Under the pieces are notes generated by a model. The model did not search any database. It worked only from the letters and a program-made list of their open reading frames with translations, and was not told where the DNA came from. Shown one piece after another: positions 1 to 64,000 of a DNA stretch of 64,000 nt; the stretch's first letter is position 1, and every line of letters starts with the position of its first letter. Source of the stretch: an uncultured Candidatus Binatia bacterium (GTDB lineage Bacteria; Desulfobacterota; Binatia; Bin18); the NCBI GenBank assembly GCA_965200965.1, contig OZ241744.1, positions 864,001 to 928,000 on the forward strand. The letters run 5' to 3'. A program made the position numbers and the translations under genes.

Positions 1-430
1 TGGTCGGCCCGTAGGCCGAGTTTTCGTTTGACGACCCCATACCAAACTCATCGCAGTTGACTTTCCCAATAATGACAGCGCCGGCGTCTTTGAGTTGGCG
101 GGTCACGCTGGCGTCGTAGGGCGGTATGAAGTGCTCAAGGATTTTTGAGCCGGCTGTCGACCGCAAGCCTTTGGTCAGAATACTATCTTTGATCGCAATC
201 GGAATGCCGCACAGCGGGGGAGGGGGCTGCGGGCCGGCCAAGCTACGGTCTGCCGCCTCAGCCTGGGCTAGGGCCTGCATTTCGTCAACCGTGATATACG
301 AGTGGAGCGTCCCGTCGGTAGCCCGAATCCGTTCAAGAATGGCTCGGGTGAGTTCTTGTGCGCTGAGTTCACGCGAGTGCAATAGCGCGCGTGCTTGATG
401 TATGGTCAGGCGAGAGAGGTTCATGGCCAT
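1..430 (-). CDS. gatA: Asp/Glu-tRNA amidotransferase subunit A (5' part; runs off window)
   Basis: Manual translation from ATG at 430: [12 protein letters not shown]...[16 protein letters not shown]...[22 protein letters not shown]; amidase-signature N-terminus; start overlaps the gatC stop. Confidence 0.93.
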
Positions 431-768
431 TATTCAATGATCTTGGGTACTTTCAAAAAGTCGGCCTGTCGTTGTGGCGCGTTTTGGAGCATTGCGTTGG
501 CATCGGCTCGGGTGGCGACTTGGTCGTCGCGCAGGCGGCCTGCTAAGGTGGGGAATCCTCTCTTTCCGGTAGAACGGTCAGGATCACCTGTCTTCACATC
601 AACCGCATGGGCCAAAGGCTCAACCCTGTCCGTATCAAGCTCACTCAGCTTGTCCATGTAGGCCAAGATTGTGTCGAAGTGGGCTACTAGTTCGTCCGTC
701 TCTGCATCGCTGAGTTCCAGGCGGGCCAAAAGGGCTACCCGCTGGACTTCTTGTCGGTTCACCCGCAT
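430..768 (-). CDS. gatC: Asp/Glu-tRNA amidotransferase subunit C, with about 17-aa insertion
   Basis: VALLARLEL...[11 protein letters not shown]...LRDD...NAP...FLKVPKIIE; directly upstream of gatA. Confidence 0.93.
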
Positions 769-830
769 GGTCTGAACATCCTAAAAGAAAGGCATTGATC
801 CGACTAGGGGCTCTCGGTTACTCTTTGACT

Positions 831-1214
831 ATGGCGGACGATCGAGGGCACTTAGGCCAGTCTGGGGAGGCGGAGGCCGAGCGATTCTTACGGGCAAAAG
901 GCTATATCATTATGGCCAAAAACTACCGCTCTCGGCTGGGTGAGATTGACTTGGTGGCTCTGCATCAGCACACGGTGGTCTTTGTTGAGGTCCGTAGCCT
1001 GAGCGGACCTGAGTTCGGTGACCCGCTGGCAACAGTGACGCTGCGCAAGCAGTGCCACATTGCCAAAACTGCCCTGGCCTATCTCAGTCGTTACCAGTTG
1101 CACGACCGGGCGGCTCGTTTTGATGTTATTGGCATTCAGTGGCACAATGATGCGAAGCGGCCGCTTCGCATCAGCCATATTCAAGACGCTTTTGAGTTGC
1201 CAGCCGCTCTCTAG
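831..1214 (+). CDS. yraN: YraN/UPF0102 family putative endonuclease
   Basis: GE..AERFL..KGY.I..NYR...GEIDLVA...VFVEV...RFDVI motifs. Confidence 0.9.
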   Translation: MADDRGHLGQSGEAEAERFLRAKGYIIMAKNYRSRLGEIDLVALHQHTVVFVEVRSLSGPEFGDPLATVTLRKQCHIAKTALAYLSRYQLHDRAARFDVIGIQWHNDAKRPLRISHIQDAFELPAAL

Positions 1215-1222
1215 AGGTTCCC

Positions 1223-2503
1223 GTGCTGGATATAAAAATCGTCCGTGAGCAGCCCGAGTTTGTCAAACAGGAACTCAGCAAAGTTGATTTCCCGGCCGAA
1301 GATATTGATGCCCTGTTGGAGTGTGACCGCCGCCGGCGTACGGTCATCCAGGAAACCGAGTCGCTGCGCGCCCATCGCACCAGCCGTTCAAAAGAGCTCC
1401 GCTACCTCATTGACCCCCAGGGGCACCAACAGGCTATTGACGAAATGCGGGTGGTCGGCGACCGAATCGGTCAGCTCGAAAAAGAGCTCAACAGCCTTGA
1501 GAACGAGTTTCAGCAGCGTTTGCTGTTGATCCCGAACTTGCCGCATCCAGATGTTCCGGTCGGCAGAGACGAGCACGACAACCGCATCACGCGGCTGGTT
1601 GGCGAACAACGTGAGTTTGCTTTTCCGCCCAAGCCGCACTGGGAGTTGGCCGAGCAGCTGGGGATTATCGATTTTGTGCGCGGGGTCAAAATTTCCGGGA
1701 CCCGTTTCCATGTCCTCAAGGGGCTTGGTGCCCGTCTCCAGCGCGCTCTGATCAGTTGGATGCTAGACCTGCACATCACTGAACACGGTTATACCGAGGT
1801 GTATCCACCGGTCATGGTCAAGGAGCAGTGTCTGGTCGGGACCGGCAATCTGCCCAGATTCGGCGACAACCTGTATCGGGATCTTGAAGAAGACTTCTGG
1901 TTTATCCCCACGGCCGAGGTGCCGGTGACTAATCTGTACCGTGACGAGTTGCTTGAGGCCGAGCAGTTGCCCATCTGCCATGTGGCCTACACTCCGTGTT
2001 TTCGGCGAGAAAAAATGTCGGCCGGCCGCGATGTGCGCGGGATCAAACGGGGTCATCAGTTTGATAAGGTCGAAATGGTCAAGTTTGTCCGACCCGAGAC
2101 CTCGGACGCCGAACTTACCAGCCTACTTGATAATGCCGAGGATGTCTGCCGCGGGCTCGGCATCCCCCACCGGGTAGTTCAGGTGTGTACCGGTGACCTG
2201 AGCTTTGTGGCCGCCATGAAGTACGATGTGGAAATGTGGGCCCCGGGCTGCTACGAGTGGCTGGAGGTCAGTTCGTGCTCGAACTTCCGGGATTTTCAGG
2301 CCCGTCGGGCCAAGATTCGCTATCGTCCAACCCGCGGAGCCAAACCAGAATTCCTGCATACTTTAAACGGTTCCGGTTTGGCCCTGCCACGCGTACTTAT
2401 TGCTGTGCTGGAGAATTACCAACAGGCGGACGGTAGTGTCGAGATTCCGGCTGTCTTACGGCCCTATATGGTTGGAATAGAGCGGATCGGTCCGCCGACC
2501 TGA
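1223..2503 (+). CDS. serS: Seryl-tRNA synthetase
   Basis: MLDIK start, coiled-coil arm, PTAEVP, CFRRE, HQFDKVE, EVSSCSN, HTLNGSGLA. Confidence 0.98.
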   Translation: MLDIKIVREQPEFVKQELSKVDFPAEDIDALLECDRRRRTVIQETESLRAHRTSRSKELRYLIDPQGHQQAIDEMRVVGDRIGQLEKELNSLENEFQQRLLLIPNLPHPDVPVGRDEHDNRITRLVGEQREFAFPPKPHWELAEQLGIIDFVRGVKISGTRFHVLKGLGARLQRALISWMLDLHITEHGYTEVYPPVMVKEQCLVGTGNLPRFGDNLYRDLEEDFWFIPTAEVPVTNLYRDELLEAEQLPICHVAYTPCFRREKMSAGRDVRGIKRGHQFDKVEMVKFVRPETSDAELTSLLDNAEDVCRGLGIPHRVVQVCTGDLSFVAAMKYDVEMWAPGCYEWLEVSSCSNFRDFQARRAKIRYRPTRGAKPEFLHTLNGSGLALPRVLIAVLENYQQADGSVEIPAVLRPYMVGIERIGPPT

Positions 2504-2651
2504 AGCGACGCTAGGGGCGGTGGACCCAGGCGAGATTAGAGGAGCAAATTTGTCGTATAACGCTGTCTAATCCCGACTTTTGTCCGCTGACTCAGGGGGC
2601 TTGACGGGTCGAGAAGGGGCAGATACTTAGTCGGCCAGACATGGCGGAATT

Positions 2652-3008
2652 GTGGTACCCGGAGCGGAAAAAGAAGAGTCTGGCCAGGACCTTGAAGACA
2701 AGATTGAGCGCCTGACCAAAGAACTCTCCAGCCTCATCAATGAAGCTGGAACACAGAGGCGAGAAGAACTGCGTGAATATGCGGTCAGCCTGATCCAGAC
2801 AGAGACGGCCCTAGTTGAAGAGCCGGCCGAGCGGGAGGTAAGCAAACAGGAGTTGGCCTTTAACCCTTTAGCTCTGAGTATTCCCTTTGTCCTGATTGGC
2901 ATCCTTCTGCTCCTCCTCTTTCCTCCAGTTGGGGCAGTCATGCTCCTGTTTGCGGCGGTGATGGCGGTCGGCGGAGGGCTCTATACGCTGCTGTTTCATC
3001 GCAAATAG
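2652..3008 (+). CDS. Hypothetical membrane protein (N-terminal coiled coil, 2 C-terminal TM helices), first gene of the Rieske operon
   Basis: 118-aa ORF, hydrophobic C-terminus, co-oriented with the Rieske gene 17 bp downstream. Confidence 0.65.
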   Translation: MVPGAEKEESGQDLEDKIERLTKELSSLINEAGTQRREELREYAVSLIQTETALVEEPAEREVSKQELAFNPLALSIPFVLIGILLLLLFPPVGAVMLLFAAVMAVGGGLYTLLFHRK

Positions 3009-3025
3009 ACATCACTCAGGAGGAA

Positions 3026-3637
3026 ATGTGTGATATGGCCAGAAAACCCATCTCACAAGAAGAACAACAGGAAATCGAAGCCCGGCGACGCATTGAACAG
3101 GTTGCCGAACGCAAAAAACGGGTCTCTGAGCGGTCTGAGCGTCCTGGTCTCTGGTCGCGGCGTGACTTTTTTGGTCGGCTCAGTTGGGGCGGCTTTGGTC
3201 TGGTGTCTCTGGTGAGTCTGCTGGCCTTTGTACGGTCGGCTTTTCCCCGCGTGCTCTTCCTGCCCCCTTCAAAATTCAAAGCTGGTTTTCCGGGTGACTA
3301 TCCAGTAGGCGAAGTGAGCGAAAAATATACCCAAGAATTTCGGGTGTGGATCGTCCGTGAACCCGTAGGACTGTACGCGATCTTTGCCAAATGCACCCAT
3401 CTCGGCTGCACTCCACGCTGGTCGGGATCTGAGAACAAGTACAAGTGCCCCTGCCATGGGAGTGGCTATTACAAGACTGGCTATAATTTCGAAGGGCCTG
3501 CGCCCCGTCCCATGGATCGCTTCCAGCTCTCGCTGGATGAGGAAGGGCAGTTAGAGGTGGATATGAGCAAGGTGTTCACCATGCAGCCCGGGGTTGATCC
3601 CAACAAGCAACATCCGGACAGTATTCTCAGGATCTAA
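3026..3637 (+). CDS. Rieske [2Fe-2S] subunit of a Rieske/cytochrome b complex
   Basis: Tat-like SRRDFF plus TM helix; CTHLGC and CPCHGS boxes; GPAPRPM. Confidence 0.95.
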   Translation: MCDMARKPISQEEQQEIEARRRIEQVAERKKRVSERSERPGLWSRRDFFGRLSWGGFGLVSLVSLLAFVRSAFPRVLFLPPSKFKAGFPGDYPVGEVSEKYTQEFRVWIVREPVGLYAIFAKCTHLGCTPRWSGSENKYKCPCHGSGYYKTGYNFEGPAPRPMDRFQLSLDEEGQLEVDMSKVFTMQPGVDPNKQHPDSILRI

Positions 3638-3659
3638 CCAATACAGAGGAAGAGACTTT

Positions 3660-4430
3660 ATGAGTCAGTGGGACGAACTCAAACGCCAGGTGATGGAATC
3701 GCAGGCGTGGCAGTCCATCTTTCGTCACGGCTACGAGGACACGCCGCGGAACCGGATCCTGATGGTGTCGGGTAATGTGTGGCTTCATCTCCATCCGTCT
3801 AAAGTCCGTAAGCATTCGACCCGTTTACGCTTCACTTGGTGTATGGGCGGTATTACCTTCCTCATGTTTCTAGTGACGACTATAACCGGGATATATCTTA
3901 TGTTTTACTACCGGCCGGTCGCCGAATACGCCTACGCGGATATCAAATATCTCGAGTTTGATATGCCGTTCGGTATGTTGATGCGCAACATGCACCGCTG
4001 GGCGGCGCACGGCATGGTCATTGCCGTATGGCTCCATATGTTCCGCGTCTTTATGACCGGCTCCTATAAACCGCCGCGCGAGTTTAACTGGGTAGTCGGG
4101 GTCATTCTGCTGGTGCTGACCCTTTTACTGTCCTTCACCGGTTACCTGTTGCCCTGGGACCAGCTGTCGATTTGGGCGGTGTCGGTTGGATCGAACATGG
4201 GCCGTGCCACACCTCTGTTGGGCCACGAAGGGCCGGGCCGCGAGTTGTTAGGGGTCAACGCGGTCTACGACGCCCGGGCTTTTCTGTTTGGCGGTGGAGA
4301 AATTGGGGCGCACACCCTGCTGCGCTTCTACATCCTGCATTGTATTTTTATCCCCTTGGTCACCAGTTTGTTCCTGGCAGTTCATTTTTGGCGGATTCGT
4401 CGGGATGGGTTCTCTGGTCCTCCATTGTAG
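3660..4430 (+). CDS. Cytochrome b6-type (split cytochrome b, N-terminal subunit)
   Basis: WCMGG (heme ci Cys position), RNMHRW..H, FTGYLLPWDQ, RFYILH..H; ends after helix D. Confidence 0.95.
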   Translation: MSQWDELKRQVMESQAWQSIFRHGYEDTPRNRILMVSGNVWLHLHPSKVRKHSTRLRFTWCMGGITFLMFLVTTITGIYLMFYYRPVAEYAYADIKYLEFDMPFGMLMRNMHRWAAHGMVIAVWLHMFRVFMTGSYKPPREFNWVVGVILLVLTLLLSFTGYLLPWDQLSIWAVSVGSNMGRATPLLGHEGPGRELLGVNAVYDARAFLFGGGEIGAHTLLRFYILHCIFIPLVTSLFLAVHFWRIRRDGFSGPPL

Positions 4431-4442
4431 AAGGAGTCTGTT

Positions 4443-4532
4443 ATGCATGTGCTTGTTGTGCCAATCCTTATGGTCCTGGTGTTGTGGGGGCTGTACCTGA
4501 TTGCCAAGCCCTCCGTCCACAAGGATTCCTAA
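4443..4532 (+). CDS. 29-aa single-TM peptide within the cytochrome b operon
   Basis: SD AAGGAG upstream; MHVLVVPILMVLVLWGLYLIAKPSVHKDS*; fills the gap between cyt b6 and subunit IV. Confidence 0.65.
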   Translation: MHVLVVPILMVLVLWGLYLIAKPSVHKDS

Positions 4533-4550
4533 ACCGCTGTGGAGAGATGT

Positions 4551-5351
4551 ATGGCTGAAATAAACGCTCCAATGCCACGACGGGTTGAGGCCTCGCTTAA
4601 AAAAGCGGGCAAGCCCGGGGATGACAAAGTCCACACTTGGCCATTTCTGGTACGCAGTGAGTTTCTATGCACAATCCTTGTCCTGGTCTTTCTGCTCTTC
4701 TGGTCCTTGTTAGTGGACGCTCCGCTGGAAGAGCCGGCCAACCCGGGGCGCACACCCAACCCCTCAAAAGCTCCCTGGTACTTCCTGGGCTTACAGGAAA
4801 TTCTAGTGTTTTTTGACCCCTGGCACGCCGGCGTAGTTGCCCCGACCTTTATCATTGTCGGCCTGATGGTCATTCCCTATATCGACATCAACACCAAAGG
4901 GAACGGCTACTATACATTCAAAGAGCGCAAGTATGAGATCCTGACGTTTCTGTTTGGCTTTCAGGTCCTGTGGGTGTCAACGGTCATTATTGGGACCTTT
5001 CTGCGCGGCCCGGGCTGGAACTGGTTTTGGCCCTGGGAGCCGTGGGATTCCCATAAGGTTGAAGCCATGACGAACCAGGATCTGCCTTACTTGGTCGGGT
5101 TTCGCGACTACTGGACCTCGGCCGCCTTTGGCGGCGGGCTGGTTGTGCTGTACTTTGTTATGGGGATCATCCTGATGTACTGGTGGGTGGTATGGATCAA
5201 GGGCCGGGAGTTCATGCGACGCTGGGGGATGGCGCGTTTTGGACTCACTGCATTTCTGTTTCTGAATATGCTTGCTATTGTGGTCAAGATGGTGATGCGG
5301 AGTACTTTTAACATCAAATATATTATGGTGACGCCGTGGCTGAATATATGA
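4551..5351 (+). CDS. Cytochrome b C-terminal/subunit IV-like protein with extra TM helices
   Basis: PLEEPANP..TPNPSKAPWYFLGLQE (PEWY-equivalent), IPYID. Confidence 0.9.
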   Translation: MAEINAPMPRRVEASLKKAGKPGDDKVHTWPFLVRSEFLCTILVLVFLLFWSLLVDAPLEEPANPGRTPNPSKAPWYFLGLQEILVFFDPWHAGVVAPTFIIVGLMVIPYIDINTKGNGYYTFKERKYEILTFLFGFQVLWVSTVIIGTFLRGPGWNWFWPWEPWDSHKVEAMTNQDLPYLVGFRDYWTSAAFGGGLVVLYFVMGIILMYWWVVWIKGREFMRRWGMARFGLTAFLFLNMLAIVVKMVMRSTFNIKYIMVTPWLNI

Positions 5352-5370
5352 GGCTCGGTCGGTGTTGGGT

Positions 5371-5532
5371 GTGGCGAGATTTTTACAGGCCTTGGCGCTG
5401 GCTGTTGTGGGCTACGCGCTGATGGTCGGCCTGACCGAAGCTAACAGCATGGGCAAGGAATTATACCTCCTTGGGTTCGGCGTTGTAGTGTTTTACCTTG
5501 GCCGTCTGCTTGAACAGCGGGTATGCTCCTGA
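5371..5532 (+). CDS. 53-aa two-TM small protein
   Basis: GTG start: MARFLQALALAVVGYALMVGLTEANSMGKELYLLGFGVVVFYLGRLLEQRVCS*; fills the gap before the multiheme gene. Confidence 0.6.
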   Translation: MARFLQALALAVVGYALMVGLTEANSMGKELYLLGFGVVVFYLGRLLEQRVCS

Positions 5533-5541
5533 GTTGGATGT

Positions 5542-8304
5542 ATGGCACGCAGAGAGCTCGACGACGAGAAAAAATCGTATAGCGGACTGTTCCTCTTCTG
5601 TATTGGACTGTTACTGATGGGGACGGTCTGGTCGGTCTGGGATGACTCCGTATCGCGTCGTCCGTGGAAAAGATATCAAGCTGAGTTCGCCCGTATTTCG
5701 TACGATACGCTCACTGCAGACCTTCAGCGCGAGGAGGAACGGCTGGCCAATGATCCGGCCTATCAAGAGGCGCTGACTAAATTTGCCGAAGCCCAAGATC
5801 AGATCAGCGGCGGCGAGGGTGCCGAGCGCCTAGCCCAGTTGCAGGCTGAGTTGGCGGTTGCCGAAGTAGCAGCTAGCGAGGCCGAAAACGCCCTGCGCTT
5901 AGTCCGCAGCGAGATTGAGGTGGCCTGGTATGAGTATGATCATGCCATTATTACAGACCATTCGATCCGCGAACCCAAGGAGCACCTTAATGCGCTGCTA
6001 GCCGAAGCTGAGGTCTTGGATACAGACTTCAAAGCCAAAACCGCACACCGCGACCAACTCCAGAACGAAATTGATGAAATAAACCTGAGTGTGCGGGAGT
6101 GGGACGATACACTCAGGCGGCTGACTTCTGACCGTGAGCGCTTAAAGCAGCGACTGGATGATACTGTCCTGTTTGCCTCTGATGGTTTCATCATTCCCTA
6201 TTTCCCGGCTATTAATCAGATTGTCTTGCCCGAGTTTGATCGGAGCAATTTTGATACCCCTTTGCAGCGTGTTGACCGCTGTACTTCGTGTCACATTGGG
6301 ATTAACCGCAGCGGCTTTGAGGATCAGCCCAATCCGTATAAAACCCACCCCCACCGTCGGACCTTGCTGGGCAGTCATGTCGGATGCACGCCGTGTCATG
6401 AGGGGCAAGGAGTGGCAACCAACAGCATCGCCCAGGCCCACGGCAATGTCCAATTCTGGGAACACCCGTTGCTTGAGGGCGAGAAGGTAGAGGCCAACTG
6501 CATTAAATGTCACGCCGATGTACAGGATATTGAATTTGCCGACAATATCGCCCGGGGTGAAAAACTGTTCATGCAAGTCGGTTGCACCGGCTGTCACTTG
6601 GTTGAAGGTTATGGTGACGCCCGGAAGATTGGCCCCTACCTGAGACGGGTTGCGGCAAAAGCCGATCCGTCCTGGCTCGTTGAGTGGGTGACCAACCCGC
6701 ACCAATTCCGTCCCCAGACCCGTATGCCGCAGTTCTTTTTTACCCAGGAGCAGGGCAAAGCCATTGCCGCCTATCTCCTCAATGCGAGTCAAGAAGAGGG
6801 TCAGGCTTGGCTGGATGCGCGGCCCGCGCCAGAGGGCATTGATCCGACCGACACCGCCCTGGTCGAAAGAGGCAGAGCGCTGGCCAATTCGGTCGGCTGC
6901 CGGGGCTGTCACATGTTGGAAGAGGGGCAAACTGCGACCCTGGTCGGCTCGGCCAAGACATATGCGCCGCTGCTGGCACGGATTGCTGAAAAGACCAGCT
7001 CGCGCTGGTTGTATTACTGGATTAAGAACCCCCGCGACTACTCGTCGCATACGGCCATGCCAAGTCTGCGTCTGACCGATGATGAGGCTAAAGCAATCGT
7101 CTCGTACCTGATGACGCTGGGAGAAAAACCGGCCGCCTTTGCCTCCCGGCCCGACTTGGACGATGCCGAGTTGATCAACCACGGCCAGGGATTAGTCCGC
7201 CAGCACGGCTGTCACGGCTGTCATGAGATTCCGGGTATGGAAAGAGAGGGCCGGATTGGCGTAGAGCTGTCCGCGTTTGGCTCCAAGACGCTTGAAGAGC
7301 TATACTTTGGGAACCGGACCGACATCCCGCATACCTGGGACGGCTGGACCTATTACAAGATCAAAGAGCCGCGTGGCTATGCAACCGAGCGGATTGAGCA
7401 GCTCATGCCGTGGTTCAATCTACCGGATGAAGACATCCGTCTGCTTCGGGTCTTTCTGACTAGTCGGACCGAAGGAGAATTCAGCGAAGCCTACCATGCC
7501 CTCAGCAAATGGACTCCCGCGTTGGTTGAGGGTCAGCGCATGGTCCACTACTACAACTGCACCGGCTGCCATGTAATAGAGGACAAGGGGGGAGACATTC
7601 GAGTGCTGTACCAAGAGAGTCCGACGCTTGCCCCGCCCATCCTGAAGGGACAAGGCGAGAAGGTTCAACCCGAATGGTTGTACGAATTCCTGAAAGGACC
7701 GACCCCGATCCGACCCTGGCTTGAGGTTCGTATGCCAAGCTTCCACTTCAGCGATACCGATGCCCGGACCGTGGTTGATTACTTTATCGCCCAAGCCAAG
7801 CTCGAAAATCCGTACACCTATCTTAATCCGGCTGAACTGCCACCCCACATGGTCCAGGCCGGCGAGATCCTCATGTCCGATGACTACTTCGCCTGCTTCT
7901 CGTGCCATCAGCAGGGCGACAAAAAACCAGAGGGGCCTCCTGAAGGCTGGGCACCCGATTTGGAACTGGCTAAAGATCGTCTGAATCCAGAGTGGGTCGT
8001 CAAATGGATTGCAGATCCTCAAACACTGATGCCGGGAACGCGTATGCCCAGCTTTTATCCAGGCGGCCCGGATGATATTCTGGATGCCGATGAGCCCAAA
8101 CAGATGGAAGCCATGCGGGACTATATTTGGACTCTGGGCCTGCCTCAGGTAGCGAAACTGGCAGATCCTGACTCGGCCGCGCCCGCTGAGGAACCGGCTG
8201 AGAGCACAGGACCTGCTCCAGAAACGACTGTGCCGTCTGGGGAATCGGTCCAGACTGATAAGCAGTATGTGGCTCCCGCCGTCCAGCGGACGGATCGAGG
8301 ATGA
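5542..8304 (+). CDS. Membrane-anchored octaheme cytochrome c with long coiled-coil stalk
   Basis: N-terminal TM, about 170-aa coiled coil, 8 CxxCH (CTSCH, CTPCH, CIKCH, CTGCH, CRGCH, CHGCH, CTGCH, CFSCH), repeated P...MP distal-Met motifs. Confidence 0.93.
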   Translation: MARRELDDEKKSYSGLFLFCIGLLLMGTVWSVWDDSVSRRPWKRYQAEFARISYDTLTADLQREEERLANDPAYQEALTKFAEAQDQISGGEGAERLAQLQAELAVAEVAASEAENALRLVRSEIEVAWYEYDHAIITDHSIREPKEHLNALLAEAEVLDTDFKAKTAHRDQLQNEIDEINLSVREWDDTLRRLTSDRERLKQRLDDTVLFASDGFIIPYFPAINQIVLPEFDRSNFDTPLQRVDRCTSCHIGINRSGFEDQPNPYKTHPHRRTLLGSHVGCTPCHEGQGVATNSIAQAHGNVQFWEHPLLEGEKVEANCIKCHADVQDIEFADNIARGEKLFMQVGCTGCHLVEGYGDARKIGPYLRRVAAKADPSWLVEWVTNPHQFRPQTRMPQFFFTQEQGKAIAAYLLNASQEEGQAWLDARPAPEGIDPTDTALVERGRALANSVGCRGCHMLEEGQTATLVGSAKTYAPLLARIAEKTSSRWLYYWIKNPRDYSSHTAMPSLRLTDDEAKAIVSYLMTLGEKPAAFASRPDLDDAELINHGQGLVRQHGCHGCHEIPGMEREGRIGVELSAFGSKTLEELYFGNRTDIPHTWDGWTYYKIKEPRGYATERIEQLMPWFNLPDEDIRLLRVFLTSRTEGEFSEAYHALSKWTPALVEGQRMVHYYNCTGCHVIEDKGGDIRVLYQESPTLAPPILKGQGEKVQPEWLYEFLKGPTPIRPWLEVRMPSFHFSDTDARTVVDYFIAQAKLENPYTYLNPAELPPHMVQAGEILMSDDYFACFSCHQQGDKKPEGPPEGWAPDLELAKDRLNPEWVVKWIADPQTLMPGTRMPSFYPGGPDDILDADEPKQMEAMRDYIWTLGLPQVAKLADPDSAAPAEEPAESTGPAPETTVPSGESVQTDKQYVAPAVQRTDRG

Positions 8305-8331
8305 GAACGCAACACTGGAGAAGGAGGAGAT

Positions 8332-9051
8332 ATGTGCAGTTGTAGACACCTGGTTCTGGTTGTCCTGGGTATTCCTGTTCTGGCCCTTTCAAGTGCTTGG
8401 GGCTATGAGGACGGAGTTGTGAGTAACGGGGGAAAGATTGTCGGAACCGTAAAGTTTGTCGGTGAGGCCCCGGCTATGGTCAAGATTGAGACGACCAAAG
8501 ATGTAGAGGTGTGCGGCAAAACCGAGAAGTTTGACGAGGCGCTTGTTGTCGGCGATGGGAACGGGCTGAAGAATGTCGTCGTGTCCATTGTCAACATTGA
8601 AAAGGGCAAGGCCCAGGCTGCCGAGGGGGGCACTCTTGACCAGAAGGAATGTGTGTACCGCCCGCGTGTCATCCTCTCGCCAGCCGGGGCTGAGTTGAAT
8701 ATCTTGAACAACGACGGGATTTTGCACAATATCCACACCTACAGCGAAGCCAACCCCCCAATCAACAAAGCCCAGCCCAAGTTCCGCAGGAAGATGACGC
8801 AGAAATTCGACAAAGCCGAAACGGTTCGGGTTGAGTGCGATGCGCATAGTTGGATGAAGGGTTGGCTGGTTGTGACCGACCATCCGTACTATGCTGTCAC
8901 TGACGCTAGTGGGATGTTTGAGCTGGCAGAGGTGCCGGCCGGTTCGTATATCCTGAGATTCTGGCATGAAACGCTAGGTGAAATGACGCAGGATGTGACA
9001 GTCGAGGCTGGTCAATTGGTCTCGCTCACAGTTGAAATGGTCCAGAACTGA
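8332..9051 (+). CDS. Secreted cupredoxin-like / carboxypeptidase-regulatory-like domain protein
   Basis: Signal peptide; LDQKECVY.P, HNIH, CDAHSWM (possible Cu ligands), C-terminal WHE.LG beta-sandwich. Confidence 0.75.
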   Translation: MCSCRHLVLVVLGIPVLALSSAWGYEDGVVSNGGKIVGTVKFVGEAPAMVKIETTKDVEVCGKTEKFDEALVVGDGNGLKNVVVSIVNIEKGKAQAAEGGTLDQKECVYRPRVILSPAGAELNILNNDGILHNIHTYSEANPPINKAQPKFRRKMTQKFDKAETVRVECDAHSWMKGWLVVTDHPYYAVTDASGMFELAEVPAGSYILRFWHETLGEMTQDVTVEAGQLVSLTVEMVQN

Positions 9052-9073
9052 TTTTTCCAGGACTGTTTTCAGA

Positions 9074-9090
9074 AGAGGCTTCCAGCCTCT
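9074..9090 (+). terminator. Short hairpin after the cytochrome operon
   Basis: AGAGGCT-TCC-AGCCTCT; weak U-tail. Confidence 0.35.
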
Positions 9091-9097
9091 CCTTCAT

Positions 9098-9133
9098 AAA
9101 ACCATTTATTGACTATAGTCAATAAATGGTTTT
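9098..9133. promoter_or_regulatory. Perfect 36-bp palindrome with TGACTATAGTCA core (copy 1)
   Basis: AAAACCATTTATTGACTATAGTCAATAAATGGTTTT is its own reverse complement. Confidence 0.75.
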
Positions 9134-9197
9134 CCAAAAAACGCTTTTCTGGTTAGGTATTGTCTCGTTATGTCCTGATATTTTGTCTCCAAAGGAC

Positions 9198-9753
9198 CTA
9201 AAAATGAAATGCAATGACGATGCGATGGATGAGATACGAATCGGAATTTTCAGCGTTGGAGAAGGGAGGAATTGTGATCAAAAGTATTATAGTGTCGCGG
9301 ACACTTTGATATCGCCTTCGACATCTGTCCCCCCAAGTGTGGGCAGGCTCTGCCGACAGAACCGGACTACCTGAACGTTCCAGGTGCTGATACAGACCCT
9401 CGGCCTGCTTCCATATCCGGTATATCTCGTTGCAGACGTTGGTCTTGGCCGTGGTCTTGCTCTTTCTTGCCGGGGCTTTTTTCCGTGTCGGCTTCGTCTT
9501 TTCCCCCCACTTGGCATCCCACTCGGCCTGCGCTTCTTTCGCTTCCTTCGCCCACCTAGCGTTTGCCTCCTCTTGCGCCCGCTTCGCCTTCGATGAGTTC
9601 ATACACCGACTCGACTTCCTGCTCGTGAGGAACCTCTTGCTTCTACCGTAAATCTGCAAGCTCCGGGCTGATTTCGTATGTGAGCGGTGGTTTCTGAACC
9701 GCGCATCCTGCCACCACCAACGCCAGGGCTAGGGGTAAGAGGGTTTTCTTCAT
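9198..9753 (-). pseudogene. Degraded lipoprotein gene
   Basis: MKKTLLPLALALVVAGC lipobox ORF stops after 36 aa; a Lys/Glu-rich helical ORF continues in another frame. Confidence 0.45.
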
Positions 9754-9812
9754 TCCCGTTCCTTCTTGCTGAACCCGGCCGTGCTGGGCAGAGCCGGGGC
9801 TATCCGTTGGGG

Positions 9813-10273
9813 TTAGTTGCACCACCTCGGGTTTATCAGGACATAGCCCTGTTTACTCTCTTCCCAAGTGACTGAAACAGACCGATTAGGAAAAATGGGG
9901 TGTGGGATAGTCTCACAGAACGATTCAACACCTCGGACAAACTCCTGCCCCAATGTCGACACCCGGAAATCGTTTGCCGTGACGAGTGTATCGTTCACAA
10001 CTAGCCCCATGCGGTGTGTTCCATCCCCAAGCAGATTCCAGTTGAAGAGCAAGCCAAAGCCGTTATTGGTATCGCCGCATGCTCTGAGCGTATCGCCGCG
10101 GGCGGTTCCATAGGCAGGATAGAGCGGGCCAACGCTCCCCCTAGATGTAGCAACGCTTCTGTCCGGGTTGTAGCATAGGGCGGGGTAGATGTTGCCGTTG
10201 TGGTGGCAGTCTGTCCGAAGGCCGGACTAGCCAAGGCCAACACCATCATCAACATAAAAATCGCCTTCATCAT
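9813..10273 (-). pseudogene. Frameshifted secreted protein with AYGTARGDT..CGDTNNGFGLLFNWNLLGDG domain
   Basis: Signal peptide MMKAIFMLMMVLALASPAFG with strong SD; the conserved-looking domain is in a different frame that has an upstream TAG. Confidence 0.65.
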
Positions 10274-10427
10274 TCTTCCTTCCTTCCTGAACCCCGAGGC
10301 CGACGAGTAACGCAATCTTGCGTTTGAGTCAAACATCATGCCCTGCCCAGTATAGACGGGTTTATAAGAGAGGAGACGGAAGGCTGTGAAGGGCTACTGG
10401 CAAAAGATTATGCCTATAAAAAATATA

Positions 10428-10439
10428 TGACTATAGTCA
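10428..10439. promoter_or_regulatory. TGACTATAGTCA palindrome (copy 2)
   Basis: Exact 12-bp core in AT-rich intergenic DNA. Confidence 0.65.
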
Positions 10440-10541
10440 AAATTACTCTGTCAAATCATATAAAAATCTCTGTTCTGTACATTTAGAGTTATTTTTTAGC
10501 TGAATAAGTGTTTGTTCGCATGGTTTTAATTTTTGAAAAAT

Positions 10542-10567
10542 TATTTTATGACTATAGTCATAAAATA
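10542..10567. promoter_or_regulatory. Perfect 26-bp palindrome with TGACTATAGTCA core (copy 3)
   Basis: TATTTTATGACTATAGTCATAAAATA. Confidence 0.7.
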
Positions 10568-10721
10568 TCGTTTTTTCTCAAAGACAGACGGCGAAGCTGG
10601 TTAATTCCGACCATCAATGTTCACTGCCTAATCAGTTAGGAGTCTCGCTGAGGACCCAGACCAACCATCCTTACAACAGTAAGCGGTGTGTTGCGACAGT
10701 GTGGGAGAACGCGCCCGAAGG

Positions 10722-10752
10722 TGAACGATGATGACCCTCATCATCAGGAAGA
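10722..10752. repeat. Dispersed about 31-bp element, copy A
   Basis: TGAACGATGATGACC-ctca-TCATCAGGA; second copy at 12076-12107. Confidence 0.6.
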
Positions 10753-10786
10753 AATTATTGTTCGCCTTTGCGTCGGTATAATCTAT

Positions 10787-10814
10787 TATTGACATAATAT
10801 ATCTTATCAGACAT
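10787..10814 (-). other. XerC/XerD dif-like site (probable chromosome dimer resolution site)
   Basis: Minus strand ATGTCTGATAA-GATATA-TTATGTCAATA; 11-6-11 layout like E. coli dif GGTGCGCATAA-TGTATA-TTATGTTAAAT; intergenic; apparent GC-skew flip. Confidence 0.75.
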
Positions 10815-10836
10815 AAAAGATTATATTGCTTCCCCC

Positions 10837-11505
10837 TTAATCAAGCTTCCGCTCAACCAACTCCTTCAGGAGCGAATTGTCGGCCATCTCTGCAAACTTT
10901 TGATAGTACGATTGGGCCTGCGTGCGATCATTGGTTTTTTCAAAAATCCTGGCCGATGATAAAAAGGCCTGTGACTGCGTCGGACCGTCTATCTCGGCAG
11001 CTTGCATATAACGGCTCTTGGCGAGCGCGATTTCCCCGGCCTGTTCTGCGACCTCGCCCAGCTTGAGCAAAGCCAGTTGCACCAAGTAATGGTCACCGTG
11101 CTTGGCGTCTGCTGCAACGGCTTGGTAGGCCCGAGCCGCTTTCCCAAACTCCCGCTGCTGCTGATAGGCGTGGCCGAGGTGCCACAAGGCCAACTGACGC
11201 GGCTGCCCGCCTAAACGGGCAGCCGCGGTTTCAAAATGCCGAATTGACCCGTCCAGAGCGTCCGGTATCAGGGTTTCTTCTGCACTTGCCGCTAAGCCCG
11301 CTCGCAGGGCTTCTAATCCGCTCGCGGTCTGGTAGTGCCAAAAGAGGCTGACACCGCCCCACACCACTAGCACGACTAGTCCAACGCCAGCCACGGTGGT
11401 CAGCAATCCCTGCCGTGGCTGACTCCAACTCGAAATCTGACGCGCCCATTCAGACAGATGCTCAAAGGGGTAACGAGTTAAGGCCGCTTTTCGTTCGGGG
11501 CGCAT
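10837..11505 (-). CDS. Membrane-anchored TPR protein (YfgM-like)
   Basis: One TM followed by Ala/Leu/Tyr helical TPR-like repeats. Confidence 0.7.
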   Translation of the reverse strand: MRPERKAALTRYPFEHLSEWARQISSWSQPRQGLLTTVAGVGLVVLVVWGGVSLFWHYQTASGLEALRAGLAASAEETLIPDALDGSIRHFETAAARLGGQPRQLALWHLGHAYQQQREFGKAARAYQAVAADAKHGDHYLVQLALLKLGEVAEQAGEIALAKSRYMQAAEIDGPTQSQAFLSSARIFEKTNDRTQAQSYYQKFAEMADNSLLKELVERKLD

Positions 11506-11511
11506 ACCGCT

Positions 11512-12033
11512 CTACATCTTGTATTTGAAATCGTCGGGAGACATTTTTTCAAGAATCTCGGCCCACTTGTCGCGCGAGACATTCGACAGGTTAGTGTCGT
11601 CTTTTTGCCCCTCTTCGATCTGTTGCAACACGCTGGACGCCTCAAGCACCTGCTTGGCTACAAAGATCGGACTTTTGGTCCGTAGGGCTAAGGAAATCGC
11701 ATCGCTGGGGCGAGCATCAATGCTCAGCGTTTTATCCCCGGCCCGCAGGCAAATCGAGGCGTAATAGGTGTTGTCCTTGAGTTCGGTGACCTCAATCAAT
11801 TCAACTTGGCCGCCCAGCTCATCAATCAGCGTACGCAGCAAATCGTGGGTCATGGGCCGCGCCATCTGAATGCTCTCCAGTTCGGTGGCCATGGCTGTGG
11901 CTTCCATAAGACCGATCCAAATCGGCAGATTGAGTTTATTGTCCACATCCTTGAGGATGACGATCGGGGTTTTGGTCATTGGGTCAAGAGTCAACCCCCC
12001 GACACGCATCTCAACAAAATTCTCTCGGGCCAT
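11512..12033 (-). CDS. Bifunctional nuclease (DUF151) family protein
   Basis: PIVILKD, LPIWIG..EA, RPMTHDL, DARPSDAI.LA. Confidence 0.93.
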   Translation of the reverse strand: MARENFVEMRVGGLTLDPMTKTPIVILKDVDNKLNLPIWIGLMEATAMATELESIQMARPMTHDLLRTLIDELGGQVELIEVTELKDNTYYASICLRAGDKTLSIDARPSDAISLALRTKSPIFVAKQVLEASSVLQQIEEGQKDDTNLSNVSRDKWAEILEKMSPDDFKYKM

Positions 12034-12075
12034 GTTTCCCCCTTGCTCTGCCCTCACGCAGCCTTGGTCCCGTAC

Positions 12076-12107
12076 TGAACGATGATGACCTCCTCTCATC
12101 AGGAGGA
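12076..12107. repeat. Dispersed about 31-bp element, copy B
   Basis: TGAACGATGATGACC-tcctc-TCATCAGGA, upstream of the DUF151 gene. Confidence 0.6.
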
Positions 12108-12146
12108 GAGCAGCGTACACTTCGCCCCGCAGCGTCAATTCGGCAT

Positions 12147-13559
12147 TCAGGCGGTGACCAGACGATCAATAACACGGTACAGTTGGTTCAGGTTGCGGCA
12201 CTCTTCAACCATGCTGCAGTATGGCGCGTAGCGATCCATTTCACTGTCCCCAAATCCCCAGGTGAGCTTGCTCTCCGGGTTGAGCCAGATCACCTGCTTG
12301 GCGCGCTGTTGGAGCTCTCTGAGCACCCACTCGTGGGGCAGATTGTAGTTATTGCGGGCATCCCCCAAGACGATGACCGTGGTGCGTTTGTTGATGATCG
12401 AAAAATGGTCACGGTGAAACGTTCGAAACGCCCGGCCAAAGTCCGAGTGGGCGTAGATGTTAATAATATTTCCCCGTAGCGATAAGTCGATGGCCGAATG
12501 GATATCGTTGTCCTCAAACAGTCGGGTGACCTCGCCGAGGTCAGCGACAAAAATATAGCTCCGCACCCGCGAGTACAAATCCTGAATAGAATAGACAAAC
12601 TGGAGCATGAAGCGCGAGACGTTGCGCACCGAGTCTGACACGTCGCACAAGATGACGACCTGGGGCTTTTCTTTTTTCTTTTTGTCAAGCACGATCTTAA
12701 ACGGCACGCCCCCATACTGGAGGTTTTTGCGTAACGTCTGCTGGAGATCAAAGCGGCCCTTTTTAGCGTGTTTGCGGCGGATGGCAATAACCTGCTTGAA
12801 GCGCTGGGCCAGCTTGGCCACCGCCTCTTTCATTTTCCGAATCTCGTCTTCAGTCAGATAGTAGAAGCTCTTATCGGCCAAGCTGCGCATCTTTTGCTGG
12901 TCACGAACCTGAGAGTCCCGCTTTTCCAGTTCAGCCCGCACATAGCTGCGAATCATATGGGCCAAGTCCTGCAGACGGCGGTCCAGATAGGTCATCATCT
13001 GTTCAATCTGTTCGGTCGACAGGCCCGCCTGCTGCAGGGCGTCTTTCATATCCGCCAACTCTTGGGTCAACTGGCCGAAGCCGAGTTGTTGGGCGACCGC
13101 ATTGGCAAACTGTCCCTCTTGAAACGAGCGCTGGATATCTTGCAGGTTGGCCTGCTCGGCCGCTTCGCGCAGCAGGCGTTCCAACTGGCCGGTGTTGTTC
13201 TCGAGCAGCGCCTGGGCTAGTTCGGACAGATCAGACCCCATGATTTCAAGCGCTTCCTTGAGTTGATCGAGAAACTGCTGGAACTCTTCTTCAGACATCT
13301 CCATGGCCTGCATGGTCGCTGTACCAGCCTCTTTGATGATTTCCCCCAAACCGCTGAAAAACATGTCAAACAGTTCGTCATAGGTCTGTATATCAACCGC
13401 TCGCTTGACCAGAGTTGAACGCAGCGTATCCTTGACCACTGCGCGCTCACCAAGACCGATCAGACCGAGCGCGGCGAACGTGTCCATATTTTCAGCGGCC
13501 GACACCTTGAGGCCGTTCTGACGCAAGAGATTGCCAAATTCGATGATTTTATCGTCCAT
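12147..13559 (-). CDS. CoxE-like VWA domain protein
   Basis: CDVSDS MIDAS, LGDARNN, WLNPE, ECRNL.QL. Confidence 0.9.
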   Translation of the reverse strand: MDDKIIEFGNLLRQNGLKVSAAENMDTFAALGLIGLGERAVVKDTLRSTLVKRAVDIQTYDELFDMFFSGLGEIIKEAGTATMQAMEMSEEEFQQFLDQLKEALEIMGSDLSELAQALLENNTGQLERLLREAAEQANLQDIQRSFQEGQFANAVAQQLGFGQLTQELADMKDALQQAGLSTEQIEQMMTYLDRRLQDLAHMIRSYVRAELEKRDSQVRDQQKMRSLADKSFYYLTEDEIRKMKEAVAKLAQRFKQVIAIRRKHAKKGRFDLQQTLRKNLQYGGVPFKIVLDKKKKEKPQVVILCDVSDSVRNVSRFMLQFVYSIQDLYSRVRSYIFVADLGEVTRLFEDNDIHSAIDLSLRGNIINIYAHSDFGRAFRTFHRDHFSIINKRTTVIVLGDARNNYNLPHEWVLRELQQRAKQVIWLNPESKLTWGFGDSEMDRYAPYCSMVEECRNLNQLYRVIDRLVTA

Positions 13560-13658
13560 GAGTCCTCTCCCAAAGTGAGCGATGACAGGCGCTTTATGCA
13601 GAAGATACCATTGGCCCACTTTGCTCATCGTAGTGCAAGCGGCCGCCCTCTCCCCTGT

Positions 13659-14615
13659 TTAGTGTAAGAGGTCTTCGTGCTCGCCCTCTTCAACGGTTTG
13701 GGCTTTCTTCTTTTGCAGGTAGTCCTTTAACTCCGCCTCGGCTTTACGCACATCTCCCTCATATTTCAGGATGGCGTTCAGAGTCTCGTTGACCACCCCT
13801 TCCTCAAGCTTATGCACATTGAGCAGGGTCAGGGCCTTGGCCCAGTCCAGGGTTTCGCTGATGCTGGGGACCTTTTTCAGGTCCAGTTTGCGAATATTCT
13901 GGATGATCTCGACCACCTCCCCAGCCAGTTTCTCGGACACTCCCGGGACCTTGAGTTTGACAATATCGAGTTCCTGTTTGTGATCTGGAAAATCGATATA
14001 CAGGTGGAGGCAGCGCCGCTTGAGCGCGTCAGACATCTCCCGCGCGTTATTACTGGTCAGCACGACGAGCGGGATATGCTTGGCCTGAAGCGTGCCCAGT
14101 TCCGGCACACTGACCTGAAAATCGCTCAGCACCTCGAGTAAAAAGGCTTCAAACTCACTGTCTGATTTGTCGATCTCATCAATCAGCAGGACTAACCGCT
14201 CGTTGGCCGATATGGCTTGCAGGAGAGGCCGCGGCAGAATGAAGCGGTCAGAAAAGAACACTGTATCCTGGTCTGCAATCCGCTCAACCGCGTCTTTGAG
14301 GGTCGCCGTCCCTTCAAGGGTTTCGCTGATTTTGTCCTTAAGAATCTGCGTATACAGCAGCTGCTTGGCATACTCCCACTCATACAGCGCCTTAGCCTCA
14401 TCGAGCCCCTCATAGCACTGCAGACGGATCAATTGGCACCGCAGAGACGCCGCCACGACTTTGGCTAACTCGGTCTTGCCAACTCCGGCTGGCCCTTCCA
14501 CCAGAATCGGTTTTCGCAGATGACTCGCCAAGTAGACGATCGTTGCAATACGCCGATCACAGATATACTGCTCGTCGGCAAATTTACTGATCACATCTTC
14601 AATAGATTCGAACAT
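13659..14615 (-). CDS. CoxD-like MoxR AAA+ ATPase
   Basis: GPAGVGKT, RLQCYEGLD, LLIDEIDK, SDALKRRC. Confidence 0.93.
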   Translation of the reverse strand: MFESIEDVISKFADEQYICDRRIATIVYLASHLRKPILVEGPAGVGKTELAKVVAASLRCQLIRLQCYEGLDEAKALYEWEYAKQLLYTQILKDKISETLEGTATLKDAVERIADQDTVFFSDRFILPRPLLQAISANERLVLLIDEIDKSDSEFEAFLLEVLSDFQVSVPELGTLQAKHIPLVVLTSNNAREMSDALKRRCLHLYIDFPDHKQELDIVKLKVPGVSEKLAGEVVEIIQNIRKLDLKKVPSISETLDWAKALTLLNVHKLEEGVVNETLNAILKYEGDVRKAEAELKDYLQKKKAQTVEEGEHEDLLH

Positions 14616-14738
14616 CCTTCCTCCCCAAGGCGAGTGATTTGGGCCAACCTAGCACAAGGGTAGGCGAAAGACAACGCGCACACCCAACCGGTACCGCTTG
14701 CGCCCGGCAACGCTCCGCCTCTATAATCCGTCCCCGTT

Positions 14739-15506
14739 ATGTGTACCCTGGCTCTGTATTTCCGCGTTTTTGCCGACTCTCCCATTGTGGTCGCGGCCAA
14801 CCGTGATGAATTGCTCGCCCGCCCCTCAGATCCCCCTCTTCAACTGGCGATCAATCCCTGGATATGGGGCGGGCGTGATCGGATCGCCGGCGGCACATGG
14901 CTAGGCGTGAATGCCGCCGGCGTCATGGCCGGTATTCTTAACCGCCAGTCCCCCCTCCCCCCAGACCCAAGTCGCCGCTCACGCGGTCAACTCTGCCTCG
15001 ACGCCCTGCGCTATCCATCGGCCACCCAAGCTGCCGAACAGATCATTCGTCACTTTCCGCACGAATATAATCCTTTCACCCTGGTGATCGCTGATACACA
15101 GCGAGCCTACGCCATCAACACGGCACCTATTGCCCTCGCCCTGCACACCCTCAAGCCCGGTCTCTACCTGTTTACCAACCGTGATTTTAACGACCCCAGT
15201 TGTCCCCGCATTGCGCGTCTGCTCCCCCATTTCCAACAGCTCAGCCAGACGACAGAGCAGCCTGCCTTTGCCGCTCTGGGTCCCCAACTACGCCACCTTA
15301 TGGCCGACCACGGTACCCGTCCTCCCGAACTGGAGGGAGCGCCCTCCGAGCCCGATACCCGTAACAGCCTGTGCCTGCACCTGGACGGCTATGGCACATG
15401 TTCGTCCACCCTCCTAGCCTATCAGACCGAAGTCCAGTCTTACCACTATCTGTTTGCCCCGGGTGCCCCATGTCAGCACCCTTATGAGATGGTGTCTCTG
15501 CCGTAA
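14739..15506 (+). CDS. NRDE/TANGO2 family protein
   Basis: MC start, AANRDE, GGTWLG, SRGQL, YGT.SST. Confidence 0.92.
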   Translation: MCTLALYFRVFADSPIVVAANRDELLARPSDPPLQLAINPWIWGGRDRIAGGTWLGVNAAGVMAGILNRQSPLPPDPSRRSRGQLCLDALRYPSATQAAEQIIRHFPHEYNPFTLVIADTQRAYAINTAPIALALHTLKPGLYLFTNRDFNDPSCPRIARLLPHFQQLSQTTEQPAFAALGPQLRHLMADHGTRPPELEGAPSEPDTRNSLCLHLDGYGTCSSTLLAYQTEVQSYHYLFAPGAPCQHPYEMVSLP

Positions 15507-15539
15507 AGGTCAACGATCTCTTCCTGCTTATGAGGATCG

Positions 15540-16283
15540 TCATTGACCTTCCAGCCCAGACGCTAACCAGCCCCCGTCAAGCACATAAGTCGCGCCCGAT
15601 ATAAAATCTCCCTGCTCGATCAGAAAGCGTACTGTACGGGCTACATCGTGCGGGCTGCCAAGCCGGCCCAGGGGCGTGTTGCGGCGGAGGCGTTCCAACT
15701 CGGCAGTCGTGTATATGGCGGGCGGTAAGACCGGGCCGGGCGCAATCGTATTGACTTGGACCTGGGGTGCCAGGGCTTTGGCCAAGGCTAGACTCAGGGT
15801 CTGGATACCGCCTTTGGACACACAATAGGCTAAATAGTCCTGGGACGGCCGCAGCCCGCTCCAGTCGCCGAGCTGAATAATTTTTCCCGCCCCCTGACGA
15901 CACATGACCCGACCCAACTGGATTCCTAAACAGAACGCCGCGGTCAAATTTGTGTGTAGAAAAGCGTTCCAGTCCGCAGTGCTGAGCCGGGCAATGGGGG
16001 TCGGGTAAAAGAGGGCAGCATTATTCACTAGCACATCGACCCGGCCGTCGAACTCCAGGGCCTGATCGCCCAACCGTTGGACATCTGCCACCCGGCGCAA
16101 GTCCGCCTTGAGGATATGTGTCCGACGTCCACGCAGGCGGATAGCAGCCGCCAACTCCCGCGCAGAAGAGGTATGGACATGCAAGATGACATCCGCCCCA
16201 GCCTCGGCCAGCGTCAGGGCAATGGCCCGTCCCAACCGCCGGGCCGCCCCGGTCACCAGCGCAACACATCCCTCTAGTTGCAT
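15540..16283 (-). CDS. SDR oxidoreductase, pteridine reductase/FolM-like
   Basis: TGAARRLG, VNNAALF, YCVSK, VNTIAPG. Confidence 0.8.
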   Translation of the reverse strand: MQLEGCVALVTGAARRLGRAIALTLAEAGADVILHVHTSSARELAAAIRLRGRRTHILKADLRRVADVQRLGDQALEFDGRVDVLVNNAALFYPTPIARLSTADWNAFLHTNLTAAFCLGIQLGRVMCRQGAGKIIQLGDWSGLRPSQDYLAYCVSKGGIQTLSLALAKALAPQVQVNTIAPGPVLPPAIYTTAELERLRRNTPLGRLGSPHDVARTVRFLIEQGDFISGATYVLDGGWLASGLEGQ

Positions 16284-16864
16284 CTCTGGCCCCGCTATCA
16301 GCTTTCTCGATCGGCACTGTGGCAAAGGCGAATTTGGATATGTTGCCGCGCGATCTCAGCGTAGCGGAGGGTCAAGGTGCGCATGAAGATATGCGCTGCC
16401 CTAACCGGTAGACAAACGAGATACAGGCCACTTGACCCCATCTGTAACAATAACCGTGATTTTTTCCATGGTTTTGACCCTTTGAGTGAGGACTGTGACT
16501 GTATGGGTTTATCCAGAAAGGGTCAAGAAAAAGACGATCCACCCATATTACTCCTTCAACCGGACACAACCTTCCAGCTTCCAGAAGCCAAATACATATA
16601 ATAAGCAAGTAATAATTTTCTGAAAAATAAAAAGAAATAAAATTAGAATAAAAATTATTGCTAAAGAAATAATAAAGTAAAAAATAACTAAATAAAAAGA
16701 AAAACAGAAGAAAAGATTTTTCTTAGTAAATTCAATATGTTAGAAGAATATTAACCTCGCTTCAGATCTATTTTAGTCACGAAGACAAAATAGAAAACAG
16801 GAAAGAAATTTGGCGATCAGTAATAATAGCTTGGATTTTATAGCCCAAGTAATAAATAATGGCC

Positions 16865-16896
16865 TTTTCCACAGAGTTAAGAAATACTGTGGATAA
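16865..16896. promoter_or_regulatory. Inverted pair of DnaA boxes next to an extremely AT-rich tract (about 16595-16860)
   Basis: TTTTCCACA (16865-16873) and TGTGGATAA (16888-16896; perfect TTATCCACA on minus strand). Confidence 0.5.
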
Positions 16897-16925
16897 AACA
16901 CAGCAACAAAAGACAGGAAACAAGC

Positions 16926-17681
16926 ATGGAAGCGAGTACCACAGCACGGCGGGGAGTCCGCCCAAAAAGTCCGAATGCCCCGGCCTACACCATCCAGGAG
17001 TGCTTGGAGGATATCCGCAAAATCTTTCGAGCAGAGCATCAAGTCCCGATTAGCCGGGAGTCTATAGCCGAACACCTGAGTTTGGCGGCACAATCGGGGC
17101 CTTTTAACAGGAAACTGAGCAGTCTACGTCAATTTGGCTTGCTTGAGCCAATCGGTAAGGACCTTCGGGTGAGCGACCTGTTTTTGCGTATTGAGCACGC
17201 CGCAGACGAAAACGATCGCTATCATGCCCTGCGAGAAGCCATAGGCCGGCCGACCATCTTTCAAGGCTTGCTCGGCCAATACGAAAACAGCGGTACGCCT
17301 TCGGATATCAACCTGACGAACCAGTTGATTATCAAATATCGTTTCACCAAAAAGAACGCCGAAACTGTCTCAAAAGCGTTTTTAGAATCTTACCGATTTG
17401 CCGGTCTAGGACCGCAAACGCGCCCGCTGTCTTCACCGGCTCTGCCCTTCCCCGCTCCTCCAGCACCGCCTCCAATACCCGATCCGTCTCCCTCGGTGCA
17501 GCCTATCCCCACGGTCCCCTCCCCTATTCCAAACGAGCCGCCTCACCGGCCTCAGTGCCGTCAGGAAATCCCGCTCGGCACAGCTCGACGCGCCGTGCTT
17601 GAGCTGCCTGACGACGTGACACCCGAGGAAATCGCCAAAGTGATACGGGTCCTTAAAGCCCTGGTCGACACCGACACCTAA
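16926..17681 (+). CDS. Hypothetical winged-helix-like protein with Pro-rich linker (DUF5343-like)
   Basis: SPNAPAY..., SGPFNRKLSSLRQFGLL, Pro-rich linker, C-terminal LELPDD small domain. Confidence 0.6.
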   Translation: MEASTTARRGVRPKSPNAPAYTIQECLEDIRKIFRAEHQVPISRESIAEHLSLAAQSGPFNRKLSSLRQFGLLEPIGKDLRVSDLFLRIEHAADENDRYHALREAIGRPTIFQGLLGQYENSGTPSDINLTNQLIIKYRFTKKNAETVSKAFLESYRFAGLGPQTRPLSSPALPFPAPPAPPPIPDPSPSVQPIPTVPSPIPNEPPHRPQCRQEIPLGTARRAVLELPDDVTPEEIAKVIRVLKALVDTDT

Positions 17682-17933
17682 GCGATCCCGAGTCGGACAA
17701 GGAGCACGGACATGTCTGAGCAGGCGGCCCTTTCTGCCAAGCCTTGGAGAATCTGTTCTTTCGATAAGAGAACTGGATCAACGCTGTCTTTTCCAACATA
17801 ATTCGTCCGCTCCGCAAAATTATGTCAACTTTATTCTCTTCCGCCTCTTTCACTCCAGACAAAACTGACCTATTGACCGGCTATCTGGATTTCTGCATTG
17901 TAGGTCCAGTTCGGATTCACAGTTGAGGAACAT

Positions 17934-18782
17934 ATGCACTACTTGACCCGCCTAGTCGAATTTGAGGCCTCACACCGGTACTGGAACCCGGACTTCACAC
18001 CGGAGCACAACCACCAGACCTTTGGGAAATGTGTCAGCCCCTACGGTCACGGCCATAACTATGTACTCCACGTCACCCTGGCCGGCCGGGTGGCCCCCCA
18101 CACCGGCATGGTCATCAATATCACTGAACTTGACCGTATTCTCAAACAGGTCAGCGCCGAGTTTGACCACAAGTTCATCAACCTTGACCACTCAGCCTTT
18201 CACGACCGCATCCCAACGACCGAAAACCTTGCGTCGTATATGCGCGACCGCATTGAAGACACGCTTTGCACCCAGCACCACGCAGACTACCGCCTCACTC
18301 TGGTCCGGCTGTCTGAAGAACCCAGCCTGTGGTCTGATGTGATTGGTGGAGAAGGAAAGAATATGGCCTCCTTAACCAAGACCTTCGGTTTCAGCGCGGC
18401 GCACCGCTTACACAGCAACGCACTCTCCGAGGAAGAAAACCGGGCCGTTTTCGGCAAGTGTAACAATCAGCACGGGCACGGGCACAACTACGAGCTCGAA
18501 GTAACGGTCAGCGGTCCCATCGCTCCACAGACCGGCATGGTCATGAACTTGGCAGTGTTGATGCGCATTGTCCGGGAAGAAGTGCTGGACCGCTTTGACC
18601 ATAAACATCTGAATGAGGATACCTTGGAATTTCAAACCCTTAACCCGACCGGCGAAAACATTGTCCGGGTGATCTGGGACCTGCTCAAGCCACGAGTCGG
18701 CGAGCGCCTGACCAAGGTCGGGCTGTGGGAAACGCCCAAAAACTTCTTTGAGTACCACGGCGAAGAAGGTGATTGCTCCTGA
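17934..18782 (+). CDS. Tandem 6-pyruvoyl-tetrahydropterin synthase (two PTPS/QueD domains)
   Basis: Two copies of F.A.HR, Cx5HGHNY, DHK..N, PT.EN. Confidence 0.92.
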   Translation: MHYLTRLVEFEASHRYWNPDFTPEHNHQTFGKCVSPYGHGHNYVLHVTLAGRVAPHTGMVINITELDRILKQVSAEFDHKFINLDHSAFHDRIPTTENLASYMRDRIEDTLCTQHHADYRLTLVRLSEEPSLWSDVIGGEGKNMASLTKTFGFSAAHRLHSNALSEEENRAVFGKCNNQHGHGHNYELEVTVSGPIAPQTGMVMNLAVLMRIVREEVLDRFDHKHLNEDTLEFQTLNPTGENIVRVIWDLLKPRVGERLTKVGLWETPKNFFEYHGEEGDCS

Positions 18783-18806
18783 CCGCTGCATCAAGAGAGG
18801 AATCGT

Positions 18807-19532
18807 ATGCCCAGACAAGCGCTGAACGGTCGGGTCGCTATTGTCACCGGCGCGGGATCGGGCCTGGGCCAAGCCATCGCCGTGGCCCTCGGCGCGGCGG
18901 GCGTTCGGGTCGCCTTAGCGTCACGCACCAAGCCGGCGCTTGAGGCCGTAGCCGACGAGATTCGCACGCCTGGCGGGACTGCCCTTGTCATTCCCACCGA
19001 TGTCGGCGATGAAGCCCAGATTCAACACTTAGTCGGCCACACCCATCAGGAATGGGGGCATATTGATATTCTTGTTACCAGCGCTGGTGGTGCCAGTTTT
19101 GGGCCGCTGGTCGAGTCCAGCACCCAAGACTGGGACAGTATGATGAGGACGAACCTGCGGGCGACCTATCTCTGCGCCAAGCATACGCTGAAGGTTATGC
19201 TGGCCCAGCAGAGCGGCCATATCTTGAACATCCTGTCCTTAGCCAGCCAGACTGCCCTCCCCGGCTCGGCAGCTTATACTGCCTCCAAATTTGGTGCTTT
19301 AGGGCTGACCAAGGTCATGGCCGCCGAGGTGCGCAGTCAGGGCGTCAAAGTCACCGCAGTAATCCCCGGCGCGGTCAATACGCCGCTGTGGGATAAGAGC
19401 GGCGGCGACTTAGACCGCACCAAGATGCTCACCCCTGGCGATGTTGCCGACGCCATACTTGACGTTATTGCCCAGCCTCCAGGCATCTATACCGACGGAA
19501 TTTCTCTGATGCCCCCTTTAGGTATTCTGTGA
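18807..19532 (+). CDS. SDR oxidoreductase
   Basis: TGAGSGLG, YTASK. Confidence 0.88.
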   Translation: MPRQALNGRVAIVTGAGSGLGQAIAVALGAAGVRVALASRTKPALEAVADEIRTPGGTALVIPTDVGDEAQIQHLVGHTHQEWGHIDILVTSAGGASFGPLVESSTQDWDSMMRTNLRATYLCAKHTLKVMLAQQSGHILNILSLASQTALPGSAAYTASKFGALGLTKVMAAEVRSQGVKVTAVIPGAVNTPLWDKSGGDLDRTKMLTPGDVADAILDVIAQPPGIYTDGISLMPPLGIL

Positions 19533-19544
19533 GGATGGTGAGGA

Positions 19545-19633
19545 CGGAGGGAGTGGGATTTGAACCCACGAGAGCCCGCTAAGGCTCTGCCGGTTTTCAA
19601 GACCGGTGCATTCGACCGCTCTGCCATCCCTCC
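19545..19633 (-). tRNA. tRNA-Ser (anticodon TGA), CCA not encoded
   Basis: GGAGGGATGGCAGAGCGGTCGAATGCACCGGTCTTGAAAACCGG, long variable arm, GGTTCAAATCCCACTCCCTCCG. Confidence 0.95.
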
Positions 19634-19719
19634 CACGCCGGACAAGACGCCATCTAACACGCTCCTGTGCCCCCGTCCAGGGCTGCTCGTATCCCAGCTA
19701 GCCTTAAAAAGCATCTCCC

Positions 19720-19759
19720 CTCGGACACTCTCTGGATAATAAACCAGAGGGTGTCCGAG
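19720..19759. repeat. 16-bp-stem hairpin upstream of tRNA-Ser
   Basis: CTCGGACACTCTCTGG / CCAGAGGGTGTCCGAG, one G-U pair. Confidence 0.55.
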
Positions 19760-19775
19760 TTGATAGAATATCATA

Positions 19776-19793
19776 TATTGACTATAGTCAATA
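19776..19793. promoter_or_regulatory. 18-bp palindrome with TGACTATAGTCA core (copy 4)
   Basis: TATTGACTATAGTCAATA in the divergent tRNA-Ser / DUF3565 intergenic region. Confidence 0.7.
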
Positions 19794-19919
19794 AAAAATA
19801 AAGCCTCTTTCTCAAATCCACCAAAAGCTCTACACTGGAAACAACATCCCAGACGCACTTATTCAGCGCCTTGTTCACAAGCGCGCTTGCCCTCATTGTG
19901 TCATGGTAGCGAGACTTGT

Positions 19920-20381
19920 ATGAAACGCCCTATTGTAGACTTTCACCGCGACAAAGAGAAGGATTGGGTGGCTGACCTGGACTGCGGCCACAGCCAGCAT
20001 GTCCGTCACCGTCCCCCGTTTGAAAATCGCCCCTGGACGACGACCGAGGCGGGACGGCGCTCAAAGCTGGGCCAGCATCTGAACTGCCTAAACTGCGACC
20101 GTTTTGAGCTGCCAGGCGGATTCCAGGCGTATCAACGGACGCAGGAATTTGATGCGTCCTCAATTCCAGACGGCCTGCGCAAAGCCCACTCCACCAAACG
20201 CGGGGTATGGGCAAAAGTGCATGTGCTGCAAGGACGGCTGCGCTACACCGTTCATCCCCCCCTCGCTCGGGAGTTTCTCCTTGAACCCAAGAACGGGGGA
20301 ATTATTGTCCCCGAGGTTCGCCATCATGTTGAGCCGATCGGTCCGGTCCGGTTTTACATCGAGTTCCATAGGAGGAAATAG
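19920..20381 (+). CDS. DUF3565 plus TehB-N/YeaR (DUF1971) cupin fusion
   Basis: WVADLDCGHSQHVRH.PP...LNCLNCD followed by HSTKRGVWAK...H.VEP. Confidence 0.82.
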   Translation: MKRPIVDFHRDKEKDWVADLDCGHSQHVRHRPPFENRPWTTTEAGRRSKLGQHLNCLNCDRFELPGGFQAYQRTQEFDASSIPDGLRKAHSTKRGVWAKVHVLQGRLRYTVHPPLAREFLLEPKNGGIIVPEVRHHVEPIGPVRFYIEFHRRK

Positions 20382-20383
20382 GC

Positions 20384-20962
20384 ATGTCCTTAGCAAGAAA
20401 ACCCCGTCTGTACTTGGCCGGCCCCGAGGTGTTCTTACCCGATGCGGTGGAACACGCCCACCGACAGCATCGCCTGTGTGAGCAATACGGCTTTATCGGT
20501 CTGCACCCGATGGATAATAACATCGAGCTCAGGGACCGATCCCTGCAAACAGCCGTGCAGATCTATCGTGGGGATATCGCCCAAATCCGGGCCTGTGACA
20601 TTGTTGTCGCCAACTGTAACGCTTTTCGCGGGCTGCTGATGGACGACGGCACGGCGTATGAAATCGGCTTTGGCAATGCGCTCGGAAAGCCGGCCTACGG
20701 CTATATTGACGCGCTGAACACGGTCTCCGAGCGCACCCGCACCCAGTATCCGTGTCGGCAGTTGGCCGACGGCAGGACGATCGATCAAGACGGTTATCTG
20801 GTCACCGACGATTTTGGTACCTCAGTCAATCTGATGATGCAGTGCGGCATGATAGAGACCGGAGGACGCCTGATTGAAGGCGATTTTGAAGCCTGTCTGC
20901 AAGCGATGCGTGAAGATATGGACAGCGGCAGGCTGAGTCTCGTTCTTCCAACCACTGCTTGA
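20384..20962 (+). CDS. Nucleoside 2-deoxyribosyltransferase family protein
   Basis: YLAGPEVF, DDGTAYEIG, VNLM. Confidence 0.9.
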   Translation: MSLARKPRLYLAGPEVFLPDAVEHAHRQHRLCEQYGFIGLHPMDNNIELRDRSLQTAVQIYRGDIAQIRACDIVVANCNAFRGLLMDDGTAYEIGFGNALGKPAYGYIDALNTVSERTRTQYPCRQLADGRTIDQDGYLVTDDFGTSVNLMMQCGMIETGGRLIEGDFEACLQAMREDMDSGRLSLVLPTTA

Positions 20963-20993
20963 AGCCTTCGGTGGAGTCTTCTCAGGGAAGCCC

Positions 20994-22130
20994 TCAGCTC
21001 TGGCAGGCGGCAAACCGCTCTAAATGGTGTTCGGCATCGCCAAACGTCTGACTGATAGTGGTCAGGCGCCGAAAGGTATGGCTGACCTTGAGTTCTTCGG
21101 TCATCCCCATGCCCCCGTGGAGTTGCACCGCCTCCTGGCTGATATGCCGACACGCGTCGGAGACCTTGATCTTGGCCGCGGCAATTACCCGGTGGCGTTC
21201 GGCCGCCTCAGTGCTATCCACCTTCACACAGGCCAGGCAGGCCATGGATTTGACCTGCTCATAGGTTATCAGCATATCAACCACCCGGTGCTGGAGGGCC
21301 TGGAAGGAACCGATCGGCACGCCAAACTGTTTGCGGGTTTTCAGATATTCCAGGGTGGCGTCGTTGGCAAACTTCACCGCCCCAACCGTCTCGGCACACA
21401 GCAGGGCAATCGCATAATCGGTGACTTCTTCGATCAGATCCAAGGCTCGACCTTCGACACCAATCAACGCGTCGGCCGGCACGACCGTGGCCGAGAACCG
21501 GATGTCCGCGGCTCGGAGATTATCAAGCGTCTTATACGAGTTGAGGCTGACCCCGGGCGCGTTGCGATCAACCAGAAAAAGACTAATGCCGTTGGGGTCG
21601 GTCTCCTGCCCCGCGGTCCGGGCCGAAACAATGATGTGGTCTGCGCACGGACCGTGCAGCACTACACACTTTTCGCCGTCAATGACATAGCCGTTGTCAG
21701 ACGTGTTTGCCCGGCAGCCGATGTGGGCCAGATCATAGCGTGCCCCACGCTCGGTTTGGGCAAAGGCCAGCTTGCACTTGCCCTCCATCAGGGCCGGCAG
21801 GATCGCCTGTTGCTGGGTCGGGCTGCCGCCCCGGGCAATGAACTGCCCGCCGAGGCCAACGGTGGCCAGATACGGCTCAAGCAGCAACCCTTCTCCAATG
21901 GCGGCCATGACCGGCATCAGGTCAACCGCACCGCCACCAAAGCCGCCCACCTGACTGGAAAACGGCAGGCCCAGCAGACCCATAGCGGCCAAGCTGGACC
22001 ACACCTGCTCACTATAGCCGGACTCGGATTCAACAATCGCCCGGCGGGCCTCAAATGTATACTCCCGGGCCATGAACTGTTGGACGCTGTTGGCCAGGAG
22101 TTGTTGTTCTTCCGTATAGTCAAAGTTCAC
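20994..22130 (-). CDS. Acyl-CoA dehydrogenase (PimD-like small subunit)
   Basis: RKQFGVPIGSFQALQH, QLHGGMG; GTG start. Confidence 0.9.
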   Translation of the reverse strand: MNFDYTEEQQLLANSVQQFMAREYTFEARRAIVESESGYSEQVWSSLAAMGLLGLPFSSQVGGFGGGAVDLMPVMAAIGEGLLLEPYLATVGLGGQFIARGGSPTQQQAILPALMEGKCKLAFAQTERGARYDLAHIGCRANTSDNGYVIDGEKCVVLHGPCADHIIVSARTAGQETDPNGISLFLVDRNAPGVSLNSYKTLDNLRAADIRFSATVVPADALIGVEGRALDLIEEVTDYAIALLCAETVGAVKFANDATLEYLKTRKQFGVPIGSFQALQHRVVDMLITYEQVKSMACLACVKVDSTEAAERHRVIAAAKIKVSDACRHISQEAVQLHGGMGMTEELKVSHTFRRLTTISQTFGDAEHHLERFAACQS

Positions 22131-22151
22131 GGCCTTCCCTCCTGGGCGGCT

Positions 22152-23330
22152 CTACAGACCGAGGGACCTTTTGGCAATGATATTGCGCTGTATCTCGTTT
22201 GAGCCGGCGTAGATGCTCGTCTTGCGGTAGTTGCAGTAGCGAGGAGAAATCCGGGCGGTATCGGCGTCGAAGTTTTCCGCCTCAAGTGGCTGAAAAACTT
22301 GGGCAAACGGCCCTACTGCATCCATCATCAGTTCGGTCAGGGCTTGCTGAATTTCAGTGCCGCGAATCTTGAGCAACGACACCTCGGCTCCGGGCTCACG
22401 CCCGCCACGCATCTGGTCAAGAAAGCGCAGGTTGGTGATCTCAAGCGCCATCAATTCAACCTCGACCCGGGCCAGACGGTCGGCAAAACGCGGGTCTTCG
22501 AGCAACGGCTGGCCGTGTTTGGTCTGGCCGGCGGCCAACTCCTTGAGACGGGCCAGCTCCCGCTTGGAGGTGCCGATACTGCCCGTATTGAGACGCTCAT
22601 GGCCGAGCAGATATTTGGCCACCGTCCAGCCGTCGCCCTCCTCGTAGACCAGGTTTTCGGCCGGTACCCGTACATTATCAAAAAAGACCTCATTGACCTC
22701 ATGGCCGCCATCCATGAGGATCAGAGGGCGGACTGTAATGCCCGGAGTTTTCATGTCAATCAGCAGAAAAGAGATGCCATGTTGTTTCTTCTGGGTCTGA
22801 AAATCGGTTCGCACCAAGCAGAAGATCCAGTCGGCAAACTGGGCCAGGGTAGTCCAGATCTTCTGGCCATTGACGACGTATTCATCACCTCGGCGTACCG
22901 CGCCAGTTTTGAGCGAGGCCAAGTCTGAGCCGGATTCGGGCTCGGAATAACCCTGGCACCAAAAGTCGTCACCGTTATAGATGCGCGGCAGATATTTTTG
23001 CTTCTGCGCCTCAGTCCCAAACCGGAACAGCACCGGTGCGCACATCGACAGACCAAACGGCATCCGACCCGGACAGCCGGCCGCCCCCATCTCCTCCTCA
23101 AAGATATAGCGCTGGACAATAGTCCAGTTCGTTCCGCCCCACTCTTGCGGCCATTCCGGGGCCACCCAGCCTCTGGCGGCCAGGACTTTATGCCAACGGA
23201 TGTAATCGTCTTTGCTAAGCTCTTGATAGTTAACGACTTTTTCGCGTATATCATCCGGCAGACTGGCCTTGATCCATGAGCGGACTTCATCGCGGAAAGC
23301 AGTCTCTTCGGCTGAATAGTTCAGGTCCAT
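22152..23330 (-). CDS. Acyl-CoA dehydrogenase (PimC-like large subunit)
   Basis: WCQGYSEP.SGSDLA, NGQKIWT, IYAGSNEIQRNII. Confidence 0.92.
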   Translation of the reverse strand: MDLNYSAEETAFRDEVRSWIKASLPDDIREKVVNYQELSKDDYIRWHKVLAARGWVAPEWPQEWGGTNWTIVQRYIFEEEMGAAGCPGRMPFGLSMCAPVLFRFGTEAQKQKYLPRIYNGDDFWCQGYSEPESGSDLASLKTGAVRRGDEYVVNGQKIWTTLAQFADWIFCLVRTDFQTQKKQHGISFLLIDMKTPGITVRPLILMDGGHEVNEVFFDNVRVPAENLVYEEGDGWTVAKYLLGHERLNTGSIGTSKRELARLKELAAGQTKHGQPLLEDPRFADRLARVEVELMALEITNLRFLDQMRGGREPGAEVSLLKIRGTEIQQALTELMMDAVGPFAQVFQPLEAENFDADTARISPRYCNYRKTSIYAGSNEIQRNIIAKRSLGL

Positions 23331-23332
23331 CT

Positions 23333-23653
23333 TTACTCTCTCCTACCCGCATCAGGTGGCACGCTCAAGCCACCAATAGTCGCCCGCCGCCAGCCGGCAA
23401 TGTCCGGTACGAGGATGTCGGCACCCAAGTGAAGCTCCGGCTCAAAAAGAAACCACCTGCCGCCAAGCCCACCAGAATCGCGGTGAGAACAATCGGAAGG
23501 ACCAAGGTCCTGGATGATGACCGAAGCTGCCCGGGCATGCGGAAAAGCCGGTCGCGGCGTGGTCAGCAATTCCCCGTCAAGAATCCCGGCGATAAAACGG
23601 TCGGGGACCCGCAGCAGGTCTGCATAGCTGGTGCGACGCTGAGCTGGGTTCAT
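23333..23653 (-). pseudogene. Truncated Uma2-family endonuclease
   Basis: ILDGEL...PRP...H, EPELHLG..LVPDIAGWRR; lacks the C-terminal PDW.CEVLS half. Confidence 0.75.
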
Positions 23654-23672
23654 AGACGCAAGGCTAGCACAG

Positions 23673-25572
23673 TCAGCCGGGGAGGAACAGGGGATGCGAG
23701 ATGCCCCGGTCTTCCAGCGGCGTCCCAGCCCAGTCTTTCCCAACCGTTGTCTCGACCTCAATTGGCACGCGGTCGCCAATAATCTCGCGCATGGCCGCGG
23801 TCATGTGGTGGGCCAGCCACTGCGCGGCGTGGCCGGCCTCGGCCAGCGGGGCTTCGGCCACAATTTCGTCGTGGACGCAGGCCACCGGAAACGCTCCGGG
23901 CACCTCATGGCGGTGTTCAAACAGGCGACCCAAAGCCAGCTTCAGCCCGTCCCCGCCGGTACCCTGGACCGGGATGTTGAGCAGAACATTGAAATGGCGA
24001 ACGCCGAGAAACCGCCTGCCGGTCAGGGTGCGGGTCTCAAGGGTTTGCTGCCTGCGCTGGACGTGTTCGAGCTGGCGTTTGGCCTGCTGATGCCAACGCT
24101 GGAGGCCCTGATAGGTGCGAAAGAAAGCCTGGTGATAGCCGGCAGCCTCGGCCTCGGTCATCGTCACCCCATACTTGGCTTCGGCATCCAGCCTGAGCCC
24201 GCGGATACCCATGCCGTACAGCAGGCCGAAGTTCACGCTTTTGGCCAGTTGACGGTGCTGTGTGTGGACCTCGGCCAGGGGAAGCCGGAGAATGCGTGAG
24301 GCGGTCAAGGCATGTAAATCGGTCCGCTCACGAAACGCCCGCAGCATAGTCTCGTCGCCGGCCAGGGCCGCGGCGATGCGCAGCTCAATCTGTGAATAAT
24401 CGGCCCGAATAAGCGCCCTGCCCGGCTCTGCCTGGAAACAGGCACGAAAGGCCACGCTTTTGGGGACCTGCTGGATATTGGGCCCGCCGCAGCTCATCCG
24501 GCCGGTTGCCGCGCCGTTTTGAAAATAGACCGGATAGACCCGCCCGGTTTGGGGGTCACATGAGGAATCAATGACTGCCCGGCCGTAGGTATTCACCCGC
24601 TTGGCAAGCTCTTTGTAGGCCACGAGGAGACGCGCCAGCAGATGATCGACCTTTTTTAAGGTATCGGCTCGGGTGTTGGGCAAAACAATGCCGAAGTTGT
24701 GGAACAGCCGCTTCACCTGCTGGTGCGAAAGCCAGTTGACAGCCCTCCCCTGACCGGCAACCGCGCTATCGAGCTGGTCTTTGAGGTCGGCCAAACGGGC
24801 CTCGTCATCCAGGGTGCGGGCCAGCCAGCCCTCGGAGTCAAAGCCCATGCCCTGCATTTCGAGCCAGGCCAGCCCCTTGACGCAGCGGAACTCAATATCC
24901 GCCGCCCGCTCCAGGCCAGCGTCGTGGAGGGCGGCCTGCAAGCCGGTGTACAGCGGCCACAGAACGGCCACATCGCGGGCCGCGTAGGCACGCTGTGGTT
25001 CGGACAGCTCGGCCTGGGTCCAGTCACTGGCACGGACCGTTTTTGGGCAGGCTCAGGTCGAGCTGACGCTGTACCAGGTCTTCCAGGCCATGTCCGACGC
25101 GCAGCCCGGCCGTCAGCAGTTGACTGGCCAACATGGTGTCAAAGATATGCCGCGGCCAGGGCAGCCCGGCGCGGACCAGGAACTTCACATCAAACTTGGC
25201 GTTGTGAAAAATCCACACCCGGTCGTTTTCAAACACCGGGGCCAAGGCTTGGGGCGGCAGCGCGCAGGCATCAAACAGGTAGACGTGTTCAGGGCTTGCA
25301 ATCTGGATCAGCCGCAAGGCATCTTTTCGGCAGTCCAGACCCGTTGTTTCGGTATCACAGGCAAGGGCTGGGGCGGACAGGAGTCGGGGCACAAGCTGGG
25401 TAAGGTGGCTGAGGCGGGAAACACAGGTGTAGGCTGGGGTTGGACAGGGGGGACGCTGCTCTCTTCCCAATCGGTGCTCACCGTCGGTACCCTTGAAGGC
25501 GTGCCCCGCCCCAGCCGGCCTGGTCGGCCGGTCAAACTCTTCGGGGAACAGCACCCCCTGCTGTTCATCCAT
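23673..25572 (-). pseudogene. Family A DNA polymerase (3'-5' exonuclease plus polymerase, no 5' nuclease), split by a 1-nt frameshift near 25040
   Basis: CDTETTGL and HNAKFD in ORF 25024-25572; removing one A in CCCAAAAAC restores SDW..YAARD, then ADYSQIELR, RQLAKSVNFGLLYG, VHDE. Confidence 0.85.
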
Positions 25573-25717
25573 AGCCTTCCCCCTCCTGTCTCTGTTGTAC
25601 GCCTTCCAACCGCGGGATCAAGCCGGAAATGCCAGCGATGTCTTGCCGCTCTTTTGCTGTGCCCGCCAAGCTGCTAACACAGTGGCTGAGGTACGCGCAT
25701 AACAAGGAGGGACAACC

Positions 25718-27583
25718 ATGCAGCATCGAGGATTCCGTAGCAGCATCACCACCCAGGGCCGGCGCATGGCCGGTGCCCGGTCCCTGTGGCGGGCAACCGG
25801 CATGAAGACCGAGGATTTTCAGAAACCGATTATCGCCATCGCCAACTCATTCACCCAGTTTGTCCCCGGCCATGTCCACCTGCACCAGATTGGCCAGATG
25901 GTCAAAGAAGTCATTGACAGCCACGGCGGCTATGGGGTGGAGTTCAATACCATTGCGGTTGATGACGGCATCGCCATGGGCCACGACGGCATGTTGTACT
26001 CCCTGCCTAGCCGTGAGCTGATCGCCGACAGTGTGGAATACATGGTCCAGGGCCACAAGGCCGACGCCCTGATCTGTATTTCCAACTGCGACAAAATTAC
26101 GCCGGGCATGCTGCTGGCCACTATGCGCCTCAATATCCCGACAATTTTTGTGTCCGGCGGGCCGATGGAAGCCGGAAAAACCGAGCTGTCCTCCGGCCCG
26201 GCCAAGCTCGACCTGGTCAACGCGATGGTCGGGGCCGGGGATGACCGCCTGTCGGATGAGGATGTCGCCAAGATGGAGGAGGCCGCCTGCCCGACCTGCG
26301 GCTCATGTTCGGGTATGTTCACCGCCAACAGCATGAACTGCCTGAATGAAGCGATCGGCCTGGCCCTGCCCGGCAACGGCACGATCCTGGCGACCCACGC
26401 CCTGCGCTGGCAGCTCTTTGAGCGGGCCGCCAAGCGCATTGTCGAGATGGCCAAAGCCTATTACATGGACGGCGACGAATCAGTCCTGCCGCGCAGTATC
26501 GCTACCTTTGAGGCGTTTGAGAATGCCATGACCCTGGACATCGCTATGGGCGGCTCAACCAATACGGTCCTGCACCTGCTGGCCACCGCCCAGGAGGCCG
26601 GGGTGAACTTCAGCATGGCCGATATTGACCGCCTGTCGCGCCACGTCCCGTGCATCTGCAAGCTGGCCCCGGCCTCCGACACATACCATATTGAGGACTG
26701 CGCCCACGCCGGCGGCATCCCGACCATTCTGGGCGAGCTGAACCGGCTGGGCAAGCTCCACACCGATGCCCTGACCGTCAGCGGCCAGACCATCGGCCAG
26801 ATGCTCGCCACCAGCGACATCCGCGCCGAGACGCCGGACGACTTCGCCCACCAGCGCAGCCTGGCCGCCCCGGGTAATGTCCGCACCAAACAGGGCTTCT
26901 CCCAGCAGCAGTCTTATGAGCACGCCGACCTTGACGCGGTCAGCGGCTGCATCCGGGCCGGTGAGTTTGCCTACAGCCAGGACGGCGGGCTGGCCGTCCT
27001 GTTCGGCAACCTGGCCGAGAACGGCTGTATTGTCAAAACCGCGGGGGTGGACGAGTCCATCTGGGTCATGCAGGGCCCGGTGCGCATCTTTGAATCGCAG
27101 GACGAAGCCTGCGCCGGCATCCTGGACAACACCCTCAAGCCCGGCGATGTAGTAGTCATCCGCTACGAAGGCCCCAAGGGCGGGCCGGGAATGCAGGAGA
27201 TGCTCTACCCCACCTCCTACATCAAATCCAAGCATCTGGGTACAAAATGCGCCCTGCTGACCGACGGCCGCTTCAGCGGCGGCACCAGCGGCCTGTCCAT
27301 CGGCCATGTCTCGCCAGAGGCGGCCGAGGGCGGCGCTATCGCCCTGCTGGAAGAAGGCGACATCATTCAGATTGATATCCCCAAGCGTTCCATCAATGTC
27401 CTGCTGCCGGATGGCGAGTTGACCGCCCGGCGCAACAAGATGGAAGCCCGCGGCAAAGATGCCTGGACGCCGACCAAGCGCAGGCGCAAGGTCTCAGCCG
27501 CCCTGCAAGCCTATGCCGCCCTGACCACCAGCGCCGACCGCGGCGCAGTGCGTGACATCCGCCAGGTCCAGGCCGGCAGCTAA
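25718..27583 (+). CDS. ilvD: Dihydroxy-acid dehydratase
   Basis: [44 protein letters not shown]. Confidence 0.98.
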
Positions 27584-27599
27584 GGCCACGCCGATAGAG

Positions 27600-27621
27600 C
27601 ATCCGGCCTTCGGGCCGGGTG
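27600..27621 (+). terminator. GC-rich UUCG-loop hairpin after ilvD
   Basis: CATCCGGCC-TTCG-GGCCGGGTG; no U-tract. Confidence 0.4.
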
Positions 27622-27646
27622 AGGATTGAAACCAACCAACCAAACC

Positions 27647-30481
27647 ATGCCCAAACAGCGCCACCGTGAGGAGGTCGTCAACACACAGCTTGCGGTGCTG
27701 ATCTCAAAGCTCGGCGTGAGCGCTGACGCCGAGACCATCCACGTTCACGGCAAGCACCGGCCCGATGTGCTGTTCCAGCTTCGCGGTCTCCGGGCAGTCA
27801 TTGAAGGCAAGTTCGCCGATGTGCCGAACGCCGACCAGATCGTCCTGGACGACGCCCGCACACGCGTGCGGGCCGGCATTGCCCATCTGGCCGCGGCAAC
27901 GGTCTATCCCGAATGCCTGCGCACCACCCCCACCGCCCGGCTGCTTGACGCGCTGAGCAGGGCACGGCTGCACTACTGCATCATCACCGAGACACACGAA
28001 GGCGAGGACTGGTTTGAAGGCAGTCCCGCGGCCCTGATGGAGAGCTTGCGCCGCGCTCAGGAAGCGCTGACCCAAGACGACATTGTTGAGCAAACGGCCA
28101 AGGCACTCCACGGCCGGCTGCTCAGCATTGCCCAACTGTGGCTGGGACAGGCCGGTGCCTGTGACCGCCTGTCAGACATTCTGGGCATCGGCACGCCCAA
28201 AGGCGAGACGCCCGACAAGGCCGAGGGCCGGCGCGAGACCGCGGCCAAGGTCTCAGCCCTGGTGCTGGCCAACGCCTTGATTTTTCAGGAACAATTGGCC
28301 TTGAGCGACGGCCGTGTCAGCCCGCTGCGGAAGCTCGATAAGGAAGCCAGCCTCGTTGAGGCCATTGCGAGACACTGGCGCTGGATATGGGAGCATATCA
28401 ACTATGTCCCGATCTTCCAGTTGGGCGAGCGGGTGCTTGACGAGCTGCCGGCCAACCTCAGCACCACCCGCGCCGTAAGCGCTGTGCTCGGCGAGGCCAA
28501 AGCCATCTGCGAGAAACAGGCCGCCCTACGCCACGACCTGATGGGCCGCATCTACCACTGGTTGCTGCACGAAGCCAAATATGTCGGCACCTATTACACC
28601 TCAGTGCCGGCGGCGACCCTGCTGCTCAAGCTGACCCTGGCCGCGGACTGGAAGCGGGACTTTGGCGACCCCGCCGAGTTGGCCGGCTTCAAAGTGGCTG
28701 ACCTGGCCTGTGGCACAGGGACGCTGATGATGGCCGCGGCCCAGGCTTTCGCCGACGAGTATATCCGGACGCGCGCCGGCTCAGACCGGCCCCTCGGCCC
28801 GCCCGAGCTGTCGCGGCTCCACCGGACCCTGATGGAGCACACCCTGCACGGCTATGACGTGCTGCCCTCAGCCGTTCACCTGACCGCCTCCACCCTGGCC
28901 CTGCTCGCCCCGGATATCGCCTTTGCCCGGATGAATCTGTTTGTCATGCCGCTCGGGATGGACCAGGGGCAGGCCCGTCTGGGGAGTTTGGATTTCCTTG
29001 ATACCAGGGAACTGCCAACCCAGATGGCGCTTGACCAGTCGCAGCTCGAGACCGTCCGCGCCGGGGCGGCCAGCACTCAGGCTGCTGCCGCCCGCCTGCC
29101 CAAGCTGGACCTGTGCGTGATGAACCCGCCCTTTGTCCGCAGCGTGGGCGGCAACCTGCTGTTCGGCTCCCTGCCCGATGAGCGCGGCGCGCTGCAAAAA
29201 GACCTCAAGAAGCGGGTGAAGAAGCTCTCGGCAAATAGCACCGCGGGGCTGGGCAGCGTGTTTGTGGCCCTGGCCGATACCCACCTGGAGCCGGGCGGCC
29301 GGCTGGCCTTCGTGCTGCCCGCGGCCCTGGCCTCGGGCCAGGCCTGGGGGGCGACGCGGGCCTTGCTGGCCGACCGCTACCACCTGGAAACCATCGTTTC
29401 GAGCCATGACGCCGAGCGGCCCAACTTCTCGGAAAACACCGACCTGTCTGAACTCCTGTTCATTGCTCGCAAGCTCGGCCGCGGGGAGCAACCGGGCCGC
29501 ACAAGCTGCATCAGCCTGTGGCGCAACCCCCGCTCCATTCACGAGGCCATGCACCTGGCAAACGCCATTGCGCAGGCCGGCCCGCCTGTCAGTGTTGAAG
29601 GCGCTGGCATCACCAGCGTCAAGCTCGGCAATGACAAGCTGGCCGAACTGATGAGCCTGCCGGCCGCGGCGGCGGAGGGCATCTGGCCCGGCGCACTGTT
29701 TGCCCAAGTGGAATTGCTGCGCATCGCCTGGCATTTGGGCCGCGGCAAGGTACTGCTCAGCCAAGCCAAGCCGGTTCCGCTCTGTCGGCTTGGCGATCTC
29801 GGCGCGATTGGCCCAGACCGAAGGCGGATACACGATGGGTTCAAGGTGACAAAATCCGACTGGACCCCCTTCCCCGGTTTCTGGGGGCACGATGCCAAAG
29901 CAGTCACGACTATCGCTCAGACACCGAACTGCAAACTCCTGGAGTGGACGGACTCCCCGCGTGGGCCGCACTACGGCTCTCATCTCTGGCAACGGGCGGG
30001 AAGCATCCTGCTGGTAGAAAGATTATGGCCTATCACCCACTCCGTTTTGGCGGTCGGATTCGAGGAGAAAGTGTTAGGCAATACCTGGTGGGCTTTCGAG
30101 TTGTCTGAATTGAATGAGCAACGAAGAAAAAGTTTACTGCTGTGGCTGAACTCCACGCTGAGCCTTGTTTTGTATTACAGCCGACGGGCGGTAACGCGGA
30201 GCGCTTGGATGCAGATGAAGCAGCCGGCCTGGGAGTCCATGCTTGTGCTTGATGTGCGACGCCTGAGGCCGGCCCAGCTTACCGCGCTGGCCAGCGCCTA
30301 TGACACGGTGGCCTCACAAGCGCTCGCCCCGCTCGCCCAACTCGACGCCGACCCGGTCCGCATCGGCATTGACGAAGCCCTGTGTACCGCCCTTGGCCTG
30401 CCCTCCCTCGTCCCGGTCCGCGCCCTGCTGGCCCGAGAGCCGGGCCTGACCGGCCGGAAAATCCCCCCACCGGGACACTGA
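27647..30481 (+). CDS. Type IIG-like restriction-modification fusion (PD-(D/E)xK nuclease, N6-adenine MTase, TRD)
   Basis: PDV...IEGK, GTYYT, DLACGTG, NPPF, WLNS. Confidence 0.82.
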   Translation: MPKQRHREEVVNTQLAVLISKLGVSADAETIHVHGKHRPDVLFQLRGLRAVIEGKFADVPNADQIVLDDARTRVRAGIAHLAAATVYPECLRTTPTARLLDALSRARLHYCIITETHEGEDWFEGSPAALMESLRRAQEALTQDDIVEQTAKALHGRLLSIAQLWLGQAGACDRLSDILGIGTPKGETPDKAEGRRETAAKVSALVLANALIFQEQLALSDGRVSPLRKLDKEASLVEAIARHWRWIWEHINYVPIFQLGERVLDELPANLSTTRAVSAVLGEAKAICEKQAALRHDLMGRIYHWLLHEAKYVGTYYTSVPAATLLLKLTLAADWKRDFGDPAELAGFKVADLACGTGTLMMAAAQAFADEYIRTRAGSDRPLGPPELSRLHRTLMEHTLHGYDVLPSAVHLTASTLALLAPDIAFARMNLFVMPLGMDQGQARLGSLDFLDTRELPTQMALDQSQLETVRAGAASTQAAAARLPKLDLCVMNPPFVRSVGGNLLFGSLPDERGALQKDLKKRVKKLSANSTAGLGSVFVALADTHLEPGGRLAFVLPAALASGQAWGATRALLADRYHLETIVSSHDAERPNFSENTDLSELLFIARKLGRGEQPGRTSCISLWRNPRSIHEAMHLANAIAQAGPPVSVEGAGITSVKLGNDKLAELMSLPAAAAEGIWPGALFAQVELLRIAWHLGRGKVLLSQAKPVPLCRLGDLGAIGPDRRRIHDGFKVTKSDWTPFPGFWGHDAKAVTTIAQTPNCKLLEWTDSPRGPHYGSHLWQRAGSILLVERLWPITHSVLAVGFEEKVLGNTWWAFELSELNEQRRKSLLLWLNSTLSLVLYYSRRAVTRSAWMQMKQPAWESMLVLDVRRLRPAQLTALASAYDTVASQALAPLAQLDADPVRIGIDEALCTALGLPSLVPVRALLAREPGLTGRKIPPPGH

Positions 30482-30619
30482 AAAATTGAGAGAACTGACA
30501 CATGAACACCTGTGAACTTAGCTGGATCGGGGCTTCGGTGACATACATCCGTAGCCGTTCTCATATTGACTTTTCTTGTCACTCGTGTACAGGTTGTTCT
30601 CCACACGCAGGGGGGCCTT

Positions 30620-30868
30620 ATGATGAAACGGTCGTTTCAGGTTCAAGCTGTTTGGGATGCTGATGCAGCAGTCTTCTATGCAAAAAGCGATATTGAAGGT
30701 CTGCATATTGAGGCTGAGAGTGTGGAGAAGTTCAAGGCCATCCTGCTTGATGTTGCGCCAGACTTGATTCTGGCCAACCATAGGGATGTAAGCGATCTCC
30801 AAAATCGCTCCATTGCCGACCTCATCCCGACCATTCTCTGCGAACCGCCACAGATAACAAAAGTCTGA
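30620..30868 (+). CDS. DUF1902/HicB-like small protein, apparently without a toxin partner
   Basis: VQAVWDADAAVFYA.SDIEGL.IEAES...APDLI.AN. Confidence 0.75.
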   Translation: MMKRSFQVQAVWDADAAVFYAKSDIEGLHIEAESVEKFKAILLDVAPDLILANHRDVSDLQNRSIADLIPTILCEPPQITKV

Positions 30869-30988
30869 GGTGACGGAGACCTTTTATCAACCTGATTCTG
30901 CCCCGTCGTCTCAGAAGTCGCCATACGGCAAACGGTATTCTCAAAGACGCCGGCAGTCAGACGAAGGTGTGAGGGGAAAGCCGGCTGT

Positions 30989-31870
30989 CTACAAGTGCTG
31001 GGCATACCAGGCTGTGATGTGGGGCAGGGCTTGCTCAAAGCCCGGGCCGGTGAGGATGTCGCTGTGGCCGAGGCCGGGCAGAATGACGATCTTTTTGGGC
31101 TCGCCGGCTTTGGCATACATGGCCTGTGACTCTTCCATTGACACCCGTTCGTCGGCATCGCCGTGCAGCCACAAAATTGCTCGGGGCGCAATGTTGGCCA
31201 CTACCGACTCCGGCCTGTAGGCAATCAGCGGCAAGCCCGAAGACAGGCTGATCTCTCGGCTCCACTGCGGGTACTGATCCAGAATCTGAGCAAACAGGGC
31301 GGCCGTGCTCTCCGGCTCGGGCACAATCTCCTTGGCCTGTACATATTCCAGTTCACCACTCAGGACGCGCCGCGCCCGGTCGGCCTTGAGACGCTGGAGC
31401 AGCACCCGCCACTCCCAGAAGTGGCAGGCATCCCGAATCCAGCGTCCGCAGTCACCAATACCGCACACGCTGACCGTGGCTCTGACCCGGTCTTCAACCC
31501 CGGCCGCATAGCTCACGTTAGCCCCGCCCAGACTCACCCCAAACAAACCCAGCCGGTCAGAGTTGACCTCAGGCTGGTTTTGCAGAAACGTCACCGCGTT
31601 GCGGATATCCTCTATCTGTTGCAGGGGAATGATCTGACGCCGGGGCTCGCCACCGCTCGCTCCCAGAAAGCGATAGTCAAAGGTCAACACCACATAGCCG
31701 AGGCCGACCAAGTGCCGGGCAATCTCGGGCAGTATGAGCTCTTTGACCGCGGTAAAGCCGTGGCACATGACAATACCGGGCCGGGTCTCGCCCGGGCTCA
31801 GGTCATCGGGCACAAACATGAGGCCGGCCACAGGGATGTTTTCACTGTAGAACTGTACGGTCTTCTCCAT
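30989..31870 (-). CDS. Alpha/beta hydrolase
   Basis: CHGF, FDYR..G.S.G, GVSLG nucleophile, HG..D, H. Confidence 0.9.
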   Translation of the reverse strand: MEKTVQFYSENIPVAGLMFVPDDLSPGETRPGIVMCHGFTAVKELILPEIARHLVGLGYVVLTFDYRFLGASGGEPRRQIIPLQQIEDIRNAVTFLQNQPEVNSDRLGLFGVSLGGANVSYAAGVEDRVRATVSVCGIGDCGRWIRDACHFWEWRVLLQRLKADRARRVLSGELEYVQAKEIVPEPESTAALFAQILDQYPQWSREISLSSGLPLIAYRPESVVANIAPRAILWLHGDADERVSMEESQAMYAKAGEPKKIVILPGLGHSDILTGPGFEQALPHITAWYAQHL

Positions 31871-32445
31871 CAGATACCCCCTTCTTCATCCGACTGGCCG
31901 CCCTGGCCGGCCGCTTCGCTCAGGCTCCACTCTTCGTCCTCATTGCGGATACGGGTTGACGGCGGGGCGAGTTGGTAGACCGCTTCGCTGAGGTTCATGA
32001 CATGGCGCGTGTTGGTGCCCAGGTCGCCCCTGCCGACCCGGGACGAGGACCGGATGTAGAGTGCGCTGCCGCTGGGCCGGGTCGCATGGGCACGGATCAC
32101 AACATCGTCCTGAAACCCGAATAGATCAGTGGTGACAACCGCGCTGACCGTATGCGCCTCGGGGTCGGTCTCTGTCACCTCCCAGCCCAGGGCTTTGGCC
32201 GCCCGCCGGGCAATATCGATCAGCAGGGCCGGCGGAGCCTGATAGCGCTTCAGGCGCAGTTCGGGAAACGCCGAGTCTTTGGTGGTCTCGGCCACATTGG
32301 TGCTCAGGTAGGTGACAACACGGGTCAGCAGGCCCGGCGGGTCGGTCATTGGCAGCCTATTGCTGATAATAGCCGCCGCGGCTACGCCGGCCCCGATAAA
32401 GGCGACAAAGAAAATGAGCTGCAACGCGCCTTTTAGGAATCCCAT
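31870..32445 (-). CDS. DUF1499 family protein
   Basis: N-terminal TM, LFGFQDDV, RSSSRVGRGDLGTN. Confidence 0.85.
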   Translation of the reverse strand: MGFLKGALQLIFFVAFIGAGVAAAAIISNRLPMTDPPGLLTRVVTYLSTNVAETTKDSAFPELRLKRYQAPPALLIDIARRAAKALGWEVTETDPEAHTVSAVVTTDLFGFQDDVVIRAHATRPSGSALYIRSSSRVGRGDLGTNTRHVMNLSEAVYQLAPPSTRIRNEDEEWSLSEAAGQGGQSDEEGGI

Positions 32446-32480
32446 AGGCTGTCTTCCTCTGCGCCGTCGGCCTCGGCGGC

Positions 32481-34535
32481 TCAGGCAAGCAGCAGCGCTT
32501 TCAGAGCCCCCCAGTCTGTGACCGGTGGCGAACAGGTAAAATTGTGACACACATAGACGGTCAGTTTGCCGTCAATCTGGACCTTGCCGGCCAGGGCCGA
32601 GGGGCCCTGGCCGTCGGCCACAGTTTGCGGATCAAGACACACGACGGTCTTGTTGGGCAGGTACAGGCTGTTGATGTGGGCCACGAGTTGGCGGGTCTCA
32701 GGTGCCCGGGCGTCTCCGACCAGCACAATCTCTTTGGGCCGGCTGAGGTAGAAATCGAGTGCGCCGAGCATATGGCTGAAGCCAAACGGGTTCTGCTCCA
32801 TCGCATCGTAAAAGAGGCGCAGAATCTGCTCGGCTTTGTGCAGATAGTCGGATCGCCCGGTCAGCCAAAAGAGCCGCAGCAGGGCAAAGGCGGCCAGGGA
32901 GTTCCCGGACGGGATTGAGCCGTCAAAGGCCGACTTGGAGCGGCTGATTAAGCGCTCATGATCGTCGCTGGTAAAGAAAAAGCCGCCCTGCCGAGCGTCC
33001 CAGAAACGGTCGAGCAACACCTGGCTCACCGCCACCGCGTGGTCGAGATAGGGCCGCTCTGAGCTCGCCTCGTACAGGTCGAGCAGGGCGGTGGCAAACG
33101 CAGCGTAATCGTCCAGATAGGCGTTGAATCTGGCCTGTCCGTCTTTATAGCTGCGCAGCAGCCGGCCATTCCTGAACAGCCTGGTCAGGATGAACCCGGC
33201 GTTGCGGCGGGCAATAGCGAGGTAGTGCGGCTCGCCCAGCACCCGGTAAGCCTCGGCAAAGCCCGACAGCATCAGGCCGTTCCAGCAGGTCAGAATTTTC
33301 TCGTCCCGGCCGGGTTTGACCCGGCCCTCACGGGCAGCAAACAGGCGCTGTCTGGCCGTTTGCAGCAGCCGGTCAATCTCGCCCCGGTCGCGGCCAAAAA
33401 GCCGGGCCAATTCGTCCAGCTCCAGACACGGATGCAGGATGTTATGGCCCTCAAAATTGCCCGCGTCGGTCACGTCGTAGTAGCGACACACGATCTGGCC
33501 GAGCTCTTCACCGAGCAGGCCCATGACCTGATCCCGGTCCCAGACAAAAAACCTGCCCTCAGCGCCCTCAGAGTCGGCATCCTGGCTTGAGTAGAAGCCG
33601 CCCTCGGGGCTCAGCATCTCGCGTTCGACATAGGCCAGAATCTCCTCAACAAGGCCGCGGAAAAATGGCTCCCGGGTGGCCTGATAAGCCTCAAGATACA
33701 GCCGGGTGAGCAGGGCGTTATCGTACAGCATCTTTTCAAAGTGGGGCACCAGCCAGCGCTCATCAACCGAATAGCGGTGAAAGCCGCCGCCCAGATGGTC
33801 GTACACCCCGCCCTCGGCCATCTTGCGCAGGGTATGGGTCGCAAGTTGCAGGTAATGGGCGTTGTGCGCGCTCTGGCGGAGAAACAGGCTGAAGACCGCG
33901 GTGTTGGGAAACTTGGGAGCCCGGCCCAGGCCGCCGTGGGTGTGATCAACGTGTTCGGCCAGACTGGCCGCCGCGTTCTGGACGGTCTCGATCCGCAGCG
34001 GCCGGCTCGTCGTCTGGCGCTGCGACAGTTCACGCAGCTTGTCGAGAATCTGCCGGCTGGATTTCGTCACCTCCCCAGGCTTATCGTGATAGGCCCGCGC
34101 CACGCCCTGCAACACACGCGGAAAGGCCGGCAGATTGTGCCGATCAACCGGCGGGAAGTACGTCCCGCCATAAAACGGCTCACCGTCCGGGGTCAGGAAC
34201 ATGGTCATCGGCCAACCACCCCGTCCGGTCAGCATCTGGACCGCGTTCATATAGATTTCGTCAACGTCGGGCCGCTCCTCGCGGTCAACTTTGATGTTCA
34301 CGAACAAGTCGTTCATCATCGCCGCAATGCGCTCGTCTTCAAACGACTCGTGCTCCATGACGTGGCACCAGTGGCAGGCCGAGTAGCCGACGCTCAACAG
34401 AATCGGCTTATTTTCAGCCCTGGCCTTGGCAAACGCCTCTTCGCCCCACGGATACCAATCAACCGGGTTATGGGCGTGTTGCAACAGATATGGGCTTGTC
34501 TCCTGCCCTAAGCGGTTGGTGAATGGGTGCGTCAT
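32481..34535 (-). CDS. YyaL/Ssp411 thioredoxin-domain protein (DUF255)
   Basis: [40 protein letters not shown]. Confidence 0.95.
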
Positions 34536-34554
34536 GGCTGGCGTCCTTCGTCCC

Positions 34555-35865
34555 CTACAGGAAATAGATCCGCCGCGCCTCTTTGCGCAGCTCCGGCCTG
34601 AAGTCCGGGTGGCAGATCTCGACGAGGGCGGCCGCCCGCTGTTTGAGGGTTTTGCCGCGCAACTCAGCAATGCCGTACTCGGTGACAACGTAATCAACAA
34701 AAGCACGCTGGGCAGTGACCACGCTGCCCGGCTCCAGCATCGGCACAATGCGCGAAATCCGACGGCCATTCACCACCGAAGACGCGGGGGTGACAATCAC
34801 TGACTTGCCGGGATTGCTGAAAGCCGCGGTGATGGTGAAGGTCGTCTGGCCGCCGGTCCCGGTGTACATGAACGGCCCAAACGACTCGGAACAGGCCTGA
34901 CCGCCGAGGTCAACCGCCAGCGCATTGTTGACCGCGACATAGTTCTTCTGGTTGACCAGCAGCCGCAGATCGTCGGTATAGGTGAAATCGTAGAACTCAA
35001 AATTGGGGTTGTGGTCGATCAGTGGCAGTTCATCGGGAAATAAGCCGATGCCGGCGCTGGCCACCACTTTTCCGGGATTGACGGTTTTGTATTTGCCGGT
35101 CACTACCCCGTCTTTGACCAGCCGGGCAATGCCGCCGGGGATGACCTCGGTATGAATGCCCAGGTCGTTTTTGTCGCCCAGATACATGGCGACCGGCGAA
35201 GACACGCTGCCCAGACCGATTTGCAGGGTATCGCCGTCATGGACCAGGTTGTTGGCCACCAGGGTACAGATCACTTCGGTAGCGGCGACTTCCTCCTCGC
35301 TGCGCGGAGTCGGCGGCAGTTGGGCCGGCGACTGCTCAGGCTCAACACAATAGTCAATCTCAGACATATGAATGTAGTTTTCGCCACCGGTACGGATGAA
35401 GTCCTCATGCACCTCGGCAACCACCGTCCGAGCGGCCCGGGCCAGAGTTTTGGACATGAACAAGCCGTGTCCAAAGCTGCAATAGCCGTGCCTGTCTGGA
35501 GCGGAGACCGGGGTCATATACACATCGCACTTCAGGCCCGGCGGCAGCTCGCCGCGGCGGAAGTACATGACCGGGATAAAGTCCAGCCGGCCGTCCTGCA
35601 TCAGCGGGCGCGTGCTCGTGCCCAGATAGGTAGCTTCAATGGTAAACGCCCGCTCAACCCCGGGCTGGTCCCAGTTGAACAGCGGCCCGATCGTGCCGAC
35701 CCGGACATCGCGCAGCTCTTCTTTGCGATCCAGCAGGGCTTGGCTGAGGGTCAGCGGCGTAGCGTGCAACCAGTTGAGTTGCACCGCATCGCCGTTATGC
35801 ACCGCGTTTTTGACCGCCCGTTGGGGGGAGACAAGTTTATCGCTACAGTGTTCGCGCCAGTCCAT
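34555..35865 (-). CDS. Acetyl-CoA hydrolase / 4-hydroxybutyrate CoA-transferase family
   Basis: [30 protein letters not shown]. Confidence 0.9.
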
Positions 35866-35998
35866 AGGTCGCCTCCTTGTGCATGATTCCAGGACACTGG
35901 CCGGAGCATAAACCACCGGACGGCAGAAAGCAAAGCCGTTTGAGCCGGGCGCGGCGGTGTGCTAGAGGGGGAGCGGACCTGACTGACAAGGAGGAGAC

Positions 35999-36235
35999 AT
36001 GAACATTCGGATTGAATACTGCGCGGCGTGAGGCTATGAGCCCCAAGCCGTCAGTCTGACGGAACAGGTGTTGAACGACTACAAGCAGCGCATCAGCGGC
36101 CTGACCCTCGTCCCGTTTGACGACGGGCGCTTTGAGGTCATGGTCAATGGTACCACGATCTACTCAAAGCTGGAGACGCACCAGTTTCCAGACTATGCCG
36201 AGGTGAGAGCTGCCTTAGAGAAACGGGCGGCCTGA
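35999..36235 (+). CDS. SelW/SelT/SelH (Rdx) family selenoprotein, CxxU; in-frame TGA at 36029-36031
   Basis: SD AAGGAGG; MNIRIEYCAA[U]GYEPQAVSL...GRFEVMVNG..IYSKLETHQFP; SECIS-like hairpin at 36048-36062. Confidence 0.9.
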
Positions 36236-36292
36236 AAAAACGCCACGCCCCCCGCCACACACGGCCCGCCCCTGTGGTTGACGGGTGTGGGG

Positions 36293-36970
36293 TCACACCA
36301 TCTCGGCGTGGCCCCACACAATGTTCAGACAGGTCGCGCCGTTTCGCGTTGTGACGGTGTGGGTGCAACCCCTGGGGCGATAACTCATATTGCCGGTCGC
36401 CACCTCTCCGGCCTCATCCGCGTTCGCGCCCTCAATCACAAAAATCAACTCGTCGCCAATGTGGCGGTGGAGCGGTAGCTTGGCCCCCGGTTCAAAGCGG
36501 GCCAACACAGCGCGGCGTTCGGCGGCTTCATCCTGCCAGATGCTTTTCAGCCAAATGCCGGGCCGCGTTTCGACCCATTCCAGCTCGCTGAGGGTAAAGA
36601 CCTCGGACGGCGGGGCGTCGCCGCGTCCGGTCGTCATTTCAATTCCGCCCGTAATCACGGCAATAACGGTGGCCCCCTTGGGACTCGACACGGTGTGGAC
36701 ACAGCCGTGTGGCCGGTAGCCGAGGTTGCCGGCCGTGACCGTGCCAAACTCGTCGCCCAGCGTCCCTTCAAGGACAAAGATGAGTTCGTCGCCATCATGG
36801 CGGTGCATGGGCAGAGCGGCCCCGGGCTCAATCCGGGTCATGATCGCCCGCCGCTGACTCGCCTCATCACTCCACAGATGCTTGGCTCGAATCCCCGGCT
36901 GCAAGTCCTGCCATTCGATATCGCCAACCTGAATCACGCGCGACAGCGGACTGTCTTGGGCACTTGCCAT
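36293..36970 (-). CDS. Tandem ChrR-like cupin protein
   Basis: Two repeats of EPGA.LP.HRH.GDELIFV.EG...YRP.GC.HTV. Confidence 0.85.
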   Translation of the reverse strand: MASAQDSPLSRVIQVGDIEWQDLQPGIRAKHLWSDEASQRRAIMTRIEPGAALPMHRHDGDELIFVLEGTLGDEFGTVTAGNLGYRPHGCVHTVSSPKGATVIAVITGGIEMTTGRGDAPPSEVFTLSELEWVETRPGIWLKSIWQDEAAERRAVLARFEPGAKLPLHRHIGDELIFVIEGANADEAGEVATGNMSYRPRGCTHTVTTRNGATCLNIVWGHAEMV

Positions 36971-37150
36971 AGTGTCCTCCCTCTCAAAGTCATGGGCATA
37001 TCGCCCATCGTCTCTGACATCTGTCTCTGCCGGACCTAAGCATAGGACGCCCCCCAAAGGCAAGAGGTACCGGCCTTGCCTTCCTGGCCGGGTACGTCCA
37101 AAGTGTGTGTGGCGGCGCGCCGATCTGCCCACCGCCGGAGGTGTAGTACT

Positions 37151-37567
37151 ATGAAATATCCCCTGCTCTGTGTCGTCCTGGCCGGCTTGGGATTCCAGAC
37201 AGTCCCGACCTGCATCCACGCCTTTGATATCACGCCCGGCAAATGGCAGTTTGAGTACGAGGGCCGGGCCTCATTTCAGCCCCAGCCGCAAAGGCGCACC
37301 GATATTCAGTGTGTCACAGACTCGAACTGGGACCCCACCGCCTCAATCGCCAAGAGCGACCACTGTCAGCTCCAGGATATCAGGCAGGACAAGACCTCAT
37401 TCAGCGGGACCGTGACCTGTGGTCGCGGCGCGGGAAACCCGCCCATGACCGGCAGTATGAGCTATACCTCGACCGGCACAAGCCTGACCGGGCGCACGGC
37501 CTTCACCGGACAGGACTACGACATGGAAATGCGAACCAGCGGAACACGGCTCGGCGAGTGCGACTAG
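37151..37567 (+). CDS. Secreted DUF3617-like protein
   Basis: Signal peptide, PGKW, four Cys, C-terminal G.RLGEC. Confidence 0.75.
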   Translation: MKYPLLCVVLAGLGFQTVPTCIHAFDITPGKWQFEYEGRASFQPQPQRRTDIQCVTDSNWDPTASIAKSDHCQLQDIRQDKTSFSGTVTCGRGAGNPPMTGSMSYTSTGTSLTGRTAFTGQDYDMEMRTSGTRLGECD

Positions 37568-37832
37568 CGCAGGCCGGCCCTCCTCTTGACCACCATAAGC
37601 GTGGAGTGCTACGCGAACGAGAGGGGAAACAGCATAGATATCGGTCTGCATGCAAGCACCCACGGTCCCGGCTATCGGGAGAGCGTGGGTGTTTTCGACT
37701 GCCCGTCGGGCCAACGCCAGGAACTCGAAGACCAGAGGCGGCAGTTCAGCGAACAGGTCCTGCCCCACGCGGCCGGCAGACGCGCCGAGGGCGGCTGGAA
37801 AACCGGCCTGTAGCCAGACACAAGGACAGCGC

Positions 37833-38855
37833 ATGAAGCGCCTTGGGTTTTTTGACCATTTGGAGCGCCGGCATGAGCCGCTGAGCCGGTTCTACGCCGG
37901 CCGGCTGGAACTGCTGACAATGGCCGATGAGGCCGGCCTCTACGCCTACCACCCGGCCGAGCACCACGCCACCCCGCTCGGCATGGCCCCCTCGCCCAAT
38001 GTGTTTCTGGCCGCCGCGGCCCAGCGCACGCAACGGATTCGCCTAGGCCCCCTGCTCTACCTGCTGCCGCTCTACCACCCGCTGCGTCTCATTGAAGAAC
38101 TGTGCATGCTTGACCACCTGAGCAACGGCCGGCTTGAAATCGGTGTTGGCCGGGGTGTCTCGCCCTACGAGTTGGCCTACTTTGAGGTTCCCTTTCTCCG
38201 CTCGCAGGCCATGTTCAAAGAAGCGCTCGACGTGGTGGTGGCCGGTCTGCGCGGGGAACGCCTGTCGCACAGCGGCACCTACTACGACTGCCTTGATGTG
38301 CCCCTCGAACTCCACCCCCAACAGACCCCCAACCCGCCCTTCTGGCACGGGGTGACCAGCCCCCGCAGCCTCCGGTTTGCCGCGGAGCGCGGCATGCACA
38401 TGGTCGGCGGCGGGCCGAACCCGGGCCTCAAAGAGACAGTCGCCCACTATCGCGAGCTGTGGAGCCAGCACCGCAATGACCCGGCCAATCTGAATCCGCA
38501 TATTGACACGCCCATCATTGGTGCCCTGCGCCACATCTATGTGGCCGACACCGACGAGGAGGCTGAGGCGGTCGCCGGCCCCGCGTATCAGCAGTTCTAC
38601 GAGAACATCATGAAGCTGTGGAAAGACTTTGGCACGGTCCATGTCTTCTTTACCCCTGAACTGGCGGTTGCCCGCCAACTCGATGTGGCGATTGTCGGCT
38701 CCCCGCCTTCGGTCCAGGACCAGTTGGCCAGACTGTTTGAAGAGACGGGCTGTAACTACCCGACCCTGGCCTTTGCCTGGGGCAACCTGAGCCAGCGGCA
38801 GTCCCAGCGTTCGCTGGAGTTGTTCGCCACCAAGGTTATGCCGGCCTTTGAGTAA
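37833..38855 (+). CDS. LLM class flavin-dependent oxidoreductase
   Basis: AEHH, HPLRLIEE..MLD.LS.GRLE.GVGRG, LFATKVMP. Confidence 0.92.
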   Translation: MKRLGFFDHLERRHEPLSRFYAGRLELLTMADEAGLYAYHPAEHHATPLGMAPSPNVFLAAAAQRTQRIRLGPLLYLLPLYHPLRLIEELCMLDHLSNGRLEIGVGRGVSPYELAYFEVPFLRSQAMFKEALDVVVAGLRGERLSHSGTYYDCLDVPLELHPQQTPNPPFWHGVTSPRSLRFAAERGMHMVGGGPNPGLKETVAHYRELWSQHRNDPANLNPHIDTPIIGALRHIYVADTDEEAEAVAGPAYQQFYENIMKLWKDFGTVHVFFTPELAVARQLDVAIVGSPPSVQDQLARLFEETGCNYPTLAFAWGNLSQRQSQRSLELFATKVMPAFE

Positions 38856-38858
38856 GCT

Positions 38859-39617
38859 ATGTGTCGCGCTCGCTCCGCCCTGTATTCGAGCCTCGCCCTG
38901 GCCGGCCTTGCGCTGTTCGCGGGTCTGCTCTGGCCCGCACCGGCCTCAGCCGGACAGATCATCCGCTGCCAGAGCCACGACTACCAGTATAAGCACTGCC
39001 CAACAGGGGGGCGCAGCCGTGTCCGTCTCAGCCGCCAGCTGTCCAGAAGCGCCTGCATCGAAGGCCGGACCTGGGGCTATGACCGCCGCGGCGTCTGGGT
39101 CGATCACGGCTGTGACGCCGAGTTTCGGATTCTCCCCCGACACACCCGCCGCCGCGGCCCGGCCCTGTTTCGCTGCCGCAGTGAACAGTACAGCTACCAG
39201 TACTGCCCCACAGACACCCGCGGCGGCGTCCGCCTCCTCAAACAACGCTCCAAAGCCGCCTGCGTTGAAGGCCAGAGCTGGGGCTATGACCGCCGCGGCG
39301 TCTGGGTCAATCACGGCTGCGACGCCGAGTTTCGGACTCTCCCCCGCCACACCCGCCGCCGCGGCCCGGCCGCCGAGCCTCGGATTCCCCGCCACACCCG
39401 CCGCCGCGGCCCAAGCATCTTCCGCTGCCGCAGTGAACACTATACCTACCAGTACTGCCCCACAGACACCCGCGGCGGCGTCCGCCTCCTCAAACAACGC
39501 TCCAAAGCCGTCTGTGTTGAAGGCCAGAGTTGGGGCTATGACCGCCGCGGCGTCTGGGTCAATCACGGCTGTGACGCCGAGTTTCAGACGGGCGGGTCCG
39601 TCAGCCGGCGACCGTAG
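38859..39617 (+). CDS. Secreted protein with three DUF3011-like Cys-containing repeats
   Basis: Signal peptide; 3x C.S...Y..CPT...Q.S..AC.EG..WGYDRRGVWV.HGCDAEF; PRHTRRRGP linkers. Confidence 0.85.
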   Translation: MCRARSALYSSLALAGLALFAGLLWPAPASAGQIIRCQSHDYQYKHCPTGGRSRVRLSRQLSRSACIEGRTWGYDRRGVWVDHGCDAEFRILPRHTRRRGPALFRCRSEQYSYQYCPTDTRGGVRLLKQRSKAACVEGQSWGYDRRGVWVNHGCDAEFRTLPRHTRRRGPAAEPRIPRHTRRRGPSIFRCRSEHYTYQYCPTDTRGGVRLLKQRSKAVCVEGQSWGYDRRGVWVNHGCDAEFQTGGSVSRRP

Positions 39618-39642
39618 ACATTTTTTGAACAGGAGGTCATGT

Positions 39643-39948
39643 ATGATTGTTGTTTCAGGTACCATTCCGCTCAAAGCCGAAACGCGTGACGAAGCAGTCC
39701 GGCTGGCGCTTGACATGGCACGAGCCACCCAAGCCGAAGCCGGGTGTCTGTTCTACCAGTTCTATGCTGACTTGGCCGATCCCAACCTGCTGCGCATTTT
39801 CGAGGAGTGGGAATCTGACGAAGCGCTCAGCCGGCATCTGAAGACCGACCACATGGCAGCCTTCATCAAGGCAATTCCCCGGCTGGTGGCCGGCCCAATT
39901 GAGGCCAAGAAGTATACGGTCAGCGCGGCGGAACCGCTCAGCGCCTGA
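39643..39948 (+). CDS. Antibiotic biosynthesis monooxygenase (ABM) family protein
   Basis: SD AGGAGG; EAGC..Y, FEEWES..AL..H..TDHM. Confidence 0.88.
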   Translation: MIVVSGTIPLKAETRDEAVRLALDMARATQAEAGCLFYQFYADLADPNLLRIFEEWESDEALSRHLKTDHMAAFIKAIPRLVAGPIEAKKYTVSAAEPLSA

Positions 39949-40014
39949 GCCGGCGGCTGGCCTCCGCCCCCCCCCAACTCCATTCCGCGGGATGGTGGAC
40001 CGCGGAAAAGCCGC

Positions 40015-40791
40015 TCAGCCGAGCGCGCTCACAACCAGGCGACCGGCCGCCAGGGCCGCGCCGGCATACAATACCGCCATAAAAGGCCGCTCTGGAATGC
40101 GGCTATGCAGCCGGGCACCGAGCATGGTGCCAACCGGCAGGCAGGGCAAAAAGCTCAGTGACCGGGCCAGGCTTGCCGGGTCAATCAGTCCGAGCCAGAT
40201 ATAGGTCAGCAACTTGGCCAAGTTGACCCAAAAGAAGACCAGCAGGTTGGTCGCCACAATCTGGTGTTTGTCCAGGCGTTGGTCGAGCAGATACAGGCTG
40301 ATCAGCGGGCCGGCAGCATGGGCCAGGGTTGAGGCCAGAGCCGCCAGCAGGCCGGCCGAGCCGCCGGCCAGAGGGTGGCCGGAAAAACGCGGAACCTTGC
40401 CGCCCAGCAGTTCATAGCCCTGAAGCGCGACAAAACCCAGACAGATGCCGCCAACCGTCAGGGTCAGCAGCGGAATAAAATGCGTGCTGTGCCGAAGAAC
40501 GCCCAACAGCACCGCGCCCAGACAGAAGCCACAGGCCGAGCCGACCCCCAGCCAGCGGACATGGGGGCGCGACTGCCGGCCCCAATGATGCCCGATGCTC
40601 AGGATGTCGCCGGCGATGAGCAGGGGCAGCAGCACGCCGAGGACGGTATGGATGGGCAGGACCAGGGCCAGGAGTGGCACGGCGATAATCCCCACCCCCC
40701 CGCCAAAGCCGGCTTTGCCAATGCCGATAATCAGCGTCGCCAGCGCCCCGACAGCGTAGGACAAGGGGTCAAGACCGGTGAACATGTTCAC
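40015..40791 (-). CDS. TauE/SafE family sulfite exporter
   Basis: GKAGFGGG, multiple TM helices, HAAGP, NLAKL. Confidence 0.88.
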   Translation of the reverse strand: MNMFTGLDPLSYAVGALATLIIGIGKAGFGGGVGIIAVPLLALVLPIHTVLGVLLPLLIAGDILSIGHHWGRQSRPHVRWLGVGSACGFCLGAVLLGVLRHSTHFIPLLTLTVGGICLGFVALQGYELLGGKVPRFSGHPLAGGSAGLLAALASTLAHAAGPLISLYLLDQRLDKHQIVATNLLVFFWVNLAKLLTYIWLGLIDPASLARSLSFLPCLPVGTMLGARLHSRIPERPFMAVLYAGAALAAGRLVVSALG

Positions 40792-40808
40792 GGCGGAAGA
40801 CAGGCGGC

Positions 40809-42104
40809 TCAGCCCACCAGCCAGCGCACCGCCATAACGGCCCCGATAACACCGGCCACATCGGCGATCAGGCCGGTGGCCAGGGCGTGACGCACCCGTG
40901 TGATGCCGACCGCACCAAAGTAGACCGCGAGGACATAAAACGTCGTCTCGGTGCTGCCCTGGAGGGTAGACACCAGATAGCCGACCGGGCTGTCCGGGCC
41001 CTCGGCTTGCATGATCTCGGCCATGATGCCGTAGGCCCCGGAGCCTGACAGCGGGCGGAGCAACGCCATCGGCAGGGCTTCCGGGGGAAACCCGAGCAGG
41101 CTGAGAGTCGGGCCGATGACAGCAATAATGCCATCAAGCAGGCCGGAGGCCCGAAACATCCCCGCGGCAACAATAATGGCGACCAGAAACGGGATAATCC
41201 TGAGCGCAACCTGAAAACCCTCTTTTGCTCCGGTAATCATCGCGTCATACACGGCGACCCGCTTGGCCAGGCCATAGAGCAGCATCAGGACGATCAGGAC
41301 CGGCACCAGCCAGCTTGAGGCGGCCTCCCGCAGCAGCCCGCCAAGCGACAGCCCGGCGGTCATGCCGGCCTGCAGGTGCAGCACAAAGCCAAGGCCCAGA
41401 GCGGCCAGGGTGAGCACCGCGACCAGACAGCCCGGCCGAGAGCTTGGCCGGTCCGCGCCAAGTGCTGCCTGGTCGGGCAGCCGGACTTCCTGCTGGCCGG
41501 CCGGCTCAGCCGCGCCGGTCTGCGGCCCGGTCGGCACGACCCGCTGGAGGAGTTTTGCGGCGGTAATGCCGACCAGGGTTGAGAGCGAGGTGGCAAACAG
41601 GGTGGGCAGCCAGATGCCGGCCGCGTCGGTCGAGCCGAGCGAGGCGCGCAGCGCAATCACCCCCAGCGGGGCAAGCGCAAGGTTTGAGGTATTGATCGCC
41701 AGAAAAAGGACCATAGCGTTGGTCGCCACTCCGGGCCGGGGGTTGAGGCGGGCCAGTTCCTGCATGGCCTTGATGCCGAACGGGGTGGCGGCATTGCCCA
41801 GTCCCAGCATATTCGAGGCCATGTTCATAATCATCGCGCTCATGGCCGGATGATCGGCCGGCACCTCAGGAAACAGCCGCGCCATCAGCGGCCGCAGCGC
41901 ACGGGCCAGCGTATGCAGCAGCCCGCCCTCCTGGACAATCCGCATCAGGCCCAGCCAGAAGGCCATCACCCCGACCAGGCCCAGGGCCAAGCTGACGGCC
42001 GACTTGGCCGAGTCTATTGAGGCCGCGGTCACTTCGGCCATCGTGCCGCTGAAGGCCGCGGCCACAACAGAGGCGACAACAAGTCCGAGCCAGATCACGT
42101 TCAT
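40809..42104 (-). CDS. Fused SpmA-SpmB nucleoside-recognition membrane protein
   Basis: NMLGLGNAATPFG, RPLSGSGA, GSTETTFYV. Confidence 0.92.
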   Translation of the reverse strand: MNVIWLGLVVASVVAAAFSGTMAEVTAASIDSAKSAVSLALGLVGVMAFWLGLMRIVQEGGLLHTLARALRPLMARLFPEVPADHPAMSAMIMNMASNMLGLGNAATPFGIKAMQELARLNPRPGVATNAMVLFLAINTSNLALAPLGVIALRASLGSTDAAGIWLPTLFATSLSTLVGITAAKLLQRVVPTGPQTGAAEPAGQQEVRLPDQAALGADRPSSRPGCLVAVLTLAALGLGFVLHLQAGMTAGLSLGGLLREAASSWLVPVLIVLMLLYGLAKRVAVYDAMITGAKEGFQVALRIIPFLVAIIVAAGMFRASGLLDGIIAVIGPTLSLLGFPPEALPMALLRPLSGSGAYGIMAEIMQAEGPDSPVGYLVSTLQGSTETTFYVLAVYFGAVGITRVRHALATGLIADVAGVIGAVMAVRWLVG

Positions 42105-42151
42105 GCATGCCCTCCCCAGCTTGTCTCAGGCCGGCTACACTAGCCTGTAGT

Positions 42152-42421
42152 ATGAAAAAGACGACATGGATAGCGGCGGGAGCGCTGATAGCCCTCGTGG
42201 TGCTGGTGGTGTATGCGAGCTTTCAGGTCGGAGGCTATCGATGTGAGGTGTGTATGCGGTTTCGGGGTGCGCAAGACTGTCGGACGGTTGACGGGGCGAC
42301 CGAGATGGAGGCGCACAGAGCGGCCATTACCAACGCCTGCGCCCTGCTGGCCTCGGGCGTGACCGACTCGCTGGCCTGCGAGCGGACCCGCCCGACAACA
42401 GTGCGGTGCAGCCCCCTCTGA
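42152..42421 (+). CDS. Small membrane-anchored Cys-rich hypothetical protein
   Basis: N-terminal TM, CEVC plus 4 more Cys. Confidence 0.65.
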   Translation: MKKTTWIAAGALIALVVLVVYASFQVGGYRCEVCMRFRGAQDCRTVDGATEMEAHRAAITNACALLASGVTDSLACERTRPTTVRCSPL

Positions 42422-43861
42422 TCAGAACCCGGCCGGGCGTGGACAGCCGCCGGCCTGCCTCAGCACATGCCTGGCCAGGTCAAGGCTGGTCCGGTCCTCC
42501 AGATAGGGGCCGACAATCTGAACGCCGACCGGCAGGCCGTTGTCCAGACAGCCGACCGGGACGACGGTCGCCGGCAGATAGCAGGCCCCGGCCGGGGCCA
42601 TCCAGGTAATCATGTCCCAGTAGGGATAGTCCCGGTCGCCGACCCGGACGCTGCGGCCGGCCTGCGGCTCGGAATGGTCGTGGCGAATGGCCGCGCAGGG
42701 CATGACCGGCAGCAGGATGGCGTCCCAGTCCTGGAAAAACTCTTCCCAGCGCTTGCGCATCTGCATCCGACGCTCGTTATAGCTCAGCCACTCCCGGTGG
42801 CGCATGGCCATGAAACGCCGGGTGCGGTCAACGCTGGTGTCGCCGGAGGCCGCGGCATAACGCTCAATGGTGTCACGGGCCACCTCGCCCGAGAGCGCGA
42901 CTTGTAAGAGCGCCTGAAACGTGGTGGCGATTTTTTCCAGGGAGAATGCGGGCCGCGCCTCGGGGTCAAGCCGCACCCCCTCGGCGGACAGCCGACCGGC
43001 CGCGGCTTCGAGCAGGGCCTTGAGCTGCGGCTCAAGCGGACAGCGGGGATCGTCCAGCCAAGCCGCCACCCGGTAGTCTTTGAGCCGCTGCCGGCGGGCC
43101 GGCGGCAACGCCAGCCGCCAAGCCGGCCGCTCCCAGCGGTTCGGCCCGGCCATGATGTCGAGGCCGAGTTCCAGGTCTTCAACGCTGCGGGCCATGGGAC
43201 CGGCAACCGCCAGATCGGCCAGGGTCAGGGTTCCCGGCGGGCCGGGAATCTGGCCGTGGGCCGGCACGATGCCATAACTCGGCTTGTGTCCGACCACGCC
43301 CGACATGTGCGACGGCAGGCGAATTGACCCCCCGATATCGCTGCCCAGTTCCAGGGGCGTCAAACCGCAGGCCAGGGCCGCGGCCGAGCCGCCGGACGAG
43401 CCGCCCGGGGTGCGCTCGGGGTCGTAGGGGTTGTTGGTCGTGCCAAAGACCTTGTTATAGCTTTGCAGGTCGCCGGCATAGAGCGGCAGGTTGGTCTTGC
43501 CAAAGATGACCGCTCCGGCCTCACGCAGCCGGGCAACCGGCCAGGCGTCTTCCCGGGGGACAAAGTCTGCCAACTCGGCAGCCCCCGAGGTGGTCCGCAT
43601 CCCCGCGGTCTGAAAGGAGTCTTTGACCGTCATGGGAACGCCGTGCAGCGGGCCGCGCAGCTCGCCCCGGGCCAAGGCCGCGTCGGCCGCAGCGGCTTCT
43701 GAGCGGGCGCGCTCGGGGTCCCGCGTCACCACGCTGTTGATCGGTGGATCGAGCCTGTCCACCCGCTCGAGGAGGGCGTCGAGCACTTCGCGGCTTGAGA
43801 CCTCCCGCTGACGGATTTTCTGGGCGATTTCGATGGCGGTCGCATACGCCAATGCATCCAT
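42422..43861 (-). CDS. Amidase signature family enzyme
   Basis: GVPMTVKD, GGSSGG, GSDIGGSIR. Confidence 0.93.
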   Translation of the reverse strand: MDALAYATAIEIAQKIRQREVSSREVLDALLERVDRLDPPINSVVTRDPERARSEAAAADAALARGELRGPLHGVPMTVKDSFQTAGMRTTSGAAELADFVPREDAWPVARLREAGAVIFGKTNLPLYAGDLQSYNKVFGTTNNPYDPERTPGGSSGGSAAALACGLTPLELGSDIGGSIRLPSHMSGVVGHKPSYGIVPAHGQIPGPPGTLTLADLAVAGPMARSVEDLELGLDIMAGPNRWERPAWRLALPPARRQRLKDYRVAAWLDDPRCPLEPQLKALLEAAAGRLSAEGVRLDPEARPAFSLEKIATTFQALLQVALSGEVARDTIERYAAASGDTSVDRTRRFMAMRHREWLSYNERRMQMRKRWEEFFQDWDAILLPVMPCAAIRHDHSEPQAGRSVRVGDRDYPYWDMITWMAPAGACYLPATVVPVGCLDNGLPVGVQIVGPYLEDRTSLDLARHVLRQAGGCPRPAGF

Positions 43862-43895
43862 GCGTTCCTCCTGCTTGCCGGCGGGATCAGGCCCG

Positions 43896-44228
43896 TCAGC
43901 GCCCGCGGAACTGGTTATTGCACTCGACCTGACAGCCGGTCAGGTCGCCCCGGGCGTCATTCTGACAGGCCAGCACCGGGCTATCAAAGGCGGTCGGGTT
44001 GGCTTTCTCCTCCTCTGACAGTTGGGCGATGCAGTCTTCTTCCTGTTGTGTGGCGGCTTGCTGGCATTGTTCCAGACACTCATCACGCGTCCCCTGCGGC
44101 TCCGCCTCGTCCACTTCGGTCGCCTCTTGGACAGCTTCCTCCAGGTCTCCCGGACAGGCGGCCAGGAATACGACCCCGCCTAACATCATTCCCATTGAAA
44201 CGGCTCTGCCAAGTCTGCCAAGTCGCAT
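43896..44228 (-). CDS. Acidic lipoprotein with symmetric six-Cys helical hairpin
   Basis: SD AAGGAG; lipobox LAAC; Cx3Cx10C...Cx10Cx3C. Confidence 0.7.
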   Translation of the reverse strand: MRLGRLGRAVSMGMMLGGVVFLAACPGDLEEAVQEATEVDEAEPQGTRDECLEQCQQAATQQEEDCIAQLSEEEKANPTAFDSPVLACQNDARGDLTGCQVECNNQFRGR

Positions 44229-44410
44229 AGCTCTCTCCTTTGCTGGACTCGCCCCTTTGTGCCGGTGGGCGGCGACAGGATTATATGCTACACAAATACC
44301 TCTGACTAGTTGGCGCACGCACCGCCTTGCACTCAGGCCGACAACAGGATTTCACCCGTCCGCCGGACTGAGACGAGGCGGTGACTGCGAAATACCACAC
44401 ACTTGGCCGC

Positions 44411-44443
44411 GCAGATCGGGTCAGCCGCAGGCGTAACCCGACA
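44411..44443 (+). repeat. REP-like palindrome
   Basis: GCAGATCGGGTCAGCCGCAGGCGTAACCCGACA; TCGGGT/ACCCGA stem, resembles GTAG-family REPs. Confidence 0.45.
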
Positions 44444-44535
44444 GGACAGTTCACGTTTCGTCAAACCGACCTCTATGCGCGTCGGCGGTCGGGGTATTGA
44501 TGTCTGCATGGTAGACGGCCTTGCCCTGAAAGGCA

Positions 44536-44985
44536 TGTGTTTTCCTTCATTGTGCATGGCGGCCGACGCTTCCTCAGCCATGCTTCAATTATCCGCTTCT
44601 TCTTGCAGCAGAATCAAGGAGTTGAGTGACCAGCCCTTCGATTTCGCCGGCAAGGCCGTGTTCGGCCAGGGCCGCCCGGACGCGCTGACGGACGCGGGTA
44701 AAATACTCGCCCGGCGTGCGGGGCAGGCTCTCGACCAAGCCGGCCGCGGTCTGTGCCGCTTGTGTTTTCCTTCATTGTGCATGGCGGCCGACGCTTCCTC
44801 AGCCATGCTTCAATTATCCGCTTCTTCTTGCAGCAGAATCAAGGAGTTGAGTGACCAGCCCTTCGATTTCGCCGGCAAGGCCGTGTTCGGCCAGGGCCGC
44901 CCGGACGCGCTGACGGACGCGGGTAAAATACTCGCCCGGCGTGCGGGGCAGGCTGTCGACCAGGCCGGCCGCGGTCTGTGCCGCT
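44536..44985. repeat. 225-bp tandem duplication including the 3' end of the RM gene
   Basis: 44536-44760 vs 44761-44985; two substitutions seen. Confidence 0.95.
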
Positions 44986-47897
44986 TGGGCTAATGCCTGG
45001 TGCAGGGCGTTAGCGCCCTCAAAGCGCGGGATGGGCAGGTTGAAGACGTATTTGTCAAAGTGGCGCGCGCCCCATTGGCCTTGGGATTGATAGCGGGCGA
45101 CGCCGGTGCGCAGGGTCTTGCTGTTGAAAATCGCGCATAAGTACTGGGCCTCAGCCACATCTTCGACCGCGGCCCAGTACAGTTGATGATCGATGACCGG
45201 AGTCTCGTCCTGAACGACACAGGCGGCAAGATTGGTGCCGGCCTTAGTATACACAACGCGGATCGGCGCGGGCGGGAATTGCTTGGACAGACCCTGGTGA
45301 TAGTCCTGGCGTTCGAGAAAAGTCAGGGCACTGCGCTGATGCCGCTCCCACAGCGTTTCGCTGTTTTTGAGCCATTGCGACAATCGCGGGTAGCCGCGCT
45401 CGGCGGCCCGGGCCGCGTCCATGAGTTCGCCCTCCGCCCACGGAATGACCGCCAGCTGTGGGGCCAGGACGCAGAACGGGGCGATGGACTCACCGAGCAG
45501 CACAGGACGCAGAAACGCCTGCTCAACCGTGCCCTCGGGCGGCGGCAGGGTCTTCCACGGGGCTTTGTCCTGATTGCCAACGCGCCCGCGCACCAGGGGA
45601 AACGCGGGGTTGGGCGGCAGCCTTCCAGAAGTCGTCACCGGCTCAACCAGGACAAAACGGCGGGGAATCAGGGTTGCACCAGCGCGAAAGGCTTTGCGGT
45701 AGGGCGAGCCGGCCGGCTCGGACGAGGCAATGGCCGGCCAGGCCGCGGGGGTTTCGGTCAGGGTGGCGGCGGCCTCTGCCCGGTCGGCGTCTCGCTTGGG
45801 CAGGCTGCCGGCAAAGGCCAGGATGCGGGCCGGCAGCCGCGGCGGGGTGTCGCCGGCCTGGACTTCGGCAAACAGCACACAGCTCGGCACTGGAAACAAA
45901 GGCTGGACCTCGGCTCCGAAGGCCCACGCCTGGGTGAAACGCAGGCGCAAGACCGGCTGACCAAAGCGGGCCACCTCGCCCGCCCTGAACGGCGCGTAGG
46001 CTTGGCGCGACATCGCGGCCTGGGGCAGGATCATGGCCAGCCGGCCGGCCCGGCGCATATACAGGCCGGCGGCACGCATATAGAAATAGCCGGACAAGTC
46101 CTGCTGGGTGGCCACCTTGCCGCCGACCCACAGCCCCGCGGCCCGGCTTTCCTGACGGAAACGCGCCTTGAAATCCCCGCTCATATAGCGGTAGGACACC
46201 CACGGCGGATTACCGATCACCACATCGGCCTTCTGGGCCTCGGAGGCCAGCCACACCGGACGGGCCAGGTTGCGGGCCACATAGCCCCAGATGTGGTTGC
46301 GGCCCTCTTCTTGCAGCCGGCGCATGGTCGTATAGGTGGTCTGGAGAAGATGGCCGTCCCGTTCAGAAGCCGCTCCCTCACGCTCCAGCCAAGCGACAAA
46401 ATGGGCCAGCGGCTCACCACGCGCCCCAAACTCGATCATCGTGTTCAACACCCGGTCAAACAGCGAGGCATCCGAGGCCACCCCGGCCGGGAAGCGCAGC
46501 GTGACCGCGGCGAGCTGTCTGGCCTTAGGCGTGCTGACCGTCATGCCCGGCACAAAGATGTTCAGGGTCTCATTGTCGGCCAGCAGGGGCGGTTGCGCTC
46601 CGATATCACAATCCATCCCGGTCTCAGGCCGGCTCAGGTTCCATTGCAGGGCATCACCCAGGTAGACGGGCACGGCCAGCGCACCCGGATGGCCGCCGGC
46701 GCGCAAGGCCGGCATCAGCGCCAGCAGGTAGGTGACGCGGGCAAAAATGACGGCGACCGGATGGATGTCAATGCCGGCCACCTGCTCCACGGCCCGCTCA
46801 ACCGCCTGGACCGGCGACAGGCCGGCCGCCTCTGCGCCGGCCAGTACGCCGCGGACGGCGTGGAACAGAAAGGCACCCGAGCCGCAGGCCGGGTCCATGA
46901 CGCGCTGCTCCAGCGGCTTGTCCACCGCCGCGGCCACCATGCGGGCCGCCAGCCAGTCGGGCGTGTAGTATTCGCCGAGGTCGTGCCGGGTGTCGGGGTC
47001 AATCAGGCTCTCGTAGAGCGCCTTCATCATGTCAATACGGATATCGCTCAGCCGGAAACGGCCGACCAGGCGCGCAATCTGCATGACCAGTTCGGGCCCG
47101 CCCCGGGCGGCCAATATCCAGTCAAAGAAGTCCGGCTCGCTCTGCCCGCTGATGCCGAGATTCGTAAACGCCTCGCCGTGCAGCAAGGCCGCGGCGTTCG
47201 CCGGCGGCGCGTCGATCATGGCGTTCCAGGCCACCGCTTTGGCGATAACGGCCAGATAGGTGTGCTGCAAAAACAGGGCATCGTCGCCGACCCCGGCCCC
47301 GTAGGCCAGGCTCAGCAGCCGGTTCCACAGCTCGCGCTTCAGGCCCGCCTCGGGCGTCTGGGCCACGCCGGCCCACAACTCGCCGAGCTCGTCAAGTGCG
47401 TGACGGGCGGCAATGCTGTGGCGTCCGAACTCGCGCTGTATGGTGTGTGGCTCGGGCAGCAGCTCGTCGCCAACGGCCACCGCGCTTTGCAGCCAGACCA
47501 GCAGCTCGCGCGACGCCGAGGCGTCCGTGCGATGGCTGTCCGCTTCACGCAGCCGTCCGGCCTTGAGAGAATAGGCCGTGAAGTCAGCCCCATCGGTCGC
47601 CAGCCCCACATAGCGCTTACCGGTGAGGCGCTGGCGGTCGCTCAGATAGCGGCTGAGTTCTTCTTCGGCGTCTCCCCGTTCGCGCCTCAGGTCAGACTTG
47701 AACTCCAGCACGGTACGGCCCAGCAGGGCATCGATCCGGCCGTGCACTTCGGGAACCGGCTTCTCGAAATCCATGTCCCGGCTGTCCGCGCCAAGCCCAT
47801 CAACCATCAGGCGATGGATCAGCACCCGGACTTTTTCGTGACCGGGGCGGGCCGCAAGTTCCGCCACCAGTGCGTCTCTTTCCTCTGGGGTCAGCAT
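44814..47897 (-). CDS. Type IIG-like restriction-modification fusion
   Basis: GRIDA....LEFK nuclease, LGEYYTPDWLA, DPACGSG, GNPPW, C-terminal TRD. Confidence 0.85.
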   Translation of the reverse strand: MLTPEERDALVAELAARPGHEKVRVLIHRLMVDGLGADSRDMDFEKPVPEVHGRIDALLGRTVLEFKSDLRRERGDAEEELSRYLSDRQRLTGKRYVGLATDGADFTAYSLKAGRLREADSHRTDASASRELLVWLQSAVAVGDELLPEPHTIQREFGRHSIAARHALDELGELWAGVAQTPEAGLKRELWNRLLSLAYGAGVGDDALFLQHTYLAVIAKAVAWNAMIDAPPANAAALLHGEAFTNLGISGQSEPDFFDWILAARGGPELVMQIARLVGRFRLSDIRIDMMKALYESLIDPDTRHDLGEYYTPDWLAARMVAAAVDKPLEQRVMDPACGSGAFLFHAVRGVLAGAEAAGLSPVQAVERAVEQVAGIDIHPVAVIFARVTYLLALMPALRAGGHPGALAVPVYLGDALQWNLSRPETGMDCDIGAQPPLLADNETLNIFVPGMTVSTPKARQLAAVTLRFPAGVASDASLFDRVLNTMIEFGARGEPLAHFVAWLEREGAASERDGHLLQTTYTTMRRLQEEGRNHIWGYVARNLARPVWLASEAQKADVVIGNPPWVSYRYMSGDFKARFRQESRAAGLWVGGKVATQQDLSGYFYMRAAGLYMRRAGRLAMILPQAAMSRQAYAPFRAGEVARFGQPVLRLRFTQAWAFGAEVQPLFPVPSCVLFAEVQAGDTPPRLPARILAFAGSLPKRDADRAEAAATLTETPAAWPAIASSEPAGSPYRKAFRAGATLIPRRFVLVEPVTTSGRLPPNPAFPLVRGRVGNQDKAPWKTLPPPEGTVEQAFLRPVLLGESIAPFCVLAPQLAVIPWAEGELMDAARAAERGYPRLSQWLKNSETLWERHQRSALTFLERQDYHQGLSKQFPPAPIRVVYTKAGTNLAACVVQDETPVIDHQLYWAAVEDVAEAQYLCAIFNSKTLRTGVARYQSQGQWGARHFDKYVFNLPIPRFEGANALHQALAQAAQTAAGLVDSLPRTPGEYFTRVRQRVRAALAEHGLAGEIEGLVTQLLDSAARRSG

Positions 47898-47906
47898 GGA
47901 AGGGGA

Positions 47907-48947
47907 TCAGGTCCGTATACGCCTCACATGCATTAAAGCACGGTTTACCTCTTCTACGCACTCACTAACCGCCTCTGCCGTAAACCCGTCATTGAAATGC
48001 CAGGACTCCCCTGGGAAAGGAAGAGCGGGAAGTAAGGGGGGATCGCCTTTGTTAATGACAAGTTTTGGAAGCTTTGGGGGGAGGTCGGAGAGGATTAAGT
48101 TGATATATTCGTCCCGGAAAGCAAAACCGATAAAAATTGCCGCCTTTGCTTCACGCACCACAGCTCGTAGATGGTTATGGAATTTGATGAAGGGTTCCTC
48201 CCCCGGGATTCCCTTGAATCCTGGATATAAAATCGGGATATCCCCGGTAGCGTCGGTGGCACCATAAACGATGTAATCGTTCTCGCGCTTCCAGTCCACG
48301 GACCCGTGTAGCTTGGTCAGTCGTCCGCGACCGTCATCAAGGGGTTTGCCTGGATTATCCCAGAGAGCGGTATTCAGCCCCGTCCTGTCCCCGTCATCCT
48401 CTCGCCCAGTTGCAACCTTTTTTCCGGCTAGCCTGATAACCCTCTCCAGCACCCGGTCATAGTTCGTTGTGAAAATCTCAAGAATCGGGTCAAGCTCTTC
48501 GAGTTTCCGGAGTAGCTCAACCCAAGCTGACAACTTGCCTTCGTCGGGGAGCTTGTCATAGAATTTATGAACTTGGGCATTGATGCGCTCTCGTAGCGGT
48601 TTCAATTTCTGCCCGCAGATGACTGACAACATTAGCGAAACATTGGCAGTATCCACCCCGCTACCCACGAGTTGCCCGAGCTGGTTCCCCGTCGTTATCC
48701 ACCTTAGCATGGAGTTGGAGAAAAACGGTGCTGAGTCGTCTTCAAATTCGCCAAGGGTCCACAGGACTTTTTCAATGTCGATCTGCTCATCAAGTCTCCC
48801 TTGTGTTGTTAGGAACTCACAGACGAGTTGAAACAGGCTATCCCCTGTGATTTCCGGGGGAAGGCGCTTGAAGAACTCAACCGTGGTTGGATACTGCTCT
48901 GGATCAACGGCGGCGGAGCCTCCCGCACCCACAAAAACTAAAATCAT
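47907..48947 (-). CDS. SIR2-like (SIR2_2) domain protein
   Basis: VGAGGS, FTTNYD, KLHGS, IGFAFRD; lower GC than neighbours by eye. Confidence 0.85.
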   Translation of the reverse strand: MILVFVGAGGSAAVDPEQYPTTVEFFKRLPPEITGDSLFQLVCEFLTTQGRLDEQIDIEKVLWTLGEFEDDSAPFFSNSMLRWITTGNQLGQLVGSGVDTANVSLMLSVICGQKLKPLRERINAQVHKFYDKLPDEGKLSAWVELLRKLEELDPILEIFTTNYDRVLERVIRLAGKKVATGREDDGDRTGLNTALWDNPGKPLDDGRGRLTKLHGSVDWKRENDYIVYGATDATGDIPILYPGFKGIPGEEPFIKFHNHLRAVVREAKAAIFIGFAFRDEYINLILSDLPPKLPKLVINKGDPPLLPALPFPGESWHFNDGFTAEAVSECVEEVNRALMHVRRIRT

Positions 48948-49135
48948 CGTCTGTCCTCCTTACAGATTGAGCGTTCCAGATTCATTCAGGCCGGTCAAGC
49001 CTTATGCGTCTGCGTTCTCACCCCATACCCGCCCGTATCTTCCCTGTCGCGGAGGGAATCGCTAGGCCGAGCCGCAGCCGTATGCTACACACGAGGCAGA
49101 CACCACAGCTGCCAGGAGCGGCAAAGGAGGAGGCC

Positions 49136-50092
49136 ATGCAGGAGAGGCATTTTCAGATGATCGAGACAAACGGGATTCGGCTGCGGACCGTTGTCGAAGG
49201 CACGGGCCGACTGGTGATTCTGCTCCACGGCTTCCCCCAGTGCTGGTATTTGTGGCGGCATCAGATTGACCCGCTGCGTGAGGCCGGCTTTCAGGTCGCC
49301 GTCCCCGACCAGCGCGGCTATGGCGGCAGCGACCGGCCTGAAGCGATCGAAGCCTATGATATCATTGAACTGACCAGGGATGTGGTCGGTCTGGCCGACG
49401 CCCTGGGCCACGAGCGGTTTGTGGTGGTCGGCCACGACTGGGGCGCGCCGGTGGCCTGGCACACCGCCCTGCTCTACCCCGAGCGGGTGCGGGCCGTGGT
49501 CGGCATGAGCGTGCCCTATATCCGGGGGCAGGCCGGGGTGATGACCCGGCAGGAGAATTTTGGCGACAACTTCTGGTATATCGTCTATTTTCAGCGGCCG
49601 GGGGTGGCCGAGGCCGAGCTGGAAGCCGATATCCGCAAGTCACTGCGCACCACCTATTATGTTGCCTCTGGTGACGCGCCCGAGGGGGTGTGGTTTACCC
49701 CCAAGCCGGCCAGCGCCGGCTTTCTGGACGGTCTGCCCGACCCCGACCCCTTGCCGGCCTGGCTGACAAGCGAAGACCTCGATTATTACGAAGCCCAGTA
49801 CAGGCGGAGCGGCTTTCGGGGGCCGATCAACTGGTACCGGAATATCGACCGCAACTTTGAGATCACCCCGCAGCTGGCCGAGGCCAAGGTTGAGCCGCCG
49901 GCCTTTTTCATCGCCGGTACAAAAGACCTGGTGCTGTCCTTTGCCGGCGGCGGGATGCTGGAGATGATGGACAGCTTTGTCTCCGACCTGCGCGGCAAGG
50001 TCCTGATTGACGGGGCCGGCCACTGGGTCCAGATGGAGAAACCGGCCGAGCTCAACGCGGCCCTGCTCGGCTTTCTGCGCCCCTTTGCCTGA
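49136..50092 (+). CDS. Epoxide hydrolase-like alpha/beta hydrolase
   Basis: LHGFP, RGYG, GHDWGA, WYRN, GHWVQ. Confidence 0.92.
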   Translation: MQERHFQMIETNGIRLRTVVEGTGRLVILLHGFPQCWYLWRHQIDPLREAGFQVAVPDQRGYGGSDRPEAIEAYDIIELTRDVVGLADALGHERFVVVGHDWGAPVAWHTALLYPERVRAVVGMSVPYIRGQAGVMTRQENFGDNFWYIVYFQRPGVAEAELEADIRKSLRTTYYVASGDAPEGVWFTPKPASAGFLDGLPDPDPLPAWLTSEDLDYYEAQYRRSGFRGPINWYRNIDRNFEITPQLAEAKVEPPAFFIAGTKDLVLSFAGGGMLEMMDSFVSDLRGKVLIDGAGHWVQMEKPAELNAALLGFLRPFA

Positions 50093-50164
50093 AGGTTGAA
50101 AACCGCCGGGAAACTTCCTATCCTGACCCCAGTTCCTGGCCGCAGTTCAAAAGGAGGTTGTATT

Positions 50165-51673
50165 ATGAGCGCTCATGTTACAGCGTCGGCAAAAGTCCGG
50201 GCCGGCCTCTCCCACCCGGTCGTTGATGCCGATGGGCACTGGTTGGAGTTCGGCCCCCTGGTCAGAAGCCATCTGCGCAAGATCGGCGGCGACAAGGCCG
50301 TTGAAGGCTTCTCCATGTTTCCCAAGCTGGTCCAGAACCAGCTCTCCATGTCGGTGGCCGAGCGGACCGCCCACCGGACGGCCCAGCAGGCTTTCTGGGC
50401 GCTGCCGACCAAAAACACCCGCGACCGGGCCACGGCCATGATGCCAAAGCTGATGAACGAACGCCTGGACGAACTTGGCATTGACTTCAGCGTCCTCTAC
50501 CCGACCGCCGGCCTCGGTCTGCCGCTGGTGCCCGAGGCCGAGGCGCGCCAAGCCGCCTGCCGGGCTTTCAACACCTTCAGCGCCGACTATTTTGGGCCTT
50601 TCGCCGACCGCATGACGCCGTCTGCGGTAATTCCGATGCACACTCCCGAAGAAGCGATTGAAGAACTGGAGTACGCGGTCCACCAGCTCGGCCTCAAGGT
50701 CGTTATGCTGGGCAGCTTGATCGCCCGGCCAATTGAGGCCGTGGCCGAGAAAACCCCCGAGGCGGCCAGCGTTGCCACTTGGCGGGACGTGCTGGGCCTG
50801 GACAGCGTGTATGACTACGACCCGGTGTGGGCCAAATGCGTCGAACTCAAAGTCGCCCCCAGCTTTCACTCCGGCTCACGCGGGTTTGGCCTGCGGGTGT
50901 CGCCCTCCAACTTCTGCTATAACCACATCGGCCATTTTGCGGTGGCCAACGAGGCGGTGTGCAAAGCCCTGTTCCTGGGCGGCGTTACCCGCCGTTTCCC
51001 GGACCTGAAGTTCGCCTTTCTGGAGGGCGGTGTAGGCTGGGCCTGCCAGTTGTACATTGACCTCATTGAACACTGGGAGAAGCGCAAGCTGGACGCCCTG
51101 GAAGAGGTCAACCCCAAAAACCTGGACAGCCAGTTACTCCTTGAGTTGGCGGAATCCTATGGGCATGAAGACATGGTGGCCGCCATGCGCGAGCGCGAGA
51201 CCATGTTTGACACCGCCATGCCGCCCAAGGCGTCGATGGATGTCGGCGGGGTAGCCAACCTTGACGACTACGCCGCCTGCCGGATTGACAAAAAAGAGGA
51301 CTTCAAAGACCTGTTTGTCAACAACTTCTATTTTGGCTGCGAGGCCGACGACCGGATGAACGCCTGGGCCTTCAGTACAGCGTGCAACCCGTTTGCCTCC
51401 GAGCTGCATGCCCTGTTCGGCTCAGATGTGGGCCACTTCGATGTGCAGGACATGGCCGGCGTCCTGCACGAAGCCCACGAGCTGGTTGACGACGGGCTGA
51501 TGAGCGCCGACAATTTCCGGGACTTTGTGTTCGCCAACCCGGTTCGCTTCTGGGGCGAAACCAACCCCGACTTTTTCGCCGGCACGACCGTTGAAACAGA
51601 CGCCGCGGCCCTGCTGGCCGGCCCGCCGGTCGGCCTCAGCCCCGGCGTCCAGGCCGCCCAGCCGGCCAAATAA
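50165..51673 (+). CDS. Amidohydrolase_2 family protein
   Basis: DADGH, LYPT, FH, FLEGG, GSDVGH. Confidence 0.88.
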   Translation: MSAHVTASAKVRAGLSHPVVDADGHWLEFGPLVRSHLRKIGGDKAVEGFSMFPKLVQNQLSMSVAERTAHRTAQQAFWALPTKNTRDRATAMMPKLMNERLDELGIDFSVLYPTAGLGLPLVPEAEARQAACRAFNTFSADYFGPFADRMTPSAVIPMHTPEEAIEELEYAVHQLGLKVVMLGSLIARPIEAVAEKTPEAASVATWRDVLGLDSVYDYDPVWAKCVELKVAPSFHSGSRGFGLRVSPSNFCYNHIGHFAVANEAVCKALFLGGVTRRFPDLKFAFLEGGVGWACQLYIDLIEHWEKRKLDALEEVNPKNLDSQLLLELAESYGHEDMVAAMRERETMFDTAMPPKASMDVGGVANLDDYAACRIDKKEDFKDLFVNNFYFGCEADDRMNAWAFSTACNPFASELHALFGSDVGHFDVQDMAGVLHEAHELVDDGLMSADNFRDFVFANPVRFWGETNPDFFAGTTVETDAAALLAGPPVGLSPGVQAAQPAK

Positions 51674-51811
51674 GGCACGCCCCTGACCGGGTGCCGCTGG
51701 CACCCGCCCTGCCCTCAGCCCAGTCGGCGGCTATCCAGGGTCACGCTTGGCTCTTTACGACGCCCGGGCCGGCGGCTTATGATTCCCGCAGACACGCACA
51801 AGGGGGTGCGC

Positions 51812-52699
51812 ATGTTCAGCATAGGCAAACTGTTCCATCTCACCCATGTGGTAGACGATCTCGAAGCGGTCGATCGCTGGTACGACGAGGTGTTTTCGGT
51901 CAGGCGGTTCTACAACGGCTATGAGGAGTTGGCCGGCCGCAAGGCATCGCTCATCGCCATTGGGGATGTCATCATGGAGCCGATGATGCCGGCTGGGGCT
52001 GAGCCGCTCAAGAATCCATCGGTCAGGAAATTCCACGACCGCTTTGGCCAGCACTTCCACTCTATCGCCTGGTATGTGGACGATGTGGCGGCCATCTCCG
52101 AGCGGCTCGACTCGGCAGGATTGCGGTTGTTCAATATCGTGGGCAAAAGGCTCACACCGTCCGATACGACAGCCGCGATCTGGACCCATCCCAAAGAGAC
52201 CCCGGGCCAGTTGGAGTTTGCCCTGGCCGGCGACTATATTGACGACCCCCGCCTCAAGCCGGACTGGTCAAACGAGCGGTGGCGGGAACACCCGCTGGGC
52301 ATTGAGCGGGCGTCCCATATCGGCGTGGTGGTCGGCAGCCTGGCCAAGGCCAGAGAACTCTACTGTGGGGTGCTGGGTGGGACCCTGCTGAGCGAGGAGA
52401 CGGTCGCCGGGCGCAAGCGCAGCGCTTTTGTGGCAATTGGTGAGGATACGGTGGTGGAGCTGTCCGAGCCGCTGGCGGCCGGCAGCCCGGAGGGGCGGGA
52501 GTTGGACACCTGCGGCGAGGGCATATATTCGCTGATCTTCAAGACCCGCGACCTCGGCCAGGCTCGGGACTTTCTACGGTCCCGGCAGCATCAGCCCGCG
52601 GCCGACGGCCCGGACACGGTCGTGCTCGGGCCCGACCAGGCCTTTGGCATGGTCGTCGGCTTTACCCAGCGCACACTTCCAAACGATCCACGCGCCTGA
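51812..52699 (+). CDS. VOC/glyoxalase family two-domain protein
   Basis: H.THVV.DL, HSIAW.VDD, HIGVVV, EL.EP. Confidence 0.85.
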   Translation: MFSIGKLFHLTHVVDDLEAVDRWYDEVFSVRRFYNGYEELAGRKASLIAIGDVIMEPMMPAGAEPLKNPSVRKFHDRFGQHFHSIAWYVDDVAAISERLDSAGLRLFNIVGKRLTPSDTTAAIWTHPKETPGQLEFALAGDYIDDPRLKPDWSNERWREHPLGIERASHIGVVVGSLAKARELYCGVLGGTLLSEETVAGRKRSAFVAIGEDTVVELSEPLAAGSPEGRELDTCGEGIYSLIFKTRDLGQARDFLRSRQHQPAADGPDTVVLGPDQAFGMVVGFTQRTLPNDPRA

Positions 52700-52901
52700 G
52701 TTTGTATCGGGCCGGGGTCAGGACAGGAATCACCCTCAAGAGGACACGACTTGGCATTTCTGGAAAAACCGGCCACAGCAGCCCAGCGGCGAGTGGCGGC
52801 AGGTTCAGCGCTCACACGGCTATCGGTCAATTATCGTCAACGGGGGTGATCCCTTTGCCGACGGCCAGTGGAGCGGCGACACCGGGCGGGCCGCCTGAGC
52901 C

Positions 52902-53891
52902 TCACCCGGCCCGGACTCTTTTGTCACGCGGAAGACTGGCGTCCTTCCCCTTTTCCACGGCTTTGCCAGATGAGAACAACGCCAATTGACTACTGTCATG
53001 CGCCCGGCGCACTGGTATGTCGTCAAGAAGGATACTCCGTGGGTTGACCTCGTAGCAGTGCGACAGCCGACCCTGGGCGTGCTGGCAATACTCCGGGTTC
53101 AGGTCAATGCCGATCCAGCGCCTTTCTGTGACCTTCGCGGCCAGGGTCGTTGCTCCCGATCCGTTAAACATATCGAGTACCAGGTCTCCGGCAAAACCCG
53201 CGTCTGGGGCCTCCTGGAATGAATACATATAGATGAGCCGTTGCGGCAGCACGACCGGAAAGGGAGCCGGGTGGCCTCCGGTGCGCTTCACGTCTTCCGG
53301 ATACATGGGCCAAATCTGCATGGTCAGGTTCCGCCACTCTGCCTGGGTGAGGCGGCTCCGTTCCTTGGCCTTTTTCGGGAGTGGTGGCGGAACGCCGCTT
53401 TTGACATAGACATTGATAAACTCAATCGTGTTGTCTTCATAAATGTTGGGCGGATACGGATAGCTCCCGAACATTTTGGTGGTGGTCTGCTTTTTCCAGA
53501 CCATCAGACCAAAGCGATAGAGTCCGGGGATCTCTTGCAGAATGCGCGCCTCAATATCAAACGCGATGTTTTTGAGGTGGCGCGTGTGTTGATCTCCCAT
53601 CTGGCTCTTGGGAATGGGCATGATTGGCGTGATGATGGCAAGTTTGCCGTTCGGGATCAATATCCGTTCGGTCTCGCGCCAGACTGCGAGGAGGTCATCA
53701 AGATACTCTTCGTAACTTGTCTGCCCGATCTGGCCCTCCACGCGGTAATCAATCACATTCCAGTACGGCGGGCTGGTGATAGCCAGGGCGACGCACTCAT
53801 CTGGCAGTTCGCGGAGCGCTTTTCTCGCATCTGCCCGGATAATGCGGTCCACGCAAGGCCAATGGGCCGGGTCGGGTATTCTGTACTGCAC
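52902..53891 (-). CDS. Orphan N4-C/N6-A DNA methyltransferase (beta class)
   Basis: SD GAGGAGG then GTG; TSPPY, HPAPFP, LDMFNGSG. Confidence 0.9.
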   Translation of the reverse strand: MQYRIPDPAHWPCVDRIIRADARKALRELPDECVALAITSPPYWNVIDYRVEGQIGQTSYEEYLDDLLAVWRETERILIPNGKLAIITPIMPIPKSQMGDQHTRHLKNIAFDIEARILQEIPGLYRFGLMVWKKQTTTKMFGSYPYPPNIYEDNTIEFINVYVKSGVPPPLPKKAKERSRLTQAEWRNLTMQIWPMYPEDVKRTGGHPAPFPVVLPQRLIYMYSFQEAPDAGFAGDLVLDMFNGSGATTLAAKVTERRWIGIDLNPEYCQHAQGRLSHCYEVNPRSILLDDIPVRRAHDSSQLALFSSGKAVEKGKDASLPRDKRVRAG

Positions 53892-54310
53892 GGCGTCAGA
53901 CCTCCTCAGTGGCAAATGTGTGTATGCCGGCCTTGCTGCTGTGTCAGGCGAAGGGGACTTTGAGTTTGGATGTCATGGGGAGAGGCTGGCAGATGGGGGC
54001 GGATATGCTGGAAGGAGGAAATGTGTCATCAGACCGACAGGCTGGCGACACGTTTCGTCCTCGGTCTGGGGCCGTGAACAGGACGGCAAGAAGAATGCTG
54101 CAATCTCCGACTGTAATTGAAGGAGGTTTATGACGAGAGATGACGAAAAACCCGACCTAAGCGCCTGTTTTTATTGAGGTGAATTCGGGGAGGGGGATAA
54201 GAACATTAGTTGAATTTATGAAAAACCCGCCGAAAAATTATCAATTTTTCCGATCAAATTCATAGACAAGGCGTCAATCAGGGCGGTGTGCTCTTCCCTC
54301 ACGGGTCTCC

Positions 54311-55519
54311 TCAGCTTGAGTAGGCCGAGTTGAAGTGGACATAGCCGGTGGACAGGTCGGACGTGACCACATGGGCCCTGCCTGTGCCGCCGCGGAGGTC
54401 AATGGCGATGGAAAACTCGGGCTGCTGCATAACGGCCGCGGCGCGTTTTTCGTTGTGCGGGCCGGTACTCATGCCGCTGCGGCCAATCAGGATATCGCCT
54501 ACCGTGATATTCAGTTTGTTCTGGTCCAGGCGGACGCCGGCATAGCCGACCGCGCAGGCGATCCGCCCCCAGTTCGGGTCGCCGCCAAAAAAGGCGGTTT
54601 TGACCAGCGGGGAGTGGGCAACAGTCCGGGCGATCTGCTGGGCATCTGCGTCGGTTTTGGCCCCCCGGACAAAAATATCGACCACCCGGGTTGCGCCCTC
54701 GCCGTCCTTGACGCACAGCCGGGCCAGCTCGCACAAGACCTCGCCGACCGCGGTCTTGAAGGGCCGAAAGTCACGCCCTGACTTTCTGACCGGCCGGTTG
54801 CCGGCCAAGCCGTTGGCCAGCAGCACGAGCGTATCGCTGGTGCTGGTATCGCCGTCCACGCTGATGGCGTTAAACGAGTCGCCCAGCGTCGCCGCCAAGG
54901 TCTGGCCCAAGGCGTCGGCTTCGACCGCGGCGTCGGTCACGACATAACACAACATGGTGGCCATATTCGGATGTATCATGCCCGCCCCTTTGGCCAGACC
55001 GGCCAGGGTCACGGTCTTCCCGCCGACTTGCAGCCGGCGGACCGCGGCTTTGGGAAAAGCGTCGGTGGTCATCATGCCCGACAGCGCGTCCCAGAATCTC
55101 CTGGGCGAGAGTTTGTCACACGCCTCGATAATCCCGGGCCGCATTTTTTCCCACGGCGGCAGGACACCGATTTTGCCGGTTGAAGACGGCAGCACGAGAC
55201 CCTCGTCAATACCCAGCCGGCAGCCGACCAGGCGACAGGTATTGCGGGCCAGGCGCAGGCCGGATGCTCCGGTCGAGACATTGGCCATGCCGCTATTGAC
55301 CACGACGGCCTGGAGTTGACCCCGCTTCATCCGCTCCAGACCGAGCAGCACCGGCGCGCCTTTGACCTGATTGGTGGTAAAGGCCGCGGCGGCGGTGGCC
55401 GGCCGGTCTGAGACGATCAGCGCCAAGTCCTTTTTTCGACTCGGCTTGATGCCGCACGAGACGCCGCTGAAGCGAAAGCCGGGCACGACGACCGGTTTTT
55501 TGTTGACCTTCACGCGCAT
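54311..55519 (-). CDS. argJ: Bifunctional ornithine acetyltransferase / N-acetylglutamate synthase
   Basis: MTTD, KGAGMIHPNMATML, DGEGAT, DPNWGRI. Confidence 0.96.
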   Translation of the reverse strand: MRVKVNKKPVVVPGFRFSGVSCGIKPSRKKDLALIVSDRPATAAAAFTTNQVKGAPVLLGLERMKRGQLQAVVVNSGMANVSTGASGLRLARNTCRLVGCRLGIDEGLVLPSSTGKIGVLPPWEKMRPGIIEACDKLSPRRFWDALSGMMTTDAFPKAAVRRLQVGGKTVTLAGLAKGAGMIHPNMATMLCYVVTDAAVEADALGQTLAATLGDSFNAISVDGDTSTSDTLVLLANGLAGNRPVRKSGRDFRPFKTAVGEVLCELARLCVKDGEGATRVVDIFVRGAKTDADAQQIARTVAHSPLVKTAFFGGDPNWGRIACAVGYAGVRLDQNKLNITVGDILIGRSGMSTGPHNEKRAAAVMQQPEFSIAIDLRGGTGRAHVVTSDLSTGYVHFNSAYSS

Positions 55520-55529
55520 GGCGGGTCTC

Positions 55530-58500
55530 CTATGCCCCGTGGCATTTCTTGTATTTGCGGCCGCTGCCACACGGGCACGGGTCATTGCGCCCCACCTTGG
55601 GTTCATTTCTGCGGACCTGGCCGGTGGGGGCCGGTGGGGGCTCCTGGCCGTGGCTCATGCTGAGCGGACGGCGGGGTTGGGCTTGGCGCGCCTCCATTTT
55701 CTGGACATCTTCCTGGTGGGCAATCTGGACGGTAAACAGTTTCTCGACCACTTCGGCCCGCATCCGGTCGTGGAGTTGCTCAAACAGCGCAAAGCCTTCT
55801 TTCTGGTATTCCTGGAGGGGGTTCTTTTGTCCGTAGCCGCTCAGCCCGACCGCTTCCTTGAGGTGGTCCATAGACAGCAGATGGTCTTTCCACAGGGCAT
55901 CGGTGGTCTGGAGCAAAATAACCTTTTCCAGGTAGCGCAGAACCGGCGGCGTAAAGGCTTCCTCTCGTTCCCGGTAGATGGTCAGGACCTTGTCGCGCAG
56001 CGTCTCGCTCAGGCTGTCGGGGTCGGCGGTGTGTTGGTCTTCCTCGCTCAGCGACAGCCGAAAATTGAACTGGCGGAAGAGCGCGTCGTCGAGGGCCTTC
56101 CAGTCCCACTCTTCGGGCGGCAGGTCTTCGGACAGGTAGAGCTGGATCGTCTTTTCGACCATGTCCTCAATCATCGCCAGGACTTCGGCCGACAGGTTGT
56201 CACCGGCCAGAAAGGCGCGGCGCTGCTCGTAAATCACCTCGCGCTGCTTGTTCATCACGTCGTCATACTCGAGCAGATGCTTGCGGATATCAAAGTTGCG
56301 CGCCTCAACCCGTCCCTGGGCGTTCTCAATCGCCTTGCTGACCATGCCGTGCTCAATCGGCTCGCCCTCTTCCATGCCCAGCCGGTCCATGATGCTCTGG
56401 ATGCGCTCCGCCCCAAAAATGCGCAGCAGATCGTCTTCAAGAGACAGATAGAAGCGGGACGAACCGGGGTCGCCCTGGCGCCCGGCCCGACCGCGCAGCT
56501 GGTTGTCAATGCGGCGAGCCTCGTGCCGCTCGGTCCCCAGGATATGCAGCCCGCCGACGGCTACGACCTTGTCGCGTTCCTGGGCACAGGTAGCCTGGTA
56601 TGTGGCCAGGGCCGTGTCAAAGGCGTGCTGGTAGATGTCCGGCGATTTTTCGAGCTGTTCGCGGACCTCCTCAACGACCTTGACCCGCTCGCGGCGCTGT
56701 TCTTCGTACATCTGTTCAGCCTCGGCGACCGCGGCTTCGTAGGGCTTGCGTTTTTCTTCGTAGAGTTGATCGGCCCTGTCATAGGCCTGCTGGGCTTCTT
56801 GATAGGCCCGCTGGGCCTGTTCAAACTGCTGGCTGACCTCGCCGTTGTCGCTCAGCGTAATCTCGACGACCCGAACAATCGCCCGGCTGTATTCGTCAAG
56901 GACGCGCTCATAGCGGTCCCGCATGACCGCGAGGCGCTCTGCCGCCTGGGGCGAAATGCCCTCGGCCAACAGCCCAGCGTAATCGGCGCACACGGTCTCG
57001 TACTCCTCCCGCCGCTCTTCGGGCAGGGAAGGCCCAACGACCTTGTCGTACTCGCTCAGGGCGTGTTCATACCTTCCGCACACCTGGGTGTAGTGTTGCA
57101 GGACGCCTGCCGCCGGCGAGCCGGCCACAAAGTCGAGTTGGGCGGTGGCGGCCTGATAGTCGGCCCGGGCTTTTTGCAGGGCGGCGTGGAGAAAGGGCCG
57201 GTAGGTCTCGGACAGGCGTGACAAGGCCGCGTTGCGGGCCTCTTCATGGGGTTTCCAACCCGGCTCGTACTGCTGGTGGGCCCTGGTCAGGGCTTCGTTG
57301 TAGGTCTCGCGCAACTCTTCAAGGCTCTCTTCGTAGCTCTTGGTCCTGGTTTGGGCTGGCGCGGTTTTTTTCAGCCAGGTTTTTTCAATCTCAACCCGGG
57401 CCAGGAACTCAGGATTGCCGCCGAGCAAAATGTCAGTTCCCCGGCCGGCCATATTGGTGGCGATCGTCACCGCGCCAAAGCGGCCGGCCTGGGCGATGAT
57501 ATTGGCCTCGGCCTCGTGATTGACCGCGTTCAGGACGTTATACCTGATGCGTTTCTTTTTGAGCAGCTTGCTGAGCCGTTCGGATTTTTCGACCGAGACC
57601 GTCCCGACGAGCACCGGCTGGCCGCGTTGGTGACACTCGGCAATATCATCAGCCACAGCCTGAAATTTTTCGCGTTCGGTTTTGTACACCACATCGGGGA
57701 AGTCCTGGCGCGACAGGCCCTTGTTGGGAGGAATGACGACCACGTCAAGGCTGTAGATCTTTTTGAACTCGACCGCCTCGGTATCGGCTGTGCCGGTCAT
57801 GCCGCCGAGCTTGTGGTACATGCGAAAATAGTTCTGGATGGTAATTGTCGCCAGGGTCTGATTTTCCTCACGGATACGCACGCCTTCTTTGGCCTCAACC
57901 GCCTGGTGGAGTCCGTCAGACCAGCGCCGGCCGGGCATCAGGCGGCCCGTGAATTCGTCAACAATAACCACCTCGCCGTCTTTGACCACATAGTCAACAT
58001 CTCGCCTGAAGAGGGCGTGGGCCCGAAGGGCCTGGTTGACATGATGGAGGGTGCCAATTTCAGACGGGTCGTAGAGGTTTTTGACCCCCAAGATGCGCTC
58101 AACCTTGGACACGCCCTCTTCGGTCAGGGTCGCGTTGCGCTGTTTTTCGTCAATCGCATAATCGAGGTCTTTTTGCAGACGGGGAATGACCCGATTCAGG
58201 GCGTAGTATTTTTCGGTTGATTCCTCGGCCGGGCCGGAGATAATCAGCGGCGTGCGTGCCTCGTCGATCAGGATGTTATCGACCTCGTCCACAATCGCGA
58301 AAGCGAGTTCGCCCTGGGCGTGCTCCTCGTTGCTGAACTTCATATGGTCGCGCAGGTAATCAAAGCCGAACTCGTTGTTTGTCCCATAGGTCACATCGGC
58401 CCGATAGGCATCCCGGCGGCTGACCGGCCGCAGCTTGAGAAAGCGGTAGTCTTTGACCACATGGCCGGGATCAAACACAAAGCTGGTATCGTGGACAATC

Positions 58501-59105
58501 GAGCCGACCGACAGGCCGAGGGTATGGAAAATAGGGCCCATCCACTGCACGTCGCGGCGGGCCAGATAGTCGTTGACGGTTACCAGGTGCGCACCGCGAC
58601 CGAGCAGCGCGTTGAGATACAACGGCAGGGTAGCAACCAGCGTCTTGCCCTCGCCGGTCTTCATTTCGGCGATGCGGCCCTGGTGGAGCACCATGCCGCC
58701 GATGAGTTGACAATCAAAATGGCGCATGCCGGTGACCCGCCGGGAGGTCTCGCGGACAAGGGCAAACGCCTGGGGCAGGAGGTCGTCAAGGGCCTGAGCT
58801 TCGGCCTCGCGCAGTTCCTTTTCGGTCTTCTCGCAGTCCTCTTTGAGGTATTCCTGCTCCTGCGGCTCTTCTTCCTGCTTAAGCCGGGCTTGGGCGTCGG
58901 CCAATTGGTCGCGCAGGGCTTGGGTGGCGGTTTTGACAGACGCCCGAAACTCATCGGTTTTGGCACGCAGCTGGTCTGGGCTCAAGGCTTCCATTTCTGG
59001 CTCAAGCGCGTTTATCGCTCCAACCAGCGGCCGCATTTTCTTGAGCTGTCTGTCGTTACTGCTGCCGATGACCTTCTGAAACAAGGTTTTCCACGACATC
59101 GTCAT
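55530..59105 (-). CDS. secA: Preprotein translocase ATPase SecA with large helical insertions
   Basis: [33 protein letters not shown]-terminal [13 protein letters not shown]. Confidence 0.97.
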
Positions 59106-59192
59106 CCCCTCAGTGCTGTGTTGGTATAAGCATAGCACATTCTGCCACAAAGCAGGATCAGGCCCATACTATGCGGCTCCACTTTCTACGGG

Positions 59193-59223
59193 CAAGAGCA
59201 TGGACAAGAGCATGGACAAGAGC
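59193..59223. repeat. 12-bp tandem repeat (about 2.6 copies) in the secA / L,D-transpeptidase divergent region
   Basis: CAAGAGCATGGA CAAGAGCATGGA CAAGAGC. Confidence 0.75.
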
Positions 59224-59246
59224 GGAGGTCTCACAAGGGCCTGGGC

Positions 59247-59996
59247 GTGCAGTTGCGACGGCCGGGCTTTTATCGCTACAATTCAGCGGTGAGCCTCCAG
59301 CGCCCAGACCGGACACCGCACTGTCTCTGCGGCTCGGCCCCGTCTCCGGGCCTCGGTGGTCGGCCGGCCCCTACGGCTGGGTGGGCCGTGTTGGCGGGTC
59401 TGCTTTTGGGTCTGTGGAGTTGTTCGGCTCCACCGCCCCCCGGCTTCCCGCCTCCGTCCCACATTCCGGCCCCGCCTCCCACCACCCCACCCGCGCCACC
59501 ACACCCGCCGGAACGGCTCGATACTGACTATGTCCTGCCCTGGGCGACGAAGGAAAAAGTTTTTCTGGTGGTTGATAAGGGCTGCCGGCTGCTGCGGATG
59601 TATCACTACGGTCGGTTGGTCCGCAGCTATCCGATAGTGTCTGCGCGTCGGGACGGACGCAAGCTGTACGAGGGCGACAAACGCACGCCGCTTGGCCTGT
59701 ATATGATTATTGACAAACGCCGGCACCCACGGTGGGCGCATTTCATGCTGCTGGATTATCCGAGTTCGTCCGATGTCGTCCGCTATCGTCACCACCTCAA
59801 AAATGGCCGGATTCCGCGCCGCAACGGCAGCCACCCAGGCCCGGGCGGCGAAATTGGTATTCACGGCACCAGCTATAGCGACCTGAACAAGGCCGGGGTC
59901 AACTGGACGATGGGCTGCATCTCGCTATTTAATCCAGATATCCGGGAACTGTACCGCGCAACCCCTGAAGGAACCCTGGTGTACATCAGGGAGTAA
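59247..59996 (+). CDS. L,D-transpeptidase family lipoprotein (start uncertain)
   Basis: LWSC lipobox, Pro-rich linker, EGDKRTP.G, IGIHG, WTMGCI. Confidence 0.88.
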   Translation: MQLRRPGFYRYNSAVSLQRPDRTPHCLCGSAPSPGLGGRPAPTAGWAVLAGLLLGLWSCSAPPPPGFPPPSHIPAPPPTTPPAPPHPPERLDTDYVLPWATKEKVFLVVDKGCRLLRMYHYGRLVRSYPIVSARRDGRKLYEGDKRTPLGLYMIIDKRRHPRWAHFMLLDYPSSSDVVRYRHHLKNGRIPRRNGSHPGPGGEIGIHGTSYSDLNKAGVNWTMGCISLFNPDIRELYRATPEGTLVYIRE

Positions 59997-60102
59997 GTGC
60001 GATTTCACATGAGATATGCGCCTTACACATCCGAAGAATCGTGGGATTATATCAAAACAGGATGTGACGCTTGAGCTGTTTCACGCGAAACACCGGCCTG
60101 TC

Positions 60103-60855
60103 CTATGCCATGACCTGTCCGCCGCACACCAACAGGTATTCGCCGGTAATAAAACTGCTCAGGTCAGAGGCAAAAAACAGGGCTGCATTAGCCGTGTCTT
60201 CAACCGTTCCGGTTCTGCGCAGCGGCACTTGTTTTTCGTGCCTGGCCTGGGCCTCTGGAGTCAGCCTGGCCCTCACCTCTTGGGTCAGGGTCAGACCCGG
60301 GGAAACGATATTGACCGTGATATTGTAGGGGCCGACCTCGACCGCCAGGTTGCGGGTAAAACCCAGCATCGCGGTTTTGGCCGATGTGTAGCCGTGGTAG
60401 GACGGGCCGGGTTGGTGGATGCCGATGGTACTGACACTGATGATGCGTCCCCAACGGCGCGCTTTCATGCCTGGCAGAACAGCTTGGCAACAGACAAAGG
60501 CCGCTTTCAGGGTGGTGTCGATCTGCTCTTGCCACTCGGCCCAACTGCTATTGACAAACGACGCGCGCGGCACCCCGGCCGCATAATTGCTGACCAGAAT
60601 GTCAAGCTGCCCAAAAGCTCGCTCGGCCTTGGCCAGCATGTCAGCGACCTGGGTCGCATCGGTAATATCGGCTTTGACAAAAAGGGCCTGGCCGCCCACG
60701 GACTCAATCTCATCAAGAACGTGTTGGGGGTTGCCCTCGTCCCGCACCTGATTGATCACCACCTTGGCCCCGGCCTGGGCAAAGACCCGGGCAATACCGG
60801 ACCCTGTTCCCCGGCACGAGCCGGTGATGAGCGCAACCTTCCCCGCTAACAGCAT
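60103..60855 (-). CDS. SDR oxidoreductase (FabG-like)
   Basis: TGSCRGTG, YTSAK, VNIVSPG. Confidence 0.88.
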   Translation of the reverse strand: MLLAGKVALITGSCRGTGSGIARVFAQAGAKVVINQVRDEGNPQHVLDEIESVGGQALFVKADITDATQVADMLAKAERAFGQLDILVSNYAAGVPRASFVNSSWAEWQEQIDTTLKAAFVCCQAVLPGMKARRWGRIISVSTIGIHQPGPSYHGYTSAKTAMLGFTRNLAVEVGPYNITVNIVSPGLTLTQEVRARLTPEAQARHEKQVPLRRTGTVEDTANAALFFASDLSSFITGEYLLVCGGQVMA

Positions 60856-60882
60856 ACGCCCTCCGTGTCTGAAGATGCAGAT

Positions 60883-62037
60883 TTATCTTCCGGGCTGGAG
60901 GCCAAGGCCGCGGGTAGCCATGATGTTGCGCAGCACATTGCTCGTTCCGCCCTGGATTGTATACGCCGGCGCATAAAGATATTCGCGGGCCGCCCGCCCG
61001 GCTAAACGGGCCGCGGGGGAGTCTGGCATGAGGACCGCATAGTCACCGAGCAAACCGCTGACGGTATCGGCGATACGCTGCTCAAGCTCGGTGCAGTAGC
61101 ACTTGGCCATGGCCGCTTCATAGTTTGGGACCCCGCCCTGGGTCAGCATCCAGGCCACTCGGTAGACCATTGAGCGGCCAAGTTCCAACTCAATGTGGAG
61201 CTCGGCCAGCCTGTTGCGCACCAGCGGATCCGAGGCTTGGCCGGTCTGCCTGGCATAGGCGACCGCATCGCGAAACAGGGGATAATTGCTGAGCAGGCGT
61301 TCAATCCCACTCCGTTCGTAGTCGAGTTGGGAGGCGATCTGATACCAGCCGCGGTTCTTCTCGCCAATCAGCCACCCTTGGGGGACATCTACATTATCAA
61401 AAAACACCTCGTTAAAATGGTGCTCGCCAACGATATCGACCAAAGGCCGCACGTCGATCCCGGGCGTCTTCATGTCAACCAGGAACTCGCTGATGCCCTT
61501 ATGCTTTGGTGCCTCGGGATCGGTCCGGGCGACCAGATAGGCGTAGTCTGCCACATGGGCAAAACTGGTCCAGATCTTTTGACCGGTCAGCGAGAAGTGG
61601 TCCCCCTCTTCAACCGCCCAGGTTCGCAGCGAGGCCAGGTCAGAGCCCGAGCCGGGTTCGCTCATACCGAGACAGAACACGATCTCACCCCTGGTCACCC
61701 GTGGCAGGATCGCCGCTTTTTGCTCCTCGCTGCCGTAGGCCAGCAGCGCCGGACCAACCTGCCGGTCGCCGAGCCAGTGGGCAGCGACCGGCGCGCCGGC
61801 CCGCAACAACTCCTCGGTCAGGATCAGGCGATCGATATAGGTTTTTTCTTGTCCCCCATACTGCTTCGGCCAAGTCAGTCCGATCCAGCCCCGGGCACCG
61901 AGCTTTTGCGAAAACTCCCGCGAGAAACCCGTAATCCAGCCGTCCTCAAGCGGCGTGTGATCGGCCAATTCGTAGGCGAGAAAATCGCGGACTTCGGTCC
62001 GAAACGCTTCTTGTTCACCGGTCAGCGCAAACTCCAT
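60883..62037 (-). CDS. Acyl-CoA dehydrogenase
   Basis: MSEPGSGSDLA, GQKIWTS, IQGGTS. Confidence 0.92.
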   Translation of the reverse strand: MEFALTGEQEAFRTEVRDFLAYELADHTPLEDGWITGFSREFSQKLGARGWIGLTWPKQYGGQEKTYIDRLILTEELLRAGAPVAAHWLGDRQVGPALLAYGSEEQKAAILPRVTRGEIVFCLGMSEPGSGSDLASLRTWAVEEGDHFSLTGQKIWTSFAHVADYAYLVARTDPEAPKHKGISEFLVDMKTPGIDVRPLVDIVGEHHFNEVFFDNVDVPQGWLIGEKNRGWYQIASQLDYERSGIERLLSNYPLFRDAVAYARQTGQASDPLVRNRLAELHIELELGRSMVYRVAWMLTQGGVPNYEAAMAKCYCTELEQRIADTVSGLLGDYAVLMPDSPAARLAGRAAREYLYAPAYTIQGGTSNVLRNIMATRGLGLQPGR

Positions 62038-64000
62038 TCTGCTCTCTCCTCTGCGGCAATCAGCTCCTCAGTGTCCCGCGAGCAGCGCACATGCAGATCA
62101 AGTGGACTATCCTCGTCAAAGTCCTGGGCCAGAATCCAGGTCTGCTCGATCTCGTCGCTGATGCGGGGCAGGACGGCCAGGGTTTGACGCCGGCGCTCAG
62201 CGTCAAAAAAGGCGAACGGCTCGTCCAGTATGAGGCACTCTTCACCCTGGACGGTCGAAGAAATCAGGGCTTGGGACAGGGCTAAACGGACCGCCAGCAT
62301 GAGCTGCGCATAGGCACCGCCAGAAATTTCGCTCAGGCTCACAAAGTCCTCCTTTTCCTGAGAGAGCGCCCGGATGTTCAAGTGTTCATCAACCCGGACA
62401 TTGGCATACCGCCCCTCGGTCAACAGCGGCACGAGCCGACCAGCCACTTTTTGCAGTTCCAGATCGAAGACGCCGAGCAGACGCGGATGGGCGCTGTCGA
62501 GCAACTGTCGGGCAGCTCGGCGCACGGCAATGTTTCTCAGCCGGTTGCCGCGCTCTTTTTCCAGATCAGTAATGTGTTGCCTAATCTGCTCGGCCGTCTC
62601 CCGGCGAGACTGCTCATGCATAATCTCCTGGTCCAGGCGTTCAAGCTCTTGGCGTCCGGCCTCAATCTGGTCCGTATAGTGTTTGACCTCGGCCTCAAGC
62701 CGTTCCTGGGTCTGGCGCACCGTCTGTTCATTCTCGGCCAGCGCATCGCGCAACGCGGCAAGCCTGGCGCGGACGCCGTCTTCCGTCGCCAGGGGTGCCC
62801 CCTGCCCTTCGGCAAAGCCGGCGACCGAAGCCGACAGCGGATCGTCATCAAGCGTCCGCAAGGCTGCCAGTTGCTCGGCCAACGGCAGTTCTTCAACCCG
62901 GTCCAGCGTTTGCATTTCACGGCGGACCGCATCGCCCTGCAACTTGACCCGGGCGAGTTCCTGCCGACGGCAGACCACATCGGCCGCCCGGAAGGTGGCA
63001 AGCACCAGAAAAACAAAAGCCAAGCCGCCGGGACCGAGCGCGTAGACAGTCTGCCCCAGCAACAGGACGCCAACCGTAGCTGCTATGCCCAGCGTACCGA
63101 GCCCGAGCATAAGCATTCGCCGGCGGCGGGCGGCGGTCAGTTGATCGCTCAGCGTCGCCCGCCGTTCGGCCAGGGGTCTGAGGTCAGAATCGGCCGGGCC
63201 GGGCCGCTCGTCTTCGCTCACTAACCAGGCCTGACGCGCGCGCCAAGCCGACAGACAGCGCTGGACCGGGCCAAAAGCCGCCAGTTGGTCCTCCAACTCG
63301 GCCAGCCAGGAGTTCAGCCCAGCGCCGGCCGTTGCCTCGGCCCCGGCAGCCTGATAGGCAGCGGCCAACTCCTGTTTTGTCGCCTTCAGGCTCTGTTCAA
63401 TATCGCGCCAGCCGGCCAGCGAGCTGTGCGGACCGGTTCCGGCGATGCGCTCACCCTGCGCTGCAACCCGCTCGCCAGCGGCCCGCAGCGCGGCTGAGGC
63501 ACTTGTCCGGCGGCGAATACCGGCCTCAGCCTCGTTCACCCTATCCAGCCGAGACCGACGTTGGGTCTGGAGTTGGCCCAGCACCATGTCTTCAATATCC
63601 AGGTCGGCCAGCTGTCGCTGAGCTGTGCTGATCTTGGCTTCAAGCGGAATGAGGGCGTCTTGAGCCGTCCGAATCTCGGCTTCGCACTCCGCGGCGATAT
63701 TGTTAAAGGTCTGAATGCCAGACAGGGCCTTAACTGTCTGTTCCAGCACACCAGGCGCGACTACATTCCGCTGGGCCAGATAGAAGGAATCCACAAAATG
63801 CCGATAGGTAAAACCGCCGATCTGGACAATCGCTTCATTCACCGCCTCCAGGCCACGCGCCAGGGGACTTGCCGCCCTGTCCCGGGCGAGCTGGGCGGCG
63901 CAGGTACCATCGGCCTCAAACTGGCGGCTGACCGTATAGGTGTCACCGCCCCGGACCCTGAAATCCACCCATAGCGCGCCCGAGAACTGGCCCCATTTGA
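62022..64000 (-). CDS. SMC/SbcC/YhaN-like ATPase with central TM pair (5' end outside window)
   Basis: Long coiled coils, YLAQ Q-loop, ISGG signature, LILDEPF Walker B. Confidence 0.8.
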   Translation of the reverse strand, partial: KWGQFSGALWVDFRVRGGDTYTVSRQFEADGTCAAQLARDRAASPLARGLEAVNEAIVQIGGFTYRHFVDSFYLAQRNVVAPGVLEQTVKALSGIQTFNNIAAECEAEIRTAQDALIPLEAKISTAQRQLADLDIEDMVLGQLQTQRRSRLDRVNEAEAGIRRRTSASAALRAAGERVAAQGERIAGTGPHSSLAGWRDIEQSLKATKQELAAAYQAAGAEATAGAGLNSWLAELEDQLAAFGPVQRCLSAWRARQAWLVSEDERPGPADSDLRPLAERRATLSDQLTAARRRRMLMLGLGTLGIAATVGVLLLGQTVYALGPGGLAFVFLVLATFRAADVVCRRQELARVKLQGDAVRREMQTLDRVEELPLAEQLAALRTLDDDPLSASVAGFAEGQGAPLATEDGVRARLAALRDALAENEQTVRQTQERLEAEVKHYTDQIEAGRQELERLDQEIMHEQSRRETAEQIRQHITDLEKERGNRLRNIAVRRAARQLLDSAHPRLLGVFDLELQKVAGRLVPLLTEGRYANVRVDEHLNIRALSQEKEDFVSLSEISGGAYAQLMLAVRLALSQALISSTVQGEECLILDEPFAFFDAERRRQTLAVLPRISDEIEQTWILAQDFDEDSPLDLHVRCSRDTEELIAAEERAEWSLR

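Follow-up and report, generated by a model that had tools for sequence, protein, structure and literature searches.

A SIR2 gene next to a type IIG restriction-modification gene in a Candidatus Binatia genome is probably a hotspot neighbour, not a dedicated partner

The SIR2 gene that directly precedes a type IIG restriction-modification (RM) gene in the analyzed window (64,000 nucleotides from an uncultured Candidatus Binatia bacterium) is, in the reading we favour with somewhat better than even confidence, a separately acquired passenger that once stood behind a type I RM operon, now stands before an unrelated IIG gene, and likely works alone as an auto-inhibited, NAD+-destroying abortive-infection enzyme. 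The two genes probably share a defence hotspot without forming a dedicated team (Table 1).

Table 1. Features of the SIR2-IIG locus, in window positions
Feature	Position	Strand	Basis or remark
Amidase, left anchor of variable slot	42422..43861	-	Pfam
225-bp tandem duplication (2 mismatches) of IIG 3' end	44537..44986		strain-specific
Type IIG nuclease-methyltransferase fusion, 1027 aa	44814..47897	-	Pfam and PADLOC matches, conserved motifs
9-bp gap, SIR2 stop to IIG start	47898..47906	-	sequence on junction side varies among strains
Stand-alone SIR2_2 ORF, 346 aa	47907..48947	-	likely NADase; catalytic residues conserved
Shine-Dalgarno-like AAGGAGG ahead of SIR2 start	48955..48961	-	sequence
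Scar: 3'-terminal 10 codons plus stop codon of a fused type I hsdM-S gene (GRVWGE tail)	49002..49034	-	directly upstream of SIR2; weight matrix
Alpha/beta hydrolase, right anchor of variable slot	49136..50092	+	start chosen by homology

Both open reading frames (ORFs), described in an earlier sequence-only reading as closely spaced on one strand between unrelated metabolic genes, are real and intact, and a Pfam search assigns their neighbours to an amidase and an alpha/beta hydrolase, with a small unassigned ORF. The unequal GC content pointed out there also holds (0.52 in SIR2 vs 0.67 in IIG; GC3 0.565 vs 0.79), in a genome (G000, the window genome, 99.3% complete) with a GC content of 0.615. 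No clear ribosome site of its own is evident for IIG at the junction, and a scan for sigma-70-like promoters upstream of SIR2 gave no site, which is uninformative either way. Two features are additional to that reading, namely the hsdM-S tail upstream of SIR2 and the duplication of the IIG 3' end. The second copy of the repeat is missing in contigs of runs X3, X7 and X11 and is collapsed at double depth in X1; we rejected the idea that the SIR2-IIG unit created the repeat as a target-site duplication, because both copies are downstream of IIG and the second is missing from three other strains.

The large ORF matches Pfam N6_Mtase and Eco57I, as well as the PADLOC model REase_MTase_IIG (244.6 bits). 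It combines in one chain an N-terminal PD-(D/E)XK nuclease and gamma-class m6A methyltransferase motifs I (DPACGSG) and IV (NPPW), as expected of a type IIG enzyme, and residues E45, D56, E65, K67 (PD-(D/E)XK-like), D335/G339/G341 and N563-P-P-W are invariant in 83 sequences. From the nuclease-methyltransferase-TRD architecture proposed earlier, the first two parts are thus borne out by conserved motifs and PADLOC, while the TRD is placed in the C-terminal third by position, this region being conserved in the family and having no match to a Pfam TRD model or to any Pfam model beyond residue 637. In its single-chain organization and length (about 1020 aa) the protein resembles BseRI-like enzymes, and a plasmid homolog at 38% is annotated as BseRI; no close solved structure was found. 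The enzyme is likely self-sufficient, and would restrict and methylate on its own.

The SIR2 protein contains a single Pfam domain in its 346 aa (SIR2_2, 49.2 bits with the cut-off of 24.5). In an alignment with the SIR2 protein of Paenibacillus SIR2-HerA, its residues N162, D164 and H214 fall on the catalytic positions N163, D165 and H212, its best sequence match is 8w9l (E=9e-18), and its structure model matches 8yhx, 8wld and 8sub in Foldseek (TM up to 0.64, identity in structural alignments 15-18%). The agreement of the fold and catalytic residues with SIR2-HerA NADases argues for NADase activity, and the earlier description of a catalytically intact, partnerless, defence-type SIR2 protein is supported. 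The family is uniform (330-360 aa, 302 clusters at 50% identity with E<=1e-30, catalytic residues retained), though broken copies exist in G003, G059 and G612. Several matches of near-equal length are SIR2-TPR fusions. Neither PADLOC nor NCBIfam has a good model of this family: the best match to the PADLOC 'SIR2' model is 55.5 bits for the locus protein vs 452.9 for the other SIR2 protein of the genome, Aga_SIR2 (72.4 bits) and ThsA (26.4 bits) match weakly, and an Atlas search returned only generic SIR2_2 clusters. The protein is likely an NADase and abortive-infection effector from an unnamed single-gene SIR2 family.

Known SIR2 systems differ from this locus in several respects. SIR2-HerA (Gao_19/Nezha) is the closest in size, small helical domain, catalytic N/D/H, and best sequence and structure matches, but herA adjoins SIR2 there, while none is found beside SIR2 at 33 loci, and DUF87/HerA has no match in the whole window genome. 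In type I Thoeris and DSR2, SIR2 is fused to SLOG or a long sensor domain, with ThsB as a partner in Thoeris. Thoeris ThsA, DSR2 and SPARSA or long-B pAgo-SIR2 systems share the SIR2 NADase domain, but the locus protein lacks SLOG, APAZ and a long sensor region, no ThsB is encoded among the neighbours, and no Piwi match, as would be expected of a linked Argonaute, occurs in the window genome. The absence of HerA and pAgo partners, stated earlier for the locus, thus extends genome-wide, and that of TIR and STAND partners applies to the neighbours. An activator HerA or pAgo acting in trans was rejected for the same genome. Carriage of SIR2 by phages or plasmids finds little backing, with only three viral loci (25-29% identity) and one plasmid (28%), distinct from the 15 plasmids that carry IIG.

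It is unlikely that the protein is an orphan effector dependent on some activator not linked to it (a remote ATPase, or nucleotide signalling of the Thoeris/Kongming type) and silent here without it, or else a sirtuin in a non-defence role. The nearest relative of known structure is auto-inhibited and depends on HerA, no recognisable sensor domain appears in the Pfam search or structure model, and the broken copies would fit such a protein; but DUF87 is also missing from G005, G006 and G025, no conserved non-RM neighbour was found among 195 ORFs around the 33 loci, the family keeps its catalytic residues, and SIR2 co-occurs with defence cargo.

Our analysis of gene co-occurrence has shown that SIR2 and IIG do not generally travel together. 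SIR2 is found at none of 11 other IIG-family loci, and this IIG family at none of 21 loci of SIR2 relatives. In a set of 56 genomes from the order, eight carry a member of the SIR2 clade, five carry IIG, and G000 alone carries both. The tally of SIR2 loci omits L107 (duplicate of L032) and L113 (no ORF match), as well as L041-L105 and L114-L185, which are distant (24-36% identity) and almost all matched in part only. For SIR2, the tree is of the quick kind. No fused SIR2-RM forms occur among proteins of 607-2000 aa, which is weak evidence by the search tool's own note.

The amidase-hydrolase site is empty in four of five congeners searched, with 542-860 bp between the anchors vs 5275 bp in G000 (the hydrolase match is missing for G002 in this search). 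In G007, the same site holds IIG (85% aa identity) and an unrelated two-gene cassette in place of SIR2. IIG probably entered the site before G000 and G007 diverged, SIR2 arriving later with a short hsdM-S tail.

The sequence-only reading had proposed a dedicated two-gene system, in which SIR2 binds or monitors IIG and kills the cell upon IIG inhibition. Given the lack of co-occurrence, the different cargo in G007 and the type I origin of the upstream scar, this is not supported, and we regard it as very improbable; an independent insertion, which the same reading had raised as a caveat, fits better. The shared strand and 9-bp gap speak for a dedicated pair, as do contigs from three other studies, which bridge the SIR2-IIG order; the pair is stable among near-conspecific strains, which counts against the passenger reading too. 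Moreover, the 97% SIR2 cluster and the 99% IIG cluster both have a longest contig of 59,561, likely the same one, and the closest SIR2 relatives (63-97% identity, P0003-P0010, outside the context tally) may all adjoin IIG, again against a passenger. On the other side, the scar and the GC3 mismatch suggest that the two genes have different origins, two of three other strains have foreign sequence in place of the SIR2 3' end beside IIG, and the IIG family outnumbers the SIR2 family about tenfold (5767 vs 597 clusters, at unequal cut-offs).

The scar, located 55-87 bp upstream of SIR2, reads as a conserved hsdM-S tail, and only one of the 7.24 million positions of the window genome scores higher with the weight matrix. 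Since these are the last codons of hsdM-S, they indicate that SIR2 formerly occupied the slot that follows a type I system. Such a slot is present in 15 of 56 genomes of the order, with an intact SIR2 gene in two, and its other cargo comprises PARIS AriAB (filling the slot in G058), RT/retron genes, PDC-S19, Schlafen, Vsr with a C5 methylase, and an SDH protease; ApeA and DUF3644 are also found in these slots. According to the available portions of PMC3710099, PMC3632139 and PMC12707154, accessory genes in RM loci (ApeA, EC042_2821/DUF3644, Abi genes; the enteric immigration control region) form variable cargo between fixed anchors, as at the SIR2-IIG site, and these portions do not name the SIR2 family. 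The portions of PMC12191111 consulted contained nothing of relevance.

A more specific role would be that of a PrrC-like guard: a SIR2 subclade that evolved behind hsdM-S, is fired by phage anti-restriction proteins hitting HsdR/HsdM-S, and acts here in trans on the intact R/M-S locus of the window genome (G000:C1:457944-463408). We consider this doubtful. The tandem arrangement hsdR, hsdM-S, SIR2 occurs at six loci from three lineages, with remnants at four more and the local scar, the known guards PARIS and retron occupy the same slot, and PrrC and Ronin provide precedent. However, M-S genes bearing SIR2 are scattered and do not form one clade (AU p=0.0003, in a tree without G059), the linkage of Ronin to hsdM and hsdS is described as constant, unlike that of SIR2, and four SIR2 loci face an unrelated IIG gene head-on, which rules out co-transcription there. 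SIR2 also persists without the type I enzyme: a search of five SIR2-bearing genomes turned up no close HsdR, and in G005 and G006, whose hsdR has shrunk to about 21 codons upstream, SIR2 is intact with dN/dS of 0.285, consistent with purifying selection after the deletion. As dS of SIR2 (0.34) exceeds that of a neighbour (0.15) between G005 and G006, part of the divergence may predate the deletion, which weakens the case for a passenger.

The rarity of SIR2 genes next to RM genes, named in the sequence-only reading as evidence against its pair, was not observed: at 16 of 21 loci, from three lineages, an RM gene or remnant is found no more than 2 kb from the SIR2 relative, the base rate being 3.3% within 1.6 kb. 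This proximity is absent at 15 more distant SIR2 loci, and such a pattern could mean RM specialisation, contrary to the passenger reading. A control cargo, DUF3226, is enriched as well, lying within 5.5 kb of hsdM-S in six of its best ten matches. The available part of PMC11514479 likewise places SIR2-HerA in S. thermophilus between or downstream of RM systems. It is conceivable, with low probability, that a SIR2 NADase subclade evolved as an RM guard behind type I hsdR/hsdM-S in three lineages, reads inhibition of a methyltransferase-containing complex, and can be re-docked on other RM enzymes such as IIG. PrrC, Ronin and PARIS resemble it in that the effector gene sits inside or after RM genes and in enrichment at RM loci, but their toxins are HEPN, membrane or TOPRIM proteins, and the literature searched contained no NAD+-depleting PrrC counterpart. 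Unlike them, SIR2 is only loosely linked to one RM family and stays intact after RM deletion; no constant linkage to a cognate RM system emerged (IIG at 0/21 loci, an intact SIR2 gene in 2/15 type I slots).

In the passenger reading, SIR2 would, by homology, be kept off by its small helical domain and probably oligomerise, and a phage cue would switch it on, draining NAD+. SIR2 and IIG may share a transcript, forming an additive layered defence without contact. The 9-bp gap with no clear ribosome site for IIG, the lack of a sensor domain and the inactivity of the closest solved relative without HerA speak against this reading.

As the pairing is local, SIR2-IIG matters little as a system, and the remaining interest is in a widespread single-gene SIR2 family with neither a sensor domain nor a fixed partner. 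If SIR2 defends alone, its trigger becomes a mechanistic question, given the HerA dependence of its closest solved relatives; as a guard of RM systems, it would bring NAD+ depletion to the anti-anti-restriction responses already known. Candidate defence genes can also readily be drawn from the slot behind hsdM-S in these genomes.

The SIR2_2 gene and the type IIG restriction-modification (RM) gene, a nuclease-methyltransferase fusion, lie on the same strand with a gap of 9 bp, and both ORF coordinates and domain matches agree here with the sequence-only reading, as does the base composition, with GC being lower in SIR2 than in IIG (0.52 vs 0.67; GC3 0.565 vs 0.79). The composition of the IIG gene is like that of the housekeeping flanks, and across 83 aligned sequences neither the enzyme's nuclease residues (E45/D56/E65/K67) nor its methyltransferase motifs (I and IV) vary. 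Four sequencing runs containing the window DNA carry the label sponge metagenome.

Coordinates of the gene pair and of further features in the window, in the rest of its genome (G000) and at related loci (L-numbers)
Feature	Location	Strand	Basis or remark
SIR2_2 protein, 346 aa	window 47907-48947	minus	ORF and domain search
Type IIG enzyme, 1027 aa	window 44814-47897	minus	PADLOC, 244.6 bits
225-bp tandem duplication of IIG 3' end	window 44537-44986		2 mismatches; absent from three other strains
Solitary low-GC N4/N6 DNA methylase	window 52902-53915		same position occupied likewise in the congener G007
ORF with signal-peptide-like start and three internal repeats	window 38859-39617		repeat structure also in G007
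145-aa and 427-aa genes	L186:5327-6966, L191:4916-6582, L208:12746-14263, L106:6657-8174		no Pfam or PADLOC match
hsdR start codons joined to SIR2 leader	L191:7948-8060, L190:7210-7319		common to two species
SIR2 3' third only, two separate copies in G059	L207:7941-8270 and 11101-11559		behind hsdM-S, among other gene-end fragments
Own type I hsdR/hsdM-S locus of G000	G000:C1:452454-463408		near smpB; low-GC cargo (AAA ATPase with DUF3226, SDH-like, NYN-like)
Duplicated hsdS 3' end in the same locus	about 453680-453907
Second SIR2 of G000 (L274)	G000:C1:3573705-3576286		452.9 bits on PADLOC 'SIR2' model

A dedicated two-gene SIR2-IIG system, as proposed from the sequence, is not supported. Maximum-sensitivity search finds SIR2 at none of 11 IIG loci (in genomes G007, G014, G060, G057, G040, G172 and G322 and on four of 15 plasmids), and the IIG family of the window is near SIR2 at 0/21 relative loci. 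Order-wide, IIG is present in five of 56 genomes and the SIR2 clade in eight, but the suggested co-occurrence count yields only one genome with both, G000 itself. G007 is syntenic at the site, its IIG being 85% identical, and an unrelated pair of genes (145 and 427 aa) occupies there the exact interval from the hydrolase promoter to the IIG start. In four of the five other congeners the anchors of the site, an amidase and an alpha/beta hydrolase gene, are only 542-860 bp apart, and therefore the site is empty. The 145-aa and 427-aa genes form a candidate defence cassette, the larger one recurring at four RM or SIR2 loci.

Bridging contigs of near-conspecific strains from three other studies (X3, X7 and X11, among four runs compared out of 14 listed) span SIR2-IIG in the same order, which counts against the reading of SIR2 as an unpaired passenger. 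In X7 and X11 other sequence replaces the SIR2 3' end, and divergence is higher in the gene than in the DNA flanking it. With good support, the window gene groups in one clade with its nearest SIR2 relatives, which may all sit by the IIG as well.

Judging by sequence remnants, the position of SIR2 before the IIG gene is secondary, and a type I system preceded it in its earlier home. At 55-87 bp upstream of the SIR2 start codon the DNA encodes the conserved tail of an HsdM-S fusion, followed by a stop; by a weight matrix built from ten HsdM-S tails, excluding the scar itself, it is second of 7.24 million positions, the first being the end of G000's own hsdM-S. The spacer upstream of SIR2 can also be aligned to the one between hsdM-S and SIR2 in G025, and both G005 and G006 have an intact SIR2 directly preceded by the first ~21 hsdR codons, so the type I operon was deleted there in place. 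Taken together, these traces indicate that SIR2 once sat behind a type I system.

The SIR2 family is uniform in length (330-360 aa), falls into 597 clusters at 90% identity (302 at 50%, with E<=1e-30), and has invariant motifs GAGxS, TTNY and KLHGS. It is poorly covered by existing library models: of the pair, PADLOC calls the IIG but has no good model for SIR2 (best match 72.4 bits), and the best NCBIfam match reaches 15.8 bits at a cut-off of 500. Both profile search and the AlphaFold model (pLDDT 85.6) have SIR2-HerA NADases as best matches, and N162, D164 and H214 fall at the positions of N163, D165 and H212, which are putatively catalytic in the SIR2-HerA SIR2, a protein auto-inhibited when alone (accessible text of PMC11472057). 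The window SIR2 is thus likely an NADase by this resemblance. Unlike SIR2-HerA, it has no HerA partner: DUF87/HerA and Piwi have no match anywhere in the G000 genome, so the earlier remark that HerA and pAgo partners are lacking holds genome-wide. TPR repeats, which may serve as an added sensor, occur in many close SIR2 relatives (P0026, P0041, P0048, P0051, P0056, P0060, P0063, P0068 and others). The ORF after the second SIR2 of G000 starts with 87 residues that on visual inspection resemble a HerA N-terminus and continue in frame into a beta-class methylase-HNH; since this start is covered by no match among those listed for 56 genomes, the locus is likely a broken SIR2-HerA.

The sequence-only reading would have been weakened by SIR2 homologs being rarely adjacent to RM genes, which is not what is seen: 16 of 21 other loci (drawn from the Binatia order, a Chloroflexota order, a Latescibacteria class and one metagenome contig) have RM genes or their remnants no more than 2 kb from SIR2, whereas a random kilobase of G000 is within 1.6 kb of an RM-like match 3.3% of the time. 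Ten of the 16 belong to one type I HsdR/HsdM-S family and one to another type I, four have an unrelated IIG family head-on to SIR2, and one has another methylase with weak Pfam support. These loci are not independent, being related by kinship, and perhaps represent about half a dozen events. Fifteen more distant SIR2 loci (seven with short flanks) show no RM match, a contrast biased by the RM queries having been drawn from the first set. Still, the subclade does have a genuine preference for RM genes, and the 195 ORFs surrounding 33 SIR2 loci include no widely recurrent neighbour of any other kind. Relatives occur in 5/17 genomes of the Chloroflexota order, with no more in 98 genomes of its class, and in 5/132 genomes of the Latescibacteria class.

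Variable accessory genes in RM loci, with PrrC as the studied case, are described in the accessible parts of PMC3632139; ApeA and EC042_2821/DUF3644 figure among the genes lodged inside RM operons (PMC3710099), and RM guardians and variable content between fixed anchors have been reviewed (PMC12707154). As known guards occupy the same slot behind hsdM-S and the RM preference is real, SIR2 could be a PrrC-like guard of type I RM, which we consider improbable: among the 15 of 56 genomes with the M-S gene, SIR2 is intact behind it in only two and fragmented in one, and the genes there differ almost every time (PARIS AriAB, PDC-S19, Schlafen, Vsr with C5 methylase, SDH protease, proteins of no known family, and reverse transcriptases, one of them scored as retron I-C). 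Also against the guard role, SIR2 is kept in G005 and G006, where the type I operon is deleted, with dN/dS of 0.285 (0.33 for a pair with RM present), though its dS between the two exceeds that of a neighbour gene. HsdR of that family has no match in four of five SIR2-bearing genomes tested, and only 31-36% matches in the fifth. A quick tree rejects a single clade for the six SIR2-linked M-S genes (AU p=0.0003), and for a control cargo, DUF3226, six of the best 10 of 30 matches are likewise no more than 5.5 kb from this M-S gene. Loci L251-L261, behind hsdM-S in 11 genomes, form a hypervariable defence slot, including retron-type RTs, bSEFIR and PDC-M38-like pairs.

With slot cargo varied, M-S genes not a clade, SIR2 retained without RM and no recurrent non-RM neighbour, the data fit SIR2 working alone and travelling through RM hotspots. 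In the accessible text, Ronin has constant linkage to hsdM and hsdS (bioRxiv 10.1101/2023.04.06.535777), and SIR2-HerA of S. thermophilus lies between or after RM systems (PMC11514479); a stand-alone SIR2 with IIG or HsdM-S is not described in the titles and abstract openings covered, which include subscription literature thinly. The best description is an unnamed single-gene SIR2 family riding RM hotspots, the copy here having come to sit before an IIG gene; its protein is likely an abortive-infection NADase, which would act alone.
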